Notes under the pieces: generated by a model
Told to the model about the DNA's origin: nothing
What the model saw: only the letters and a program-made list of their open reading frames with translations
Databases searched by the model: none
Position numbers and translations under genes: made by a program
Part shown: positions 1-64,000 of the stretch, one piece after another
How positions within the stretch are numbered: the first letter of the stretch is position 1
Layout of the letters: each line of letters begins with the position of its first letter
NCBI GenBank assembly: GCA_963665235.2
Contig: CAXXLX010000001.1
Span: forward strand, 3,296,001 to 3,360,000
Reading direction: 5' to 3'
DNA length: 64,000 bases
Source of the DNA: Candidatus Poribacteria bacterium
GTDB lineage: Bacteria; Poribacteria; WGA-4E; WGA-3G

Positions 1-1
1 G

Positions 2-652
2 GTGTTTCAGAAGGTGTTTAGTGGCGCGCATACCGGGCCTGCACTCTTCGACCTGCTCGTCAATCCGAAACTGCTTGACATTGCCGAGGCACTTGTTGGG
101 CCAGAAATTATGTGTCACCCCGCCTACCGTGTGCGTCCGAAACTGCCTGAGCATGACCGCACTTTAGTCCCGTGGCATCAAGATGCTGGTTATATGGAGC
201 CTAAATGCGATTCGGTTTTGCAACTTACCATCTGGATTCCGCTAATAGATGCCACCGTTGAAAACGGGTGTATGGAGGTTATCCCGCATGCACATCGCGA
301 TGGTGTGTTCCGACATCGTCATTCTGAACGTTTTTATCTTGAAATACCAGATGATGCATTACCCGAAGTCGAGCCGGTAGTCGTTCCTATGAAGTTTGGC
401 AGTGTGTTGCTGTTTAGCAATCTGACTCCGCACCGCTCCATCCCGAACGTCAGCCATCAGGTCCGCTGGAGTGTGGATACACGTTATCAGGACGCGGCGA
501 AACCGGCAGGTTATCAACCGGAGGCAGGTTTTCTGGCACGCAGCCGACTGCACCCCGAAGATGTTGTTAGGACACCTGAAGAATTTAAGCGGATTCGTGA
601 CGAACATCAACCCGGCCCAGGTCCGAATCGCTGGGCAAAGGAAGCAGAGTGA
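2..652 (+). CDS. Phytanoyl-CoA dioxygenase (PhyH) family Fe(II)/2-oxoglutarate dioxygenase, probably 5'-truncated by the window edge
   Basis: PWHQD (HxD) motif, WIPL...NGCMEVIP segment, distal H in TPHRS, R in VRWSVDTR. Confidence 0.85.
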   Translation: MFQKVFSGAHTGPALFDLLVNPKLLDIAEALVGPEIMCHPAYRVRPKLPEHDRTLVPWHQDAGYMEPKCDSVLQLTIWIPLIDATVENGCMEVIPHAHRDGVFRHRHSERFYLEIPDDALPEVEPVVVPMKFGSVLLFSNLTPHRSIPNVSHQVRWSVDTRYQDAAKPAGYQPEAGFLARSRLHPEDVVRTPEEFKRIRDEHQPGPGPNRWAKEAE

Positions 653-1143
653 TGCAGAATTTCAAACGGTTATTCCTATTTTTAATCGTTCTAATCTGTC
701 TGATGGGCGGTGCCAAACCGACAAATAAAGCGCAGAAACCTAAGGCGGTTAAACTCCACGGTAAAATCGTCTGCTTAGCCGAAGAAATGCACACACATTA
801 CAAGGTTGAACTCTCCGAGGCACATGAACATCTGTACGGCATCAAAACAGCGGATAGCATATACTACACCCTGCTACGGACATCGTTATCCGAGGCACTC
901 TTTGTTGACAAACGATTGCATGAAAAAGACCTCCTCATCGATGCCCGCGTTTTTCCGAAAACACAACTGTTGGAGGTAATCCGTTTCTCTTCTATCAAGG
1001 ATGGCGTTGTGCATGAACTCTACTACTACTGTGACACGTGCTTCATCCGCACTGTTGCCCCGGGCAATTGCGATTGTTGCCAGGCACCGGTTGTGCTCAT
1101 TGAGAAACCGCTAAATGTTGATTCTACAATACCCTCACCATGA
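649..1143 (+). CDS. Exported hypothetical protein with a Cys-rich C-terminal motif
   Basis: Hydrophobic signal-like N-terminus; YYCDTC...GNCDCCQAP; start overlaps the upstream stop. Confidence 0.7.
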   Translation: MMQNFKRLFLFLIVLICLMGGAKPTNKAQKPKAVKLHGKIVCLAEEMHTHYKVELSEAHEHLYGIKTADSIYYTLLRTSLSEALFVDKRLHEKDLLIDARVFPKTQLLEVIRFSSIKDGVVHELYYYCDTCFIRTVAPGNCDCCQAPVVLIEKPLNVDSTIPSP

Positions 1144-1304
1144 ACCGCGGCGGAACTGACCAAGAAGACAACCTGCAGCTGCTTTGTGGTGCCTGCAATT
1201 CAACGAAAGGAAATAGCACACAAGCACAACTAATTGCACGATTAAAGCAGCAAGGGGTTATCAATTTAAATGATTTAATTGCAAATTATTGTGATTTATG
1301 GTAA
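1140..1304 (+). pseudogene. C-terminal fragment of an HNH endonuclease domain
   Basis: Manual translation gives MNRGGTDQEDNLQLLCGACNSTKGN, the GG..NL.LLC..CN..K half of an HNH motif; the upstream DH catalytic part is missing. Confidence 0.65.
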
Positions 1305-1356
1305 CCTTTTAAAAACTACGTTATCGACATCCGTGAGAAACATCAGAGGCCTCACA

Positions 1357-1851
1357 ATGCTGGTATCAGTACACAAAACAGGGAGGAAAACCGTGACGGG
1401 GAAAGAATTATCCCGTGATTTGCTTTCTCTTGAAAAACAGATCACCGCACAGATGGACCTTTGGATAGCGTCTATCGGTATAGATTCGAAAGTCTTAGAA
1501 GAAGCACGTTTTGACGACACCACGGAAGATATAATGACTCCGGAGCAACACGAAATCTATACCGGTTTCGCATATACTATAGGAAATCTAATTCACGATG
1601 CTATTGATTTAGGCAACTTTGAACGCATGAATGAACAGGTGGGTATTTTTGATATAGACAGCCTGCATGAGGCCTTACTGTTTTTGCAAGCGCAAGTGCC
1701 TGTAGACATGATTGAGGATATCGTTGCGGAGTTCAACCAATTATTGCGTTGGTATTCACTTCCATTTAGCGGGTTAGACGCTGCCTTGAAAGAAGCCGAA
1801 AACGTCAGGCAAGAGGCTCTTCGGTCGTGGTCGGCTAAATGGAGGGGTTAG
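1357..1851 (+). CDS. Hypothetical protein
   Basis: ORF 1279-1851; likely ATG at 1357 after GAGG; no recognisable motif. Confidence 0.55.
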   Translation: MLVSVHKTGRKTVTGKELSRDLLSLEKQITAQMDLWIASIGIDSKVLEEARFDDTTEDIMTPEQHEIYTGFAYTIGNLIHDAIDLGNFERMNEQVGIFDIDSLHEALLFLQAQVPVDMIEDIVAEFNQLLRWYSLPFSGLDAALKEAENVRQEALRSWSAKWRG

Positions 1852-1947
1852 ATGAAAGGTATAAGACCGCTTGGCAACAACGAAATCCGAAAAGTTTCCG
1901 AATACTTTGATGAAAACGCGGCTTCTGTAAAGAATAAGTGCGAATAA
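1852..1947 (+). pseudogene. Probable N-terminal stub of a tyrosine recombinase/integrase
   Basis: GGAGG RBS, then MKGIRPLGNNEIRKVSEYF*, which from memory resembles the start of small tyrosine recombinases; only 31 aa. Confidence 0.4.
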
Positions 1948-2033
1948 AAAATTTAACCCCTGTTTCCATTGCGTTTATTGAAACAAGCGCGCACATCTTT
2001 TAACATGAGCAACTACATTAAGGATAACAAACC

Positions 2034-3263
2034 ATGTCATTTAGAGAACCTTATAGATTTAGAGAACCCTTTCTAAGTCGACCCAGAGTCGCCGCAATTG
2101 CGACAGTTTACCACAAATACTCACATGCCCAGCATATCGTCGATCGGTTTTTGGACGGTTACGGCTGGAATAGTCAACACCATTATCCACCCATGGATCT
2201 GGTCTCTCTCTATGTTGAGCAGGTTGGCGAGAACGATTTGAGCCGTGAACGTCTAAAACGTTATCCGTTAGTCGAATCTTATCCCACAATTGCGGAGACA
2301 CTCACCCGCGGGGGCGACACATTAGCGGTCGAGGCTGTCCTGCTTATCGGTGAACATGGCGAATATCCAACAAATGAGAAGGGACAACGTCTCTATCCAC
2401 GCTATGAACACTTCAAAGAGATGGTTAAAGTCTTCGAACAGAGCGGATCCTGTACACCCGTATTTAACGATAAACATCTCTCATGGAATTGGGAGTGGGC
2501 GCGTGAAATGTATGACATCTCTCAATCCATGGGCTTCGCTTTTATGGCGGGCTCCTCACTGCCCGTTACGTGGCGTACCCCATCAATTGACATGCCGCTT
2601 GGCGTATCCGTATCAGAGGCGGTATGTGTCGCTTATGGTGGCGTGGACAGCTACGACTTTCACGGTTTAGAAACCTTACAGTGTATGGTAGAACGGCGCG
2701 AAGGTGGAGAGAGTGGTGTAAAGTGGCTGCAGGCATATCGCGGAGACGCGTTCTGGGAAGCACATCACACCCAACTCTGGTCGCGCGAACTTTTTGAAGC
2801 GGCCCTCTGTCGCAGTCATACCCTTACGCCATCGCGTCCTGGGTTTAACAATCCGTTTCCCACGTTAGACGAAATGAAGCACATCGTAAAAGACCCGATA
2901 GCGTATCACTATGAACATCAGGATGGGCTCAAGTCCACGATGATTCTGATGAACGGGTTAGTGCAGGATTTCAACTTCGCCGCTTACATCGGGGCAGACA
3001 ACGAAATCCTTTCAACCCAGATGTATCTCCCGATGCCGCCTGCCCGCACAACGTTGGCAAACTTCTTCTCACCGCTGGTTAACAACATAGAGAAAATGTT
3101 TCTCACCCGTGAGGCAACCTATCCGGTTGAACGCACCTTGTTGACCACAGGACTTGTCGCGGCAGGGGTTGATAGTCTCTTTGCCGAAGGCGCGAAGCAG
3201 GAGACACCGCATCTAGACATTACCTATCAGTCAACCGAAGAATCAACCTTCTGGAGGACATGA
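2034..3263 (+). CDS. Conserved hypothetical protein, Gfo/Idh/MocA-like Rossmann oxidoreductase fold (paralog 1)
   Basis: SHAQHIVDRF, AVLLIGEHGEYP, PVFNDKHLS, AGSSLPVTWR, FHGLETLQC motifs shared with the next ORF. Confidence 0.7.
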   Translation: MSFREPYRFREPFLSRPRVAAIATVYHKYSHAQHIVDRFLDGYGWNSQHHYPPMDLVSLYVEQVGENDLSRERLKRYPLVESYPTIAETLTRGGDTLAVEAVLLIGEHGEYPTNEKGQRLYPRYEHFKEMVKVFEQSGSCTPVFNDKHLSWNWEWAREMYDISQSMGFAFMAGSSLPVTWRTPSIDMPLGVSVSEAVCVAYGGVDSYDFHGLETLQCMVERREGGESGVKWLQAYRGDAFWEAHHTQLWSRELFEAALCRSHTLTPSRPGFNNPFPTLDEMKHIVKDPIAYHYEHQDGLKSTMILMNGLVQDFNFAAYIGADNEILSTQMYLPMPPARTTLANFFSPLVNNIEKMFLTREATYPVERTLLTTGLVAAGVDSLFAEGAKQETPHLDITYQSTEESTFWRT

Positions 3264-3267
3264 GGAC

Positions 3268-4485
3268 ATGAAACGAATCGCAGTTATCACGACTATCTAT
3301 CGTTATCTATCACACGCGCAGCACTTCGCCGATCGGTTTCTCGTCGGCTATCCGACCGAGGGCAGATGGCACCGCCCGAATATGAAAATTGCCTCCCTAT
3401 ACGTCGACCAAAAACCGGAGGGCGAGCAAAGCATAGACAGGGCAAGAGAGTTCGGATTTTCTGTCTATCCCACGATTGCTGAGGCACTCCGGTGCGGCGG
3501 CGATGAACTCGCTGTGGATGCCGTGCTACTTATCGGAGAACACGGCGATTACCCAAGCAATGAGAAGGGACAAGTGCTGTATCCACGTTATGAATTTTTC
3601 AAGGAGTGTGTCAAAGTTTTTGAAGAGGATGGACGGGCTGTTCCTATCTTCAATGACAAACACCTCTCCTACAGTTTTGAGAAAGCGAAGGAGATGGTAG
3701 ACGATGCACATCGCCTCGGCTTCGGGCTACTTGCGGGTTCATCGCTGCCTGTCACGTGGCGGTTGCCCGATGTAGACGTACCGCTGGATTCCGGCATCGT
3801 CTGCGCGCTGATGATAGGCGTTGGCGGCTCCGATCCGATGGATTATCACGCCTTAGAAGCTATGCAATGCATGATAGAACGCCGAAGAGATGGAGAAACA
3901 GGTGTAACTAGCGTCCAAATGTTAGAGGGAGACGCAGTTTGGGAAGAGGGAAAAACGGGAGCCTTCGCATATCATCTTCTGGAAGCCGCCCTCTCCCGAA
4001 GTGATACGCCGTGCGGTCTAACGCTTGAAGATGGCAGAACGCAGGATCTCCTCGAAACCAGCGTCCCGAACGCTTCACGCAAACCGCAGGGGACAGAAAA
4101 GAGTAAACTTGAGGCATTGGTCGAGAATCCATCCGCCTATCTCATCAATTACGAAGATGGACTACAGGCGGCACTGCTTATGCTCAACGGGGCAGTGCGG
4201 GATTACTGCTTCGCAGCGCAGCTAACAGGGAATCCAGTGCCGGTGTCAACACAGTTCTTCTTACCACCGACACCGAACGTTACCTATTCCGCGTGTCTGA
4301 TTGCCAAAATTGAGGAGCTATTTGAGACAGGTATTGCCCCCTATCCCGCGGAGCGTACCCTATTAGTGAGCGGTATTTTGGAGAGTTGCCTCACATCAAA
4401 GATTCAAGGACATGTGCGTTTGGAAACACCGCATCTTAACGTCACGTACCGCGCCCCTGCGGAGTCGCAACATGCGCGGCGTTGA
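3268..4485 (+). CDS. Conserved hypothetical protein, tandem paralog of 2034-3263
   Basis: Same motifs: AVLLIGEHGDYP, PIFNDKHLS, AGSSLPVTWR, YHALEAMQC. Confidence 0.7.
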   Translation: MKRIAVITTIYRYLSHAQHFADRFLVGYPTEGRWHRPNMKIASLYVDQKPEGEQSIDRAREFGFSVYPTIAEALRCGGDELAVDAVLLIGEHGDYPSNEKGQVLYPRYEFFKECVKVFEEDGRAVPIFNDKHLSYSFEKAKEMVDDAHRLGFGLLAGSSLPVTWRLPDVDVPLDSGIVCALMIGVGGSDPMDYHALEAMQCMIERRRDGETGVTSVQMLEGDAVWEEGKTGAFAYHLLEAALSRSDTPCGLTLEDGRTQDLLETSVPNASRKPQGTEKSKLEALVENPSAYLINYEDGLQAALLMLNGAVRDYCFAAQLTGNPVPVSTQFFLPPTPNVTYSACLIAKIEELFETGIAPYPAERTLLVSGILESCLTSKIQGHVRLETPHLNVTYRAPAESQHARR

Positions 4486-4502
4486 ATGAAATAGGGGGAA
4501 AG

Positions 4503-6122
4503 ATGAGAAGTTTTGGCACACAGGGCCGTGTCCGTCCTGATAAGCATTATGTTGTGCCGCGCACAGCAGAAATCGCCGATTTCATCCGCCGCGTCAAAGA
4601 GGGCAAGTATATTGTGCTCTTCGCGCCACGCCAGACCGGCAAAACCACCTTTTTCCGATTTGCACTATCGGCACTTACAGCAGAAGAGCCTGACTATTTT
4701 CCGATACAGTTGGATTTTCAATCAATGCGTAACGGCTCACCTACTGCGTTTTACGAGGGACTTTCCTATAGGATTCGCTGGCAAATTGAGAGCGTTTTTG
4801 AAAAACGCGGGGGCACGCCTTCCGAAGCGTTAGCGCAGTTTTTGGAGAACACAACACTAACTGATAGTTTGTCAATGCTGATGTTTTTTCGGCAACTTAA
4901 TCGTTTGCTGGACAGCGATGCACACGTGGGGGTATCTGCTTTCAAGCGGGTTGTGCTGCTGATTGACGAGTTTGATGGTATTCCCTCAACTGTCGTTAGC
5001 GATTTTCTTTATGCCCTCCGTGAGATTTACCTCTCGGATGATATGTACTGCCCGCACAGCGTCGGTATTGTCGGCGTTAAAAACATCACACAGCTGGACT
5101 ACGACTCCTCTGTCTCACCTTTCAATATCCAGGATGAGTTCAAGTTACCGAACTTTACACTTGAAGAGGTGCGGGAACTATTCGGGCAGTATACGGCGGA
5201 AGTCGGGCAAGCCTTCGCACCGGAGGTCATCGCCTCCATTCATAAACAGACCGCTGGACAACCGTTCCTGGTCAATCGGTTCGGGCAAATACTCACTGAA
5301 GAATTAGACATTGCGAAAACAGAAACGATTACCCCCGAACATTTTGCGGAAGCACACACACAGCTCCTTGAGGAAGACAACGTCAACCTCCGGCATTTGT
5401 CTACCAATGTCCGCAGAAATCGCCGTTTTGAAACTTTTCTCCTGCGTATTATGGGCAGTGATGAAGGTGTCCGCTTCAATCTACGCGATGACGTTATCAG
5501 CGAATTAGCCACTTATGGGGTCATTACAAAAGGTGCTGACAATATGTGTGAAATAGTGAACCCAATTTATCTGTATTGCATCCTACAGACATTCGAACCT
5601 GCCGTGAATGGATTAGAGGATGAATACTTCGCCGAAGACACCTCCGACGGTTTTCTACACTACCTCACACCTACCGGAGAGATTGCGTTAGAGGCATTGC
5701 TCGACAACTTTCGGGATTTCATTGTGCGTGCCGGTTTCGGTATTCTACAGGTGCCGGATACCCCGCGTGAGTCTGTCGGGAGGTTGCTGCTGCTATCCTA
5801 TCTTGACCAGTTTGTGAAACTTGTCGGTGGGATGATGCACATAGAGGTGCCGACGGGTCGCGGGCGGATGGATTTGCTGATTACGCACAAACAAAAGAAA
5901 TATATCGTGGAAACGAAGGTATGGCGGGGGGCAGCATACTATGAGGCGGGCAAGAAGCAGCTGGCGGCGTATATGAAAACAGAGGGTGTGTTAGAGGGGT
6001 ATTATGTCGTCTTTGACCATCGGCACACACCGATGCCGCTTGTGGAAACAGAAACAGTTGACGATGTCGTAATTCGGAGTTATGTCATTCCTGTGGTACA
6101 GGAACAACCCTCATCTGCCTAA
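4503..6122 (+). CDS. AAA-like ATPase with a C-terminal PD-(D/E)xK nuclease-like domain
   Basis: Walker A APRQTGKTT, Walker B LLIDEFD, C-terminal GRMDLLI...IVETK...QLAAY. Confidence 0.8.
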   Translation: MRSFGTQGRVRPDKHYVVPRTAEIADFIRRVKEGKYIVLFAPRQTGKTTFFRFALSALTAEEPDYFPIQLDFQSMRNGSPTAFYEGLSYRIRWQIESVFEKRGGTPSEALAQFLENTTLTDSLSMLMFFRQLNRLLDSDAHVGVSAFKRVVLLIDEFDGIPSTVVSDFLYALREIYLSDDMYCPHSVGIVGVKNITQLDYDSSVSPFNIQDEFKLPNFTLEEVRELFGQYTAEVGQAFAPEVIASIHKQTAGQPFLVNRFGQILTEELDIAKTETITPEHFAEAHTQLLEEDNVNLRHLSTNVRRNRRFETFLLRIMGSDEGVRFNLRDDVISELATYGVITKGADNMCEIVNPIYLYCILQTFEPAVNGLEDEYFAEDTSDGFLHYLTPTGEIALEALLDNFRDFIVRAGFGILQVPDTPRESVGRLLLLSYLDQFVKLVGGMMHIEVPTGRGRMDLLITHKQKKYIVETKVWRGAAYYEAGKKQLAAYMKTEGVLEGYYVVFDHRHTPMPLVETETVDDVVIRSYVIPVVQEQPSSA

Positions 6123-6176
6123 AAATGGTATAATATCCGATATGTCTATGCGAAGATTGAAACGTACATCTAAATT

Positions 6177-7703
6177 TTGGAGAGGAAAAACAGTGTGGAA
6201 ACCAAATTTCAGGAACTCAAAACCCGTTTGATTGAGGTGAACGATTTACACGCAGCCGCGGGGCTGCTCTATTGGGATCAGGCTACCTATATGCCATCGG
6301 GCGGGGCTACTGCCCGGGCGCGTCAAATTGCAACCCTTAGTCGATTGGCACACCAAAAGTTCACCGATGTCGCTATCGGAGAACTTTTGGACGCGCTAAC
6401 ACCGTATCAAAAGAGCCTCAGTTACGATTCTGACGAAGCCAGCTTACTTCGTCTCACCCGCCGCCGTTATGAAAAGGACATTAAAGTCCCATCAGAATTT
6501 CTGGCGGAGGTGACACCTCATCTGACCGAATCTTATCAGGTTTGGACAGAGGCACGGCCCGAAGACGACTTCGAGCGGGTCCGCCCCTACTTAGAGAAAA
6601 CGTTGGAATATAGCCGCCAATACGCGAATTTCTTCCCCGGCTATGAGCATATTGCTGACCCGCTGATTGACTTAAGGGATTACGGAATGAAGGCGACAGA
6701 GGTGCGCCGCATCTTTTCCGAATTGCGCAACGAGTTGGTGCCGCTCGCTACAGCCATTACCTCACAACCGCCTGCCGATGATTCATATCTGCACAAGCAC
6801 TTTCCAGAAGAGCAACAGTTGGCATTCGGCATGGCAATTGCTGAACAGTTCGGCTACGACCTCAACCGGGGTCGACAGGATAAGACGCATCACCCCTTTA
6901 TGACGAAGTTCTCACTCGGTGATGTGCGCATCACAACCCGCTCCAAAGAGGACAACCTTGGTGAAGCACTGTTCAGCACGTTGCACGAAACCGGACATGC
7001 CCTTTATGAACAGGGTATCCGCATGGAATTTGAAGGTACACCGCTCGCTCGGGGCACCTCATCCGGTGTGCATGAAAGTCAATCGCGGCTCTGGGAAAAT
7101 ATCGTCGGGCGCAGTCGAGGATTCTGGGAATGCTTCTACCCAAAACTTCAGGACACATTTCCTGAGCAGCTCGGCTCTGTCCCTCTGGATGCATTCCATC
7201 GCGCGATTAATAAGGTTGAACGGTCTCTCATCCGTACAGACGCAGACGAGGTTACCTACAATCTGCATGTGATGTTGCGTTTCGATTTTGAGTTAGCACT
7301 GCTAGAGGGTGAGCTGGAAATTCGGGACCTACCTGAAGCATGGCGAGAACGGTTTGAGGCAGATTTTGGCATCGCGCCCCCGGATGACAAGGACGGCGTT
7401 CTGCAAGATGTCCACTGGTACTCCGGGTTCATCGGCGGTTCGTTTCAAGGTTATACATTGGGCAATATCTTAGGCGCGCAATTCTTCGCAACAGCCCTAG
7501 AAGTACACCCTGAAATCTCCTCTGAAATTGAGCAGGGGGAATTTGGCACACTGCACGATTGGCTAAGGACGAACATTTACCAACACGGGTCAAAATATAC
7601 CGCCTCGGAACTCACCAAGCGGGCAACCGGGAAATCGCTCACAATTGAACCGTACATCGCCTATCTCCGAACGAAGTACGGCGAACTGTACGCGCTCAAT
7701 TAG
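6177..7703 (+). CDS. Carboxypeptidase, M32 (Taq) family
   Basis: HETGH zinc motif, HESQSR, HPF, IRTDADE, DGVLQDVHW. Confidence 0.95.
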   Translation: MERKNSVETKFQELKTRLIEVNDLHAAAGLLYWDQATYMPSGGATARARQIATLSRLAHQKFTDVAIGELLDALTPYQKSLSYDSDEASLLRLTRRRYEKDIKVPSEFLAEVTPHLTESYQVWTEARPEDDFERVRPYLEKTLEYSRQYANFFPGYEHIADPLIDLRDYGMKATEVRRIFSELRNELVPLATAITSQPPADDSYLHKHFPEEQQLAFGMAIAEQFGYDLNRGRQDKTHHPFMTKFSLGDVRITTRSKEDNLGEALFSTLHETGHALYEQGIRMEFEGTPLARGTSSGVHESQSRLWENIVGRSRGFWECFYPKLQDTFPEQLGSVPLDAFHRAINKVERSLIRTDADEVTYNLHVMLRFDFELALLEGELEIRDLPEAWRERFEADFGIAPPDDKDGVLQDVHWYSGFIGGSFQGYTLGNILGAQFFATALEVHPEISSEIEQGEFGTLHDWLRTNIYQHGSKYTASELTKRATGKSLTIEPYIAYLRTKYGELYALN

Positions 7704-7722
7704 AAAAAAACGGGAAAAACCG

Positions 7723-8247
7723 ATGATTGCACTTCGGCACATTTTATCTACTGCTCTCTTTTGCGGCCTTCTCATCGGATGCGGGGGTATCAAGCTGATT
7801 GATATACCTAAAAGCACGGATGCCCTGCAACTCACCGCTGCGCAGCAGCAGGAAATTCATCCGAAGCTGAAGCACGTTCGGGACATCGTTGCGGATTACA
7901 ATTTTGAAAAAAAACAGTTGGAGGACGATTATCAGGTGTATCGTGCAACTGTACCACGGCAACAGTTCAGCGGACTTGAGGGGCAGCTCCGAAATACACA
8001 ACGCCGACGTAGCTGGCATGACATGCGAACTAAAATACGGAAATTTCTCACCCAACGCCGTATATTTATGAGAGACATTGAGAAACTGATGAAAGAGGTC
8101 ACGGCAGAACTGACCCCAGAGCAACGCGTTGCACTAACGAACCTCAAGCTGCCTGAATTGAAGCTGCCGAGGATGCTAAAACAGCAACCACAGGCTGACC
8201 TCCGCAGGCTTCCGGAGGATTCGCTTGGCGGATTGAACCGGTTTTAA
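7723..8247 (+). CDS. Hypothetical helical lipoprotein
   Basis: MIALRHILSTALFCGLLIGC lipobox; helical body with LT.EQ motifs (Spy/CpxP-like). Confidence 0.6.
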   Translation: MIALRHILSTALFCGLLIGCGGIKLIDIPKSTDALQLTAAQQQEIHPKLKHVRDIVADYNFEKKQLEDDYQVYRATVPRQQFSGLEGQLRNTQRRRSWHDMRTKIRKFLTQRRIFMRDIEKLMKEVTAELTPEQRVALTNLKLPELKLPRMLKQQPQADLRRLPEDSLGGLNRF

Positions 8248-9209
8248 CCGAGCAACCGTGTAAACAGATGCTCTAAAAACACTACGCTTGAGACATGCTT
8301 GCAAACCGCCGCATTTGGCTGCTCTACGGAATGTCCATCGCGAAGGTCACCAACCGTCATGCCGTTCGTCAAACTGCTTTCGGTTTCAACTTGCACATAA
8401 GTCGCAACGGTCTGAAAATAGCTGGGGTGCGTCAGCATGCCGATAGGGAGTGCATCGTGGACATAAAACCCGTGAAATCCTCTATGTTCCCGGTAAAATT
8501 CCATACATGCCTTTGTGGACTCCTTAAGGAACAGAGCAACCTTGTCGTCTCGTCCAGCAGTTTCGGCGTGCAGCCGTTCACCGGTCAAGGCGACCTGCTG
8601 CGTTGCATCCAGCGGAACGATATCAATCGGCAGCTTGGATTGGAAAACCTCTTGCGCAGCGTGCGGGTCAACGAAAATATTGAATTCGGCTGTTGTTGTA
8701 ACGTTACCGTATACTTCAAACGCGCCGCCCATCACGACAATGCGCCGCACCTGTCGCATCCGTGCCGAATCTTTGCGGAGTGCTTTCGCAATATTTGTCA
8801 AGGGCCCCAGGGCGACCACAATCAGTTCATCCGGATAATGTCCCACCATTTCAAGCAGTGTGTCAACTCCAGGGCGTGATGAAATTTCAGTATCCGCGGG
8901 GGCATAACGGAGGCTACCATCGGTCTCGCGTAATTGACTGACATTGCCCAATCCATCTTCGCCGTGAACATAAGTCGCCATCTCAAGCGGTTTCACAAGT
9001 GGTTCTGCTGCCCCTTTGGCAATAATCGGAAATTTGGGCAAATCCAGCAAACCCAAAATAGTCAGCACATTCTGTGTAGCTTGTTCAACGTGCACGTTAC
9101 CACTGACGGTTGTTATCGCCTCCACCTGTAATTCAGGGGAATTGAGTGCAAGAAGAATCGCAAGCGCGTCATCTAAACCGGGGTCGGTGTCTATAAGAAT
9201 TCGTTGCAT
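8244..9209 (-). CDS. Inosine/uridine-preferring nucleoside hydrolase
   Basis: DTDPGLDDA, VHGEDGLG, LGPLTN, AEFNIFVDP, HDA motifs. Confidence 0.93.
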   Translation of the reverse strand: MQRILIDTDPGLDDALAILLALNSPELQVEAITTVSGNVHVEQATQNVLTILGLLDLPKFPIIAKGAAEPLVKPLEMATYVHGEDGLGNVSQLRETDGSLRYAPADTEISSRPGVDTLLEMVGHYPDELIVVALGPLTNIAKALRKDSARMRQVRRIVVMGGAFEVYGNVTTTAEFNIFVDPHAAQEVFQSKLPIDIVPLDATQQVALTGERLHAETAGRDDKVALFLKESTKACMEFYREHRGFHGFYVHDALPIGMLTHPSYFQTVATYVQVETESSLTNGMTVGDLRDGHSVEQPNAAVCKHVSSVVFLEHLFTRLLG

Positions 9210-9275
9210 TGTTTAGATTCCAGTTTTCACGTTAAGAATTTTCAACATTATACCTTTAAACGGTGATTTTGTCCA

Positions 9276-10052
9276 ATGTTTTCATCTATACCTACTATCT
9301 GCGTTATCGTTTTCCTTATCGTTTGTCTTCCGCTTGCAGCCCAAGTTAACATCTTCACAAGCGAAACAGTGAAGCAGATGCAGTTAGAGCCAGGGTGGTA
9401 TAACCGAATCAACTTGGATTTAGCCTACCGTGCTGGCAATACCGCCCTGCTGTCTCTGACAACGCGATTCCGCACAGACTATCTAGCAAAAACGTATCAC
9501 GGATTCATTTTCGGGAGCTTGCAGCAAGAGCGGAGGAGCGGCACATTTCTCACCAACAAAGGCATGGTACACGGACGAATTATCCGAAAATTCACACAAC
9601 ACCTCCTGCTCGAATCCTTCATCCAGAAACAATTCAACGAATCCATTCTACTAAACGACCGGAACTTAGTAGGCGGCGGTATTCGCTTCGCTACGCATCC
9701 GCCAAAATCCAAATTTAATCTCTACCTCGGCATCGGCGCGATGTGGGAACATGAACGCATCAACGATGCGGAGATAGGCGAAATCACAACCCGTATTATT
9801 CGCTCCACTAACTATATTAACTGGACCGGGCGATTAGATGAACGTATCACCACAAGCGCGACCGGATATTATCAGGTACATGTGGAACGTGTTCAGGATT
9901 ATCGCATCCTCTTTCAGGGGAGCGTCACATTCCGCGTGACAACGAAGTTAGCATTCCCAATTCGTCTAAATTTCCGATACGATAGCGAACCCCCTACCGG
10001 TATTCAAAAACATGATGTAGAAATTTTTAACGGATTAAGTTATACTTTTTAA
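9276..10052 (+). CDS. DUF481-like outer-membrane beta-barrel protein
   Basis: Signal peptide, alternating beta-strand pattern, YDSEPP motif, terminal aromatic residue (LSYTF). Confidence 0.7.
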   Translation: MFSSIPTICVIVFLIVCLPLAAQVNIFTSETVKQMQLEPGWYNRINLDLAYRAGNTALLSLTTRFRTDYLAKTYHGFIFGSLQQERRSGTFLTNKGMVHGRIIRKFTQHLLLESFIQKQFNESILLNDRNLVGGGIRFATHPPKSKFNLYLGIGAMWEHERINDAEIGEITTRIIRSTNYINWTGRLDERITTSATGYYQVHVERVQDYRILFQGSVTFRVTTKLAFPIRLNFRYDSEPPTGIQKHDVEIFNGLSYTF

Positions 10053-10142
10053 GCAACGTAAATCCTGAACGACCGGCTTCTAAAACAAACAGCATTTACA
10101 GGTCCGGTTGACAGTAGAAACCCGACAAAAAGGAGTTAGCTC

Positions 10143-11084
10143 ATGAAATTTATCTTTGTCTGTTTCAGTTTATGTCTTATCACCCTGCCTCACACCGGGT
10201 GGACAGATGGTCATCTCCAAATTATAGAAAAGGAAAAAAAATTAGTCCTAACAGGTAAAATTTCCACTGCCCTTGGCGAATACGAGTCAGAGCTACGCGG
10301 CGCGGTTGAATTTCTTATATGCGGAAAGAACGGCAAGGAATACGAAAGCATCGTTGTCGTTCAGGCAACCGCACAAGAGATTCATGAAGCGATGAACAAA
10401 CTCGACGTTAAACCCGGAAATCCCGTCGATCAGGACATAGAAACGGAGGAAATGATTCCCGCGAAAGGGCCCACCGTTATTATTCATGTCGAATGGAAAG
10501 TAGACGATGAAACGAAAAAGGTGCGGGGTGAAGACCTATTATATAATGTAAAAACAAAAAAAGCCATGAAACATGTCGCTTGGTTGTACACCGGGTCACG
10601 GATGATCTATGACCTTGACAGCGAAGATGAGGACGCGATGATTCCGTTGGCGTTTTCAAGCAACGACATCGCTGCCCTTAGTCACACCGACCCGAGCACC
10701 CTCTTTGTTAACCCGTTACCTGAATCTGCCCAAGAAAATCTCTATAAAAAGAACGATGCTGTGATGCCAAAACTCGGAACGCCTGTCAAACTGACTATTG
10801 AGGTCAATCGGAAAATGCAACTTTATATCTTAATCAGCGGCAAGGTTCAAGGGGTCGGTTTTCGAAACTTTACGCGGAGAAATGCAAGAACACTCGGTGT
10901 TAGCGGGTATGCGAAGAACTTAGCGAACGGTAAAGTGGAAGTCGTCGCGGAAGCCGATAAGATGCAATTAGATGCCTTGGTGGCTTTACTCTGGCAAGGG
11001 CCTCGCACTTCAAAGGTTGACGATATTAAAATTGAGGAACGTCCTATCACTGGCGAATATAAAACCTTCGACGTTCGGTATTGA
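10143..11084 (+). CDS. Exported YdjY-like domain fused to a C-terminal acylphosphatase
   Basis: Signal peptide; EFLICGKNGKEYES...LDVKPG and WLYTGS; C-terminal ISGKVQGVGFR...GYAKNLANGKVEV...GP is an acylphosphatase signature. Confidence 0.75.
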   Translation: MKFIFVCFSLCLITLPHTGWTDGHLQIIEKEKKLVLTGKISTALGEYESELRGAVEFLICGKNGKEYESIVVVQATAQEIHEAMNKLDVKPGNPVDQDIETEEMIPAKGPTVIIHVEWKVDDETKKVRGEDLLYNVKTKKAMKHVAWLYTGSRMIYDLDSEDEDAMIPLAFSSNDIAALSHTDPSTLFVNPLPESAQENLYKKNDAVMPKLGTPVKLTIEVNRKMQLYILISGKVQGVGFRNFTRRNARTLGVSGYAKNLANGKVEVVAEADKMQLDALVALLWQGPRTSKVDDIKIEERPITGEYKTFDVRY

Positions 11085-11087
11085 GTT

Positions 11088-11725
11088 ATGACGCATACGC
11101 CGCGCCCTGTCGTAGCGGGGATTTTGCTCGCTGCAGGGCTCTCTACACGGATGGGGCAACCCAAGCAGCTGCTCCCTTTCGGCGGAAACACTATCGTTGA
11201 AACTGTGGTCGACAGCATGCTCGCCGCTAAGTTCCATGAGGTCACCGTTGTCGTGGGACATTGTGCAGAACAGATTCAGGAAAAATTGGCGGAACGCCCG
11301 GTTAAAATCGTTTTTAATCCGAACTATCGGGAGGGCATGCTAACTTCAGCACAGGCGGGGTTCGCTCGCTCGGATTCGGAACCCCCGGAGGCGGACCTGC
11401 TGATGCTCCAGACGCGTTCGCACTCATGTTAGTAGACCAGCCCCTTATCACAACCGCGCTGATTGATAAGATAGTCAATGCATACACCCAAACCGACAAG
11501 GGCATTGCTGTGCCGAGTTATAACTACCAACGGGGGCATCCAGTTATCTTCCATCGGCGATATGCCGATGCTATCTTAACACTCGGCCCAGAAAGCGACG
11601 GGGTCCGAACGCTTTTTAAAACGCACAGTCACGATATTCACTACGTCCTTGTAAATACCGACAAGGTATTGCGGGATATAGATTACCCCGAAGATTACGA
11701 ACTCGCCCTACAAGAAAGTGGATAA
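11088..11725 (+). pseudogene. MocA/MobA-like NTP transferase split by a single-base frameshift (real, or a homopolymer sequencing error)
   Basis: LLAAGLSTRMGQPKQLL in 11088-11432 and LVDQP...GHPVIF...DID in 11426-11725; one extra G in the run at 11357-11360 restores AQAGVRSL...DAFALMLVDQP. Confidence 0.8.
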
Positions 11726-12608
11726 AATGTTCAAATCTATTGAAAATGTCCAAACTGTATGTGAAAAACATGCTTACATTGCCGATAAGGGATTAGCGAC
11801 AACCCTCTACTTGGCACATCACCTCAAAAAACCGATCTTTTTGGAGGGCGAGCCTGGCGTAGGTAAAACGGAGGTAGCGAAAGTCCTCGCCGATGCCACA
11901 GGTGCCAAGCTGATACGGTTGCAGTGTTATGAAGGTTTAGACGTAAATAGCGCGTTATACGAGTGGAACTATACGCGTCAAATTTTGCAACTCCGCATTG
12001 ACGAAGCACGCGGACGCGACAAAGAGGAACGCGGTGCCGACCTATTCAGCGAAAAATTTTTGCTCAAACGGCCCCTGCTTGAAGCTATCCAGAGTGACGA
12101 GGATATTCCGCCTGTCCTGCTTATCGACGAAGTGGACCGAAGCGATAGTGAGTTTGAAGCGTTCCTGCTTGAAATCCTGTCCGACTTCCAAATTACCATC
12201 CCCGAAATCGGTACCATCCGAGCGAAACATATTCCCTACGTCGTGCTAACCTCAAACCGGACGCGTGAGGTCCATGAAGCTCTCAAACGACGGTGTCTCT
12301 ACCAGTGGATTGATTATCCCACCGTAGAGAAAGAGATGCTAATCGTTCAGACAAAGTTGCCGCAGATTAACGCACATCTTGCACAGCAGCTGTGTCAGAT
12401 GATGCAACGTTGGCGTGAAGGCGATTACTATAAGAAACCGGGGGTGGCAGAAACGTTAGATTGGGGGTTGGCTATTGTCGCCCTCGGCAAGGCGCAATTG
12501 GATGCTGATATTGTCCATGAAACGTTGGGGTGTGTCTTCAAATATCAGGAGGACATCCGCCGTGCTCGTGCTATAGACCTGAGCGATTTCACAGAATCAG
12601 AGGAATAG
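11718..12608 (+). CDS. MoxR-family AAA+ ATPase, CoxD-like
   Basis: EGEPGVGKT, RLQCYEGLD..ALYEWNY, LIDEVDR, ALKRRC, KKPGVAETLDW. Confidence 0.9.
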   Translation: MDKMFKSIENVQTVCEKHAYIADKGLATTLYLAHHLKKPIFLEGEPGVGKTEVAKVLADATGAKLIRLQCYEGLDVNSALYEWNYTRQILQLRIDEARGRDKEERGADLFSEKFLLKRPLLEAIQSDEDIPPVLLIDEVDRSDSEFEAFLLEILSDFQITIPEIGTIRAKHIPYVVLTSNRTREVHEALKRRCLYQWIDYPTVEKEMLIVQTKLPQINAHLAQQLCQMMQRWREGDYYKKPGVAETLDWGLAIVALGKAQLDADIVHETLGCVFKYQEDIRRARAIDLSDFTESEE

Positions 12609-12830
12609 GGGAGCGACTATGAATAAAAGAAACCCGTACCGCAAACTTCCTAGTTTGCGGGCGGAGCACAGTAGGGGGCAACTATGAACAGAAAAAACCC
12701 GTACCGTAAACTTCCTAGTTTGCGGGCGGAGCACAGTAGGGGGCAACTATGAATAGAAGAAACCCGTACCGTAAACTTCCTAGTTTGCGGGCGGAGCACA
12801 GTAGGGGGCAACTATGAACAGAAAAAACCG
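12605..12830 (+). repeat. 65-bp tandem repeat (3 full copies plus a partial fourth), each with an RBS, ATG and REP-like palindrome
   Basis: ATGs at 12619, 12684, 12749 and 12814 are spaced exactly 65 bp apart; palindrome CGCAAACT-TCCT-AGTTTGCG. Confidence 0.95.
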
Positions 12831-14484
12831 CCGTGTGCAAAGGCGAGTTGTCATGGGTATCGGTTATCCGCTCCTAGTAGCTGCTGCCATTTGCACGATG
12901 GTCCCACTGTTATGGCTCTTGTCCTCCTCCTTCAAGACCGCCGATGAAATCTTCGCTGTTCCAATCCAGTGGTTTCCACAACTGCCTCCGCGCGTCGCTG
13001 CCTCCCCCTACATTGTCCAAGATGCATACCCACAGATTCAGAAACCTGAAACCGTGGACATAGAGACGTGGCAAACACTTCAACCTGAACTGGAGCGAAC
13101 AATCTGGGCGGGTGTTCAAGAGCACATCGCAGCAAATCCACGCCTCTCCAATTACGTCGCGTCTGCGGAACTGAAAACCGAAATGACAGAGGGGATATGG
13201 CAACACCTCCTTGCAAACCTCCCACCGGAGGTTTGGCAGGACACCACAGCAGTGCATAACGCAATTATCCCTGAAACGGTTGAAACCGTAATGGATGCTG
13301 TTTATCGAGAGGTCGCCCTCGGCACTATCAAGATAGAGGGACTTGAATTTGAACGCGCTCCCGTTACGCCTGAAGATTTCGTAACCAGCTGGCAGGCAGA
13401 TTCCGAGACATTGCAACGCATACGAAAATCTGATGATGCCCAAACCTTCGCAAGTTTATCCTACGATTTCGGAGACGCGGACAACGTCCGACTGACAGCC
13501 ACTATTCGCTCGCCTATTCCGATAGACCAGATTCGCCGCATCACGCTTCCTGTCCAGGGTGATGCTTCGTTCCATCGGCTCTCTCTAACGGTTTCTGCTA
13601 ACGGCATTACCTATCAACCGACGCGCCCCTTCGTTTTAGACAGCGCGCTGTGGAAAAGGACAGAGTGGCGGTTACGCGGCATACCCGGTGAGTTAGAAGC
13701 ATCACACATTCCCATGCGTCAGTCGGAAATAGGTATTGATACCACTCCCGACAACACGTTGCGTCTACAATTAACAATTCATCGTCCCGCTTACCTAGCA
13801 ATTGTGTGGCATAAACTCACCTCAAACTATCGGAACCTATGGAAGGCGGTGCCGTATAATCGCTATTTCATCAACAGTGTTTTCATCGCTACCGCGTCAA
13901 CCCTGCTCACGTTATTTTTCTGTTCCCTCGGCGGCTATGCATTTGCCAAGTATCAGTTCCGTGGCAAAAAAATCCTGTTCGGCATACTCCTCGCCTCTAT
14001 GATGGTGCCTTTTCAGGTGCTTCTCGTTCCGTTGTTTGGACTGATGTACGGCATTGGGTGGCTCAATAGTTATAAAGCGATTATTATCCCGTTTTCTGTC
14101 GGTGCGTTCGGCATTTTCCTGATGCGTCAATTTATCGTCACTATTCCATCAGAGCTGATTGATGCTGCCCGTATTGATGGATGTTCCGAATTCGGCATCT
14201 ACTATCGGATTATCCTGCCCATCATCAAACCTGCGCTTGGAGCGTTGACTATCTATACCTTTTTAGGGTCGTGGAACGGTTACCTTTGGCCGCTCATCAT
14301 TTTACGAGATGAGGCAAAGTACACCCTACCGCTCGGTTTAGCAAACCTCATCAGCATCTATCGGCAGGATTACGGCATGCTAATGGCTGGTACCCTGCTC
14401 TCTATATTGCCAATCGTGATTCTCTTTTTAGCGATGCAACGCGAATTCGTGCAAGGCATTACGTTAGGCGGCGTTAAGGAATAA
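12814..14484 (+). CDS. Carbohydrate ABC transporter permease (MalG-like) with a large extracytoplasmic insertion
   Basis: EAA loop ELIDAARIDGCSEFGIYYRIILP, SSFK motif, roughly 290-aa soluble insert after the first TM helix. Confidence 0.9.
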   Translation: MNRKNRRVQRRVVMGIGYPLLVAAAICTMVPLLWLLSSSFKTADEIFAVPIQWFPQLPPRVAASPYIVQDAYPQIQKPETVDIETWQTLQPELERTIWAGVQEHIAANPRLSNYVASAELKTEMTEGIWQHLLANLPPEVWQDTTAVHNAIIPETVETVMDAVYREVALGTIKIEGLEFERAPVTPEDFVTSWQADSETLQRIRKSDDAQTFASLSYDFGDADNVRLTATIRSPIPIDQIRRITLPVQGDASFHRLSLTVSANGITYQPTRPFVLDSALWKRTEWRLRGIPGELEASHIPMRQSEIGIDTTPDNTLRLQLTIHRPAYLAIVWHKLTSNYRNLWKAVPYNRYFINSVFIATASTLLTLFFCSLGGYAFAKYQFRGKKILFGILLASMMVPFQVLLVPLFGLMYGIGWLNSYKAIIIPFSVGAFGIFLMRQFIVTIPSELIDAARIDGCSEFGIYYRIILPIIKPALGALTIYTFLGSWNGYLWPLIILRDEAKYTLPLGLANLISIYRQDYGMLMAGTLLSILPIVILFLAMQREFVQGITLGGVKE

Positions 14485-14529
14485 TTACAACAGAAGCACA
14501 GACAGGGTTATTTAGTTCTAATTTTTTTC

Positions 14530-14558
14530 TTGACGTTTTCTCAGAAAAGTGTTATACT
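14530..14558 (+). promoter_or_regulatory. Sigma-70-type promoter for the methyltransferase gene
   Basis: TTGACG-N17-TATACT. Confidence 0.6.
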
Positions 14559-14707
14559 TTACGATAATTGAACGGAGATGCGATAAGAGCGGTATGAGGG
14601 ACCTCTGTCTCATCAATTTGCCGAAAACCCTCAAAAATTAAGTGGACATTTTTTTCTATAGTGGATGTTAGACTTCACAAGACTACTTTGTAGCATGAGG
14701 ATTACCT

Positions 14708-15598
14708 ATGCCTAAAAATCGCACCTCTATCGTGGACGAAAATTATCGTTTTTATCACGCCTCCTGTCTCGATATGTCGGAATGTGCGGATAATTCTATC
14801 GCCTTGACAATTACTTCGCCGCCTTATTGGAACGCTATTGACTATAATACCCACACCAGTGATAATGAATCGTGGTATAGGGAGCGGAACTATGACAGAC
14901 TCGGCAAAACTTATGAGGATTGGCTTGCAACACTCAAAAAAGTATTCTCCGAAGTCTATCGGGTCACAATTGACGGTGGGTTTTGTGCTATCGTTATTGG
15001 CACAATCCTTCATAAAGGTAAGCACTATCCTGCACCCTTCGATTTAACAAGTCAATTGAACGGCACAGACTGGCACTTCCATCAAGATATAATATGGAAT
15101 AAAGTCACCGGGGGTGTCCGGCGTGCTGGCTCATTTATTCAGCACCAGAAGCCCGGTTACTACTACCCGAACATAATGACCGAGTACATACTAATATTCC
15201 GGAAAGGCGATAAACCCAGATACGGTTCGCAGCCTACGCTCCCAATAGACGACGTATTCAAACGTGATATAGCCAACTCGATTTGGCATATCGCGCCTGT
15301 GCCACCGAAAACGATTGACCATCCGTGTCCATTCCCTGATGAACTCGTTCGACGCTTAGTGCTACTCTATTCTGAAGTGGGTGATGAAATACTTGACCCA
15401 TTTTTGGGAAGCGGACAAACCGCTCGGGGTGCCTTGAGATTCAAACGCGAATGTGTTGGATACGAAATAGAATCCAAATATATTGAGTTAACGTGTCAAC
15501 GTCTGTATCAAGAACCGCGACGGAAATATCACCTGCTACCGAAGGTGGAAAAACAGGAAGTCAAATCTGAAGAGCATCTGGTGATGTTCGCCTCATAA
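14708..15598 (+). CDS. Orphan beta-class DNA methyltransferase (probably N4-cytosine)
   Basis: TSPPY catalytic motif precedes the SAM-binding DPFLGSGQT; HPCPFP; no adjacent restriction gene. Confidence 0.88.
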   Translation: MPKNRTSIVDENYRFYHASCLDMSECADNSIALTITSPPYWNAIDYNTHTSDNESWYRERNYDRLGKTYEDWLATLKKVFSEVYRVTIDGGFCAIVIGTILHKGKHYPAPFDLTSQLNGTDWHFHQDIIWNKVTGGVRRAGSFIQHQKPGYYYPNIMTEYILIFRKGDKPRYGSQPTLPIDDVFKRDIANSIWHIAPVPPKTIDHPCPFPDELVRRLVLLYSEVGDEILDPFLGSGQTARGALRFKRECVGYEIESKYIELTCQRLYQEPRRKYHLLPKVEKQEVKSEEHLVMFAS

Positions 15599-15662
15599 GT
15601 AATACGAAATACCGTGCTGTTTTTTCAAATTTACGATAACAGAACAGGAGGAGTAAACAAAA

Positions 15663-15968
15663 ATGTCAGAATATATAAAGGTTACAAAAACGTCAGCAAT
15701 CCGGAATGGGCGCGGAAAAGCCTTTACTGTCAACGGAAAACGGATTGCAATTTTCAATGAGAACGGCATGTTTTGTGCGGTAGACAATACCTGTCCACAT
15801 GCGATGGGCTCCCTCGGCCGGGGGCGTATTCGGAACGGCATGGCAGTGTGCCCGGTTCACGGTTATGCCTATAACACAGAAACAGGCAAATGCCAAACCG
15901 ACCCGCGCCTCCAAATCAGGACATATCCTATTATTGTGGAAGGTGACGAGATTAAAGTGCAAGCATGA
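15663..15968 (+). CDS. Rieske [2Fe-2S] ferredoxin
   Basis: CPH...CPVH ligand motifs. Confidence 0.9.
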   Translation: MSEYIKVTKTSAIRNGRGKAFTVNGKRIAIFNENGMFCAVDNTCPHAMGSLGRGRIRNGMAVCPVHGYAYNTETGKCQTDPRLQIRTYPIIVEGDEIKVQA

Positions 15969-16102
15969 TAGGCAATGGACACACCTTGACTACTGCATAA
16001 ATTAAAATGCTTGATTTTTCTATGCATATCGCATAAAATATGCAACAACTTCATGTTTTTGACGAAAATATTTTTCTATTTACCTAAAGGAGGACATATA
16101 TA

Positions 16103-16849
16103 TTGAAATTGCGAACTGTGTTTTTAACACTGTGCCTCGTTGCACTCATTGCGCTCACCGGATGTGAGAGAACACAAGATGCCCTGATGGATACCATGAA
16201 ACCTACGGGGACTACGGTGGAAGCAGTACCAGTAAAGCTGGTGTTGTTAATAGACTATCCGGAAAATGGGAAGGACGCGTATCTCGCGTGGGTTGCCTCC
16301 AATGCCCCGACACTGCAAGCCCCTGAAGAGGTCACCCGCATCCGCTCTTACGACAATCGAGACCAAACCATGAGCCCGAATCGGCTTGTTGAGTTTGAAT
16401 TTGAGAGCTTTATCGACGCTGCAACCTATTTGAACCGTCCGGAGATAGCTGCAATTTTGGCAGATTTGCCGAATCACTCCCGCAGCTCTAGGGTACACAC
16501 TTTTATCGAACGGTCCGACTATGCGAAAACAGAGGACGCTAATTTTCCGATAAAAAGTATAACCCTTATCGATTATCCGCCCGGTGGGAAAGCAGCATAT
16601 TTGGAGTGGGTCGATTCCATTTCATCGGAGATAACCACGCCACCTCAGTTGAAAGCAATCGCTTCTTACGATAACTATTACGGCGACTCGCCACACCGAC
16701 TGGTTCAATTTGAGTTTGAAAGTCAAGAAGACAGCGAAGCTTATGAGGCATTAGAAGAAATTCAGGCAATTCAGGATGAGATGGATGTCCGCACCGGCGG
16801 TTGGGAATTGCACGAGTTTGTTTTACGTGGAGATTATGTCAACGAGTGA
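16103..16849 (+). CDS. Lipoprotein with two tandem dimeric alpha/beta-barrel-like domains
   Basis: LTGC lipobox; internal repeat LIDYP..GK.AYL.WV...SYDN....SP.RLV.FEFES. Confidence 0.7.
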   Translation: MKLRTVFLTLCLVALIALTGCERTQDALMDTMKPTGTTVEAVPVKLVLLIDYPENGKDAYLAWVASNAPTLQAPEEVTRIRSYDNRDQTMSPNRLVEFEFESFIDAATYLNRPEIAAILADLPNHSRSSRVHTFIERSDYAKTEDANFPIKSITLIDYPPGGKAAYLEWVDSISSEITTPPQLKAIASYDNYYGDSPHRLVQFEFESQEDSEAYEALEEIQAIQDEMDVRTGGWELHEFVLRGDYVNE

Positions 16850-16911
16850 TAGTTCAGCACTTACGCGAAACTTGAGTGTAAGCTTTACCATAAATACGAA
16901 AGGAAAAAATT

Positions 16912-17538
16912 ATGCTACAAACACCACCAGAATCCGCTGTGATTCTTTTTAATGGAAAAGATTTGAGCAACTGGACCACCCGAAACGGAGACGAAGCCGG
17001 GTGGGATGTTGAAGATGGCGTGATGACCGTCGTCCCCCGCACTGGCGACATCATGACGAAGGAACGATTTACCGACCACTTCTTACACGTCGAATTTATG
17101 ACACCCGATATGCCCGAAGCAAAGGGGCAAGCGAAAGGGAACAGCGGCGTATTCCTGCAAGGAAGGTACGAAGTTCAGGTCTTAGACTCCTACGGCATCG
17201 AAGTACCCGGTAAAGGCGACTGTGGCGCAATCTATAATCAATTTGCACCGCTTGTTAACGCTTGTAAACCAGCACTTGAATGGCAAACCTATGATATTAT
17301 CTTCCGCGCCCCGCGTCTTAACGATGCAGGTGAGTTAGAAGACAACGTCAGAGTCACCGTGCTTCAAAACGGTCTTGTCATCCTTAACAACGTCATCCTG
17401 CCGGGAACAACCGGGGCGAACATCGATTCATCCGTGGGTGAACCGGGGCCGCTCCTTCTACAGGACCACGGTAACCACCTGAAGTTCCGAAACATCTGGG
17501 CAGTTCCACTTCCGCTTGAAGGCTCCGCTCAGTATTAG
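16912..17538 (+). CDS. DUF1080 (3-keto-disaccharide hydrolase) family protein
   Basis: LFNGKDLSNW, GNSGVFL, YEVQVLDS, LQDHG motifs. Confidence 0.9.
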   Translation: MLQTPPESAVILFNGKDLSNWTTRNGDEAGWDVEDGVMTVVPRTGDIMTKERFTDHFLHVEFMTPDMPEAKGQAKGNSGVFLQGRYEVQVLDSYGIEVPGKGDCGAIYNQFAPLVNACKPALEWQTYDIIFRAPRLNDAGELEDNVRVTVLQNGLVILNNVILPGTTGANIDSSVGEPGPLLLQDHGNHLKFRNIWAVPLPLEGSAQY

Positions 17539-17605
17539 AGCTGTCTATACACCCCCTCGCGCAGTGAATTGTGGTTAAAAACACAGTTCATTGCGTACTT
17601 AACTA

Positions 17606-17754
17606 ACGTGAGCTTGATAATAAATATCCGTTCGCTCAACCTTTTTCACCGCGAAAAAAGCAGCATAATGGTAGCACATACTTCCTAGTTTGTGCAGTTT
17701 TTCGCTAAAACTACCAGAGAACGCTCTAGGTCAAAACTTTTTTCAAACTCGCGT
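17606..17754. mobile_element. 149-bp MITE-like element carrying a REP-like palindrome
   Basis: Ends ACGTGAGCTTGA / TCAAACTCGCGT (10/12 inverted match), flanked by direct TAACTA (17600-17605, 17755-17760); internal GTAGCACATACTTCCTAGTTTGTGC. Confidence 0.65.
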
Positions 17755-17796
17755 TAACTATATTGAAACCTCACGACATTTTTCAGGAGGAATTTT

Positions 17797-18747
17797 ATGG
17801 CAAATCAACCTTTACCGACTATTCCGAGAAGACGTTTGGGCAGAACAGAATTGAGTATACCCGTTGTTCCGTACGGCACACAAGGGTTCGGTAACAATTT
17901 CGGTTTTGTCTCAGATGAAGACGCTGTGGCACTGATCAAGCACTCTGTCTCTATCGGTGTTAACCACTTCGATTGCGCCCGTTGTTACGGGGATTCCATG
18001 CGGAAGCTCGGCTTAGCGATGAAAGAAATTCCGCGCGAAGATGTTATCATTACTGCCCGTCTTTGTTGTCACTCCGCAGCGGATTGGGGGGGATATGGCC
18101 AAGGCAAACCCGACTATTCAGCCGACCGTGCTATCGCCGACCTTGAAAATCAGCTTGAGCTACTCAACGTTGACTATCTAGACGGAATGCTAATTCATGA
18201 CCCGCGTGAGATTGACCCAACCCTAGAAAAGGGCGGTACACTTGAAGGGTTGCTTAAATGTAAAGAGCGTGGCCTCGTCCGATTCGTCGGTTACGGCATG
18301 CACCCCCACGATTTCCATCTCAAAACCATCGCAACGGGTGATGTGGACCTGCTGCTCTGTTTCAACGATTACAACCTCGTCCGACAATCTGTGGCGGATA
18401 CTATTCTCCCGGCCGCTGCTGAAGCGGATGTCGGCGTGATGAACGGATGGTCTATCCTACGCGGTATCCTCACAGGCGTTGATATTGACGCAGAAATTGA
18501 ACGGGGACGCTGGAAAAAGGAGGGCGACGTTGCAGCAGCATATCCGATTTGGGAATGGTGCAAGGAAGAGGATATCAGTCTGCTCCAACTTGCCCTTCAA
18601 TTCTGTCTACGTGAAGAACGCATCCATGGCAATAACATTGGTAGCCTCAACGTTGAACAGCTTGAGGCAAATGTCCGAGCCGCCAGCACCCCCTTACCGG
18701 ATGAAGTCTGGGAAAGATACGAAGCGAAGTTCGGCTCAAACAATTAA
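17797..18747 (+). CDS. Aldo/keto reductase
   Basis: RRLGRTEL, FDCARCYG, LIHDP, LALQFCL, EQLEANV. Confidence 0.88.
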   Translation: MANQPLPTIPRRRLGRTELSIPVVPYGTQGFGNNFGFVSDEDAVALIKHSVSIGVNHFDCARCYGDSMRKLGLAMKEIPREDVIITARLCCHSAADWGGYGQGKPDYSADRAIADLENQLELLNVDYLDGMLIHDPREIDPTLEKGGTLEGLLKCKERGLVRFVGYGMHPHDFHLKTIATGDVDLLLCFNDYNLVRQSVADTILPAAAEADVGVMNGWSILRGILTGVDIDAEIERGRWKKEGDVAAAYPIWEWCKEEDISLLQLALQFCLREERIHGNNIGSLNVEQLEANVRAASTPLPDEVWERYEAKFGSNN

Positions 18748-19824
18748 CATCGCGAGAAATTTATGTGTCGCACGCGGAAGCGGATAGTCATCTAGCGCTG
18801 CTATCTCAATCCACCGCGCGTCTCTTGGGCCCTTCAACACAACCTCACCTGCATGATAGTCACACTGAAACACATCCACAACGATTTTAAAGTGGGTATA
18901 GGCGTGCCGGACGCGGGTGAGGTATCGCAAATTGCTAACCGAGAGGTTGACAACCTCAGCGATGTGGCGAATGCAAGCTTCCGCCGCGGTTTCTCCTTCT
19001 GCCAGCCTCCCGCCTGGAAATTCCCAGAGCCCCCCGAGCAAACCCTCTAATTGCCGTTGTGTTATTAACACCTGCCCAGCTTTGTAGATAACGCCCACGG
19101 CGATATGGTGTTCCGGTATCGGTTTCGTTTCACGCCGTACCGGAAACTCAGCTTGGCGTGCCGTGTTGAACGCTTCACAGAACGTGTTCACAGGACACAC
19201 AAGACAGGTCGGCGATTGTGGACGGCAGACGGTTGCACCCAATTCCATCATCGCTTGATTGAAAAGCCCTGGTACTTCTCGGTCTAAAAGCGCGTCCGCC
19301 TTCTCCTGAAATAGCTTCGCTGAAGCGGAATCGTTGACAGGTGCGTCTATAAGAAATAGGCGCGCCAATACACGTTTGATGTTCCCATCTACTGCCGCGT
19401 ACGGCGCACTAAAGGCGATGCTCTGCACCGCTGCCGCACTGTAATCCCCAACGCCCGGTAATTTCCGAAAAGCGGAATAGTCGCTCGGGACTTCACCGTT
19501 GAATTCTTTCACAATACGTTCGGCAGCTTTGTGAAGATTTCGGGCCCTTGCATAATACCCCAAACCCTCCCACACCTTCAGCACATCTTGAAGAGGCGCG
19601 GCCGCTAACTGTTGGACATCCGGAAACCGTGCGATAAACTTTTCATAATATTCTTTGACCTTTTTAACCTGCGTCTGCTGTAGCATCACCTCCGAAACCC
19701 AAATTCGGTAAGGGTCGCAAGTGTCACGCCACGGCATATCGCGCTGATGGGTTTTAAACCAAGATAACAGCAAATTCCGGAATTCTTGGGGAGATTTCAA
19801 CAATTGTTCGTTCGGTATTGTCAT
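18736..19824 (-). CDS. mutY: A/G-specific adenine DNA glycosylase
   Basis: WVSEVMLQQTQV, GLGYYARARNL, HhH LPGVGDYSA, 4Fe-4S motif CRPQSPTCLVCPVNTFC, C-terminal NUDIX-like domain. Confidence 0.95.
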   Translation of the reverse strand: MTIPNEQLLKSPQEFRNLLLSWFKTHQRDMPWRDTCDPYRIWVSEVMLQQTQVKKVKEYYEKFIARFPDVQQLAAAPLQDVLKVWEGLGYYARARNLHKAAERIVKEFNGEVPSDYSAFRKLPGVGDYSAAAVQSIAFSAPYAAVDGNIKRVLARLFLIDAPVNDSASAKLFQEKADALLDREVPGLFNQAMMELGATVCRPQSPTCLVCPVNTFCEAFNTARQAEFPVRRETKPIPEHHIAVGVIYKAGQVLITQRQLEGLLGGLWEFPGGRLAEGETAAEACIRHIAEVVNLSVSNLRYLTRVRHAYTHFKIVVDVFQCDYHAGEVVLKGPRDARWIEIAALDDYPLPRATHKFLAMLIV

Positions 19825-19840
19825 AGCAAGGTGTTTTCCG

Positions 19841-20560
19841 TTACATGTCAATTGCAATCCGAAACCCGACGTTATGAACAGCGCGAATCGGTTCATACGC
19901 GGCGCGATTCGCACAACGTGCCGCAAACTCACCCCGCGGCACCCATGAACCACCACGAATCACCTTCCGTCTACCTTCAACCGCGCCCATCGGATTATCC
20001 GAAGGCGAATATTTGTAGGTCTCCGCATGAAACCAATCGCTGCACCAATCGTACGCGTTGCCTGCCATATCGTAGCATCCATAAGGACTGACACCCTGCG
20101 GATAACTGCCAACCGGCATCAGTTTTTTGATCTTAGATTCTGATGTGTTTGTCCTACTTGCATCCCAGGTGTTGCCCCATGGATATTCCCTGCCATCGGT
20201 ACCGCGCGCCGCCTTCTCCCATTCCGCCTCCGTGGGCAAACGGTACGACTCACCAGTCACGGTCCGGAGCCACGTTAAAAAGTTGGTCGCATCGTACCAA
20301 GTCACCCCGACAACAGGACAATCTTCACCGTTGAAACGTTCATCTGTCCAAAACAGCGGAGGGGGATACCCTGTTGTTTCAACAAATTGGGTGTACTGTG
20401 TATTGGTCACATGATAGGTGCCGATGGCATAAGCGTCAAGTGTAACGCTGCGCTGCGGCTCCTCCGGGTCGGTCTTCCGCAGCCCTGTCGGAATAGTTCC
20501 CATCGTAAACGCCCCGGCAGAAATGCAGCTTAGAGGGTAATTGAGCTCTTTGACTAGCAT
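19841..20560 (-). CDS. Formylglycine-generating enzyme (SUMF1/FGE-sulfatase) family protein
   Basis: RLPTEAEWEKAARG, YPWG, YDMAGN, RGGSW, GFR. Confidence 0.9.
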   Translation of the reverse strand: MLVKELNYPLSCISAGAFTMGTIPTGLRKTDPEEPQRSVTLDAYAIGTYHVTNTQYTQFVETTGYPPPLFWTDERFNGEDCPVVGVTWYDATNFLTWLRTVTGESYRLPTEAEWEKAARGTDGREYPWGNTWDASRTNTSESKIKKLMPVGSYPQGVSPYGCYDMAGNAYDWCSDWFHAETYKYSPSDNPMGAVEGRRKVIRGGSWVPRGEFAARCANRAAYEPIRAVHNVGFRIAIDM

Positions 20561-20671
20561 AATGTGTTTATTAATTTCGATGCCATACTCACAAAATATT
20601 CGCTAAAATCCCCGATTCTACAAAAAATGCACATTCTTTCGCAAAATTCGGTAAAAAAAGTGCATTTTAAT

Positions 20672-20700
20672 TTGCAATTCGGTACAAAATAGGGTATAAT
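20672..20700 (+). promoter_or_regulatory. Sigma-70-type promoter of tRNA-Asn
   Basis: TTGCAA-N17-TATAAT ending 15 nt before the tRNA. Confidence 0.65.
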
Positions 20701-20715
20701 TAAACAGATTCACAA

Positions 20716-20788
20716 TCCCCTATAGCTCAGTTGGTAGAGCAGATGGCTGTTAACCATCGTGTCGGCGGTTCGAGTCCGTCTGGGGGAG
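20716..20788 (+). tRNA. tRNA-Asn(GTT), CCA not encoded
   Basis: Acceptor stem TCCCCTA/TGGGGGA, D-arm GCTCAGTTGGTAGAGC, anticodon loop CTGTTAA, T-loop GGTTCGAGTCC. Confidence 0.96.
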
Positions 20789-20909
20789 TTTCAAATGTTG
20801 CTGATGGATTTTGCACTTCAAAGTTCATCAGCAATTTCCTTTTAAGGTCACCTATTCTCCTCCACTTAGGTGCCAGGTGACTTCCCCTGCCTTAGAGAGA
20901 TTCTACTGT

Positions 20910-22040
20910 TCATTTTCTGAGCACACCGTCTGGATTCAGGAAAAGGGACACGTTTTGCAAAAACCTGCCAAACCCCACACGATACACAGGCAGTAAAAAC
21001 GCCTTGAGTTCACCCCATTGCATAGGCTGTTTATCTTGGGGGGACACCGCTTGTGCCGTATCGCTTATCCAATCCGCATACTTGTCATTCGCGGGGTGTG
21101 TAGCTAAGGGTGTAATCTGCTCCGTCGCAATATCGTATCTATAAATATCGAACGTTCGTTCCGGGTCGTCCCATGCTTGTTGAATATCAAAATCTGCGTC
21201 AGCACTCAACAAGACTGCTTTACCGTTATCCATCCAATCCAATGAATGCACTAACCAATCTTTTGGAACATTCAGCTGCTGGAGGGTATCACCCTTGCTA
21301 TTACTTATGATAATCCGAAATGCTATTGGGAAAAATGCCCACCCACCGTTATTCAGTTGTTTTATTACATTCTCAGCTTCATCTACGAAATACAGTATCT
21401 GTTTACCGTTTGGTGAAATACTTGCGTAGAGTCTTTCCTGCCGTGTTTCTTCAGGTATTGGGGGCAGCAGTCCACGCACATTCTTGCCATCCGCATCCAT
21501 GACGTAGACATTGACCCCATCTGCGTTCTCAACTCTGGGCACGCCTGAAAAGGTAATATGTTTGCCATCTGGTGTAAACACAGCATCTCTCACAGCACGG
21601 TTGGAGATCTCTTTGACCGCCCCGCTTTCAAGATTTAGCAAACAGAGACAGTGTTTCCTATTTTCGTCGTTTATTCTATCATATCTTGTAAACAGGACAG
21701 ACTTGCCATCTGGTGAGAACGAGGGCCACGTATCCCAGCCGTTCGGACGGGGTTCTGTGAGTTGCCGTTCATTGGTGCCATCTGCATTTATAATGAAGAG
21801 ATGCCATCGCTGGGTATCGCGCAAATTCACACGCCGATCGAAAACAATCTGTTTGCCATCCGGCGACCACCGAGGACGACCGTCTGACAGCGGGTTATTT
21901 GTCAACCTTCGGATGTTGCTGCCATCGTCATTCATCACGTAGATTTCGGAATTCCCATCGCGATTAGACCGAAAAACGATTTTCGCATTCGCAATTGGTG
22001 CCAGAAATAAGGTAAGACATAAGGTTGCTAATATTCGCAT
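20910..22040 (-). CDS. TolB-like (PD40) beta-propeller exported protein
   Basis: Signal peptide from ATG 22040 with RBS AAGGAG; repeated WSPDGKQIVF / FSPDGK blades; C-terminal AVSPQDKQPMQWGELK motif. Confidence 0.85.
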   Translation of the reverse strand: MRILATLCLTLFLAPIANAKIVFRSNRDGNSEIYVMNDDGSNIRRLTNNPLSDGRPRWSPDGKQIVFDRRVNLRDTQRWHLFIINADGTNERQLTEPRPNGWDTWPSFSPDGKSVLFTRYDRINDENRKHCLCLLNLESGAVKEISNRAVRDAVFTPDGKHITFSGVPRVENADGVNVYVMDADGKNVRGLLPPIPEETRQERLYASISPNGKQILYFVDEAENVIKQLNNGGWAFFPIAFRIIISNSKGDTLQQLNVPKDWLVHSLDWMDNGKAVLLSADADFDIQQAWDDPERTFDIYRYDIATEQITPLATHPANDKYADWISDTAQAVSPQDKQPMQWGELKAFLLPVYRVGFGRFLQNVSLFLNPDGVLRK

Positions 22041-22104
22041 TGAAGCACTCCTTGGGTAGAGAGGGGTGCCATAGTAGGAACCCCTCGGAACACCAAATGT
22101 TATC

Positions 22105-23154
22105 TTAATCATTCTCAATGTCAAACGTTTCGGTGCTTGTTGCTGTGGCCCCCTCACCTTTGCTTTCAATACGTGTATAGGCCCAGGACTCGTGGGGTCC
22201 TGCTCCACGTATAGAGACAGGGAAATCATGTTCTGGAGGGGCTTCAAACATGGCGAAAATTCCCTCTTTGATCAAAATGCCCGTTTTCGTACCATCTGGA
22301 TATGTCACTTCGCGCTTGTACCGGTAAGTTAAAATACCCTTTCCCGTGGGGGTATAAGCCCCGACTTGGTGCGTAGCGATGATGCTTCCATTTTCATAAA
22401 AGTGTCGATTGATTGCGGCCATAAAGATGATACCTTCATCTGAAGTACGGTGCTCCACAATAGGTTTATAGATCAGAATATCATAGGACTCAGTAACAAA
22501 GGCAAAATCACCGTTTACGTCTTTATACCAAACTTTTGCCATGAGCGGATGAGTTTCACCGGTAATGCTACCAAATAGGTTGGGACCGGAGAAAGTAAAT
22601 TCAACACTTGTAAAGACATTATTGCCCAAGCTTGTGTATTGGTAAATCCCATCAAGATACCAATCAACGCTCATATAAGGTTCTGATGTTTCCACATAAG
22701 TCCTGTGAGATTCACCCCCTCTCCAATTGTAGTAATAATCGGACGCATAAACGGGCCGCATTTTCACAATCTGAAAGGGTAAAAAAACAGTAAGGGTAAA
22801 GAAGTCGGTATCACTCCCGTCTCCATCCCACGGATACGCAATTGCTTTTATGACATAATCCGTGCCTGCGGCACTCCCACTCAGGAAGTAAGGTTGGAAA
22901 GTCGCTTCTGTTTTGATACCATCGCCAGAACTCGTTTCACGTAAAACGTTATCTACATACCATTCAATCCGGGAGTATGGCACATCCGTTTTCACCATCT
23001 CAGTATGCACCAAATATCTGTTATAAATCTGAGTAACTTCGTATGACCCATCCGTGGGGGCCATCTGCTCAATATTGATAGCATCGCTGATGCCCACGAA
23101 ACTAAATAAACATAGAGTGATCGCGGATGCAATCAACGTTGTTTGGAATTTCAT
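22105..23154 (-). CDS. Exported hypothetical protein with two Ig-like internal repeats
   Basis: AGGAG RBS then MKFQTTLIASAITLCLFSFVG signal; repeats ..PY..I/VEWY.D....S.G....T...F...L.GS..G. Confidence 0.65.
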   Translation of the reverse strand: MKFQTTLIASAITLCLFSFVGISDAINIEQMAPTDGSYEVTQIYNRYLVHTEMVKTDVPYSRIEWYVDNVLRETSSGDGIKTEATFQPYFLSGSAAGTDYVIKAIAYPWDGDGSDTDFFTLTVFLPFQIVKMRPVYASDYYYNWRGGESHRTYVETSEPYMSVDWYLDGIYQYTSLGNNVFTSVEFTFSGPNLFGSITGETHPLMAKVWYKDVNGDFAFVTESYDILIYKPIVEHRTSDEGIIFMAAINRHFYENGSIIATHQVGAYTPTGKGILTYRYKREVTYPDGTKTGILIKEGIFAMFEAPPEHDFPVSIRGAGPHESWAYTRIESKGEGATATSTETFDIEND

Positions 23155-23400
23155 CTGTATTCTCCTATTGGCTCCCCACACCCAATTGAGGTTATCTGAA
23201 TGCACGTTATTAGCATTCGGCAGGGGCCGGTATTTAAAAGTCAACGCTTAAACTAAAATCGCACTTACTTTTTACATGAACCAACACTTCTATTACAACA
23301 TGATAGACGATGGATCGCCCTACTGCAAACTATCACAAAGGTTTATAGAATAGCAAACGACAAAACTCGCAGTATACAGAGTCGGGGGCAACATGACTTT

Positions 23401-23421
23401 GTACCAAAACTTTACACACTC
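23401..23421 (-). mobile_element. Orphan terminal inverted repeat of the Mutator/IS256-like family seen at 30933-32314
   Basis: Reverse complement GAGTGTGTAAAGTTTTGGTAC vs GGGTGTGTAAAGTTTTTGTAC (19/21). Confidence 0.55.
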
Positions 23422-23588
23422 GCGTAAGTCCTGCTCCCCTTAGTTATCTTTGTGTTTTCTGAGAAAATCCTCCAACCAAGCATCCGGGTCACGTCCGAAG
23501 CGGCGAAGGAGCTGACAGCCAATCCGCTTCACAAACTTAGGTATCAGATTAAAACATTTAATTTGCCAACTCATAGCGGTTTCCCAAT

Positions 23589-24710
23589 TCACGATAAAGC
23601 CTCGCCTGTCCCTTTATCAAAAAGATGAATCCGTTCAGGCACAAACGTAACGTAGACGTACTCCCCAATTTTCGCCTCAAAGTTAGGCACTGTACGAGAT
23701 TTGAGAATCTTATGCGTACCGGCACCATCTGTGCCGACCGTTAGCTCAACTATCGTTTCCGCGCCGAGCGGTTCAACGCTATAGACCTCAACTTGAAACG
23801 CATTCGGTGCAGCTTGATGACTGACGAGCACATCCTCAGGATGTACACCGAAAACCGTCCCGTTGTTCAGAGCGTTTCCATTAACAATTCCCTCGATACG
23901 AGCATCTTGAACAGCAAACGAATTGTTTTCACCCCCGGCTAACGTCAAACGAAGCTGGCCATCGACGCTATCGATTTCACACGGAACACAGTTCATGCTT
24001 GGATTGCCGATGAAACCCGCCACAAACAGGTTCGTTGGGTGATTGTAAATATCGGAGGGTGTCCCCAACTGCTGAATCTTACCCGCTTCAAGCACAGCGA
24101 TACGGTCTGCCATAGACATAGCTTCAACCTGGTCATGCGTGACATAAAACGTAGTTGTGCCGAGTTCGCGTTGCCGCCACCTGATTTCAGCCCGCATTTC
24201 GGCACGGAGTTTCGCATCGAGGTTAGAGATAGGCTCATCCATGAGGAACACCTGCGGCCGTCGCACCATGGCTCTACCGAGCCCAACGCGCTGCGTTTCG
24301 CCACCGCTCAACTGATTCGGCATCCGCATCAGCAGATGCTCAATATGGAGCATGTGTGCAATATCCTTGACGCGCCGATCGATTTCTTCAACCGAAAGTT
24401 TCCGAGGATGCAACGGAAACGCCATGTTCTCGTAAACAGTCAGATGCGGATAGAGAATATGCGATTGAAACACAAAGGCGACATCGCGTTCAGCAGGCGT
24501 TTTGTCGTTGACGCGGACATCGTCTAAATAGATGCTGCCCACCTCCGGTGTGTCCAAACCAGCGATACACCGCAGCGTTGTCGTTTTCCCCGCCCCTGTC
24601 TGGCCGAGCAGCACAAAGAATTCCTCGTCATCGACATCCACTGTGATGTCATCCAAGGCGATAAGCGTGCCAAACCTTTTTGTAACGTTTTCTAATTTTA
24701 CTGTTGCCAT
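23589..24710 (-). CDS. Sugar ABC transporter ATP-binding protein (MalK/UgpC-like)
   Basis: GQTGAGKTT, LSGGETQRV, MDEP, VTHDQVEAM, C-terminal TOBE region. Confidence 0.92.
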   Translation of the reverse strand: MATVKLENVTKRFGTLIALDDITVDVDDEEFFVLLGQTGAGKTTTLRCIAGLDTPEVGSIYLDDVRVNDKTPAERDVAFVFQSHILYPHLTVYENMAFPLHPRKLSVEEIDRRVKDIAHMLHIEHLLMRMPNQLSGGETQRVGLGRAMVRRPQVFLMDEPISNLDAKLRAEMRAEIRWRQRELGTTTFYVTHDQVEAMSMADRIAVLEAGKIQQLGTPSDIYNHPTNLFVAGFIGNPSMNCVPCEIDSVDGQLRLTLAGGENNSFAVQDARIEGIVNGNALNNGTVFGVHPEDVLVSHQAAPNAFQVEVYSVEPLGAETIVELTVGTDGAGTHKILKSRTVPNFEAKIGEYVYVTFVPERIHLFDKGTGEALS

Positions 24711-24744
24711 AGTGATATGCAATTCTAAATTTGAGTATACCTCT

Positions 24745-24774
24745 ATTATCACATGAATCGCGATTCAATGTCAA
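24745..24774 (-). promoter_or_regulatory. Sigma-70-type promoter of the ABC ATPase gene
   Basis: Minus strand TTGACA-N18-GATAAT. Confidence 0.5.
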
Positions 24775-25032
24775 TGAAAAATTGGGGTGTGTCCAGTTTT
24801 TGTCGAAGGGACGGTTGGAAGGGGCGAAGGACGGCTTGTCCGTACTACGGCGTTTGTATGCGCGCTTGTGTGTTGTCAGAATCGCGGATTATGATGGATT
24901 TATAAGTGGTTTTGTGCTTAAGGACATCGCGTTTTTTGCCTATATGCAGATGCCAGCATTTTCGCCTAAGTGTGGCGTTTGTAGCGACGCATCATGCAGA
25001 ATGCGCGTACGGCATTCTGCATGTGCATTCTG

Positions 25033-26007
25033 CTAATCTATTCGCTTGAGTTGCCCCCATCGGACAGCAAGTTTGCTTACGGGTGTTACTGCAAGAGCCG
25101 CATCATCTATCCAATCCGGAAAACCGTCGTTAGTTCTATCTGATTTCGTGAGATTGACTATTTCATCGGTGTTGAGTGTATACCGATAGATATCACTCTG
25201 CCCCCCATTCGGGGCTTTGTAGTTTTCTATGGCATCAATAAGAACATGTTTCGTCCCCATCCAACAAGCAGATTGTATTAACCATTTCGCAAGCGAGGGC
25301 ATTTCTATTTCCTTTACCAAACGCCCATCAACGGTGCAAATGACAACTTTGTTTGAAATCAGCAGTTTGCCCGCGGATTTTGATGTGCAATATAGAATAT
25401 GTTTCCCATCCGGCGACCAGTCGGGAGAATAGTGCTGTGCGACCACGGGGGGGAAGAGAGGCCGTGGGTTTTTACCATCCGCACCTATGATGTAGATAGC
25501 GGATTGGAAAGGGTTTAGATTCTTGCCTACATAGGCAATCCGTTTCCCATCAGGGGACCAAGCCGCACTCCCCGCCGATTGCCCCTCCATGACGCGTGTG
25601 AGTTCACGCACTTCTTGTGTTTCAACCTCCATGATATGAAGACTCCAGGCATCACTTCGCGTGCTTGAAAAGACTATGTGTTGACTATCGGGGGACCAGT
25701 CAGGGTTCACATCAAGCCCAGTGTAGGGCGTGAGCTTCCGGACTTGTGTGCCATCTATATTCATAATGAACAGATCATGGTTCTGTTCATTGGTTTCTCT
25801 CTCCTGTTCGCGTTCAAAAACAATCCACTTCCCGTTAGGGGACCAGGATGGGCTTGCGTCATAGATTTTATCATAAGTCAATCTTTGGCGGTTGCTGCCA
25901 TCATCGTCCATGACACAGATTTCCCAGAACGCCATCCACACGATTTTTGCGGTGGCAAAGGGAGTAATACACAGGAGGAGGACGCTGAGAATAAAAAGAA
26001 TACGCAC
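25033..26007 (-). CDS. TolB-like (PD40) beta-propeller exported protein
   Basis: Signal peptide; WSPNGK/WSPDS/WSPDGK blades; C-terminal AVTPVSKLAVRWGQLK motif. Confidence 0.88.
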   Translation of the reverse strand: MRILFILSVLLLCITPFATAKIVWMAFWEICVMDDDGSNRQRLTYDKIYDASPSWSPNGKWIVFEREQERETNEQNHDLFIMNIDGTQVRKLTPYTGLDVNPDWSPDSQHIVFSSTRSDAWSLHIMEVETQEVRELTRVMEGQSAGSAAWSPDGKRIAYVGKNLNPFQSAIYIIGADGKNPRPLFPPVVAQHYSPDWSPDGKHILYCTSKSAGKLLISNKVVICTVDGRLVKEIEMPSLAKWLIQSACWMGTKHVLIDAIENYKAPNGGQSDIYRYTLNTDEIVNLTKSDRTNDGFPDWIDDAALAVTPVSKLAVRWGQLKRID

Positions 26008-26079
26008 TGTTTTTTCTCCTATAGCTGAATGGGATGTTTCCCTTCACGTGAGAATGTGAAGGGAAACATCTGCATTATT

Positions 26080-26625
26080 TTACCACGGGGGGCCTGGTGG
26101 ACGTCTATGCAAAAAACGCACACTGTTTTTGCAGTCCTTCCAGGAAAACCTATCCTTAAAACCCTCGTCCGTAAAATCCGCATCAATGCGGGTATACGCG
26201 GTCATGTGGTAGTGTCTACCGTTTGGCCCAGCTGGTAGGTCGTTTACGTCCACCCAGAGCGTTTCAGATTCATCGAGACTCTTTGGCATAGCTTGAGTCT
26301 TCGGATCGAATTCAGTCAGAAGCCTAGGACCATATCGCGGATTCGCCTGATACCGCGCGTCCTCGTCGACAACCAGCCGGTATGCCCAATAAACGGTGAA
26401 AGTCTCCTTTTCATCTTCATAGTAGTGATAGCAAACGACGGAGTGGTCACTACTAATATAAGCTCGCCCGAAGACCATGAAAGGCCAATAGGTGAGATTG
26501 CTTACCGAAGCTCGTGCGTAGATGTAGGCCTCATCATCTTCATTGATAGAAAACGACGCTTCGGCCTTTAGATTGTCACAATGTGCGAAAACAAAATGTG
26601 TACCGCTGATGAGGAATAGCACCAT
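26080..26625 (-). CDS. Exported hypothetical protein
   Basis: Signal-like N-terminus ending VFAHC; no recognisable family; start codon uncertain. Confidence 0.55.
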   Translation of the reverse strand: MVLFLISGTHFVFAHCDNLKAEASFSINEDDEAYIYARASVSNLTYWPFMVFGRAYISSDHSVVCYHYYEDEKETFTVYWAYRLVVDEDARYQANPRYGPRLLTEFDPKTQAMPKSLDESETLWVDVNDLPAGPNGRHYHMTAYTRIDADFTDEGFKDRFSWKDCKNSVRFLHRRPPGPPW

Positions 26626-26824
26626 AAGTGTGTGAATAAAAAACGTTTTGATTGTAAAGCTCCTTCTTTAATATAGGTTTTTGCCTCTATTTGAAGATGA
26701 GTCGTTTCTATTTCAATCCTATACAAGAAATGCCTCATTACTTAATAAACATTTTAACATCGTGTGGATGTCGAACATCCATCTGCAACCCACTAAAACC
26801 GGAGCGGGTTGTTTCAGTATTACG

Positions 26825-26840
26825 TGCAATTTTCGTGCCA
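26825..26840 (-). promoter_or_regulatory. Sigma-54 (-24/-12) promoter
   Basis: Minus strand TGGCACGAAAATTGCA, an exact GG-N10-GC consensus match. Confidence 0.75.
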
Positions 26841-26941
26841 ACTCCCATACTTAGATAGACAGTCCGTATCAAAACCCCTGACATCACAAGGATATTTCTC
26901 TAGGTGTTGCAATCCCCCCCATACAAAAATTGTTGATAAGC

Positions 26942-26988
26942 TGCACGAAAATGTGCACTTTCTGTTCCAAGCTGCACGATATGGGGCA
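26942..26988. promoter_or_regulatory. Candidate enhancer-binding-protein sites (NtrC-like)
   Basis: TGCACGAAAATGTGCA and GCTGCACGATATGGGGCA, the latter identical at 58152-58169. Confidence 0.55.
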
Positions 26989-27209
26989 AATTAGGCAGTG
27001 AGCTGTCTGTCCCTCTTTCTACCTATCCCTTTGACAAAAATTTTATACATCCGCTCTTCTGAGGAGACTTTTGAATATCCGTGGCAACAATCATTTATAC
27101 AAAAACTGGACATACCCATCGAAAAAATAGGTGCAATTCTGTAGAATATTAGGTATAATTTAAAGCAGCAGAAAACACACCGCACAATACACTACGGCTG
27201 GAGAAAAAA

Positions 27210-29009
27210 ATGCACAATCGCCAAGAGGCACAACTTAACCTAGACAAAACACCGTCTTTAAGGGACAGAATCGCACGAAAATATGAGCTCACCCCAACAA
27301 TTTCGCTCATCCTCGGCGTGACGACGCTATTTTTCGCACTGTTTCTGATATACCCGCTTCTCTATGTCTTCAAAGAGGCATTTTGGATTGAAAACAAATT
27401 TAATATAGCCTATTTCAAACTGATGATAACCGACCCGAACATCCGGGGATTGATTATCAATAGCCTCACGCTTGGTCTGACAGTCACACTAATGACCAGT
27501 GTCGTCAGCCTCCCGCTCGCCTATTTTCTAACCCGTTATCGGTACCCAGGCCGGAATATGTTGCGTGCGCTCATCCTAATTCCGATGATAATGCCACCCT
27601 TCGTCGGTGCAATCGGCATGCAAGAGTTTTTCGGAAAATACGGCAGTATTAACATGTTTCTCATCAAACTCAAACTGATGGACATCGCTAACCCTATCGA
27701 CTGGTTTGCCGGCGGTTTTTGGGGAGTTGTCCTGCTGTCAACTTTGCATCTGTATCCAATTATGTACTTAAACATCGTTGCAGCGTTAGCAAATGTTGAC
27801 CCGAGCCTAGAGGAAGCCGCAGAAAACCTCGGCGCATCACGGTTTCAAATATTCCGAAAGATTACGTTACCCCTAATGATGCCCGGCTACTTCGCCGGTG
27901 CGATTCTCGTCTTTATCTGGGCTTTCACCGACCTGGGGACACCGCTTATCTTTGAATACAACGAGGTAATCGCTGTTAGAATTTTCCGACAAGTGACAGA
28001 AGCAAGTCAAAATCCGATGGGATATGCTCTCGTCGTACTCATCATTGTCCTAACAGCAATAGCATTTTATGCCTCAAAGCGATGGACCGGCAGTAAACAC
28101 TACGAGATGCTCGGACGCGGACACGTTACCACACGGGAACAGGATACCAACTGGCGCATGCGTAGCCTCATCTATCTGTTCATCGGCGGCTTGACGTTTA
28201 TAGCACTGCTACCGCATATCAGTGTTATCCTCGTCTCCTTAACACCGGACGCAGGGCAGTGGAACATGTCCATCTTTCCGAAATCGCTCACCTTTTCGCA
28301 CTATGTCGAGACGTTCACACATTCCGATACGTTACCGAGCATTCTCAACAGTTTGAAATACAGCATTTTCAGTACACTGCTTGCGCTCCTCGTCGGTGTC
28401 GTAATTGCGTATCTCTTGACGCGTAAACGGCTTCCGTTCCAAAACCTATTAGATGCGGTAGCCATGCTGCCGTTAGCACTGCCCGGGGTTGCAATTGCGT
28501 TCGGATACATGGGCAGCTTTGCGGATACGACACTACTCCTGCGGCATCTGCCAGAAGAAGTGGTCAACTACATCGATCCGAGGAAAAACCCGACTTTCCT
28601 TCTGATTACCGGTTATGCGGTGCGGCGATTACCCTATATGTTACGTTCAATCTACGCCGGTTTCCAGCAAACGAGCGTGACCTACGAAGAGGCATCCCAA
28701 AACATGGGAGCCACCCCGATGCGAACTTTGTATAAAATTACATTACCCCTTGTCATTGCAAACATCCTCGCCGGTGCGATTCTGGTCTTCTCCTTCTCCA
28801 TGCTTGAGGTAAGTGAGAGTCTGATTTTAGCGACACAAAACGAGCATTATCCGATTACAAAAGCGATTTGGTCGCTCTCGCAGCGGCTCGGTGAGGGGGC
28901 ATATATTGCAAGTGCGCTGGGGGTTGTAGGCATGCTAATCTTAATCGCGTGTCTATTAGGTGCATCGCGTGTACTTGGTGGAAAGTTAGGGGAGCTCTTC
29001 CGTATTTAG
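27210..29009 (+). CDS. Iron(III)-type ABC transporter permease (FbpB-like, two permease domains)
   Basis: Two EAA loops (LEEAAENLGA, YEEASQNMGA); PPFVGA motif. Confidence 0.88.
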   Translation: MHNRQEAQLNLDKTPSLRDRIARKYELTPTISLILGVTTLFFALFLIYPLLYVFKEAFWIENKFNIAYFKLMITDPNIRGLIINSLTLGLTVTLMTSVVSLPLAYFLTRYRYPGRNMLRALILIPMIMPPFVGAIGMQEFFGKYGSINMFLIKLKLMDIANPIDWFAGGFWGVVLLSTLHLYPIMYLNIVAALANVDPSLEEAAENLGASRFQIFRKITLPLMMPGYFAGAILVFIWAFTDLGTPLIFEYNEVIAVRIFRQVTEASQNPMGYALVVLIIVLTAIAFYASKRWTGSKHYEMLGRGHVTTREQDTNWRMRSLIYLFIGGLTFIALLPHISVILVSLTPDAGQWNMSIFPKSLTFSHYVETFTHSDTLPSILNSLKYSIFSTLLALLVGVVIAYLLTRKRLPFQNLLDAVAMLPLALPGVAIAFGYMGSFADTTLLLRHLPEEVVNYIDPRKNPTFLLITGYAVRRLPYMLRSIYAGFQQTSVTYEEASQNMGATPMRTLYKITLPLVIANILAGAILVFSFSMLEVSESLILATQNEHYPITKAIWSLSQRLGEGAYIASALGVVGMLILIACLLGASRVLGGKLGELFRI

Positions 29010-29060
29010 CAATTGCGTAGTGTTTGGCTGGCGTTCGGCGGGGCGGCATTGCTTGTCGCA

Positions 29061-30032
29061 TCAGGGCTGCCCATATATCTCAGCAATAATAGCGTTCGTC
29101 TTCAAACCGGACTCTCCCGAACACCGAATCGGTTCACCTGTCTTGATATGATTGACGAAATCCATGATGAGACCTGTGTGCGTATGCGGTAACGGCGTTT
29201 GATTCAGCTCTATCTGTCCCTCAGATTTTGTTTGAAGTGTCAGGTTACTAGAATTTAGCGGCGAACACCGCAAACACCCCTCCGTGCCGTATACCTCTAC
29301 ATCGTCAATTGAGATGCCGACATTCCAATTGATATTAGCGATAGCGTGTGCTCCAGTTTCAAAGCGGAGCGTGAAAACAGCCGAATCATCGACCGGTGTG
29401 TCCAAATGAACCGTCTCCGCGTAGCCACTGACCGAGACGATGTCCCCCATCAGATATTCAAGCAAACTAATGCGGTGGCTCCCGATATCCATCAGCACCC
29501 CGCCTCCGCTAATCTCTGGGTTAATCCGCCAATTCTTCAAATCCTGCCGAGTGGGATTATAGAAACCTGTGCAGTTGATACGTGCAAGCACCGGGTCACC
29601 GATTCCACCTTCCTCCATGACCTGTTTCATTTTTACCACATTCGGGTAAAAGTTTCGGTAATAGGCGAGCATCAAGGTTACACCTGCTTCGTGACAAGCA
29701 TCCACCATGCGTTGACATTCCTCAACCGTCATCGCCATCGGTTTTTCGCAGAGGACATGCTTCCCCGCCTGTGCTGCCCGGAGCGTCTGTTCACAGTGTA
29801 GATATGGCGGGGTGGCGATGTAGATTGCATTGAGTTCATCGTCATTGAGAAGTGCATCTATATCGGTATAGCTGCGTTTTGCGCCATGTCTTTCGGCGAA
29901 ATCTTCCGCTTTGGCACGGTCTCGCCGCATCACAGCAATCAGTTCCGAATCCGCAACGGTATAGAGCGGGGGGCCGCCCTTATGTTCCGCGACATTTCCG
30001 CAGCCGAGTATCCCCCATCTGAGTAGTGCCAT
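29061..30032 (-). CDS. Gfo/Idh/MocA oxidoreductase
   Basis: WGILGCG, GKHVLCEKPMA, GGGVLMDIGSH. Confidence 0.92.
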   Translation of the reverse strand: MALLRWGILGCGNVAEHKGGPPLYTVADSELIAVMRRDRAKAEDFAERHGAKRSYTDIDALLNDDELNAIYIATPPYLHCEQTLRAAQAGKHVLCEKPMAMTVEECQRMVDACHEAGVTLMLAYYRNFYPNVVKMKQVMEEGGIGDPVLARINCTGFYNPTRQDLKNWRINPEISGGGVLMDIGSHRISLLEYLMGDIVSVSGYAETVHLDTPVDDSAVFTLRFETGAHAIANINWNVGISIDDVEVYGTEGCLRCSPLNSSNLTLQTKSEGQIELNQTPLPHTHTGLIMDFVNHIKTGEPIRCSGESGLKTNAIIAEIYGQP

Positions 30033-30048
30033 GTGATGTATTCCTTTC

Positions 30049-30828
30049 TCACTTCGATTCGGTCTGTTCCGTTTCCGCTTGTTCTAGCGGTGCTTCGTCT
30101 TCAGCTGCCTTTTTCAGTTTAGTCTGTTCTGCCTCCAACTCCTCTAAAACTTTGTGTGCAGAAAGACAGAGCGGGTCTGCCAAGAGGGCTTCGGTGATAG
30201 CGTTCTCCGCCGCTTCCAAATTTCCCTGCTGTAGATAAACGAGCGCAATTACCGCATGGACAAGAGAGGTTTTCGACTCCCGTTCCAGCGATTTATGAAA
30301 ATGCTCAAGTGCCAGTTCGTACTCTCCCATCAAAGCCCGCGTGTGTCCGATGTAGAAGTCAAAGTCTACTTCGTCTTTATCATATTCATTTGCCAGCTCA
30401 TGGGCAGTATTAAAATGCTCAATGGCGGTGTCGAACATCTGTAGCCCGACATAAGACCGCCCAAGGACATAGTGAACTTTTACCAAATCCTTGTTAAATT
30501 TTAGAGCGGCAATGGCGATATCTTTTGCATCCTCGTACCTCTCGATCTCTACATAAGAGTTGCCGAGCCTATAGTAAAGCGTAGGATTCTCCGGCTCCAA
30601 GGCGAGTGCTTTTTCGAAACAGGTAACCGCCTCCTTGTGGTTTTTCATCAGTGCATAAGAAGCACCAAGGTTGCTATGCGCGTCAGCATTATAGGGCTCA
30701 ATAGCGATAGCTTTCTGTAAGACTTTTACAGCTTTTTTGTACTTGCCGAATCTATTGTACCAAATGCCGCGCTTTAAATGCGAATTTCTGATCCGAGTTT
30801 GAGTTTTTCCAATGTCTTCTTGTACCAT
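30049..30828 (-). CDS. Tetratricopeptide repeat protein
   Basis: About six TPR motifs (A..NLG..Y....A...F.KAL...P). Confidence 0.85.
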   Translation of the reverse strand: MVQEDIGKTQTRIRNSHLKRGIWYNRFGKYKKAVKVLQKAIAIEPYNADAHSNLGASYALMKNHKEAVTCFEKALALEPENPTLYYRLGNSYVEIERYEDAKDIAIAALKFNKDLVKVHYVLGRSYVGLQMFDTAIEHFNTAHELANEYDKDEVDFDFYIGHTRALMGEYELALEHFHKSLERESKTSLVHAVIALVYLQQGNLEAAENAITEALLADPLCLSAHKVLEELEAEQTKLKKAAEDEAPLEQAETEQTESK

Positions 30829-30887
30829 TCCTCTCTCCAATTTAAACGTTTTAGGATATCCGCTCCTTTTCAGGATGATGCTTTTTT

Positions 30888-30916
30888 AGTATATCACAAA
30901 ATCTTGGAAGTGTCAA
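30888..30916 (-). promoter_or_regulatory. Sigma-70-type promoter of the TPR gene
   Basis: Minus strand TTGACA-N17-TATACT. Confidence 0.7.
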
Positions 30917-31230
30917 CTTGAAAATCAAAAATGGGTGTGTAAAGTTTTTGTACAAAACCGGTGTAAATGTTACACTTTTGACACAAAGTGTAACATTTAC
31001 TTCTCAGTGCTGCAGTCGCACAAACTCACGCCCCGTCTATATTTAGAAGCATTTTCGACCCGTCTTTTTCACAACACATAAAAAATGAGTTGTGACATTT
31101 CGACCGCCGATTTTCGTTTATCAGTTCTGCCTACTTTTCTTATCGTTCTGCCTCCTACTTTTTGAGACCGTTCCGATTTATCGGATTTCTCGGATTTTAA
31201 GCAATAGAAGGTTTGTGATTATGAGCTAGG

Positions 31231-31640
31231 GTGTTGTGTTTTCTATAAATATACCGCCCCGCTGGGGCTAGCTTGTGTTGTGTTGTTGTGTTTTCTATAA
31301 ATATACCGCCCCGCTGGGGCTAGCTTGTGTTGTGTTGTTGTGTTTTCTATAAATATACCGCCCCGCTGGGGCTAGCTTGTGTTGTGTTGTTGTGTTTTCT
31401 ATAAATATACCGCCCCGCTGGGGCTAGCTTGTGTTGTGTTGTTGTGTTTTCTATAAATATACCGCCCCGCTGGGGCTAGCTTGTGTTGTGTTGTTGTGTT
31501 TTCTATAAATATACCGCCCCGCTGGGGCTAGCTTGTGTTGTGCCCTTGTGTTTTCTATAAATATACCGCCCCGCTGGGGCTAGCTTGTCTGGCCCTCGCG
31601 CTTCTATAAACATACCGCCCCGCTGGGGCTAGATTGTCTG
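31231..31640 (+). repeat. REP-like tandem array A, 52-bp unit, 8 copies
   Basis: Core CTATAAATATACCGCCCCGCTGGGGCTAG at 31243, 31295, 31347, 31399, 31451, 31503, 31555 and 31604; hairpin GCCCC-GCT-GGGGC. Confidence 0.95.
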
Positions 31641-31669
31641 GCGTTCACATTAAACATGTCGCCCCGATA

Positions 31670-32260
31670 CCCCTAGTCCCGTAGGGACGATATATTTATA
31701 GAAGCAGATGTTTCGACAACCCCTAGTCCCGTAGGGACGATATATTTATAGAAGTAGATGTTTCGACAACCCCTAGTCCCGTAGGGACGATATATTTATA
31801 GAAGTAGATGTTTCGACAACCCCTAGTCCCGTAGGGACGATATATTTATAGAAGCAGATGTTTCGACAACCCCTAGTCCCGTAGGGACGATATATTTATA
31901 GAAGCAGATGTTTCGACAACCCCTAGTCCCGTAGGGACGATATATTTATAGAAGCAGATGTTTCGACAACCCCTAGTCCCGTAGGGACGATATATTTATA
32001 GAGATTAGAAGCAGATGTTTCGACAACCCCTAGTCCCGTAGGGACGATATATTTATAGAAGTAGATGTTTCGACAACCCCTAGTCCCGTAGGGACGATAT
32101 ATTTATAGAAGCAGATGTTTCGACAACCCCTAGTCCCGTAGGGACGATATATTTATAGAAGCAGATGTTTCGACAACCCCTAGTCCCGTAGGGACGATAT
32201 ATTTATAGAAGCAGATGTTTCGACAACCCCTAGTCCCGTAGGGACGATATATTTATAGAG
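31670..32260 (-). repeat. REP-like tandem array B, 50-bp unit, 12 copies, inverted relative to array A
   Basis: Unit CCCTAGTCCCGTAGGGACGATATATTTATAGAAG(C/T)AGATGTTTCGACAAC; one copy has a 7-bp insertion near 32003; hairpin GTCCC-GTA-GGGAC. Confidence 0.95.
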
Positions 32261-32401
32261 AAAACGGACATTTATTTTCAAACTCACGTTTAAGTACAAA
32301 AATTTTACACACCCATCAAAAATTCAAAAATGGCAGAAGCATTTAGTTTTCGGGCCTTCCATCCTTCTAATACCATTTCTAATTGAAAATGTCTCTTTGT
32401 A

Positions 32402-32550
32402 GTAGCATAAACTTCCAGTTTGTGCGTTTTATCGTAGCATAAACTTCCAGTTTGTGCGTTTTATCGTAGCATAAACTTCCAGTTTGTGCGTTTTATCGTA
32501 GCATAAACTTCCAGTTTGTGCGTTTTATCGTAGCATAAACTTCCAGTTTG
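32402..32550 (+). repeat. GTAG-type REP-like tandem array C, 32-bp unit, about 4.7 copies
   Basis: GTAGCATAAACTTCCAGTTTGTGCGTTTTATC at 32402, 32434, 32466, 32498 and 32530 (partial). Confidence 0.93.
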
Positions 32551-32606
32551 GGTCTTCCGTTCTCCGTTTCATTTCTAACAACCGGTAATGATAGAATAAT
32601 TAATAA

Positions 32607-33140
32607 AAATGGTATTACAAAGAAAACAGTGGGGACTACGCAAGTTCAGAAGATGAGTACCCTGAGCATCTCCAGACAGATGATGAAGAGGCAAGAATTA
32701 CACGTCTTGGTATGGACGATTTTTTCTGTGAAAATATCAAACGGAAACTTGCCGCCCGATTTAGACGGCTAGATATCAACCACCCGCAATTCCCAGAAAA
32801 GTACAGAAACCTGTTTACCGAAACGCGGAAAGCATATCTCAACAAAGGCAACCCTGACACCTTGCAACACAAGCAAAACGCCCTCTGGGAAGCAGAGATT
32901 CTATACAACTGTGTGAAAAAACGCATCTTTAAGGAACGGGATATGACGCTAATCCCCTTAGCACATCAACTCCTCAAAACCATCATCGCTTTGCATCTTT
33001 TGGACGAACCGGGGGAAATCCTCGACATTACACCCGAAAACGGAAAGCAACTCCCGAATATGCAGAAAGCTATAACCGATACCACCAAAAGCGATATCCC
33101 AAACACGGACAATCACGTGCAGACCGATAAATCGCTTTAA
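32607..33140 (+). pseudogene. 5'-truncated paralog of the 33220-33843 gene
   Basis: Shares LA.RFRRLDINH..FP.KYR.LF and LAHQ.LK.I; frame is open only from 32607; N-terminal helix is missing. Confidence 0.65.
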
Positions 33141-33219
33141 CACAAGAAACATTTCGCGCTTCTTTTCAAAAAGACGTGAAAAACTCAAGCGTTCCAGACA
33201 TAACTAAGGAGATATACCC

Positions 33220-33843
33220 ATGAAGCTACAAGAACGCCACAAACAATTTGTCATTAGAGGATACGCACAATTCATGAACCTATCCCAAATAATCGACGAA
33301 TTCCTACACACATTTCCTGACGATATCGAAGCACTTTGCGGCATACCTTATGTCGACAAACACCGATTCGTTGACGAATACATTGCCAGAGAACAAGAAC
33401 TTGGTCTGAAGAAAGGGGAACTGGAAGACTACTATGACCTTCTCTGGGACGCAGAAGACGAATACGCCGAAAAAATCGAACCGCAAATCGAGGAAATACG
33501 GAAAATACTCGCATCCCGGTTCCGAAGATTGGATATCAATCACAAACGATTCCCGCGAAAATATCGAGCCCTCTTTGACCAAGTACAGAGAGAACACTTT
33601 CAAAACCTCCACACAGGCAGCCTTGAGAACCCTAAAAACGCTATAGAGGAATTGGAAACGCTCTACAACCTCGTCAGAGAAAACATCTTTGAACACCAGG
33701 ACCTGACACAAGTGCGTTTGGCACATCAGATACTAAAATCAATTGTCACATCTAAAAACCTCCTGGAAAAAAAGGGAGCGTTAAATGTCAAACCGCAATC
33801 CGAAACCCCGCAACAGGAAACCCTAAACGTTTTGAGCGATTAA
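33220..33843 (+). CDS. Hypothetical protein resembling DUF2280 (phage terminase-small-subunit-like)
   Basis: AAGGAG RBS; L.E..K.FVI..YA.F...SQI N-terminus and KY..LF...R core recall DUF2280; weak match by eye. Confidence 0.55.
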   Translation: MKLQERHKQFVIRGYAQFMNLSQIIDEFLHTFPDDIEALCGIPYVDKHRFVDEYIAREQELGLKKGELEDYYDLLWDAEDEYAEKIEPQIEEIRKILASRFRRLDINHKRFPRKYRALFDQVQREHFQNLHTGSLENPKNAIEELETLYNLVRENIFEHQDLTQVRLAHQILKSIVTSKNLLEKKGALNVKPQSETPQQETLNVLSD

Positions 33844-33972
33844 CCCCAAACCCAGCGAGAGGCGTGCTTGAAACGCACACCTCTCCTGCTATAGTGATAG
33901 CACCCACTTGCCTAATGAGGATTAATTTTTAAATTCGGTAATTTCGGAAAGGGCGATAAATCACCCTACTAC

Positions 33973-34099
33973 ATTGGTTTATGGAAACTTATGGAAACCT
34001 ATAGCAAGAGAAATAGGTCTCTGACGCGCTTCAGATATGTTCTTAGAATCACAAACCTCTTGCTAATTGCCAATTGCTAATTGCTAATCGCCAATCGCC
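33973..34099 (-). repeat. Interspersed element with GCAATT(A/G) heptamer tracts (copy 1)
   Basis: Reverse complement matches the copies at 55261-55362 and 60301-60414 (GCAAGAG.TT.TGATTCTAA...TTTCTCTTG...GGTTTCCA). Confidence 0.7.
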
Positions 34100-34167
34100 A
34101 AGGAGTAGTAGGGGAAGCATTCATTGCCCGCCGATTATCGAAATATTTTTTAAACTTCATAAAATGT

Positions 34168-34196
34168 TTGACATTTCCGAAGTTTTTAGATATTAT
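34168..34196 (+). promoter_or_regulatory. Sigma-70-type promoter of the giant TPR gene
   Basis: TTGACA-N17-TATTAT. Confidence 0.6.
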
Positions 34197-34320
34197 ATTT
34201 GTATAGAAACCGAAAAAACAGCACATGGACAAATTCCGTTAGCGTCCTGCTATTGGTTTCTCTATCACTTTGAAGTTTTAGCACCATTTTCCGAGACCCT
34301 ATATTTCTCAAGGAGAATTC

Positions 34321-37300
34321 TTGATGTTTAGTCGTGAAAAGTCCCCAATCATTGTGTGTCTTCTGTTTCTTATAGTCTGCCCGTTCTGTTTCTTATCCAT
34401 TGCACACGCCCAAGATGAAACGAGCGACGCAAAAGTCATTGAACGTTACAAACTGATGCTGAATCGTAAACCGAAAGAGGGGAGTACATTCGACCGGGTC
34501 TATCAGTTTTATCTCGAAGGTGCCGGGCTGGATGCAATGCTCAGCGATTATCAGACAGAGGCGCTAGCCAACCCGAACAATTTTAACGTTCAACTTATCT
34601 TAGGGCATCTATACAAACGACTCGGCAAAGATGCTGAAGCGGTCGCTGCATATCAACACGCTGTCCAACTCGCGCCTGACAGCTATTATCCGCATTTTGC
34701 CTTGGGACAGATGCAGGCGGCCTTACGTCAACATGAGGAAGCAATCGGCGAGCTAACAAAAGCAGCTACACTGTCCGAACAGGCACAGAACGTGTCCCTC
34801 GAAGAATTAACCGCAATATACAAAGCACTCGGACACGCCTATTTCCGAAGAGACAACGTCGAAGACGCAATTCAGGCGTGGCAAAAAATATCTGAACTGA
34901 ACCCGCAGGACATCTTCGCACGGATTGAACTGGCAGATCTCTTCCGAGAACAGGAACTCTACGAGCAAGCAATATCGCAACACGAAACAATAATTCAGCA
35001 GAAACAGGATGACCCGTATCGGGTGTGCCTGAGCCATCGGGAAATTGGGAATATTCACCAGGCGAAAGGCGATTATCGGGCTGCCGTTCAAAGCTATGAT
35101 GCCGCACTTGCCCTAACCGCCCCCGGCAACTGGCTCCGCAAAGACCTACAACACCGTATCATCGGCATCTATGCAGCGGACAGTAATTGGGAAGGCTTAA
35201 TCAAGTACTATCAAGGCAAACTTGAAGCAACGCCAAACGAACCGGAACTCCTCGGTTTGTTAGCAGCCGCGTCCATTGAAAACCAGCAGCTTGAAGAAGG
35301 CATCAGCACATATCGAAAAGGATTGGAACTTGCACCAACCGACACGAACCTACGTTTAAACCTTATCGCCTCGCTCCGAAACGCAGAGAAATTTGAGGAC
35401 GCAGCAGCGGAATACGAAAAGCTCAGCGAACAGGCACCTGACGACTTCGGTATCTATCGCGAACTAGGCGAACTCTATCTGCAGCTCGGAAATAGGGACA
35501 AAGCTAAGGCAGTATATCAAAAAATGATTGAGCGGGCCCCAAACAGTGCGGGCACTCACCTTATCCTCGCAGAAATTTACGCCGGACACGAATGGCTCGA
35601 CGATGCCATCGCCCAATATGAGAAAGCGAGCTCGCTTGAACCGAACAATCTCGATTACATAGAATATTTCGGAGAGTTCTATTTTCGTCAAGGCAATCGT
35701 GAGAAAGCACTTGACACGTGGAATCGGATGGTCGCCGGCGATAAGAACACCGCTGAGAATCACGCGCAACTTGCACAGCTACTCAACGCGAAAAATTTCA
35801 AAACTGAGGCGGTCGCAGCAATCCGAAAAGCCGTTGCACTAATGCCAGATGAATACCGCTATCGTGAAACGTTGGCAAACCAGCTCATGGAGCACAAGGA
35901 ATACGATGAAGCACTCACCGAATACACAGCGGCGATGAAACTTGCACCCAACCCGTTCTTTGCCGAAAAGATGGATGACCAAAGAATTGAACTCTACCGC
36001 AGACAAGGGACACTCCTAGAAAAAATTGAACTTCTCGAAGCGGAGCTTGAAAAACCGGGCTTAAGTGATACCGAACAGTTCACAAATTACAAACAGCTCA
36101 CCAAAATGTCCCTCAAATTAACCAACATCACTTATGCCCTTGAAGTGCTTTTGAAAGCTAAAGCACTTCAACCCGATGATGTTGTCGTCAACCGGTGGCT
36201 CGCGGACATCTACACACGGCAAGGCAGACGCAACGAGGCAAATGCTATCTATACGCACCTAATCGCAATAGACACCGCAAACGCCCGTGAATACCATGCA
36301 AACATCGCAAAGTCCTACCTGAACGTGATGGATTTTGAAGCAGCAACAACGGCAGCTAAACAGGTAATAGCCCATAGTCCACGGAATCCAGAGGGACATC
36401 AACTGCTTGCACAAATTGCCAAGCAATCCAAAAACTATGATACCGCCATAGACAGCCTAAAACAGGCAATTCGGCTACGGCCAGAAGCAATTGACACACG
36501 CGCTGAGCTAGCTGATATTTATAAACTTTCTGGAAATCTTCATCAAGCCCTATCACAGTACTGGCGGTGTTGGGACTTAAGCGGTAGTGTTAGCGATAAA
36601 CTCACCTTTGTCAAACCGCTCTCTGAAATATATTATGACCTCGGTAGACGCGGCGAATTTGAAGAAAAGCTAAAACAATTGGCGAAATCTAATACTACCG
36701 GGGTCGGCCCTGTCTTGGCACTTGCTGAACTTTACCGCATGGAAGGCGACCTGCCGAGTGCACGTTTCCAACTAGCGCAGGCTTTGAACAAGCAACGTGA
36801 AAATCCGGAACTCTTGAGCCACCTCGTCCAAATCAGCATAGCACTTGGGAATGTCCAGGACGCGCTTACGTATCAGCAGCGACTTGTCAAAGCCAATCCT
36901 GACGCTACTAACCAACAAAGACTTGGCGAATTGCTGTTTGACGCAGGACGGGAACAGGAAGCGATTCAGGCGTGGACAAAATTACTTCACGCGAAAAACC
37001 GGACACTTGAAGCTGAAATCAAACTCGCCGCTTTATTACTCCGGCACGGGTTATCAGAGGAGGCGTTTTTTGTGCTTGACCGGGCAGCAGAGAAAATTGC
37101 GGGGACCGATGCACACATCCCACTTTATCGATTGGGAGCTATGTTAGTCGGAATGAATGAACCGGAACGCGCTCGCACCTATTTCCAACGCATTCTTGAG
37201 ATGCCCGAGCCGACTATAGATGCTAAAAATCAGAAAACCACAAAACCGACTATCTACACCGCTTCTACCATACCAGGCGTTGACATTAACAAATTTGAAA

Positions 37301-40300
37301 TCGCCCGCGGAAACATCAGCAGGATTCAGAGTAAACCCACTTTCACGGGGGGCGGTACGGCATGGATACCGAAAACTTTTGAAGAGACCCAAGCCGCCGC
37401 GCTCGTACATTTGACTACAATTGCACAGCGGCAGGGAAAACTTCCTCAACTCGTTCAACATTTTGAGGCAAATGCTGAAGCGAATCCGACTGACATCAAA
37501 GCACTTGAAACCTTAGTGCAGCTCTATACCCTAGTCCAGTACAACGACAAGGCTGAAAAAACGATTGATAGGTTAATCGAAATCTCACCCAATGATGCGG
37601 CATACCAACCGCTACGAGTGCATCGCGCAGTGCGGGAAAACCTCAATTATGAAACGTTCAAAAAATCACTCGACGAGATACCCGGCTTAGTCCCCGAAGC
37701 ACGGCTCCGATATACCGCAGAGTATGCGCAACTCCTGTCCCGTTCAGATAAAAAAGATGACGCAATAAAACTCATGCAGGAAATTGAGGATGTAAACGTC
37801 ACTGACATCAGCACCGGTTTTATGTTAGTTGAAGCTTTTCTGATGATGGATAAGACAGATAGCGCGGAGAAAATCCTTCTTAATCTACCTATACCTCCTC
37901 AGAAACAGCAGCAGCAATATCAACGATTGTTTGAAAGACTCACAGACGCTTACATCGACCAAGGCGAGCTGGATAAAACTGCTGCGCTTTTCTGGGTCTT
38001 CTGTGAACGTACAAAACCCAACACTATAAATTCGAGACGCGTTGCTGCACTTCCACAGAGCTCCTATTATTATGGCGGTTATAGGCCAATTCAGACCAGT
38101 TATCCCACAACCACAGTCTACTTCAATCGAAGTCGTCTGAATTATCTCCAATCTATCTTCCGTGAGTTTTGGATGCGGGAACAGCAGGAAACCTTATATA
38201 CAAAATTCCGAACAGAATTAGACGCGGCAAAAGGGAGAGACCGTATCTATCCTAGTCTGGCACTCAGCTACTGCTATTGGTGGGCTGAAAAACGCGATAA
38301 AGCACAAAAGGTGCTGTCAACCTTACAACAGGAATTTCCTGATGACCTGACGCTTAAACTCAACACCGCTTTTGTCTCTATTCAGAACGGAAAACATGGA
38401 GAGGCTTTAAAAATGATTACCGACCTGGCTGAAATAGAACCGAGAAATCGGCAGCAATATCGTAATTTATTACTACAGCTTGCCATTCGTACGGGTGATT
38501 CTGTTAGTTTGCGTGCACTGATTACAAAATTGTTAAATTCGGCAGTCGGCGCGCAGGAGCTTTATCAGCTCTCACAGACACTCCAAAACGCTGGGTTCAC
38601 ACAGTACGCAATTTCGGCTGGAAAAAAAGCGATGACATTAGCAATGGCACAACGAAACCCGAACTTTCTGATAGACCTAGCGGAACATCTCGGACGACTC
38701 GGTAGGGGGCAGGATGCTGCACGTCTTGCAGAACGCGCCTTACGGTTCGCCAGTCAAACCGACCGATACGGACGGACGATGTATTCATGGAATATGCGAC
38801 AGGCTGTTAGTTTGACGAGTCACTCAAAAAACATGCAGGAACGCGAAAAACGGTTCATAGCAGAGGCCCAAAAAAATCCGGAAGCATTCCAAGCACAACT
38901 TAAACTCGCCATGTTTTATGAGAACACCAATCAGATTGAAAAAGCCTCCCAGGGGTTCAAGAAGGCATTGGAATTGCAACCCAAAGACAGCATAACTCGC
39001 CTTAGATACGTCCGAATGCTGGAGCGTGCAGGGAAAGCTATGGAGGCTCTGCCGGAATATACAACCCTTTTGAAAAATGATTCAACCGCACTCGGGTATG
39101 ACTACGAAAAAGCAATTGATGCGTTTGTCGCCGCTGGCGAAATTGACGCGCTGATTTCACTCACAAAAGAGCTGATTCTCCCTGTCGGACAATACGCTGG
39201 CAACGATTTCACACAAAAGGTTGCCCGGCGATGTCTCACAGAAAACAGACCTGACGCTGCTATAGAAATATTCGAAAAAATCCTTCAGGTCCATCCGAGC
39301 TGGGACTATATCCATCGGGAATTAGCAGCGGCATATCTTACAGCCGGCAACTCTGAAAAAGCAATTCAGTACTTAACAGAAAAATATGAGCTCGGGAAGA
39401 CATCCTTGTCCGAAACAGAGTTTCAATTGAAAATAGCGGAATTCCATGAAGCCGCCGGTGGACGAGAAAGCGCAATTCAATTTTTACGAGAACAAACCGA
39501 AACAGGTGGCGAATCGACCGTTGTTTTCAAACTTGCCGAATACTATGAGGTGAGCGGTGAATTAGAAAATTTCATAGCAGAATATGAAGCAAAACTCGCT
39601 GAAAATCCTTCAGCAACAAAATTGCTCTATATTTTAACCACTCTGAAGATAAAAGCGGATGATATTGAGGGGGCAACCGCACACGTCACTACATTGATTG
39701 ACAACGCGCTTATGTCCATTAATACGCAGTGGCTCTATAATCTTGCCGATGCATCTGACAAAGCTAATGCACACCCCCTTCAATTCCGCCTCCTCGAAGC
39801 CGCAGCGGAGAAGCTTGAACGCCAGAATTCGTGGAAACTTGCAGATTGTTACGAGAAATTAGGTGAGGCTTATGCCAAAAGAGGCGAGCAGGAGAAAGCA
39901 CAAAACGCATTACGTAAAATGGGCACCCTCCAAACTATGGAGGATAGCAGCCAGAGTGTATATGAAAAAAGAGGACTCGCCTCAACCTATATGCGACACG
40001 AAATGTGGGACGACGCTGAAAAGCTCCTAACCGAAATCATTAACGACCTCTCCGCCTCCTCGTACGAACGGGAACGTGCACAAGAGCAGTTTATGCAAAT
40101 AAAACAGAATAGGGACAAGCACGCAACCGCAAAAGAACTTGCCAAGAAAACAGAGGACCTGGATATAGGCATGCAACGGGCTATGGCAAAAGAGTTCATG
40201 CAGCAGAACCAGCTGGAGGAGGCAGTAGAAATTTTTGAACGAATTACGGAAACGATGCCTGAAGACCTGGAATCTCGCGCACAACTTGCAACGCTCTATT

Positions 40301-43300
40301 CCCGCCTCAATCAGCACGAAAAAGCCTCTCAAGTGTGGACAGCACTCCTCGAGGCCGACCCAGAAAATACAAGGTATCAGGATGGGCTCGTCAACAGTCT
40401 GCAAAATGCTGGTAAACTGAACGAGGCATTTGAACTCGCGCAGAAATACATTCAAACTGAACCGGAGGTCGGTGTCCATTACGTACGACTTGCAAAACTC
40501 TATGCAGCTGATGATAAGGTAGACGAAGCTATTGCCACCTATGAAAAAGCACTCGAATTTTCACCCGGAGACCGTCAAATTTATCTGAAGTTAGGGGACC
40601 TTTATCTTCTCAATGATGACATGGCGGCTGCTGAAAACGCATTCAGGAACGCCATTCAATTTACCGCATCAGAATGGGAACGGCAACGGACTGAACGGAA
40701 ATTGATAGGACTCTATCGCTCCCAGGGAAAGTTAGCAGCGATGCTACAGAAGGCTGAAGCTGAAGGCACACTCACTTATGAGATGCAAAAGGAATATGCC
40801 AAGCACTATCAGAATGTAGGCAATCTCGAAAAGGCGGCTGATGCCTACAAAAAAGTCCTCGACATGACAACGCAAAACTACCAACGACAGGACGTTATCT
40901 CCACGTTAATTGACATATATGCCAAACTTAACAAGAACGACGCAGCACTACAACTCTACGAAGCTGAAGTCCTCGCGAATCCCGGGTCGGCAACTAGGTC
41001 AACGAGTTATGGTCAGTCCGGTATTACAATTAACTTCACTAACGATGAAATACGCAAGGCTTTAGTTAAAACGTATAAAGAGCAAGGAAAATTAGACTCA
41101 TTGAAAACTATCTTTGAGGATAGACAGGAGAAAGAACCGGGGAACGTTCCTGTAATTGAGATGCTTGCTGAGATTTACCGCAATGCAGACAACCACCAAA
41201 AGGCAGCCGAAGCCTACCAGAAACTTTCCAAAGTGCTATCCGGCCCTAAGAAAGTCCACACTGCTTACGATGCCGCTATCGCACTTCATAAAAGCGGACA
41301 ACCCGAATTGGCGAAGGCACAACTTAAGAAAGCCGAAGCCGCGCTTCAAGTCAGCAGTCGAAAACAGGACGACTCATTTCTCGCCGCGCTCGCTACCTTA
41401 TGTCTTAAGAATCAGATGTACGACAGTGCTATTGAACTCGCTGACGCAGCAGTCACTGAAATGCAACGTTCCGGGGACACCTGGGTACAGGAATATTTTT
41501 ACGAGCTGCTTGGGAAAAGCTACCTCGGTGCCAAACGTTATGAGGAGGCTTTTGCAGCATATCGGCAGATGGCAAATAGTGCTGACGATAGCTACACACG
41601 AGATAGGGCGGAAACGGAAATGGATAAAATCGCCAAAGCGCACAACCTCTATGAAAAATGGATACCTGAACAACTTAAGCAGGTTCAGGAGAACCCTGAC
41701 GATGTCAACGCACGGTTGGAACTTGCTGAAAGTTACGAATACACCAAAAAAATCAAAGAAACCGTTGAGCAGTACGAAAAACTTGCCGAACTGCAACCTG
41801 ATAACGTACAGTGGTACAAAAAATTAGCAGACCTTTATCAAAAGCCAGAGAGCCTCGAGACAGGCGAAGTCATTGAAGGCACTGCCCTTACGCTCGACGG
41901 AAATCGGAGTTTCGTCGAAATCGGTGATAGCGAGTCTTTAAACAACATTACGGAACAGTTGACGGTATCTGCCTGGATTAAACCTGTGAGTTTCCCACAA
42001 AGATATGTCCCCATAATTTATAAAGGAGACAAGCGAACCCCAGATATTACCAATCGCAGCTTCACACTCTGGCTGCGGGATGACAAGAGAATTCAATTCT
42101 CTACCTCTCCGGGGGGGCAAGCAGAAAAATACATTTTTTCGCCATCAGGGACAATCCAGCTAAACAGATGGTATCACGTAGCAGGGATCATTGACCCTAA
42201 AAGAGATGTCATCAAACTATTTATAGATGGAATTGAGGTCGCAAGGACAAATGTTAACGGCAAGGAAAGTATCCATAAAAGCGAACACCCACTTCGGATT
42301 GGCGGTTCACACGAAGAAGAGGTAACTACCCACGCCTCCTTTGCCGGACAAATTGATGAGGTGCGTGTCTGGAACATTGCACGCACTGAAGACCAAATCC
42401 GCGCCGATATGAACAGACAACTCAACGGCGACGAACCCGGCCTAGTCGGATATTGGAAATTTGACGCGGAAACGGAAGACGTTATTACCGACCACTCCCC
42501 TAACGAAAACAGTGGTAAACGCATTGGAGAGACCGAACTTGAGCCTTATACCCGCCCAGTTTTCGAGGTCTTAAAAAATGAGAAATTACCACACATAGAC
42601 AATGCTTATGAAAAGGCGATTGAACTTGAACCCACCTCATACCAACTTTACGATGGATGGGCAAAGTTCTATGTCAAAACGAACGACACAGCAAGTGCAG
42701 AAGCGGTATATCGCCAGGCATTGGAGGTTTCGCTAACACAGAGTGAACACGATTCAGCAATTCAGGGTATTGTCGGCCTCTATCCCGGCGAGGAACAAAA
42801 GGATAAGCGCATCGCCATTCTTGAAGAGCTCAAACCGAAAATGAAAAAAAGTGCTGTCCTGCACGAACTTCTGGGGGCCCTCTACGAAAAAATAGGCGAT
42901 TCTGAAAAAGCAAATATCGCCTACGACCGATGGGTGAAAATGCGGGAAAGGGAGTTGAACCGTGGAGATAGTGCATCAAGCTACCGTAGTTTTGCGAATA
43001 CACTCATGGAGAAAGACCGCTATCCAGAAATGGCACTCAAATTCGCAAAACGCGCATCACAAAGATATACCGGTTCCAGCCAATACCAATACCTTGCAAC
43101 ACTTGGACAGGCTTATATTGCTAATGAACTTTATGATACCGCCCTAAAACATTTCAAACAGGCACTAAATACTATATCCTCCGAGTATGCATCGGACCAA
43201 TTTTGGAGACAGGTCGCTAACGCAAACAAGAACGTTAAGGACAAAGAACGTTATCTTCAAATGCTTGAAACGTTGATAAATACTACGCCATTGGAAAACG

Positions 43301-44520
43301 CAAGTAGTCGGGCAAATGTTTACCGTGTCCTCGCTCAATTCTATAGTGAAAACGATACACCTGAGAACGTGGAAAGCTACCTCTTAGCAAAAACAGGTTT
43401 TGTCCCTGAAACCCGTTGGCTAACGCTCGGACCGTTCAAAAACATAGACTCGCACGGCGTTTTGTATGCTTACATCCCTGAAGAGACTACACGCATCGAT
43501 ACAACAGCGAAATATTATGGGGAAGATGGCCTCATCAGTTGGAAAAAATCGAAAGATGAGTTATTAGATGGTCATTACGTTTTTTCCTATGATGACGATT
43601 GGAGCGCGGCCTATGTATGGGCAATTCTTATCTCACCCGATGAACGCGACATTGTCATGCGATTTGATAGCGACGACCAGGGAACAGTCTGGTTAAACGG
43701 AAAACAGGTTTTTAGGCATGATAGAACAAGTGGAACAAGAATTGACCGATACACCATTCCTGTCTCCTTGAAGCAGGGAGAAAATACTATCCTTATCAAG
43801 GTTTGCAATGCAAGAATGACCTGGGATTTTTATATGCGCCTTACGGATGCCGATGGCATCCCGTTTAGCGACCTGAAATTCAAAACTGCGGATGAATTGC
43901 TAAACGCACCGCCGCCTGAACCAACATTCCACGTAAATGCTGTCCTCGGCCTGGCTGAATACTACAGTAAAAACAACATGCCCGACAAGGCAATGGAACA
44001 GATGCTACAAACTGGCATCATTCATGAAGATGCGTGGTTGATCCTCGGCCCCTTTGACAATTCCGGCGGAGTTGGGCACAATACCGCTTATATTCCGGAA
44101 GACACAGCACAAATTGACGTAACCGCCGAATATGAGGGGGTAGCAGGCCAGATTCGTTGGAACAAATCAACCGATAACGTTTTCGACGGTTTTATCGATC
44201 TGGGCAAGGATGTCAATTGGTCTGTCTCTTATGCATGGGCAACCGTAACCTCGCCCGACGAACGGGAAGTGCAATTCAGATTTGGTAGCGATGATCAGGG
44301 AAAAATATGGTTAAATGGCAAAGAGGTATTCGCCAACCCAGAGGGTGGATGGGCAGTCCTTGATAGAGACGTTATCCCAGTGACACTTAAGGCAGGCAAA
44401 AACAGTGTCCTTGTCAAAGTCTGCAACGGAGAATTGAGCTGGGGATTCTTCTTCCGAATTACGGACACGGATGGCAACCCCTTTGAAGATTTGAAAATCA
44501 ACGACCCGCAAGACAATTAA
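34321..44520 (+). CDS. Giant (3399 aa) exported TPR-repeat protein with a LamG domain and two C-terminal beta-sandwich (PA14-like) domains
   Basis: Signal peptide ending AHA; dozens of TPRs; LamG (TVSAWIKP...WYHVA...FAGQIDEVRVWN); duplicated W..LGPF.N...SDDQG..WLNG...LK.G.N..L.KVCN domain. Confidence 0.88.
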   Translation: MMFSREKSPIIVCLLFLIVCPFCFLSIAHAQDETSDAKVIERYKLMLNRKPKEGSTFDRVYQFYLEGAGLDAMLSDYQTEALANPNNFNVQLILGHLYKRLGKDAEAVAAYQHAVQLAPDSYYPHFALGQMQAALRQHEEAIGELTKAATLSEQAQNVSLEELTAIYKALGHAYFRRDNVEDAIQAWQKISELNPQDIFARIELADLFREQELYEQAISQHETIIQQKQDDPYRVCLSHREIGNIHQAKGDYRAAVQSYDAALALTAPGNWLRKDLQHRIIGIYAADSNWEGLIKYYQGKLEATPNEPELLGLLAAASIENQQLEEGISTYRKGLELAPTDTNLRLNLIASLRNAEKFEDAAAEYEKLSEQAPDDFGIYRELGELYLQLGNRDKAKAVYQKMIERAPNSAGTHLILAEIYAGHEWLDDAIAQYEKASSLEPNNLDYIEYFGEFYFRQGNREKALDTWNRMVAGDKNTAENHAQLAQLLNAKNFKTEAVAAIRKAVALMPDEYRYRETLANQLMEHKEYDEALTEYTAAMKLAPNPFFAEKMDDQRIELYRRQGTLLEKIELLEAELEKPGLSDTEQFTNYKQLTKMSLKLTNITYALEVLLKAKALQPDDVVVNRWLADIYTRQGRRNEANAIYTHLIAIDTANAREYHANIAKSYLNVMDFEAATTAAKQVIAHSPRNPEGHQLLAQIAKQSKNYDTAIDSLKQAIRLRPEAIDTRAELADIYKLSGNLHQALSQYWRCWDLSGSVSDKLTFVKPLSEIYYDLGRRGEFEEKLKQLAKSNTTGVGPVLALAELYRMEGDLPSARFQLAQALNKQRENPELLSHLVQISIALGNVQDALTYQQRLVKANPDATNQQRLGELLFDAGREQEAIQAWTKLLHAKNRTLEAEIKLAALLLRHGLSEEAFFVLDRAAEKIAGTDAHIPLYRLGAMLVGMNEPERARTYFQRILEMPEPTIDAKNQKTTKPTIYTASTIPGVDINKFEIARGNISRIQSKPTFTGGGTAWIPKTFEETQAAALVHLTTIAQRQGKLPQLVQHFEANAEANPTDIKALETLVQLYTLVQYNDKAEKTIDRLIEISPNDAAYQPLRVHRAVRENLNYETFKKSLDEIPGLVPEARLRYTAEYAQLLSRSDKKDDAIKLMQEIEDVNVTDISTGFMLVEAFLMMDKTDSAEKILLNLPIPPQKQQQQYQRLFERLTDAYIDQGELDKTAALFWVFCERTKPNTINSRRVAALPQSSYYYGGYRPIQTSYPTTTVYFNRSRLNYLQSIFREFWMREQQETLYTKFRTELDAAKGRDRIYPSLALSYCYWWAEKRDKAQKVLSTLQQEFPDDLTLKLNTAFVSIQNGKHGEALKMITDLAEIEPRNRQQYRNLLLQLAIRTGDSVSLRALITKLLNSAVGAQELYQLSQTLQNAGFTQYAISAGKKAMTLAMAQRNPNFLIDLAEHLGRLGRGQDAARLAERALRFASQTDRYGRTMYSWNMRQAVSLTSHSKNMQEREKRFIAEAQKNPEAFQAQLKLAMFYENTNQIEKASQGFKKALELQPKDSITRLRYVRMLERAGKAMEALPEYTTLLKNDSTALGYDYEKAIDAFVAAGEIDALISLTKELILPVGQYAGNDFTQKVARRCLTENRPDAAIEIFEKILQVHPSWDYIHRELAAAYLTAGNSEKAIQYLTEKYELGKTSLSETEFQLKIAEFHEAAGGRESAIQFLREQTETGGESTVVFKLAEYYEVSGELENFIAEYEAKLAENPSATKLLYILTTLKIKADDIEGATAHVTTLIDNALMSINTQWLYNLADASDKANAHPLQFRLLEAAAEKLERQNSWKLADCYEKLGEAYAKRGEQEKAQNALRKMGTLQTMEDSSQSVYEKRGLASTYMRHEMWDDAEKLLTEIINDLSASSYERERAQEQFMQIKQNRDKHATAKELAKKTEDLDIGMQRAMAKEFMQQNQLEEAVEIFERITETMPEDLESRAQLATLYSRLNQHEKASQVWTALLEADPENTRYQDGLVNSLQNAGKLNEAFELAQKYIQTEPEVGVHYVRLAKLYAADDKVDEAIATYEKALEFSPGDRQIYLKLGDLYLLNDDMAAAENAFRNAIQFTASEWERQRTERKLIGLYRSQGKLAAMLQKAEAEGTLTYEMQKEYAKHYQNVGNLEKAADAYKKVLDMTTQNYQRQDVISTLIDIYAKLNKNDAALQLYEAEVLANPGSATRSTSYGQSGITINFTNDEIRKALVKTYKEQGKLDSLKTIFEDRQEKEPGNVPVIEMLAEIYRNADNHQKAAEAYQKLSKVLSGPKKVHTAYDAAIALHKSGQPELAKAQLKKAEAALQVSSRKQDDSFLAALATLCLKNQMYDSAIELADAAVTEMQRSGDTWVQEYFYELLGKSYLGAKRYEEAFAAYRQMANSADDSYTRDRAETEMDKIAKAHNLYEKWIPEQLKQVQENPDDVNARLELAESYEYTKKIKETVEQYEKLAELQPDNVQWYKKLADLYQKPESLETGEVIEGTALTLDGNRSFVEIGDSESLNNITEQLTVSAWIKPVSFPQRYVPIIYKGDKRTPDITNRSFTLWLRDDKRIQFSTSPGGQAEKYIFSPSGTIQLNRWYHVAGIIDPKRDVIKLFIDGIEVARTNVNGKESIHKSEHPLRIGGSHEEEVTTHASFAGQIDEVRVWNIARTEDQIRADMNRQLNGDEPGLVGYWKFDAETEDVITDHSPNENSGKRIGETELEPYTRPVFEVLKNEKLPHIDNAYEKAIELEPTSYQLYDGWAKFYVKTNDTASAEAVYRQALEVSLTQSEHDSAIQGIVGLYPGEEQKDKRIAILEELKPKMKKSAVLHELLGALYEKIGDSEKANIAYDRWVKMRERELNRGDSASSYRSFANTLMEKDRYPEMALKFAKRASQRYTGSSQYQYLATLGQAYIANELYDTALKHFKQALNTISSEYASDQFWRQVANANKNVKDKERYLQMLETLINTTPLENASSRANVYRVLAQFYSENDTPENVESYLLAKTGFVPETRWLTLGPFKNIDSHGVLYAYIPEETTRIDTTAKYYGEDGLISWKKSKDELLDGHYVFSYDDDWSAAYVWAILISPDERDIVMRFDSDDQGTVWLNGKQVFRHDRTSGTRIDRYTIPVSLKQGENTILIKVCNARMTWDFYMRLTDADGIPFSDLKFKTADELLNAPPPEPTFHVNAVLGLAEYYSKNNMPDKAMEQMLQTGIIHEDAWLILGPFDNSGGVGHNTAYIPEDTAQIDVTAEYEGVAGQIRWNKSTDNVFDGFIDLGKDVNWSVSYAWATVTSPDEREVQFRFGSDDQGKIWLNGKEVFANPEGGWAVLDRDVIPVTLKAGKNSVLVKVCNGELSWGFFFRITDTDGNPFEDLKINDPQDN

Positions 44521-45088
44521 AGAGGCGGACCTATCAATTTTTAAAAGTTGCATTAAAAACAGTTGTTTGATACACTATACCGAACAGGCAGTCCATTTCA
44601 ATTTGTGCCCATTCCAGAAAACTATTTTCTTGACTGATGGCGCGAAATTTTTGAATCGACTTTAAATTGCATGGGGGGACCCGACAGTGAGAAACACATC
44701 GCTTTTCAGAAATGAACAGATCCGATATTTGTCGTTCGTTCCAGGATGTTTTGGGCCTGTCCCTACCGGATGTGTTTTAACTAATAGTTTACCCCCCCCC
44801 ATTTATAATTTTACATTTGTTAGATTTATACCACGAGGTAGTGTCGCAGGATTTACAAACTCAAACTGCGATACCTTTACACCCGCACGTGCACACTTCG
44901 CTTTTTTATCGAGTGTTCAGTGCGGTTTTTTGTTTGCATTGCGGACATTTGCAATGCTTCGCTCTCTCATTGAGAGAAAAATCCGAGCAGGCGCGGCACG
45001 AAATCCGCCTCCTGCAACGTTCATCCCATGCATTTGTAATGGGAACTGATAAAATACCATTACTAAAAGTAATAGGAGGTACATACCA

Positions 45089-45877
45089 ATGGTACGTTCG
45101 ATAATGTTTTCGCTCTTAGTAATACTCATGTTAATCACGGTTAGCACCATCACGGCAGGACTTCAAGATGGCATCGTGGTCTACTTCACGTTTGACGACG
45201 TTAGTGGTAAGACAATTCGGGATAGTTCTGGTAACGGTCTCGATGCGAACATCGTCGCGAATACTGAGATTGTCAAAGGCAAAAATGGCAATGCCATCAA
45301 GATTACTGCTGCAGGTGCCGATTGTGTGAACGTCCCCGCCGATGAAAAATTGAAAATCAGCGGAGAAATCACAATGGCAGCCTGGGTCTATCACGGCGCA
45401 TGGAATAAAGATGTCCAGTGGTTTGACAAAAACTGCCACAACGGCGGTGAGCATACATCCTACGGCATCGGTGTTTTCGGCGACGGTAATAATTTCAATA
45501 TGTTCTTAGGTTCAGACCAAAATCGGCAAACCTTGAACAAACCGCACGCGCTGAAAACAGACACGTGGCATTATGTCGTTGGCACCTACGATGGTGACGC
45601 GATGAAAATCTACGTCGATGGTAAGCTCGCTGTAGAAGAGGCTAAGAAGTTTAACTTTACTGGCACCAACGACCAAGATTTACGCATCGGTTGTTCAAAA
45701 GATCGAGCAAACTATACGTTTGAGAACGGTATGGTTGACGACGCTGCTATTTGGAGCCGCGCCCTCAGCGAAGCCGAAATCAATGAGGCGATGAACGGCG
45801 GTCTCCTCGACGTTTCACCCCAAAATAAGGCCGCCACAACGTGGGGCAGTATTAAGCAAAGAGCTGACGTGCATTAA
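45089..45877 (+). CDS. Exported LamG-like jellyroll domain protein
   Basis: Signal peptide, YFTFDD, ITMAAWV, WHYVVGTYDG, GMVDDAAIW; C-terminal DVSPQNKAATTWGSIK motif. Confidence 0.88.
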   Translation: MVRSIMFSLLVILMLITVSTITAGLQDGIVVYFTFDDVSGKTIRDSSGNGLDANIVANTEIVKGKNGNAIKITAAGADCVNVPADEKLKISGEITMAAWVYHGAWNKDVQWFDKNCHNGGEHTSYGIGVFGDGNNFNMFLGSDQNRQTLNKPHALKTDTWHYVVGTYDGDAMKIYVDGKLAVEEAKKFNFTGTNDQDLRIGCSKDRANYTFENGMVDDAAIWSRALSEAEINEAMNGGLLDVSPQNKAATTWGSIKQRADVH

Positions 45878-45898
45878 CCCTTTACTTTCACCTAATTA

Positions 45899-45938
45899 AA
45901 CGGCACAGGGTTCTAAAATCCGTGTGCCGTTTTTTTTC
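45899..45938 (+). terminator. Rho-independent terminator
   Basis: AACGGCACA...TGTGCCGTT hairpin followed by a T-run. Confidence 0.8.
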
Positions 45939-46010
45939 GTAATTCTCCCCCCGTTTTGATATGCTGCGATAGTTTCCCCTATTCCATAGAGCCTCTTACT
46001 ATAGACTTTC

Positions 46011-46403
46011 TTGACATACTCTCCCAGCTAAAGCAAGGGAGATTCTTTTAAAAAGTTCCGCTACGCGTTAGCTATTGGATTGTGGTTTTCAGACGTGTGA
46101 ACGTCCGAGGTCCCACCGAGGACATCCTCAACGGAGATGCTTGGGCTGTTCCAAGTCTTACTGCCCCTAACTCAAAGGACAAGGTTTCCCTGCCCTCGTG
46201 CTTCGCACCTTCTTTATGCTTGTGAATCAGTGCTTTGGTATCCAATGCAGCATGACCCGTCTTTTGGATACCGAAAGCAAAGCACAAAAATGTGGATATT
46301 GACTGGGTATCGCCAGAACATCAGCACACAACCCTACCATAGGTTGAGGTTCGGAACTTCAACATTGGTGGCGTTGAAGGTGGTAATCCGAACCACTGAT
46401 GAT
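46011..46403 (-). ncRNA. Candidate large structured ncRNA (omegaRNA/reRNA-like) inside the IS200/IS605 derivative
   Basis: Downstream of a consensus promoter; many nested stems; no credible ORF. Confidence 0.5.
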
Positions 46404-46409
46404 ATATAT

Positions 46410-46438
46410 ATTATACCACATTTTAATGCAAAAGTCAA
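46410..46438 (-). promoter_or_regulatory. Near-consensus sigma-70 promoter inside the element
   Basis: Minus strand TTGACT-N17-TATAAT. Confidence 0.75.
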
Positions 46439-46632
46439 ATTAAAAACATAAGCTTATGTTCCTACTACATCCCCCAGCTAAAGCACGGGGGTTTTGTAGC
46501 GGGAGACTTGATAAACCAACAGTTTCCATAAGTCAGCAACTATTATTGCATCATCCGATAAAACGTTGTATAATAAACATATCAGGAAAAACATAACCTT
46601 TCAAAAAATTGACAAATATAGAGGAGCATATC

Positions 46633-48084
46633 ATGGCAAACATAACACTTCAAAAAATTGACGAATATCGTTGGCGCATTCCAAAAAGTTATATGAAAGG
46701 CATGCGTGTAGATGGGATTGTCTATGCCAACGACAAGCTTCTGCAACAAGCAAAAAGCGATGAAGCGTTGCAACAGGTCGCAAACGTCGCGCATCTGCCC
46801 GGTATTGTCAAGCATTCGCTTGCAATGCCAGATTTGCACTGGGGTTACGGTTTCGTTATCGGTGGTGTTGCCGCAACCGACCCGAAGGCGGACGGCGTTG
46901 TTTCGCCCGGCGGCATCGGATACGACATCAACTGTGGCGTTCGCCTCATCCGGACCAATCTTGACATCTCACAACTAGAGGGTAAAAGGAAAGCACTCGT
47001 TGACAAGTTGTTCGACAATGTCCCGTGTGGCGTTGGCTCCAGTGGAAAAATTCGGCTCACTGTCCAAGAGGAGCGACAGATGTTAGAAAAGGGGGCATTG
47101 TGGGCAATTGAACGTGAATACGGTCACCCAGACGACCTCAACTTCACGGAGGCTACTGGCACCCTACACCATGCAAACGCCGATGCGGCAAGTCAACGCG
47201 CCTTAGAGCGTGGCAAAAATCAGCTCGGTACCCTCGGGTCGGGCAACCATTTCCTTGAGGTACAGGCAGTGGACCGCATTTTTCACCGTGAAGCCGCCGA
47301 TGCGATGGGGTTAAGTGAAGGCAATATCTGTGTCATGATTCACACCGGCTCACGTGGTTTCGGCTACCAAATTTGTGATGAACACGTCAAGAGCTGGGTC
47401 AAAGTTGCCGAAAGATACGGCATCAACCTCCCTGACCGGCAGCTTGCATCCGCACCGATTAATTCACCGGAGGGGCAGGATTACATCACCGCAATGGCAT
47501 GCAGTGCAAACTATGCATGGAACAATCGGCAATGTATCATGCACCTCGTTCGCCAGACCTTCATGCAGTTTTTTGACACAACAGAAGATGAACTCGGTTT
47601 AGAGCTGGTCTACGACGTAGCGCATAACATCGGGAAGTTTGAAAAACACACCGTTGATGGCGAAGAACGTGAATTGTTTATCCATCGCAAAGGGGCAACC
47701 CGTGCCTTCCCGGCGGGACATCCAGAAATTCCTGAAAAATATCAGAAAGTCGGGCAGCCTGTACTGATTCCCGGCGATATGGGAACGGCCTCTTACGTGC
47801 TAGTCGGTAATCCCGGTGCAATGGCAGAGACATGGGGGACAACCTGCCACGGTGCCGGTAGAGTCTTATCGCGTCGGAAGGCAGTTGCCTTAACAAAAGA
47901 TAGGTCTATCCAAGCGGACCTTGAAGCGAAAGGCATCTTCGTTCGTGCGGAAGGCAAGCGCACCCTCCAAGAAGAGGTCCCCGAGGCTTACAAGGATGTA
48001 GATGAAGTTGTCCGTGTCGTTGATGAGGCAGGGCTCTCACGCCGTGTGGCCCGGCTGCGTCCGATAGGTGTTGTGAAGGGTTGA
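46633..48084 (+). CDS. rtcB: RNA-splicing/repair ligase RtcB
   Basis: MPDLHWGYG, GYDINCG, GTLGSGNHF, HTGSRG, HN, HRKGAT, HGAGR, AYKDV. Confidence 0.96.
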   Translation: MANITLQKIDEYRWRIPKSYMKGMRVDGIVYANDKLLQQAKSDEALQQVANVAHLPGIVKHSLAMPDLHWGYGFVIGGVAATDPKADGVVSPGGIGYDINCGVRLIRTNLDISQLEGKRKALVDKLFDNVPCGVGSSGKIRLTVQEERQMLEKGALWAIEREYGHPDDLNFTEATGTLHHANADAASQRALERGKNQLGTLGSGNHFLEVQAVDRIFHREAADAMGLSEGNICVMIHTGSRGFGYQICDEHVKSWVKVAERYGINLPDRQLASAPINSPEGQDYITAMACSANYAWNNRQCIMHLVRQTFMQFFDTTEDELGLELVYDVAHNIGKFEKHTVDGEERELFIHRKGATRAFPAGHPEIPEKYQKVGQPVLIPGDMGTASYVLVGNPGAMAETWGTTCHGAGRVLSRRKAVALTKDRSIQADLEAKGIFVRAEGKRTLQEEVPEAYKDVDEVVRVVDEAGLSRRVARLRPIGVVKG

Positions 48085-48107
48085 AGCTTCACGACATGGA
48101 GGGAAAA

Positions 48108-49758
48108 ATGAGAAGTTTTAGCACTCAGGGTTGTGTGTATCCTGAAGAGAATTATGTTGTCCCGCGCACGGTGGAGGTTGCCGATTTCATCCGCCGTGTC
48201 AAAGCGGGCAAGTATATTGTGCTCTTTGCACCACGCCAGACCGGTAAGACCACCTTTTTCCGATTAGCACTCTCCGCACTCACAGCAGAAGAGCCATCCT
48301 ATTTCCCGATAGAGTTGGATTTTCAAGACTTGTGCGTATGTTCTCACCTGACACGTTTTACGCGGAGCTTTTCTACAGGATTCGGACCGGCAAATTGCGG
48401 AGGTCTTTCAAAAACACGGTGGCACGCCTTCCGAAGCTCTAACGCAGTTTTTGGACAACACAACGCTAACCGACCATCTTTCTATGATGAGGTTCTTTGA
48501 AGACCTCATGGGTTTTTTGGACAGCGATGCCCATGTGGGGGTATCTGCTTTCAAACGGGTTGTGCTGCTGATTGACGAGTTTGATGGCATTCCTCGGACC
48601 GTCATAAGTCCTTTTCTATACGCGCTCCGCTCTATTTACCTCTCTGATAGGCATCGATGTCCCTACAGCGTTGGGTTTGCGGGAATCAAGGACATTATGG
48701 AACTTGGTTTCGACCCATCTGTTTCACCGTTCAATATTCAGGATGAGTTCAAGTTGCCGAACTTCACCGTTGAACAGGTGGATGCGCTGTTTTCGCAGTA
48801 TACCCATGAAGTTGGACAAACGTTTGACCCGGAGGTCATTGAAATCCTCCATAAGCAGACTGCTGGGCACCCCTTCTTAGTGAATAGAATAGCACAAATA
48901 CTTACTGAAGAATTGGAGATCCCGAAAACGGAGACAATCACCCTATCCCATTTTGGGAAAGCACACGCGTTGCTTATTCAGGAGGACAACACGAACTTCA
49001 CACAACTGATAACCAATATCCGCAGAGACCCCCGTTTTGAGCGCCTCTTGATGAGAGTTGTCTCTTACGATATGGGCGTACGTTTTACGCATTATGATGA
49101 GATTATCAGTGAACTTGCTAAGTATGGCATCATTGGTGGAAGTGCCGATGGCATGTGTGAGATTATCAATCCGATTTATCAGCAATATATCATGCAGGCG
49201 TTCCAACCCTCTTTCAACGGTTTAGAGGACGAGTACTTCGGAAAAAATAGCGATGTGGGTTTTATCGATTACCTCACGCCAAGTGGGACACTTGATATGT
49301 GTCCACTCCTTGATAACTTCAAGGATTTTATTGCGCGCGCAGGAGTTCGCATCCTACAGGTGCCGGAGACCCTCCAGAAGTTTGTTGGGCAATACCTTCT
49401 TTCCGCCTATCTAGGGCAATTTGTCCGGAGTGTAGGGGCTGTGATGTTCTTCGAAGTGCAAACGGGACGGGGAAGGATGGACCTGCTTATTAGCCATAAC
49501 CAGCGTAAGTATATTGTTGAGACCAAGATTTGGGAGGGGCTACCCCGGTATCAAGCAGGTAAAAAGCGGCTCGCTGCCTATCTTCAGTTGGAAAACGCAA
49601 CGGAGGGGTACTATATTGTTTTCGATCATCGTGAATCCACCGAGCCGCGTATAGAGACAGAGACGATTGATGGCGTATCTATTCGGAGTTATGTCATACC
49701 CGTAATACAACAACGACCCTCGAACGGACACCTACAAACAGAATTGGCTATTGGCTAA
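48108..49758 (+). pseudogene. Frameshifted paralog of the AAA/PD-(D/E)xK gene at 4503-6122
   Basis: High similarity to 4503-6122; two small insertions near 48333 and 48385 split it into ORFs 48081-48500 and 48451-49758. Confidence 0.82.
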
Positions 49759-49910
49759 TGACTTCATTGGCTAATAGCTGTTGGTTTATGGCTGTTGGCA
49801 AGAGTTTCAGATTCTAAGCAAGTTCCTGTTGTGCGTCAAAACCCTCTTCCTCTTTGTTTTCTTTCTCTTGCTAATTGCTAAATGCCAATTGCCAATTGCT
49901 AAATGCTACT
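49745..49910 (+). repeat. Interspersed element with heptamer tracts (copy 2, divergent)
   Basis: GGCAAGAGTTTCAGATTCTAA...GCGTCA...TTTCTCTTGCTAATTGCTAAATGCCAATTGCCAATTGC. Confidence 0.6.
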
Positions 49911-50060
49911 ATTGACATTTCTAACGTCCATAATGTAAAATTGTTTTTAATGTAACCCAAATTACGATAAAAAACGTTAACATCTATAGTTACGAAGTTT
50001 CGAATCCAAAAACAGGCGACTAAAAAATCTGTTTTCACGTCACACAGAGAGTAAAAAGAA

Positions 50061-51848
50061 ATGCATGAATCTAATCAACCCGAAGACTACCTATATCGGC
50101 TCCGCCATTCCACAGCACATATTATGGCGTATGCTGTGCAGCAGCTGTTCCCTGAGGGGGAACACACTGTGAAATTAGCAATTGGGCCGCCGATTGAGAA
50201 TGAGTTCTATTACGATATGGAGGTCCCGCGCCCCATCACCCCGGACGATTTTCCTGAAATTGAGAGGCACATGGCAGCGATGATTAAAGCGAACGTGCCT
50301 TTTGAACAGGAAACATGGAGCTATGACGAAGCACGCGCCTGGTTCAGCGAACGCGACCAGAAATTTAAACTTGAATTAATAGATGGAATTTCCGACCGCG
50401 AAGTTAGCGCAGCGGATGAAGGCGTAGCAGCCGAGGGCGTTTCTATTTATCACAACGGTGATTTCACCGATCTTTGCAAGGGGCCCCATGTGGAAACGAC
50501 AGGGGAGTGTAGACATTTCAAACTGCTCCGCGTTTCGGGAGCTTACTGGCGCGGCGATAGCAATCGGGAGCAGTTGCAACGTATCTACGGCACCGCATGG
50601 GAGAATAAAGCTGACCTTAAAGCATACTTGACACAACGGGAAGAAGCCGCTAAACGCGACCATCGTAAATTAGGGCGCGAACTAGAACTTTTTCAGATGC
50701 ATCCAGAATCGCCGGGCAGTCCTTTTTGGCTTCCAAAAGGCGCACTCATCTATAACATTCTATCCGAAAAGATCAGAAAACTCTATCTCAGTGAAGGCTA
50801 TCAGGAGGTCCGGACACCCCTCATCTACAATAGTAGTCTCTGGAAAACCTCCGGCCATTGGGAGCACTATAAGGAAGATATGTTCCTCATCGGAAGCGAA
50901 GATAGTGAACAAACGAGCGCGCTCAAACCGATGAACTGTCCGGCACACATGCTAATTTACAAAAGCACTCGTCACAGCTACCGTGATTTGCCGTACCGTC
51001 TACATGACCAGGGGATATTGCATCGGAACGAAGCGACCGGCACCTTGACCGGCTTGTCGCGTGTTCGTCAAATGTGCCAGGACGATGCCCATAACTTTAT
51101 CACCGAAGCCCAAATCGCTGACGAATATGAACGCATTCTTGAGCTCTTTCAACGTATCTATAGTAAGTTCGATCTGCCGTTTCGCTGCAATTTAAGCACA
51201 CGCAATCCGGACAAGTTCATGGGCGATGTTGAGGTCTGGAATCGAGCTGAAGTGATGCTTGAAGACGTGCTAAAAAACAATCAGATAGCATACACCGTTG
51301 AGCCAGGGGAGGCAGCGTTCTACGGACCGAAGCTCGATTTTCAGGTGAAGGACTCGCTCAACCGGGACGTACAATGTGCCACCGTTCAGCTAGATTTTCA
51401 ACTTCCTGAGCGTTTCGAATTAATCTATGTCGCGCAAGATGGCAGTGAAAAACGCCCGGTTGTTATCCATCGGGCGTTGTGTGGCAGTTTTGAACGATTC
51501 ATCGCGATGCTGATTGAGCATTACGCAGGGGCATTTCCGACCTGGCTCTCGCCTGTGCAGTGTGTTGTGATGACGATTAGCCAACGTTTCGTTGACTACG
51601 GCAGTGAGGTGCAGCAATTGCTGTTGCAAAAGGGATGCCGTGTTGTATTAGATAATAGTGATGACAAAATTGGGGCAAAAATCCGACAAGCTCGTCTACA
51701 GCGGGTGCCGTACATGGCAATTATTGGCGGACGCGAACAGGAAAACCGCACTGTCAGTGTCCGAAGCCGGGATGAAGGCGATATCGGCGCAATGCCCCTT
51801 GATACCTTCGTTGACAAAATTGTTGATGAAGCCGATTTGGATTTCTAA
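50061..51848 (+). CDS. thrS: Threonine--tRNA ligase
   Basis: RHSTAH, DLCKGPH, RDHRKLG, KPMNCP, AAFYGPK, VVIHRA and the anticodon-binding domain. Confidence 0.97.
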   Translation: MHESNQPEDYLYRLRHSTAHIMAYAVQQLFPEGEHTVKLAIGPPIENEFYYDMEVPRPITPDDFPEIERHMAAMIKANVPFEQETWSYDEARAWFSERDQKFKLELIDGISDREVSAADEGVAAEGVSIYHNGDFTDLCKGPHVETTGECRHFKLLRVSGAYWRGDSNREQLQRIYGTAWENKADLKAYLTQREEAAKRDHRKLGRELELFQMHPESPGSPFWLPKGALIYNILSEKIRKLYLSEGYQEVRTPLIYNSSLWKTSGHWEHYKEDMFLIGSEDSEQTSALKPMNCPAHMLIYKSTRHSYRDLPYRLHDQGILHRNEATGTLTGLSRVRQMCQDDAHNFITEAQIADEYERILELFQRIYSKFDLPFRCNLSTRNPDKFMGDVEVWNRAEVMLEDVLKNNQIAYTVEPGEAAFYGPKLDFQVKDSLNRDVQCATVQLDFQLPERFELIYVAQDGSEKRPVVIHRALCGSFERFIAMLIEHYAGAFPTWLSPVQCVVMTISQRFVDYGSEVQQLLLQKGCRVVLDNSDDKIGAKIRQARLQRVPYMAIIGGREQENRTVSVRSRDEGDIGAMPLDTFVDKIVDEADLDF

Positions 51849-51951
51849 TATATCCTTGTAGCGGCAGAGCCCTCGGCTTGCCGCCTTGTAAAATTAGCTA
51901 CGGCACAGACCACCGTGTCTGTGAATCTATAAACCCAAAAGGAGTGAGATC

Positions 51952-52554
51952 ATGTACAGAATTTTCGCATGTCAATTACTTATCGGACTTATGGTTTTTA
52001 TCGGGTGTGGCCCGTCTAAACAGATTACGCGCGTTGATAGTGGGACCACAATTGACCTTTCCGGGCGTTGGAACGATACGGATTCCCGCCTCGTTGCCGA
52101 GCAGATGATTACCGACTGTTTAAGCCACGTCTGGATTACTAACCACACAACTGCTAAATCAGCAAACCCTGTTGTCATTGTCGGCGGTATCCGAAACAAA
52201 AGTATGGAACATATCGCCACACAAACGTTCATTACCGATATTGAACAGGCCTTTGTCAATTCTGGGAAGGTACGCACCGTTTCCAGCCAAAGCGAACGTG
52301 ACGAAATCCGCGCCGAACGTGCAGAGCAAGGCGAATTTGCCGCTATTGAAACCATCAAACGGATGGGGAGAGAACTCGGTGCCGATTATATGATGACCGG
52401 CGAAATCAACACAATTGAAGACCGCGAAGGCGGAAAACTGGTACTATTCTATCAGACAGATCTGACGTTGACAAATATCGAGACGAACGAGAAGGTCTGG
52501 ATTGGTCAGAGAGAAATTAAAAAGTACATCGCGCGTAAAAAATTTAAAATGTAG
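51952..52554 (+). CDS. LpoB-like lipoprotein (penicillin-binding protein activator family)
   Basis: FIGC lipobox; DLSGRWNDTD, NKSMEHI, GADYMMTGEI, EKVW. Confidence 0.8.
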   Translation: MYRIFACQLLIGLMVFIGCGPSKQITRVDSGTTIDLSGRWNDTDSRLVAEQMITDCLSHVWITNHTTAKSANPVVIVGGIRNKSMEHIATQTFITDIEQAFVNSGKVRTVSSQSERDEIRAERAEQGEFAAIETIKRMGRELGADYMMTGEINTIEDREGGKLVLFYQTDLTLTNIETNEKVWIGQREIKKYIARKKFKM

Positions 52555-52641
52555 GAGCAGCGTTACAGCATGCAATCCTACAATGTAGATGCAAAATTAA
52601 CGATGGCGCGCTTGTCCAGCGCGCCTACAACTTCAAAACTT

Positions 52642-54006
52642 ATGATAAAAATAGCAGCTTTTCCCATTCTCCTTCTCCTACTCATAGGATGCGGCGGCTA
52701 TAACATGCAAGAGGTTCGAATCGCGCTAGAGAGAGGACAGGTCGATACCGCCTATAAACATCTCGAGAAAAAAGGACCGAAAGAACCAAATATCCCGCAT
52801 CAATTTGAATTGGGATTGATCGCACATTACGCGGACCTATTTGTGGAAAGCAACAAGGCATTTGGGCTAGCAGAAAATATCGCTGAGGAGCGATACACCA
52901 AAAGCCTCTCAAAAGAGGCACTTTCGCTTGTTACCACCGACAAAATCCGCCCTTACCCCGGCACCCGGTATGAACGACTTTTCGGGCACTATTATCACAC
53001 CCTAAACTATATCTATCTGAATCAGTTAGATGAGGCGTTAGTAGAATGCCGCCGTGCCACCGGACTAATTAATTACTTCAGAGGTGAAGATGAGAAATAT
53101 GATGCCTTTGGGGCCGGATTTCTTGCATATCTTACTGGCACAGTATATGAAGCTGTAGGCGAATGGAACAATGCCCTAATTTCTTACAAACAGGCAGCGG
53201 CATACTACCAAGCCGCTGCCAAAAAAACGGGGGTTCCGATGCCGCCCGATGTAGGGCATGCCGTAGTGCGTCTAGCGCAGATGCTCAATTTCACAGATGA
53301 TTTTGAGCGGTATCGCAAGCAGTACGGTGAACCGCCAACGCGCCCCAAAAACTATGGCGAGCTGATACTCTTTTATGAAACAGGTTATGTCCCGCGAAAG
53401 CGGCAGCAGACCTTGACGTTTCCTATCCTCACAACCGATTTTGGCGATGATGATGACGACGATGACGATAAAAAGAAAACCGAAAGGTTTATTCCCACCC
53501 TCCTTGCACGCGAAGGCATGGAGGTTGACGATATAGAACTAGAATACCTTTTACATGTAGCAATGCCGACGATTCGGTCAGAACGTCCCCGCTTCGCAGG
53601 CATTCAGGTCTCAGTAGGTGAGGAAAAGGCACACGGTGTGTTGATAGAGGACATAGAACGGGTGGCAATTGAAACCCTTAAGGCGGAACGGCCTGTAACC
53701 CTCCTCCGTACGTTAGGGCGCGCCTTACTGAAATACTTAACCTTCCGGAAAGCAGATAAGAAAAATGAAATCTTAGGGGCCCTTGTGAATATTGCTGCAG
53801 TGGTCACTGAAAAGGCGGATACACGTTCCTGGCAAACGCTGCCGAATCAAATCTTTATGGTACGGATGCCTCTTCCTGCAGGCACCCATAAACTTCAGTT
53901 CTCCTTTCTGGATGCAAACGGGCAGGGCGGTCGAGATGAGCCCGGCCCGGGGGTTGAAATCCAGTCAAATCGGATAACTTTTTGGAATCACCGAAGCTAT
54001 GAGTAA
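52642..54006 (+). CDS. COG3014-like lipoprotein, usually paired with LpoB-like genes
   Basis: LLIGC lipobox; PYPG..YE, EALVECRR, ADTRSWQTLP motif. Confidence 0.75.
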   Translation: MIKIAAFPILLLLLIGCGGYNMQEVRIALERGQVDTAYKHLEKKGPKEPNIPHQFELGLIAHYADLFVESNKAFGLAENIAEERYTKSLSKEALSLVTTDKIRPYPGTRYERLFGHYYHTLNYIYLNQLDEALVECRRATGLINYFRGEDEKYDAFGAGFLAYLTGTVYEAVGEWNNALISYKQAAAYYQAAAKKTGVPMPPDVGHAVVRLAQMLNFTDDFERYRKQYGEPPTRPKNYGELILFYETGYVPRKRQQTLTFPILTTDFGDDDDDDDDKKKTERFIPTLLAREGMEVDDIELEYLLHVAMPTIRSERPRFAGIQVSVGEEKAHGVLIEDIERVAIETLKAERPVTLLRTLGRALLKYLTFRKADKKNEILGALVNIAAVVTEKADTRSWQTLPNQIFMVRMPLPAGTHKLQFSFLDANGQGGRDEPGPGVEIQSNRITFWNHRSYE

Positions 54007-55195
54007 AAACATGCAACAGTATTCAGGCAAGCGGCCCGCTCCAATCTATCTCGATTACAACGCCACAACACCGCTCCGTCCCGAAGTCCGGGACGCAATA
54101 ATGCCGTATCTGACCGAGGCATTCGGCAACGGCTCCAGCATTCACGCTTACGGCCGTGAAGCACGCAACGCTATTGACACTGCACGCGAACAGGTTGCTG
54201 AACTCATCGGCGCGAAAAGCCCTAGTGAGATTGTGTTTACCGGCAGCGGAACCGAAGCGGATAACCACGCTATCAAAGGACTAACAGAATTACAAAAAAG
54301 CCGAGGCGAGGGAAACCATATCATCACCTCGGCTGTAGAGCATCACGCCGTTTTGCATACCTGTCACTACCTTGAAAAACGCGGTTTTGATGTGACGTAT
54401 CTGCCGGTGGACCGATACGGAAGGGTTGATACAGAGCAGCTCCGTTCCGCCATTCGTGAAACGACAATACTCATTTCCATCATGCATGTCAACAACGAAA
54501 ACGGCACTATCCAACCGCTTGAGGAAATTTGTCAGATTGCACAGGAACACGATATCCCTTTCCACACCGATGCCGTGCAATCGATAGGTAAGTTAGACAT
54601 TGGCGTTCAGGAGTTCGGTGTCAATCTGCTAACCCTTTCTGGACATAAGATTTACGCGCCTAAGGGCATTGGCGTTCTCTACATCCGCCGTGGCACACGC
54701 TTGGCGAACCTTGTCCATGGCGGGGCGCATGAACGTAATCGGCGTGCAGGTTCAGAAAATGTCCCCGCAATCGTTGGGCTTGGCGTTGCCGCTGAATTGG
54801 CGAATCAGGAACGGGAGGCTTATGCACAACACCTCGAAACATTAACCTGCCGCCTGCGAGATGGTCTTGATGCACACATCGACCGATTGCACTACAATGG
54901 GCACCCTGACCACTGTGCACCTGGCACCCTTAATGTCTCTTTTGAAGCAGTGGAGGGCGAAAGCCTTATTTTGCGGTTAGACATGGAGGGCATCTGTGTC
55001 TCAACCGGCTCCGCGTGCACCTCCGGCTCTATGGAGCCGTCCCATGTGCTCGCAGCCCTTGGGTTGCCCCCAAGATTAGCGCAAGGCACAGTCCGGTTTT
55101 CCCTCGGCAGAAACACAACTGAAGAAGAAATTGACACAGTAATTGCCAAATTGCCTAAGGTCATCCAGCAGATGCGAACGTTGTATAGGGGTTAG
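53999..55195 (+). CDS. iscS: Cysteine desulfurase (IscS/NifS family)
   Basis: YLDYNATTP, HTDAVQ, SGHKIY (PLP Lys), STGSACTS (catalytic Cys). Confidence 0.93.
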   Translation: MSKNMQQYSGKRPAPIYLDYNATTPLRPEVRDAIMPYLTEAFGNGSSIHAYGREARNAIDTAREQVAELIGAKSPSEIVFTGSGTEADNHAIKGLTELQKSRGEGNHIITSAVEHHAVLHTCHYLEKRGFDVTYLPVDRYGRVDTEQLRSAIRETTILISIMHVNNENGTIQPLEEICQIAQEHDIPFHTDAVQSIGKLDIGVQEFGVNLLTLSGHKIYAPKGIGVLYIRRGTRLANLVHGGAHERNRRAGSENVPAIVGLGVAAELANQEREAYAQHLETLTCRLRDGLDAHIDRLHYNGHPDHCAPGTLNVSFEAVEGESLILRLDMEGICVSTGSACTSGSMEPSHVLAALGLPPRLAQGTVRFSLGRNTTEEEIDTVIAKLPKVIQQMRTLYRG

Positions 55196-55362
55196 GTGGC
55201 AATTAGCAATTGGCAATTGGCTCTCTTATGTAGGAGCGAGCTGTGCTCGCGATATTAAGTTAGGTGGCGATTAGCAATTGGCAAGAGATGTTGTGATTCT
55301 AATTAGGTTTATGACGTGCGTCATAAACCTCTTTCTCTTGCTATAGGTTTCCAATAGCCAAT
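55196..55362 (+). repeat. Interspersed heptamer element (copy 3) with an inserted GTAG REP
   Basis: GCAATTAGCAATTGGCAA tracts; GTAGGAGCGAGCTGTGCTCGCG palindrome at about 55230. Confidence 0.7.
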
Positions 55363-57989
55363 TACACCTGCCGATTCTTCGGGTTCCAGAACGCGCAAAT
55401 TATAGCCGTAATCGGAATGGCTAAGACCAGTCCGAGTGTACCCGCGAGCAGCCGCACAATCTCCGCAGACACAACACCGATGCTCAATAATTGCACCGCG
55501 GGCAATTTAAAGAAATCAAAATTTGGGGCTGTAATTGAAATTACTAATAACAACTCCGCGCCGAGATAGGCAAATACCAACGTATTTACCATCGTACCGA
55601 GGATATCCGTACCGACGTTCAACCCTGAAGCAATTAACCGCCAGGTTGGCATGTTAGGGTTCGCCCGGCGAATTTCCTCCATACTTGATGCCACCTCAAT
55701 TGCCCCGTCGACAGCTACCCCTAAGACCCCCATTAACATGCCTGCCAACAGAACTTGCGCGAAATCGAAGGGGGGGGTGCGTGTCGCTTCAACAATATCT
55801 GCCGCAATCGCGTCCTCTAATCCAGAAAAATGGAGATGTTTTTGGGCAAAGAGCACAATCAATCCGGCAACAAGAATACCGCCCATCGTGCCGAGCACAG
55901 CTGAAAACGTCTTTCGACTTGGGCCTATGACAAACACCAAAGACACGAACGCTACTATACCCGAAGTCAACGTCACAACCAACACAGCATTCATCCCTTG
56001 TGAAATTAACGGTAGCATGAAAAAGTAGATAACAGCGGCAGAAATCAGCATCGCCCCGGCGGTACGTACCCCTTCCATCCGGCCGACAACGATGATGAGC
56101 AGCAACATCCCACCCACTGTCCAGACGATAAAACCGTCGCGCGCGTATCCCTGAATAATATTTAGGAGCGTAATTTGTTCTAAATCGTCCCCGACGCGAC
56201 AAAGCACAACGTCACCCGGCTCCGCAGGAATACTCAACAGCGGCATATTATGATTGACAACATTCCGAAATATGGAACGTTTTCCTTTATACATACCGCT
56301 TAGAATCTCAACTTCAAGGATATGATGTTCCTCTTTTGTTCTGTACACATTGAGATTACCGGCTTCATCGTCCATGGCGCGGATGCTGTAGGTTTGCTCG
56401 TAGTCTCTATCAGAAAGCAACCATCGGCTGTCCTTCCACGGTTTGATAAAGACTCCAATATCATTAGAGAAAGAGATGTCTTGGGCAGCAAATGCCTTTC
56501 GCAAATCGGGCGGAACCACGCGATTGTTCAGGTCCGTTTCGGTGCTCCTGTCAATAGTAAACAGAAACTCGCCGCTTGATTCAAGCAATTGGAGCACTCT
56601 ACCTTTCGCATATTCTGACTTACTAATGGGTTGCTGCTGTTCATCATATTGCTCGAAGACTGTTGCAGAAAGGGTGTGTGTACGATAATAGAAGAACGTT
56701 GTACCGACCAGCACCAGCACCATAGCGATTGGCACCACAATCCTGCTGGAGAAAATCCGAGACTTACCGTGCCCAGCCTCCGGCCCGAATAATTCCTCTA
56801 ATTCCGCCTCTGTAGGCAGGTCCTCGTGAATTGCTGTTCTGTCAACTTTGGTGTATTTTGTGAGAAACCCAGCAATCATCGCTGCAATCGGGACTGTTAA
56901 GACCAACCCAATCGTTCCAATGACAGCTTGGATAATGGCGACGGCTGTCGCTTCATCGTTGACGAGACGTAGAAATGGGTATAGGACACCCGCTTCAGGA
57001 AAATGGATACGGGGCAGCAACATCGTAATCATTTGAGCGCCGAGGTACGCGAAGATAAGCGTATCTGCCATCGTCCCCATAATGTCCCGACCGACATTTA
57101 ACCCCGCCCGAATCGCTTGCCGAACGCTGATGTTCGGATTCACCTGCTTCACTTCGTTTACACTTGAGGAGATGGACATACTCACATCCATCATAGCACC
57201 AACTGCCCCTAAGATGATGCCAGCAGACAGGATGCCTGTAAAATTCCAATGGTGTGACTTCGGATATTTCCAGAGATTAATACCGAGCTCCAAAAAACCG
57301 AACTCTTGTGCTAACCCGGTCAGTGCCATCACGTGTTGACTCAGCACAGATAGAAAACCGACAGCGGCTAAACCACCGAGCGTCGCAAGCACTCCAGAAA
57401 TAACCTTAAAACTGAACCCGGTAATCAAGACAAACGTCACTAATGTAAGTGCTGCAGCAATTAATAGTGCAACCGCAATCGGGTTGTAACCGCTGACCGT
57501 GAGCGGCACGAGCAGATAAAGTACCGCAAATGCTGTTACAAACAGTGTCAAAATCGAGCGGACACCCTTCATCCCAGCAATGAGAACCATTAAAACGCCT
57601 AACGCACCGGCGAGATACAGCAGGAACGGCGTACGGAAGTATTGCCCCATGGACACAGAGTCAATTTCGGGATTCATCGGATTTCGAATCGGAATCTCAA
57701 GAAACAGGACATCCCCTTTGTGCAACACTCGGTCACTGAAAGAACGCCCAATCCAAATGTTATTCACCTCTACTGTCTCGCCGCGAAACTGCCCGGATAG
57801 AACGCGGAAGGACAGAATCTGGTCCGCCTCTTCACTTGTATCTATAGAAACAACGCGTCCTAAACAGACCACTATCTGCAAAGCCCCATCGTGGATAATC
57901 TCTGAAAACCGATAGAGCTTCACGTGCAACACCGCAACGCTGAGTAGTATGAGCAAAATACCGATGATTTTGATGTTTTTTTGTAGCAT
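55362..57989 (-). CDS. YibE/F family membrane protein with two tandem YibE/F domains
   Basis: Duplicated G..G...D....I/VSS..E...N....G.NVG.DI.GTM..TL.FAY.G motif. Confidence 0.85.
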   Translation of the reverse strand: MLQKNIKIIGILLILLSVAVLHVKLYRFSEIIHDGALQIVVCLGRVVSIDTSEEADQILSFRVLSGQFRGETVEVNNIWIGRSFSDRVLHKGDVLFLEIPIRNPMNPEIDSVSMGQYFRTPFLLYLAGALGVLMVLIAGMKGVRSILTLFVTAFAVLYLLVPLTVSGYNPIAVALLIAAALTLVTFVLITGFSFKVISGVLATLGGLAAVGFLSVLSQHVMALTGLAQEFGFLELGINLWKYPKSHHWNFTGILSAGIILGAVGAMMDVSMSISSSVNEVKQVNPNISVRQAIRAGLNVGRDIMGTMADTLIFAYLGAQMITMLLPRIHFPEAGVLYPFLRLVNDEATAVAIIQAVIGTIGLVLTVPIAAMIAGFLTKYTKVDRTAIHEDLPTEAELEELFGPEAGHGKSRIFSSRIVVPIAMVLVLVGTTFFYYRTHTLSATVFEQYDEQQQPISKSEYAKGRVLQLLESSGEFLFTIDRSTETDLNNRVVPPDLRKAFAAQDISFSNDIGVFIKPWKDSRWLLSDRDYEQTYSIRAMDDEAGNLNVYRTKEEHHILEVEILSGMYKGKRSIFRNVVNHNMPLLSIPAEPGDVVLCRVGDDLEQITLLNIIQGYARDGFIVWTVGGMLLLIIVVGRMEGVRTAGAMLISAAVIYFFMLPLISQGMNAVLVVTLTSGIVAFVSLVFVIGPSRKTFSAVLGTMGGILVAGLIVLFAQKHLHFSGLEDAIAADIVEATRTPPFDFAQVLLAGMLMGVLGVAVDGAIEVASSMEEIRRANPNMPTWRLIASGLNVGTDILGTMVNTLVFAYLGAELLLVISITAPNFDFFKLPAVQLLSIGVVSAEIVRLLAGTLGLVLAIPITAIICAFWNPKNRQV

Positions 57990-58097
57990 GTTGGTAATTG
58001 GTGCGTTAGCATAAGGCAACTAAAAGTCAATCGCCAGTCGCCAATATCGTGAAACCTAATATGTCTATTGCCTATTGTCAGTAAACCTTAACTACTA

Positions 58098-58113
58098 TGC
58101 AAATACTATGCCA
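58098..58113 (-). promoter_or_regulatory. Sigma-54 (-24/-12) promoter upstream of the YibE/F gene
   Basis: Minus strand TGGCATAGTATTTGCA (GG-N10-GC); candidate upstream sites at 58152-58200. Confidence 0.65.
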
Positions 58114-58288
58114 ATATTGAAACCGCTTCCTACGCTAAAACGCTTTTTTGGGCTGCACGATATGGGGCACTCCTCCCATTAAAATGGACAAATTGGGGCA
58201 GAATTGCAAATGGCCTCCCCAAGGGTTATCAGCTGTAAGAGAGGTTTGATGCATTGTCTGTTTCTTAACTGAAAACTGATTGCTATTC

Positions 58289-60169
58289 CTAGAGATGCTT
58301 TCGGATGTTCTCAGCAACCCGCCGCGGAATCCCTTTTACAGAGAGGAGCTCATCTAAAGTCGCGTGCCGAATTGCGTCAACGGAGCCAAATTTCTGTAGC
58401 AATGCCTGTTTTCGTTTCGGTCCGATGTTCGGAATTTCGTCAAGCACGGATGCACTCAGTGATTTCTTTCGGAGCTGCCGGTGGTAGGTAATTGCGAACC
58501 GATGTGCCTCATCTCGCAAACGTTGAATCATGTGCAGAGTCGGGTTATCCTCTCGTAGGACAATCGGGTCCGATTTCCCTGGGACGAAAATTTCCTCGAC
58601 TCGCTTTGCCAATGCAATAAGCGGAATCTCTGTTGGCACCGGTTTCAAATTCGCTTCGGCAAATGTTTTTAGGGCATCCATCGCTGCATGCAGTTGTCCC
58701 TTTCCGCCATCAATCAGAATCAGGTCTGGCAATTTGCTAAATTTTGCATCTTGTGCAACTGCCCGTTGAAATCTACGCGTCAAGACTTCGGTCATCATTG
58801 CGAAATCGTTTTGCCCATCAACCGTGCGAATTTTAAAACGGCGGTATTCCGATGAGGTGGGTTGTCCCTCTTCCAAAACTACCATCGACCCGACAGCGAA
58901 CCTATCGCCGAGATTAGATATATCATAAGCTTCAATACGTCTTAGCGGGTGTGGCAACTGCAGCAGTTCTTGGAGCTCAACGAGGGCGGGATGCACATCG
59001 CTGCTATAAACGACGTTCTGTTCCCGCTGTGTTAGGAGAATTTCAGCGTTCTTCGTTGCCAACTTATGCAATTTTCTGAGCCTGCCAGCCTTCGGTACAT
59101 GCAATACCACACGGCTCCCCCGTTTCTCGCTTAACCACTCCTCAAGCAGCTCCCCCGACTCAATTGACGTTGGCAAAACAATCGTCTTCGGAACAAAAAC
59201 CGCATTCTGATAATACTGTGAAATGAAAGCACTTAACGCAGGGGACAGTGATTCAGAGTGGACATCGTTCAGATAATAATGTTCACGTTCAAGCAGCTTG
59301 CCATCCCTCACCCGCAATACCTGTACACAAGCGATATCTCCCAGCCGGGCTTGTAGGTTTTCATGTTGAGAAGCCATTGCAATTCCGATGATATCCTCAT
59401 CCGCAGCGGAAACACTATCCAAACTCTGCTTTGCAATGGCTTGTTGGACATCGTTTAGCGTATCCCGATATCGTGCTGCAGCCTCAAAATCGAGTGCTTC
59501 TGCCGCTGCTGTCATCTGCTCTGTTAGTTCTTCAACGACAGTGTCTGTATTTCCACTCAAGCACTGACAAACTTTCTGAACGATTGCGTTATAATCTTGA
59601 ACGTCAATTTTATCAGCACAGGGGCCGGCACATCGTCCGATGTGATAATCTAAGCAGACTCGGTAGGGGTTACCTGTCTCCTCAAGCGGCAGGTTGCAGG
59701 TCCGGATAGGAAACAATTTGGTGAGCTGTTTCAGGGTCTGCCGTGTTGAACGGACGTGAACAAAGGGGCCGAAGTACCGTGTGCCATCATTTTCCGCGTT
59801 GCGCGTAATGTGAATTCGGGGGAACGGTTCATTCACCGTTATCCGTAGATAAGGGTACCGTTTGTCATCCTTCAGTTTCACATTATAGCGTGGCTGATGT
59901 GCTTTAATCAGGTTATTCTCTAAAATCAGTGCCTCTATTTCTGTATCTGTTACGATATAATCGATATCTGTCACATATCGCATCATCTGGACTGTCAGTG
60001 CATTTGATGCCTTTTCCCGAAAATAGGAGCGGACACGACTCCGTAACCGCACCGCCTTGCCGACATAGATAATCGCGCCATCGGAGGCTTTCATAAGGTA
60101 AACCCCCGGCGTATCCGGCAGAGATTGCCACAGTTCAGGAATATCCTTATCACGGGGTTTTGTCTTCAT
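58289..60169 (-). CDS. uvrC: Excinuclease ABC subunit C
   Basis: GIY-YIG PGVYLM..IYVGKA, RIEAYDIS, LIDGGKGQ, RDEAHRFA, HhH2. Confidence 0.97.
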   Translation of the reverse strand: MKTKPRDKDIPELWQSLPDTPGVYLMKASDGAIIYVGKAVRLRSRVRSYFREKASNALTVQMMRYVTDIDYIVTDTEIEALILENNLIKAHQPRYNVKLKDDKRYPYLRITVNEPFPRIHITRNAENDGTRYFGPFVHVRSTRQTLKQLTKLFPIRTCNLPLEETGNPYRVCLDYHIGRCAGPCADKIDVQDYNAIVQKVCQCLSGNTDTVVEELTEQMTAAAEALDFEAAARYRDTLNDVQQAIAKQSLDSVSAADEDIIGIAMASQHENLQARLGDIACVQVLRVRDGKLLEREHYYLNDVHSESLSPALSAFISQYYQNAVFVPKTIVLPTSIESGELLEEWLSEKRGSRVVLHVPKAGRLRKLHKLATKNAEILLTQREQNVVYSSDVHPALVELQELLQLPHPLRRIEAYDISNLGDRFAVGSMVVLEEGQPTSSEYRRFKIRTVDGQNDFAMMTEVLTRRFQRAVAQDAKFSKLPDLILIDGGKGQLHAAMDALKTFAEANLKPVPTEIPLIALAKRVEEIFVPGKSDPIVLREDNPTLHMIQRLRDEAHRFAITYHRQLRKKSLSASVLDEIPNIGPKRKQALLQKFGSVDAIRHATLDELLSVKGIPRRVAENIRKHL

Positions 60170-60300
60170 CGTTCCTGCCTCTTTGTCGGTTGGCGGGACG
60201 CATTAGGGTTGCAGCTCCTAGATGTCGGATATCTCGTTTGTTCAAGCCTGACCTACGAGAATCGAACCTTTGCATAAATTGCCTGCACAGATAATTCGAG

Positions 60301-60414
60301 AATTGGCAATTAGCAATTAGCAATTAGCGATTAGCAAGAGGTTTATGATTCTAATACACGTTTTGACGCACATCAGAACTCTCTTTCTCTTGACAACGGT
60401 TTCCAATAGCCAAT
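60301..60414 (+). repeat. Interspersed heptamer element (copy 4)
   Basis: (GCAATTA)n GCAAGAGGTTTATGATTCTAA...CTCTTTCTCTTG...GGTTTCCAATAGCCAAT. Confidence 0.7.
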
Positions 60415-60422
60415 CTATCTTG

Positions 60423-61124
60423 CTATATTTTCTCATATACTGCCCGGTAGATGTCTCGACCTTCCGAGCGATATTTCATCTCAAAATTAGTGGCAATATG
60501 CTCATAACCACTACTTAAATTCAGCGGAACGGGCTGTAACGGTGTCAACTGTGAAAGTCGCTCGCGGATTTCGCTGAAATATTCTGCATAATCTGTAGCG
60601 ATATAAAGCTTTCCGCTGTCTGGGGTGAGCGTTCGCGTCACCGCTGCGAGAAAATCCTGATTCCGAAATATTCTCCGTTTTCGCTGACGTTTCTTGGGCC
60701 ACGGGTCGGGAAAATAGATATGATAGGCTTGCACAGATTCGATAGGCACATATCGGGTCAAAAAATAGTTCGCATCTGTCCAGGCGAGTCGGACGTTGGT
60801 GAATGTGCCTGATGCCTTGTCCACAGAAAAATGCCGGATATATTTCTCAAACCGTTCCTGTGTGAACATCACGTACTTCTGTGCACGTTCCACGCCGATA
60901 TAGTTAACCGTTGGATGCTGTACTGCAGCTTCAAGCAGGAATTTGCCCTTGCCCGAGCCGATTTCGATTTCCACCGGATGCGGATTGCCGAAGAACGTTT
61001 CCCAGTCAATCGGCGCGTGAAACTCACGCAGCGCAATTTCGCTCCCTCGAACAATGTCAATTATCTGAGAATGCCTCGTTGTATTCTGATAGTAGATGTC
61101 GTTGTAACGTGGTTCTTCGTTCAT
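60423..61124 (-). CDS. trmB: tRNA (guanine-N7)-methyltransferase
   Basis: EIEIGSGKG, FPDPWPKKR, ATD, TNFE. Confidence 0.93.
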   Translation of the reverse strand: MNEEPRYNDIYYQNTTRHSQIIDIVRGSEIALREFHAPIDWETFFGNPHPVEIEIGSGKGKFLLEAAVQHPTVNYIGVERAQKYVMFTQERFEKYIRHFSVDKASGTFTNVRLAWTDANYFLTRYVPIESVQAYHIYFPDPWPKKRQRKRRIFRNQDFLAAVTRTLTPDSGKLYIATDYAEYFSEIRERLSQLTPLQPVPLNLSSGYEHIATNFEMKYRSEGRDIYRAVYEKI

Positions 61125-61882
61125 AGCTCGCCACTTAAAAATTTATGCTGATGTGTCTTAACGAGGTTATCTTGCGGCTTATACCCTAATACCTCAACCG
61201 CGCCGCTTATATCCAGATAACTCTGCTGATACCCATCCGTATTTGCGGAACGTCCGTAAGTGATTAGGTATTTGACGGGCCCCTCGTAATCTACCGCGCA
61301 CTGAAAAAGTTGGACGCAATCTCGTGGTGTCAACAAGGTGCTACAGTGTCGAAGGCTATTCGGCTCTGAAGTGCCGTTGAAACTGCCAATTCGGATGCTA
61401 ATGAACCGCATATCGTGTGCATCAACTAGATAGCGTCCAGCAATTTCCGCCATGCCCTTCATCGCACCGTACCAGCCATCCGGACGAAACTGTGCACCAG
61501 TAGAAAAACGGGGTGGCGAACTTAACCGCTCGTTCCATCCAGAGACGTGATTCGTGCTTGCGTATACAATCTTCTGAACCCCCGCCTCTTGTGCCGCCTC
61601 AAACAACGTCATTGACGCGCCGATGTCGCTCACTTCCCCGGGAACCTTCCCGAGTGAATTTTGGCGTATGTAAGCGAGATGCACCAAAACATCTTGGTCG
61701 TTACACAATTCCCGCATGACAGCATAGTCCCGAATATCTGCTTGTACCACGTGAGATACGGCACCAACAATCGGGTCAATATCCATCAACGTTAGCGTAT
61801 AGATGCCTTGTTCTTCCCAAGCTTTCCATAGGGCAGTGCCAACTGTTCCCGCTGCCCCTGTGATGAGCACACGCTTCTTCAT
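61121..61882 (-). CDS. NAD-dependent epimerase/dehydratase (uronate dehydrogenase-like SDR)
   Basis: ITGAAGTVG, ASTNH, YGAMK (YxxxK), IRIGS. Confidence 0.85.
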   Translation of the reverse strand: MKKRVLITGAAGTVGTALWKAWEEQGIYTLTLMDIDPIVGAVSHVVQADIRDYAVMRELCNDQDVLVHLAYIRQNSLGKVPGEVSDIGASMTLFEAAQEAGVQKIVYASTNHVSGWNERLSSPPRFSTGAQFRPDGWYGAMKGMAEIAGRYLVDAHDMRFISIRIGSFNGTSEPNSLRHCSTLLTPRDCVQLFQCAVDYEGPVKYLITYGRSANTDGYQQSYLDISGAVEVLGYKPQDNLVKTHQHKFLSGEL

Positions 61883-61883
61883 G

Positions 61884-64000
61884 CTACTGCTCCGCCATAT
61901 TCAACGCCTCTAGAATTTGTGCACGCATTACCTGCGGTTCCGCAATGGGTTGAACGTAGAACCGGTCAACCGCTTGTCCGCCTAAGACAGAGCATTTGCA
62001 CATCTCAACGTTCAACTCCAATTTCGCCAGAATTCCACTGAAATAGTGTAGAAACCCTATCCGTTCCTCACCCTTGACGACAATTTCTGCATAGTTTCGT
62101 GTCATCTCCACGGTAACGTCGTCAACGCGCCAGGTGCCCCCTGGCGTGACATAGTGTTTCTCAAAAACCTGCTCAAGCGTTACCTCTTGGGCCATCAGAC
62201 TACGTATGTCAAAATCAAGGTTCCGTTTCAATTCTTCGTCAAGTGGCATGGATTCACCGCTGCTATGTGGGGGTTGATGCTCTAATCGATAAATTTCCAA
62301 CTCTACGTTGGTATCCTGTTTTGTGTAGATACGTGCATCCTGTACATCAATATTGTTTGCAAAAAATAGTCCACTCACTGTGTGTAGCTTGCCAATTCGG
62401 CTCCGACTACAAAGATGCAACTCGGTAAACCCTGGCTTATCGACAAATTGGATAATAGCTGCATCGGCTGTTGTTTCCGTGGCCCCGGGAGCTCCCCCTT
62501 CTACCTGTGTAGTCATCTTAATATGCATTGCAATTTCTTCAGGGGCAACGCCAATACGGTAAGAGACCGGCATCTGTTGCAGAAATTGCTGAAATTCTTC
62601 TTGCGATGCATAGAGCCCCCACTGTGATTCTTCCTGTCCCACAAAACGTGTTCGGGCAACTTCATACAATCTTTTCAGGTTATGTTTAACTAAATTGCTG
62701 AAGTTTTGCGAACCGTTCGCTTTTGAATCACAATACGTTAGTAGGTAAAGGGCTGTCAACCGTTCCAACGAATTAACTTTTTGGCAAAACTCAGAGATAG
62801 TGCTTTCATCCCATTGATGATATCTCGCCAAATTAATCATCGTAAGATGTTCCCGAATCAGAAAACAGATGTCATCTGTCTGTTGCGGTCTAAATCCAAA
62901 CTCCGGGGCAATACGTTCCGCTTTCTTCGCACCTGTTTCGGGATGACTCGGATCGGGTTTATCAATATCGTGTAGGAAAAGTGCCATGTAGAGCGGGGCA
63001 GCATCGGAAAGGGAACGGAAGGCGGTGTTTAGTTCCTCTAACTCCGAACCTGGAGATGACGACACCGGCAGTGTTGGACGCATACCACCGAACGGACTAC
63101 TTGACTCTGTTTGACGAATTTCATCAAGATAGGCAATCGCGGTGAGGGTGTGTTTTCCCACGGTATAAGGATCAAGACTTCGTTCACTCCGCGTCAGCAT
63201 CGCTTTTTCAAAACGCTCCCCCCCTTCCCCAAGCCGAGACAGAATGCCGAGCCGGTGCAGACGCGTTAAACTCTTTGCGACATCCCCAGGCGTTCTCATA
63301 AGTTCTGCCATCCGGCTCCGGAAACTTTCCCAGTCAAACGCATCGACATAAGCGAAAATAAAGGTTGCCAGCGAGGCATCAATTTCAAAATCATACTGCT
63401 GAAAGTAGCTAAACAGCTTAAAGAGCTCACCGGTGTCAAGTTCTCCGAAGTTATTATCAATACAGTAAAGCAGGTCTCTCCTGACCCCTAGCACATCGGA
63501 GACAGGTATGCCGTTTGCAAGAAATTTCCGAATTAGGAGCTCCGCCTTGAAATGCAGGTATTTCGCCTTAGCATAGTAATCCGCCATAAATTGGTAACGG
63601 CACTCCCCATTTTCACCCGGATACTCCAATGCGGCGGCGATTTGCGACTGTAGCTCATCCCCCTGCTCCGGATGATAGGTAAGTTCATCATGCGGGGAAT
63701 CCGCTAAAACATGAAGCAGATTGCGTACCTTGAACACAAAATCGAGAGAGGGCATCAATTGCTCGTCATCATACCGCACATAAAGGTCCGGAATTGAGGT
63801 AAAATCCGCGAGTCCACACATCCATAACGCATACTGAAGTGTTCGTAATCCGCCTCGGCCCGTTTTCACATCCGGTTGGTTTAGGTAGATAGTATCCTCG
63901 GCTGCTGCAAAGGAGTCCGCTTTTGATTTAAGCAGGTCTAGCACAAGCGAAATATCCGATTTTTCGGATCGAACCGCTTTCCGAAACTGCTCTGTCAGCC
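61884..64000 (-). CDS. glnD: GlnD-like [protein-PII] uridylyltransferase, 5' part outside the window
   Basis: PDVKTGRGGLR, YTVGKHT, HD domain (LHDIDK, HLTM), two C-terminal ACT domains. Confidence 0.75.
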   Translation of the reverse strand, partial: LTEQFRKAVRSEKSDISLVLDLLKSKADSFAAAEDTIYLNQPDVKTGRGGLRTLQYALWMCGLADFTSIPDLYVRYDDEQLMPSLDFVFKVRNLLHVLADSPHDELTYHPEQGDELQSQIAAALEYPGENGECRYQFMADYYAKAKYLHFKAELLIRKFLANGIPVSDVLGVRRDLLYCIDNNFGELDTGELFKLFSYFQQYDFEIDASLATFIFAYVDAFDWESFRSRMAELMRTPGDVAKSLTRLHRLGILSRLGEGGERFEKAMLTRSERSLDPYTVGKHTLTAIAYLDEIRQTESSSPFGGMRPTLPVSSSPGSELEELNTAFRSLSDAAPLYMALFLHDIDKPDPSHPETGAKKAERIAPEFGFRPQQTDDICFLIREHLTMINLARYHQWDESTISEFCQKVNSLERLTALYLLTYCDSKANGSQNFSNLVKHNLKRLYEVARTRFVGQEESQWGLYASQEEFQQFLQQMPVSYRIGVAPEEIAMHIKMTTQVEGGAPGATETTADAAIIQFVDKPGFTELHLCSRSRIGKLHTVSGLFFANNIDVQDARIYTKQDTNVELEIYRLEHQPPHSSGESMPLDEELKRNLDFDIRSLMAQEVTLEQVFEKHYVTPGGTWRVDDVTVEMTRNYAEIVVKGEERIGFLHYFSGILAKLELNVEMCKCSVLGGQAVDRFYVQPIAEPQVMRAQILEALNMAEQ

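Follow-up and report, generated by a model that had tools for sequence, protein, structure and literature searches.

The minus strand of the window, that is, of the whole 64,000-nucleotide stretch of Candidatus Poribacteria DNA analyzed here, carries a 500-bp element without genes (positions 46011 to 46510) that is probably a guide-only hitch-hiker: it would make an omega-RNA guide and depend on TnpA and TnpB in trans. In every feature tested, it is a non-autonomous element of the IS200/IS605 type (PATE). The initial annotation had described a protein-free IS200/IS605 element here, which is borne out by its multiple copies with sharp ends, by an empty site, and by cognate TnpA and TnpB elements elsewhere in the genome. 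The general idea of a guide-only element has been published; the new part is a promoter-coupled, covarying 5' domain found across element lineages of Ca. Poribacteria.

The boundaries were fixed by an empty site. In a contig of the public run X3, position 46010 is followed immediately by 46511; the 500 bases between them are missing, and the joint has neither shared nor additional letters. The library kind of this run is not on record, and its longest contig of 150 kb indicates that it is most likely DNA. From the joint 46010|46511 it follows that the TTTAT at 46511 to 46515, the flanking target and TAM, lies outside the element, that TCAA forms its last four bases, and that the target was not duplicated. 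A search for empty TTTAT|GAAAG sites had been proposed in the initial annotation, and this contig contains an exact one. The interval given there, 45991 to 46515, did contain the element but also took in the flanking TTTAT and 20 nt of flank. Among 25 elements of the genome with this left-end type, the left flank was TTTAT in 18, ATTAT in 5, CTTAT in 1, and GTTAG in 1; TTTAT or ATTAT was thus the flank of 23. As a separate observation, 33-nt tandem repeats, each with a TTTAT, abutted IS ends or fragments in at least four places of the genome (C2:317353-317480, C1:470200-470330, C1:102250-102330, and downstream of C1:2106085), which may be insertion hot spots.

On re-reading of the sequence, all of the minus-strand features listed earlier (TTTAT, both end hairpins, a promoter, and a series of stems) were present. 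The left end (46465 to 46510) consists of 11 nt followed by a 35-nt hairpin, CTACAAAACCCCC...GGGGGATGTAG (46499 to 46465), whose inner G/C stem begins 19 nt from the boundary. The right end (46011 to 46042), read from the sequence and from comparison of the copies, is formed by a hairpin TCTCCC...GGGAGA (46042 to 46020) and a 9-nt tail, GTATGTCAA (46019 to 46011), with TCAA as the final bases and the boundary 9-10 nt beyond the hairpin. Both hairpins are subterminal and imperfect, and the terminal sequences differ and are not inverted repeats. IS608 and IS606 likewise have subterminal hairpins that are not inverted repeats and cause no target duplication. In these elements the inner hairpin starts 19 nt from the left cleavage site, the right hairpin is followed at a distance of about 10 nt by TCAA, and insertion occurs 3' of a T-rich pentamer, which is TTTAT for IS606. 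The end geometry of the element matches this pattern, and the element has no transposase of its own.

The genome of the window (G000) measures 5.3 Mb in 4 contigs. It contained nine near-full-length copies of the element (84-100% identity) at eight distinct sites; the copies at C1:1018303 and C3:14403 have both flanks in common and were counted as one site. Two degenerate copies and one fragment were also present. Every copy started with CAAGTC and finished with the same tail as the window copy, while the flanks were unrelated and differed at each site. Outside G000, a blastn search of 40 relatives with the RNA of the element (element A, of family A) matched only the last ~40 nt, at the right end, apart from one 80-nt match in the relative G017; the family A interior was thus seen in G000 alone.

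Partner elements with the same ends were found in the same genome. Blastn showed that a 1.41-kb TnpB-only family matches positions 1-113 of the element (left end and promoter) with 82% identity and positions 463-505 (right end, 43 nt) with 93% identity, and both ends were seen in about 10 copies of this family. Its 400-aa protein is a TnpB, as judged from its OrfB_IS605 (E 7e-21) and Cas12f1-like TNB (E 5e-20) domains. Two TnpA+TnpB elements, at C1:3153026 and C1:33258, have a left end nearly identical to that of the short element; in both, a transposase gene of the Y1_Tnp type (E 2.7e-37) precedes the TnpB gene. The left end and promoter are therefore common to the resident TnpB-only and TnpA+TnpB elements, and the right end is common to the TnpB-only ones. 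In total, 38 TnpB-like ORFs of at least 200 aa were detected in the genome by jackhmmer. G000 holds three protein-free families, each with a TnpB-encoding counterpart of the same right-end type. Copies with different flanks and TnpA or TnpB genes with the same ends, both of which had been named in the initial annotation as things to look for, thus exist in this genome.

Just inside the left end lies a sigma-70-type promoter, TTGACT-17-TATAAT with an extended -10 TG (46438 to 46410, minus strand), which matches at 11 of 12 positions, points to the right end as first annotated, and has a predicted start near 46403. Promoter-like sites numbered 3 in the region against 2.0 ± 1.6 in shuffled sequences, and the case for this promoter therefore rests on the quality of the match and on conservation rather than on the count. 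In 27 of 40 related loci, a promoter-like -10 box ended 0-2 nt before the first position of the 5' domain model described below (R1); such a motif was found anywhere within the upstream search interval in 29 of the 40. No terminator-like site was detected between 45500 and 47000. The promoter would drive a non-coding RNA of about 393 nt through the right end and into the flank. A 415-nt RNA from 46405 to 45991 was predicted to fold at -138.9 kcal/mol (z = -3.4), and 1 of 100 shuffled sequences folded as well.

We also searched two public metatranscriptome runs from one study (X1 and X2), which contained 6% of the sampled words and represented a related strain and related elements rather than this one. 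Where their contigs aligned, at 90-95% likeness, they spanned just the two end hairpins (46010-46053 and 46465-46496), with flanks derived from other TnpB-type elements, apart from one low-depth contig over 46231-46274. As the RNA libraries may contain DNA, these contigs show neither expression nor its absence. No transcript of the element itself was seen in X1 or X2, whose contigs derive from the related strain and elements.

The ~390 nt between the promoter and the right end contain no credible ORF. The same had been stated in the initial annotation, and it agrees with the lack of a conserved ORF across the nine copies and of a Pfam match. That the element instead encodes a small protein, either a 104-aa antisense or a 71-aa sense product, is extremely improbable. 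An antisense ORF of 103-104 aa does occur in 6 of the 9 copies, but the most divergent copy has lost it, two more copies encode a changed N-terminus, and the frame crosses the promoter. Its substitutions follow compensatory pairing rather than codons, and neither it nor the 71-aa sense ORF gave a Pfam match at E ≤ 1.

The 3' part of the element (46011 to 46197, minus strand) is homologous to the 3' end of tnpB. An nhmmer profile of the nine copies matched, over positions 321-478 (about 158), the 3' ends of nine TnpB-only elements with E values of 2.5e-12 to 1.6e-11. Weaker matches, with E values of 2.4e-5 to 3e-4, were to four TnpB genes of, or resembling those of, TnpA+TnpB elements. In the TnpB elements the homologous stretch overlaps the end of the ORF, and the end of the tnpB ORF is the known site of omega-RNAs. 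Judged by this homology, the 3' ~190 nt represent a putative TnpB omega-RNA scaffold. The earlier view that the RNA does not look like decayed tnpB had to be given up for these ~190 nt, given nhmmer E values of ~1e-12 and the alignment. At the protein level, a tblastn search with the 38 TnpB proteins for a tnpB remnant in element A gave a best E value of 0.12, for a match that was not colinear. The interior as decayed tnpB coding sequence was rejected, since a tblastn search of 10 short elements with the 38 TnpB ORFs returned nothing significant in element A; the only matches at E ≤ 3e-8 among the short elements were to the last 21 TnpB codons, in family C.

This 3' domain consists of three hairpins, the single strands TTTGAGTTAGG..GTAAGAC and TGAAAACCACAATCC, another hairpin, and the right-end hairpin. 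We aligned it with a TnpB-encoding element of the relative G017 (locus L032) from about 46197 to 46011, over ~190 nt. The first hairpin reads GGGCA.../...TTGTCC here and GGTTG.../...CAACC there and still pairs, and the TTTGAGTTAGG..GTAAGAC strand that follows it is conserved. Two hairpins are compensated (CTTGG/CCAAG versus CTGG/CCAG, and GACGT/ACGTC versus GCAGG/CCTGC), and a conserved strand, TGAAAACCAC(A/G)ATCC, precedes another hairpin and the right-end hairpin. When TnpB-encoding elements of three genomes were aligned, the changes preserved the stems of the 3' domain. An alifold prediction for family A (11 sequences) contained 104 pairs, 5 of them with compensatory changes, and these copies are too alike for a test of the 3' structure. 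The G017 TnpB with the closest scaffold is only 43-44% identical to any resident TnpB, and the resident 1.41-kb family differs from the element in two scaffold hairpins; a working partner in this cell is therefore not assured.

If the transcript passes the right end, the adjacent flank GAAAGTCTATAGTAAGAGGC (45991 to 46010, minus strand) would become the guide, by analogy with the build of TnpB omega-RNAs. A flank-derived guide (GAAAGTC...) directed against the empty site TTTAT|GAAAG had been proposed from the start, and with the 3' part homologous to an omega-RNA region this is the natural reading.

The omega-RNA part of the window copy also contains a 24-nt insertion (46106 to 46129, minus strand), which is present in 3 of the 9 copies and has an 18-nt core, TCCTCGGTGGGACCTCGG, with 19 occurrences in unrelated contexts of the genome. 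The repeated unit measures 24-27 nt. Besides the window, it was found at C1:893123, C1:1403189, C1:727689, C1:2521645, and other places, including another protein-free family. It was always followed by GACGT, with GAAAA in one degenerate fragment. The unit also occurs in coding sequence without shifting the frame, namely in a large beta-propeller-type ORF and in some 10 copies of an IscB/IsrB-like one. Within an omega-RNA-like region at C1:892.9-893.1 kb, it is repeated in tandem as a long array with an 18-nt period. The IscB/IsrB-like ORFs, at C1:2521400-2522100 (minus strand) and in about 10 paralogues, have a PLMP-type N-terminus and a RuvC motif, and several appear truncated.

Between the promoter and the scaffold, the 5' ~175 nt of the predicted RNA have no counterpart in TnpB elements, and the first ~110 transcribed nt and the ensuing long hairpin derive from no tnpB. 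The 5' RNA domain (module 1) lies at 46295 to 46408 on the minus strand. It is followed by the long hairpin (module 2, 46230 to 46285), GTGCTTT...GGTATCCAA / TTGGATACC...AAAGCAC, which in the divergent copy at C1:1298508 shows one compensatory pair and one G-U change; a long hairpin occupies the corresponding position in other families as well. Further protein-free elements of G000, with different ends of the TATCAC, TATGAC, and GATGTCAG types, also contain the first ~110 nt, again right behind a promoter of this kind. The domain is built as a three-way junction closed by helix P0, with a 7-nt internal loop in the P1/P3 arm and with hairpin P4 following. The 7-nt internal loop pairs with the loop of hairpin P5 to form a pseudoknot, P2.

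The initial structure was derived from 10 sequences, none of them from family A. In this set 97.1% of cells were paired, and both sides had changed at 12 of 32 pairs. A covariance model, R1, was built without family A and from the nested part only, leaving out the pseudoknot. R1 matched 46295-46408 at 36.5 bits (E 2e-6 in 77.6 kb); all stems differ there in sequence, and all pair. When 29 loci from genomes of relatives were added to the earlier sequences, giving a set of 41, 97.5% of cells were paired and 25 of the 32 pairs showed compensatory changes. The observed values were reached in 0 of 500 shuffles, and slid partners paired at 36-46%. In the pseudoknot, 6 of 7 pairs covaried and 97.2% were paired over the 41 sequences; as P2 was absent from the search model, the alignment had not been fitted to its pairs. 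P5, a 4-bp hairpin, was 96.9% paired, with a switch from C-G to A-U in 15 sequences. The stems CATCAG/CTGATG, GGTTCGGA/TCCGAACC, and CTTCAAC/GTTGAAG of the initial annotation correspond to helices P0, P1, and P3, all with strong covariation, and its remaining stems are hairpins of the middle and the omega-RNA part. A lack of compensatory changes had been named there as grounds for dismissing the RNA, and the 25 of 32 pairs in the 5' domain answer this point.

The 5' domain matched none of the known RNA families searched. Rfam gave no relevant match in the whole window at gathering score, nothing relevant at E ≤ 10 in 45800-46700, and nothing relevant at E ≤ 0.1 in 17 related loci; the only matches were chance-level ones to snoRNA, sRNA, and miRNA-like models, all below gathering scores. 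The domain is a well-supported candidate for a new RNA family. The earlier suggestion of a possibly undescribed ncRNA class fits the 5' half, which showed strong covariation and no match to Rfam models including HEARO, IS605-orfB, group I and II introns, ribozymes, and riboswitches, but not the 3' half, with its omega-RNA homology. HDV-like and hammerhead-like readings of the domain, prompted by its topology, were tried and rejected: no model matched, the expected conserved cores were missing, and P0 pairs a leader that such a ribozyme would discard.

The covariation bears on whether the pairings act in RNA at all. They might instead act in single-stranded DNA during peel-and-paste transposition, given that the folded strand is the top strand bearing the hairpins recognized by TnpA and that G-T pairs are possible in DNA. 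We consider this very unlikely, as autonomous and TnpB-bearing elements have the same ends without the domain, and the domain always starts at the promoter (with the motif placed 0-2 nt before it in 27 of the 40 loci). TnpA, as in IS608, is known to require only the subterminal hairpins and cleavage sites. G-U pairs were common in the 5' domain, as expected if the folding molecule is the RNA predicted from the promoter.

The same evidence speaks to a reading in which the element is an inert internal-deletion derivative, a plain MITE/PATE moved by TnpA, with any RNA functionless and the stems mere leftovers. Such a derivative would have its ends in common with full elements, as seen here; the conservation among the A-family copies carries little weight, given how similar they are; X1 and X2, with contigs from related strains and elements, yielded no element transcript; and the omega-RNA part of the window copy is interrupted by the 24-nt insertion. 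The interior from the promoter to the last ~190 nt is, however, absent from full elements and hence is not a product of deletion. The 5' domain covaries over the 41 sequences, 29 of them from relatives, and next to at least five right-end types, and the position of the promoter is kept. We therefore regard an inert derivative as quite unlikely and prefer a functional guide-only element.

We next describe the distribution of the 5' domain. In an even sample of the phylum, R1 matched 69 of 151 genomes, with G000 counted, and the matches listed numbered more than 270. In the family to which the window belongs, 67 of 99 genomes were positive, compared with 1 of 51 in eight other families. At least 25 scored matches each were obtained in two genomes. 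A degenerate pattern of the domain, searched in one genome per prokaryote species, returned 45 stretches, 35 of them from records titled Candidatus Poribacteria. Roughly as many stretches as the remaining 10 were estimated to arise by chance, and none of the 10 matched R1 at the pattern site, while all five Poribacteria stretches tested with R1 matched (E ≤ 3e-17). Among the genomes and patterns searched, the domain was thus found only in Ca. Poribacteria.

None of the 40 loci other than the window had a TnpB ORF inside the element. A lone TnpB-like ORF downstream of one locus (L085) belongs to a separate neighboring element with its own left end. The right ends of the 40 loci were scored by motif search. 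A right-end hairpin with a terminal motif was recognized in 31, located 288-701 nt after the start of the domain; 30 of these lay within 288-426 nt, and the 701-nt spacing is that of a copy carrying a tandem array. The motifs were TATCAC (16 loci), ATGTCAG (5), ATGTCAA (4), TATGAC (4), and GTGTCAA (2), and no right end was recognized in the other 9 loci. One 5' domain has therefore been combined with several distinct types of omega-RNA and right end, and it adjoins the promoter in protein-free elements of at least five right-end types.

Four loci in genomes of genus g6 (L091, L093, L094, and L095; locus positions ~1440-1830) were observed to contain the promoter, 5' domain, and scaffold without recognizable end hairpins. 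In L091 and L095, the RNA part lies directly upstream of a same-looking gene and runs into its ribosome-binding site; L093 and L094 have an ORF of the same size at the same offset. These loci may represent an immobilized or domesticated guide RNA.

These combinations also allow the 5' domain to be viewed as the real cargo, a ligand- or protein-binding, self-processing, or regulatory RNA for which the omega-RNA part serves as vehicle or 3' stabilizer. A closed three-way junction with a loop-to-internal-loop pseudoknot at the start of the transcript is read as typical of aptamer-like domains, the domain is joined to several unrelated ends and scaffolds, and in L091, L093, L094, and L095 it occurs without recognizable ends upstream of a same-looking gene. 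Yet 31 of the 40 other loci keep the right-end hairpin and terminal motif, and the domain is therefore hardly ever separated from a 3' part resembling an omega-RNA. Rfam models of known ribozymes and riboswitches gave no match, and no expression platform such as a terminator was visible. The cargo reading is accordingly unlikely in our estimate, and a domain serving the guide RNA is preferred.

The -10 box lies 0-2 nt before the start of the model, and P0 would therefore begin within a few bases of the predicted 5' end. With P0 tying up the 5' end of the transcript and a compact fold behind it, we favor protection from 5'-end-dependent decay or an aid to folding. On this argument, the domain would most likely stabilize the untranslated guide RNA or help it to fold. 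More tentatively, it is possible that the pseudoknotted 5' junction is a new functional RNA class that several IS200/IS605 lineages of Ca. Poribacteria have captured and shuffled into free-standing guide-RNA genes. Such a class may be an expression, stability, or sensing module, or a self-processing RNA. If this is true, the elements would be selfish guide-only elements that parasitize TnpB, a step toward guides uncoupled from the nuclease gene.

The preferred guide-only reading can be stated as a sequence of proposed steps. Resident IS605 copies that have this left end would supply the Y1 TnpA in trans, and the enzyme would excise the element as single-stranded DNA and insert it 3' of TTTAT. 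The internal promoter would then give rise to the RNA, of which the 3' ~190 nt would be an omega-RNA scaffold inherited from a tnpB element and the next 16-20 flank bases the guide. Loaded with this RNA, a TnpB encoded by a different element would cleave the allele that lacks the insertion (TTTAT followed by GAAAGTC...), where the element would be restored when the break is repaired from an occupied copy. The 5' ~175 nt would form a separate compact domain, with the first helix tying up the 5' end of the transcript.

Several known systems resemble this arrangement. The omega-RNA or reRNA of TnpB in IS605- and IS1341-type elements was reportedly described in 2021 by Karvelis and by Altae-Tran. 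The element resembles that system in three respects: its 3' ~190 nt show homology to the 3' end of tnpB together with the right end, its guide would come from the flank that adjoins the right end, and its TAM is identical with the transposon's target motif. The predicted RNA differs in lying outside a tnpB mRNA, with its own start, a foreign 5' domain, and no Rfam match. TnpB is the ancestor of Cas12.

According to the parts of Meers 2023 (10.1101/2023.03.14.532601) used here, PATEs often encode omega-RNAs that are acted on in trans, and the homing logic was established for TnpB elements and suggested for PATEs. The general idea of an RNA-only element served in trans by TnpB, put forward in the initial annotation, was therefore already present in that work. 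The Geobacillus stearothermophilus PATEs described in its text passages are similarly protein-free, with ends like those of TnpB elements, and are presumed to be mobilized by TnpA and served by TnpB in trans. Compared with these text passages, the element described here is set apart by an internal sigma-70 promoter and a ~175-nt 5' domain before the scaffold. Unlike in that description, the 5' domain is common to families with different ends.

IStrons, in the part of Zedaveinyte et al. (10.1101/2023.11.20.567912) consulted, combine a group I intron and a TnpB omega-RNA in one IS, and protein-free derivatives exist. They are the nearest analogue for a large structured RNA on the 5' side of an omega-RNA within one IS. 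The element, in contrast, matched no group I intron model and has its promoter downstream of the left-end hairpin; with the promoter in this position, its RNA cannot splice out of a host transcript across both ends.

In the literature searched, we found no paper joining Poribacteria and TnpB, nor, judging from titles and the starts of abstracts, any on a 5' accessory domain of protein-free omega-RNA elements. The elements described here bear on the question of how guide RNAs came to be encoded apart from their nuclease. They resemble natural free-standing guide-RNA genes: each has its own promoter and a conserved accessory domain, they are present in many copies, and one domain is found with different types of TnpB scaffold. 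Should the RNA prove to be made and loaded, TnpB guides can come from parasites of the parasite. The 5' domain might also serve to stabilize or regulate compact TnpB guide RNAs.

Minor observations were made on other elements of G000 and on the window itself. At C1:490753-491347 (L071), another element without protein genes agrees with this one in left end, promoter, and right-end type but has a different interior of ~400 nt, and R1 did not match it. At C1:1304700-1304900 (minus strand), a hairpin of ~45 nt is inserted in the loop of the left-end hairpin of a TnpB element, the counterpart of family C. In the window, a 3399-aa ORF (34321 to 44520, plus strand) lies just upstream of a neighboring gene.
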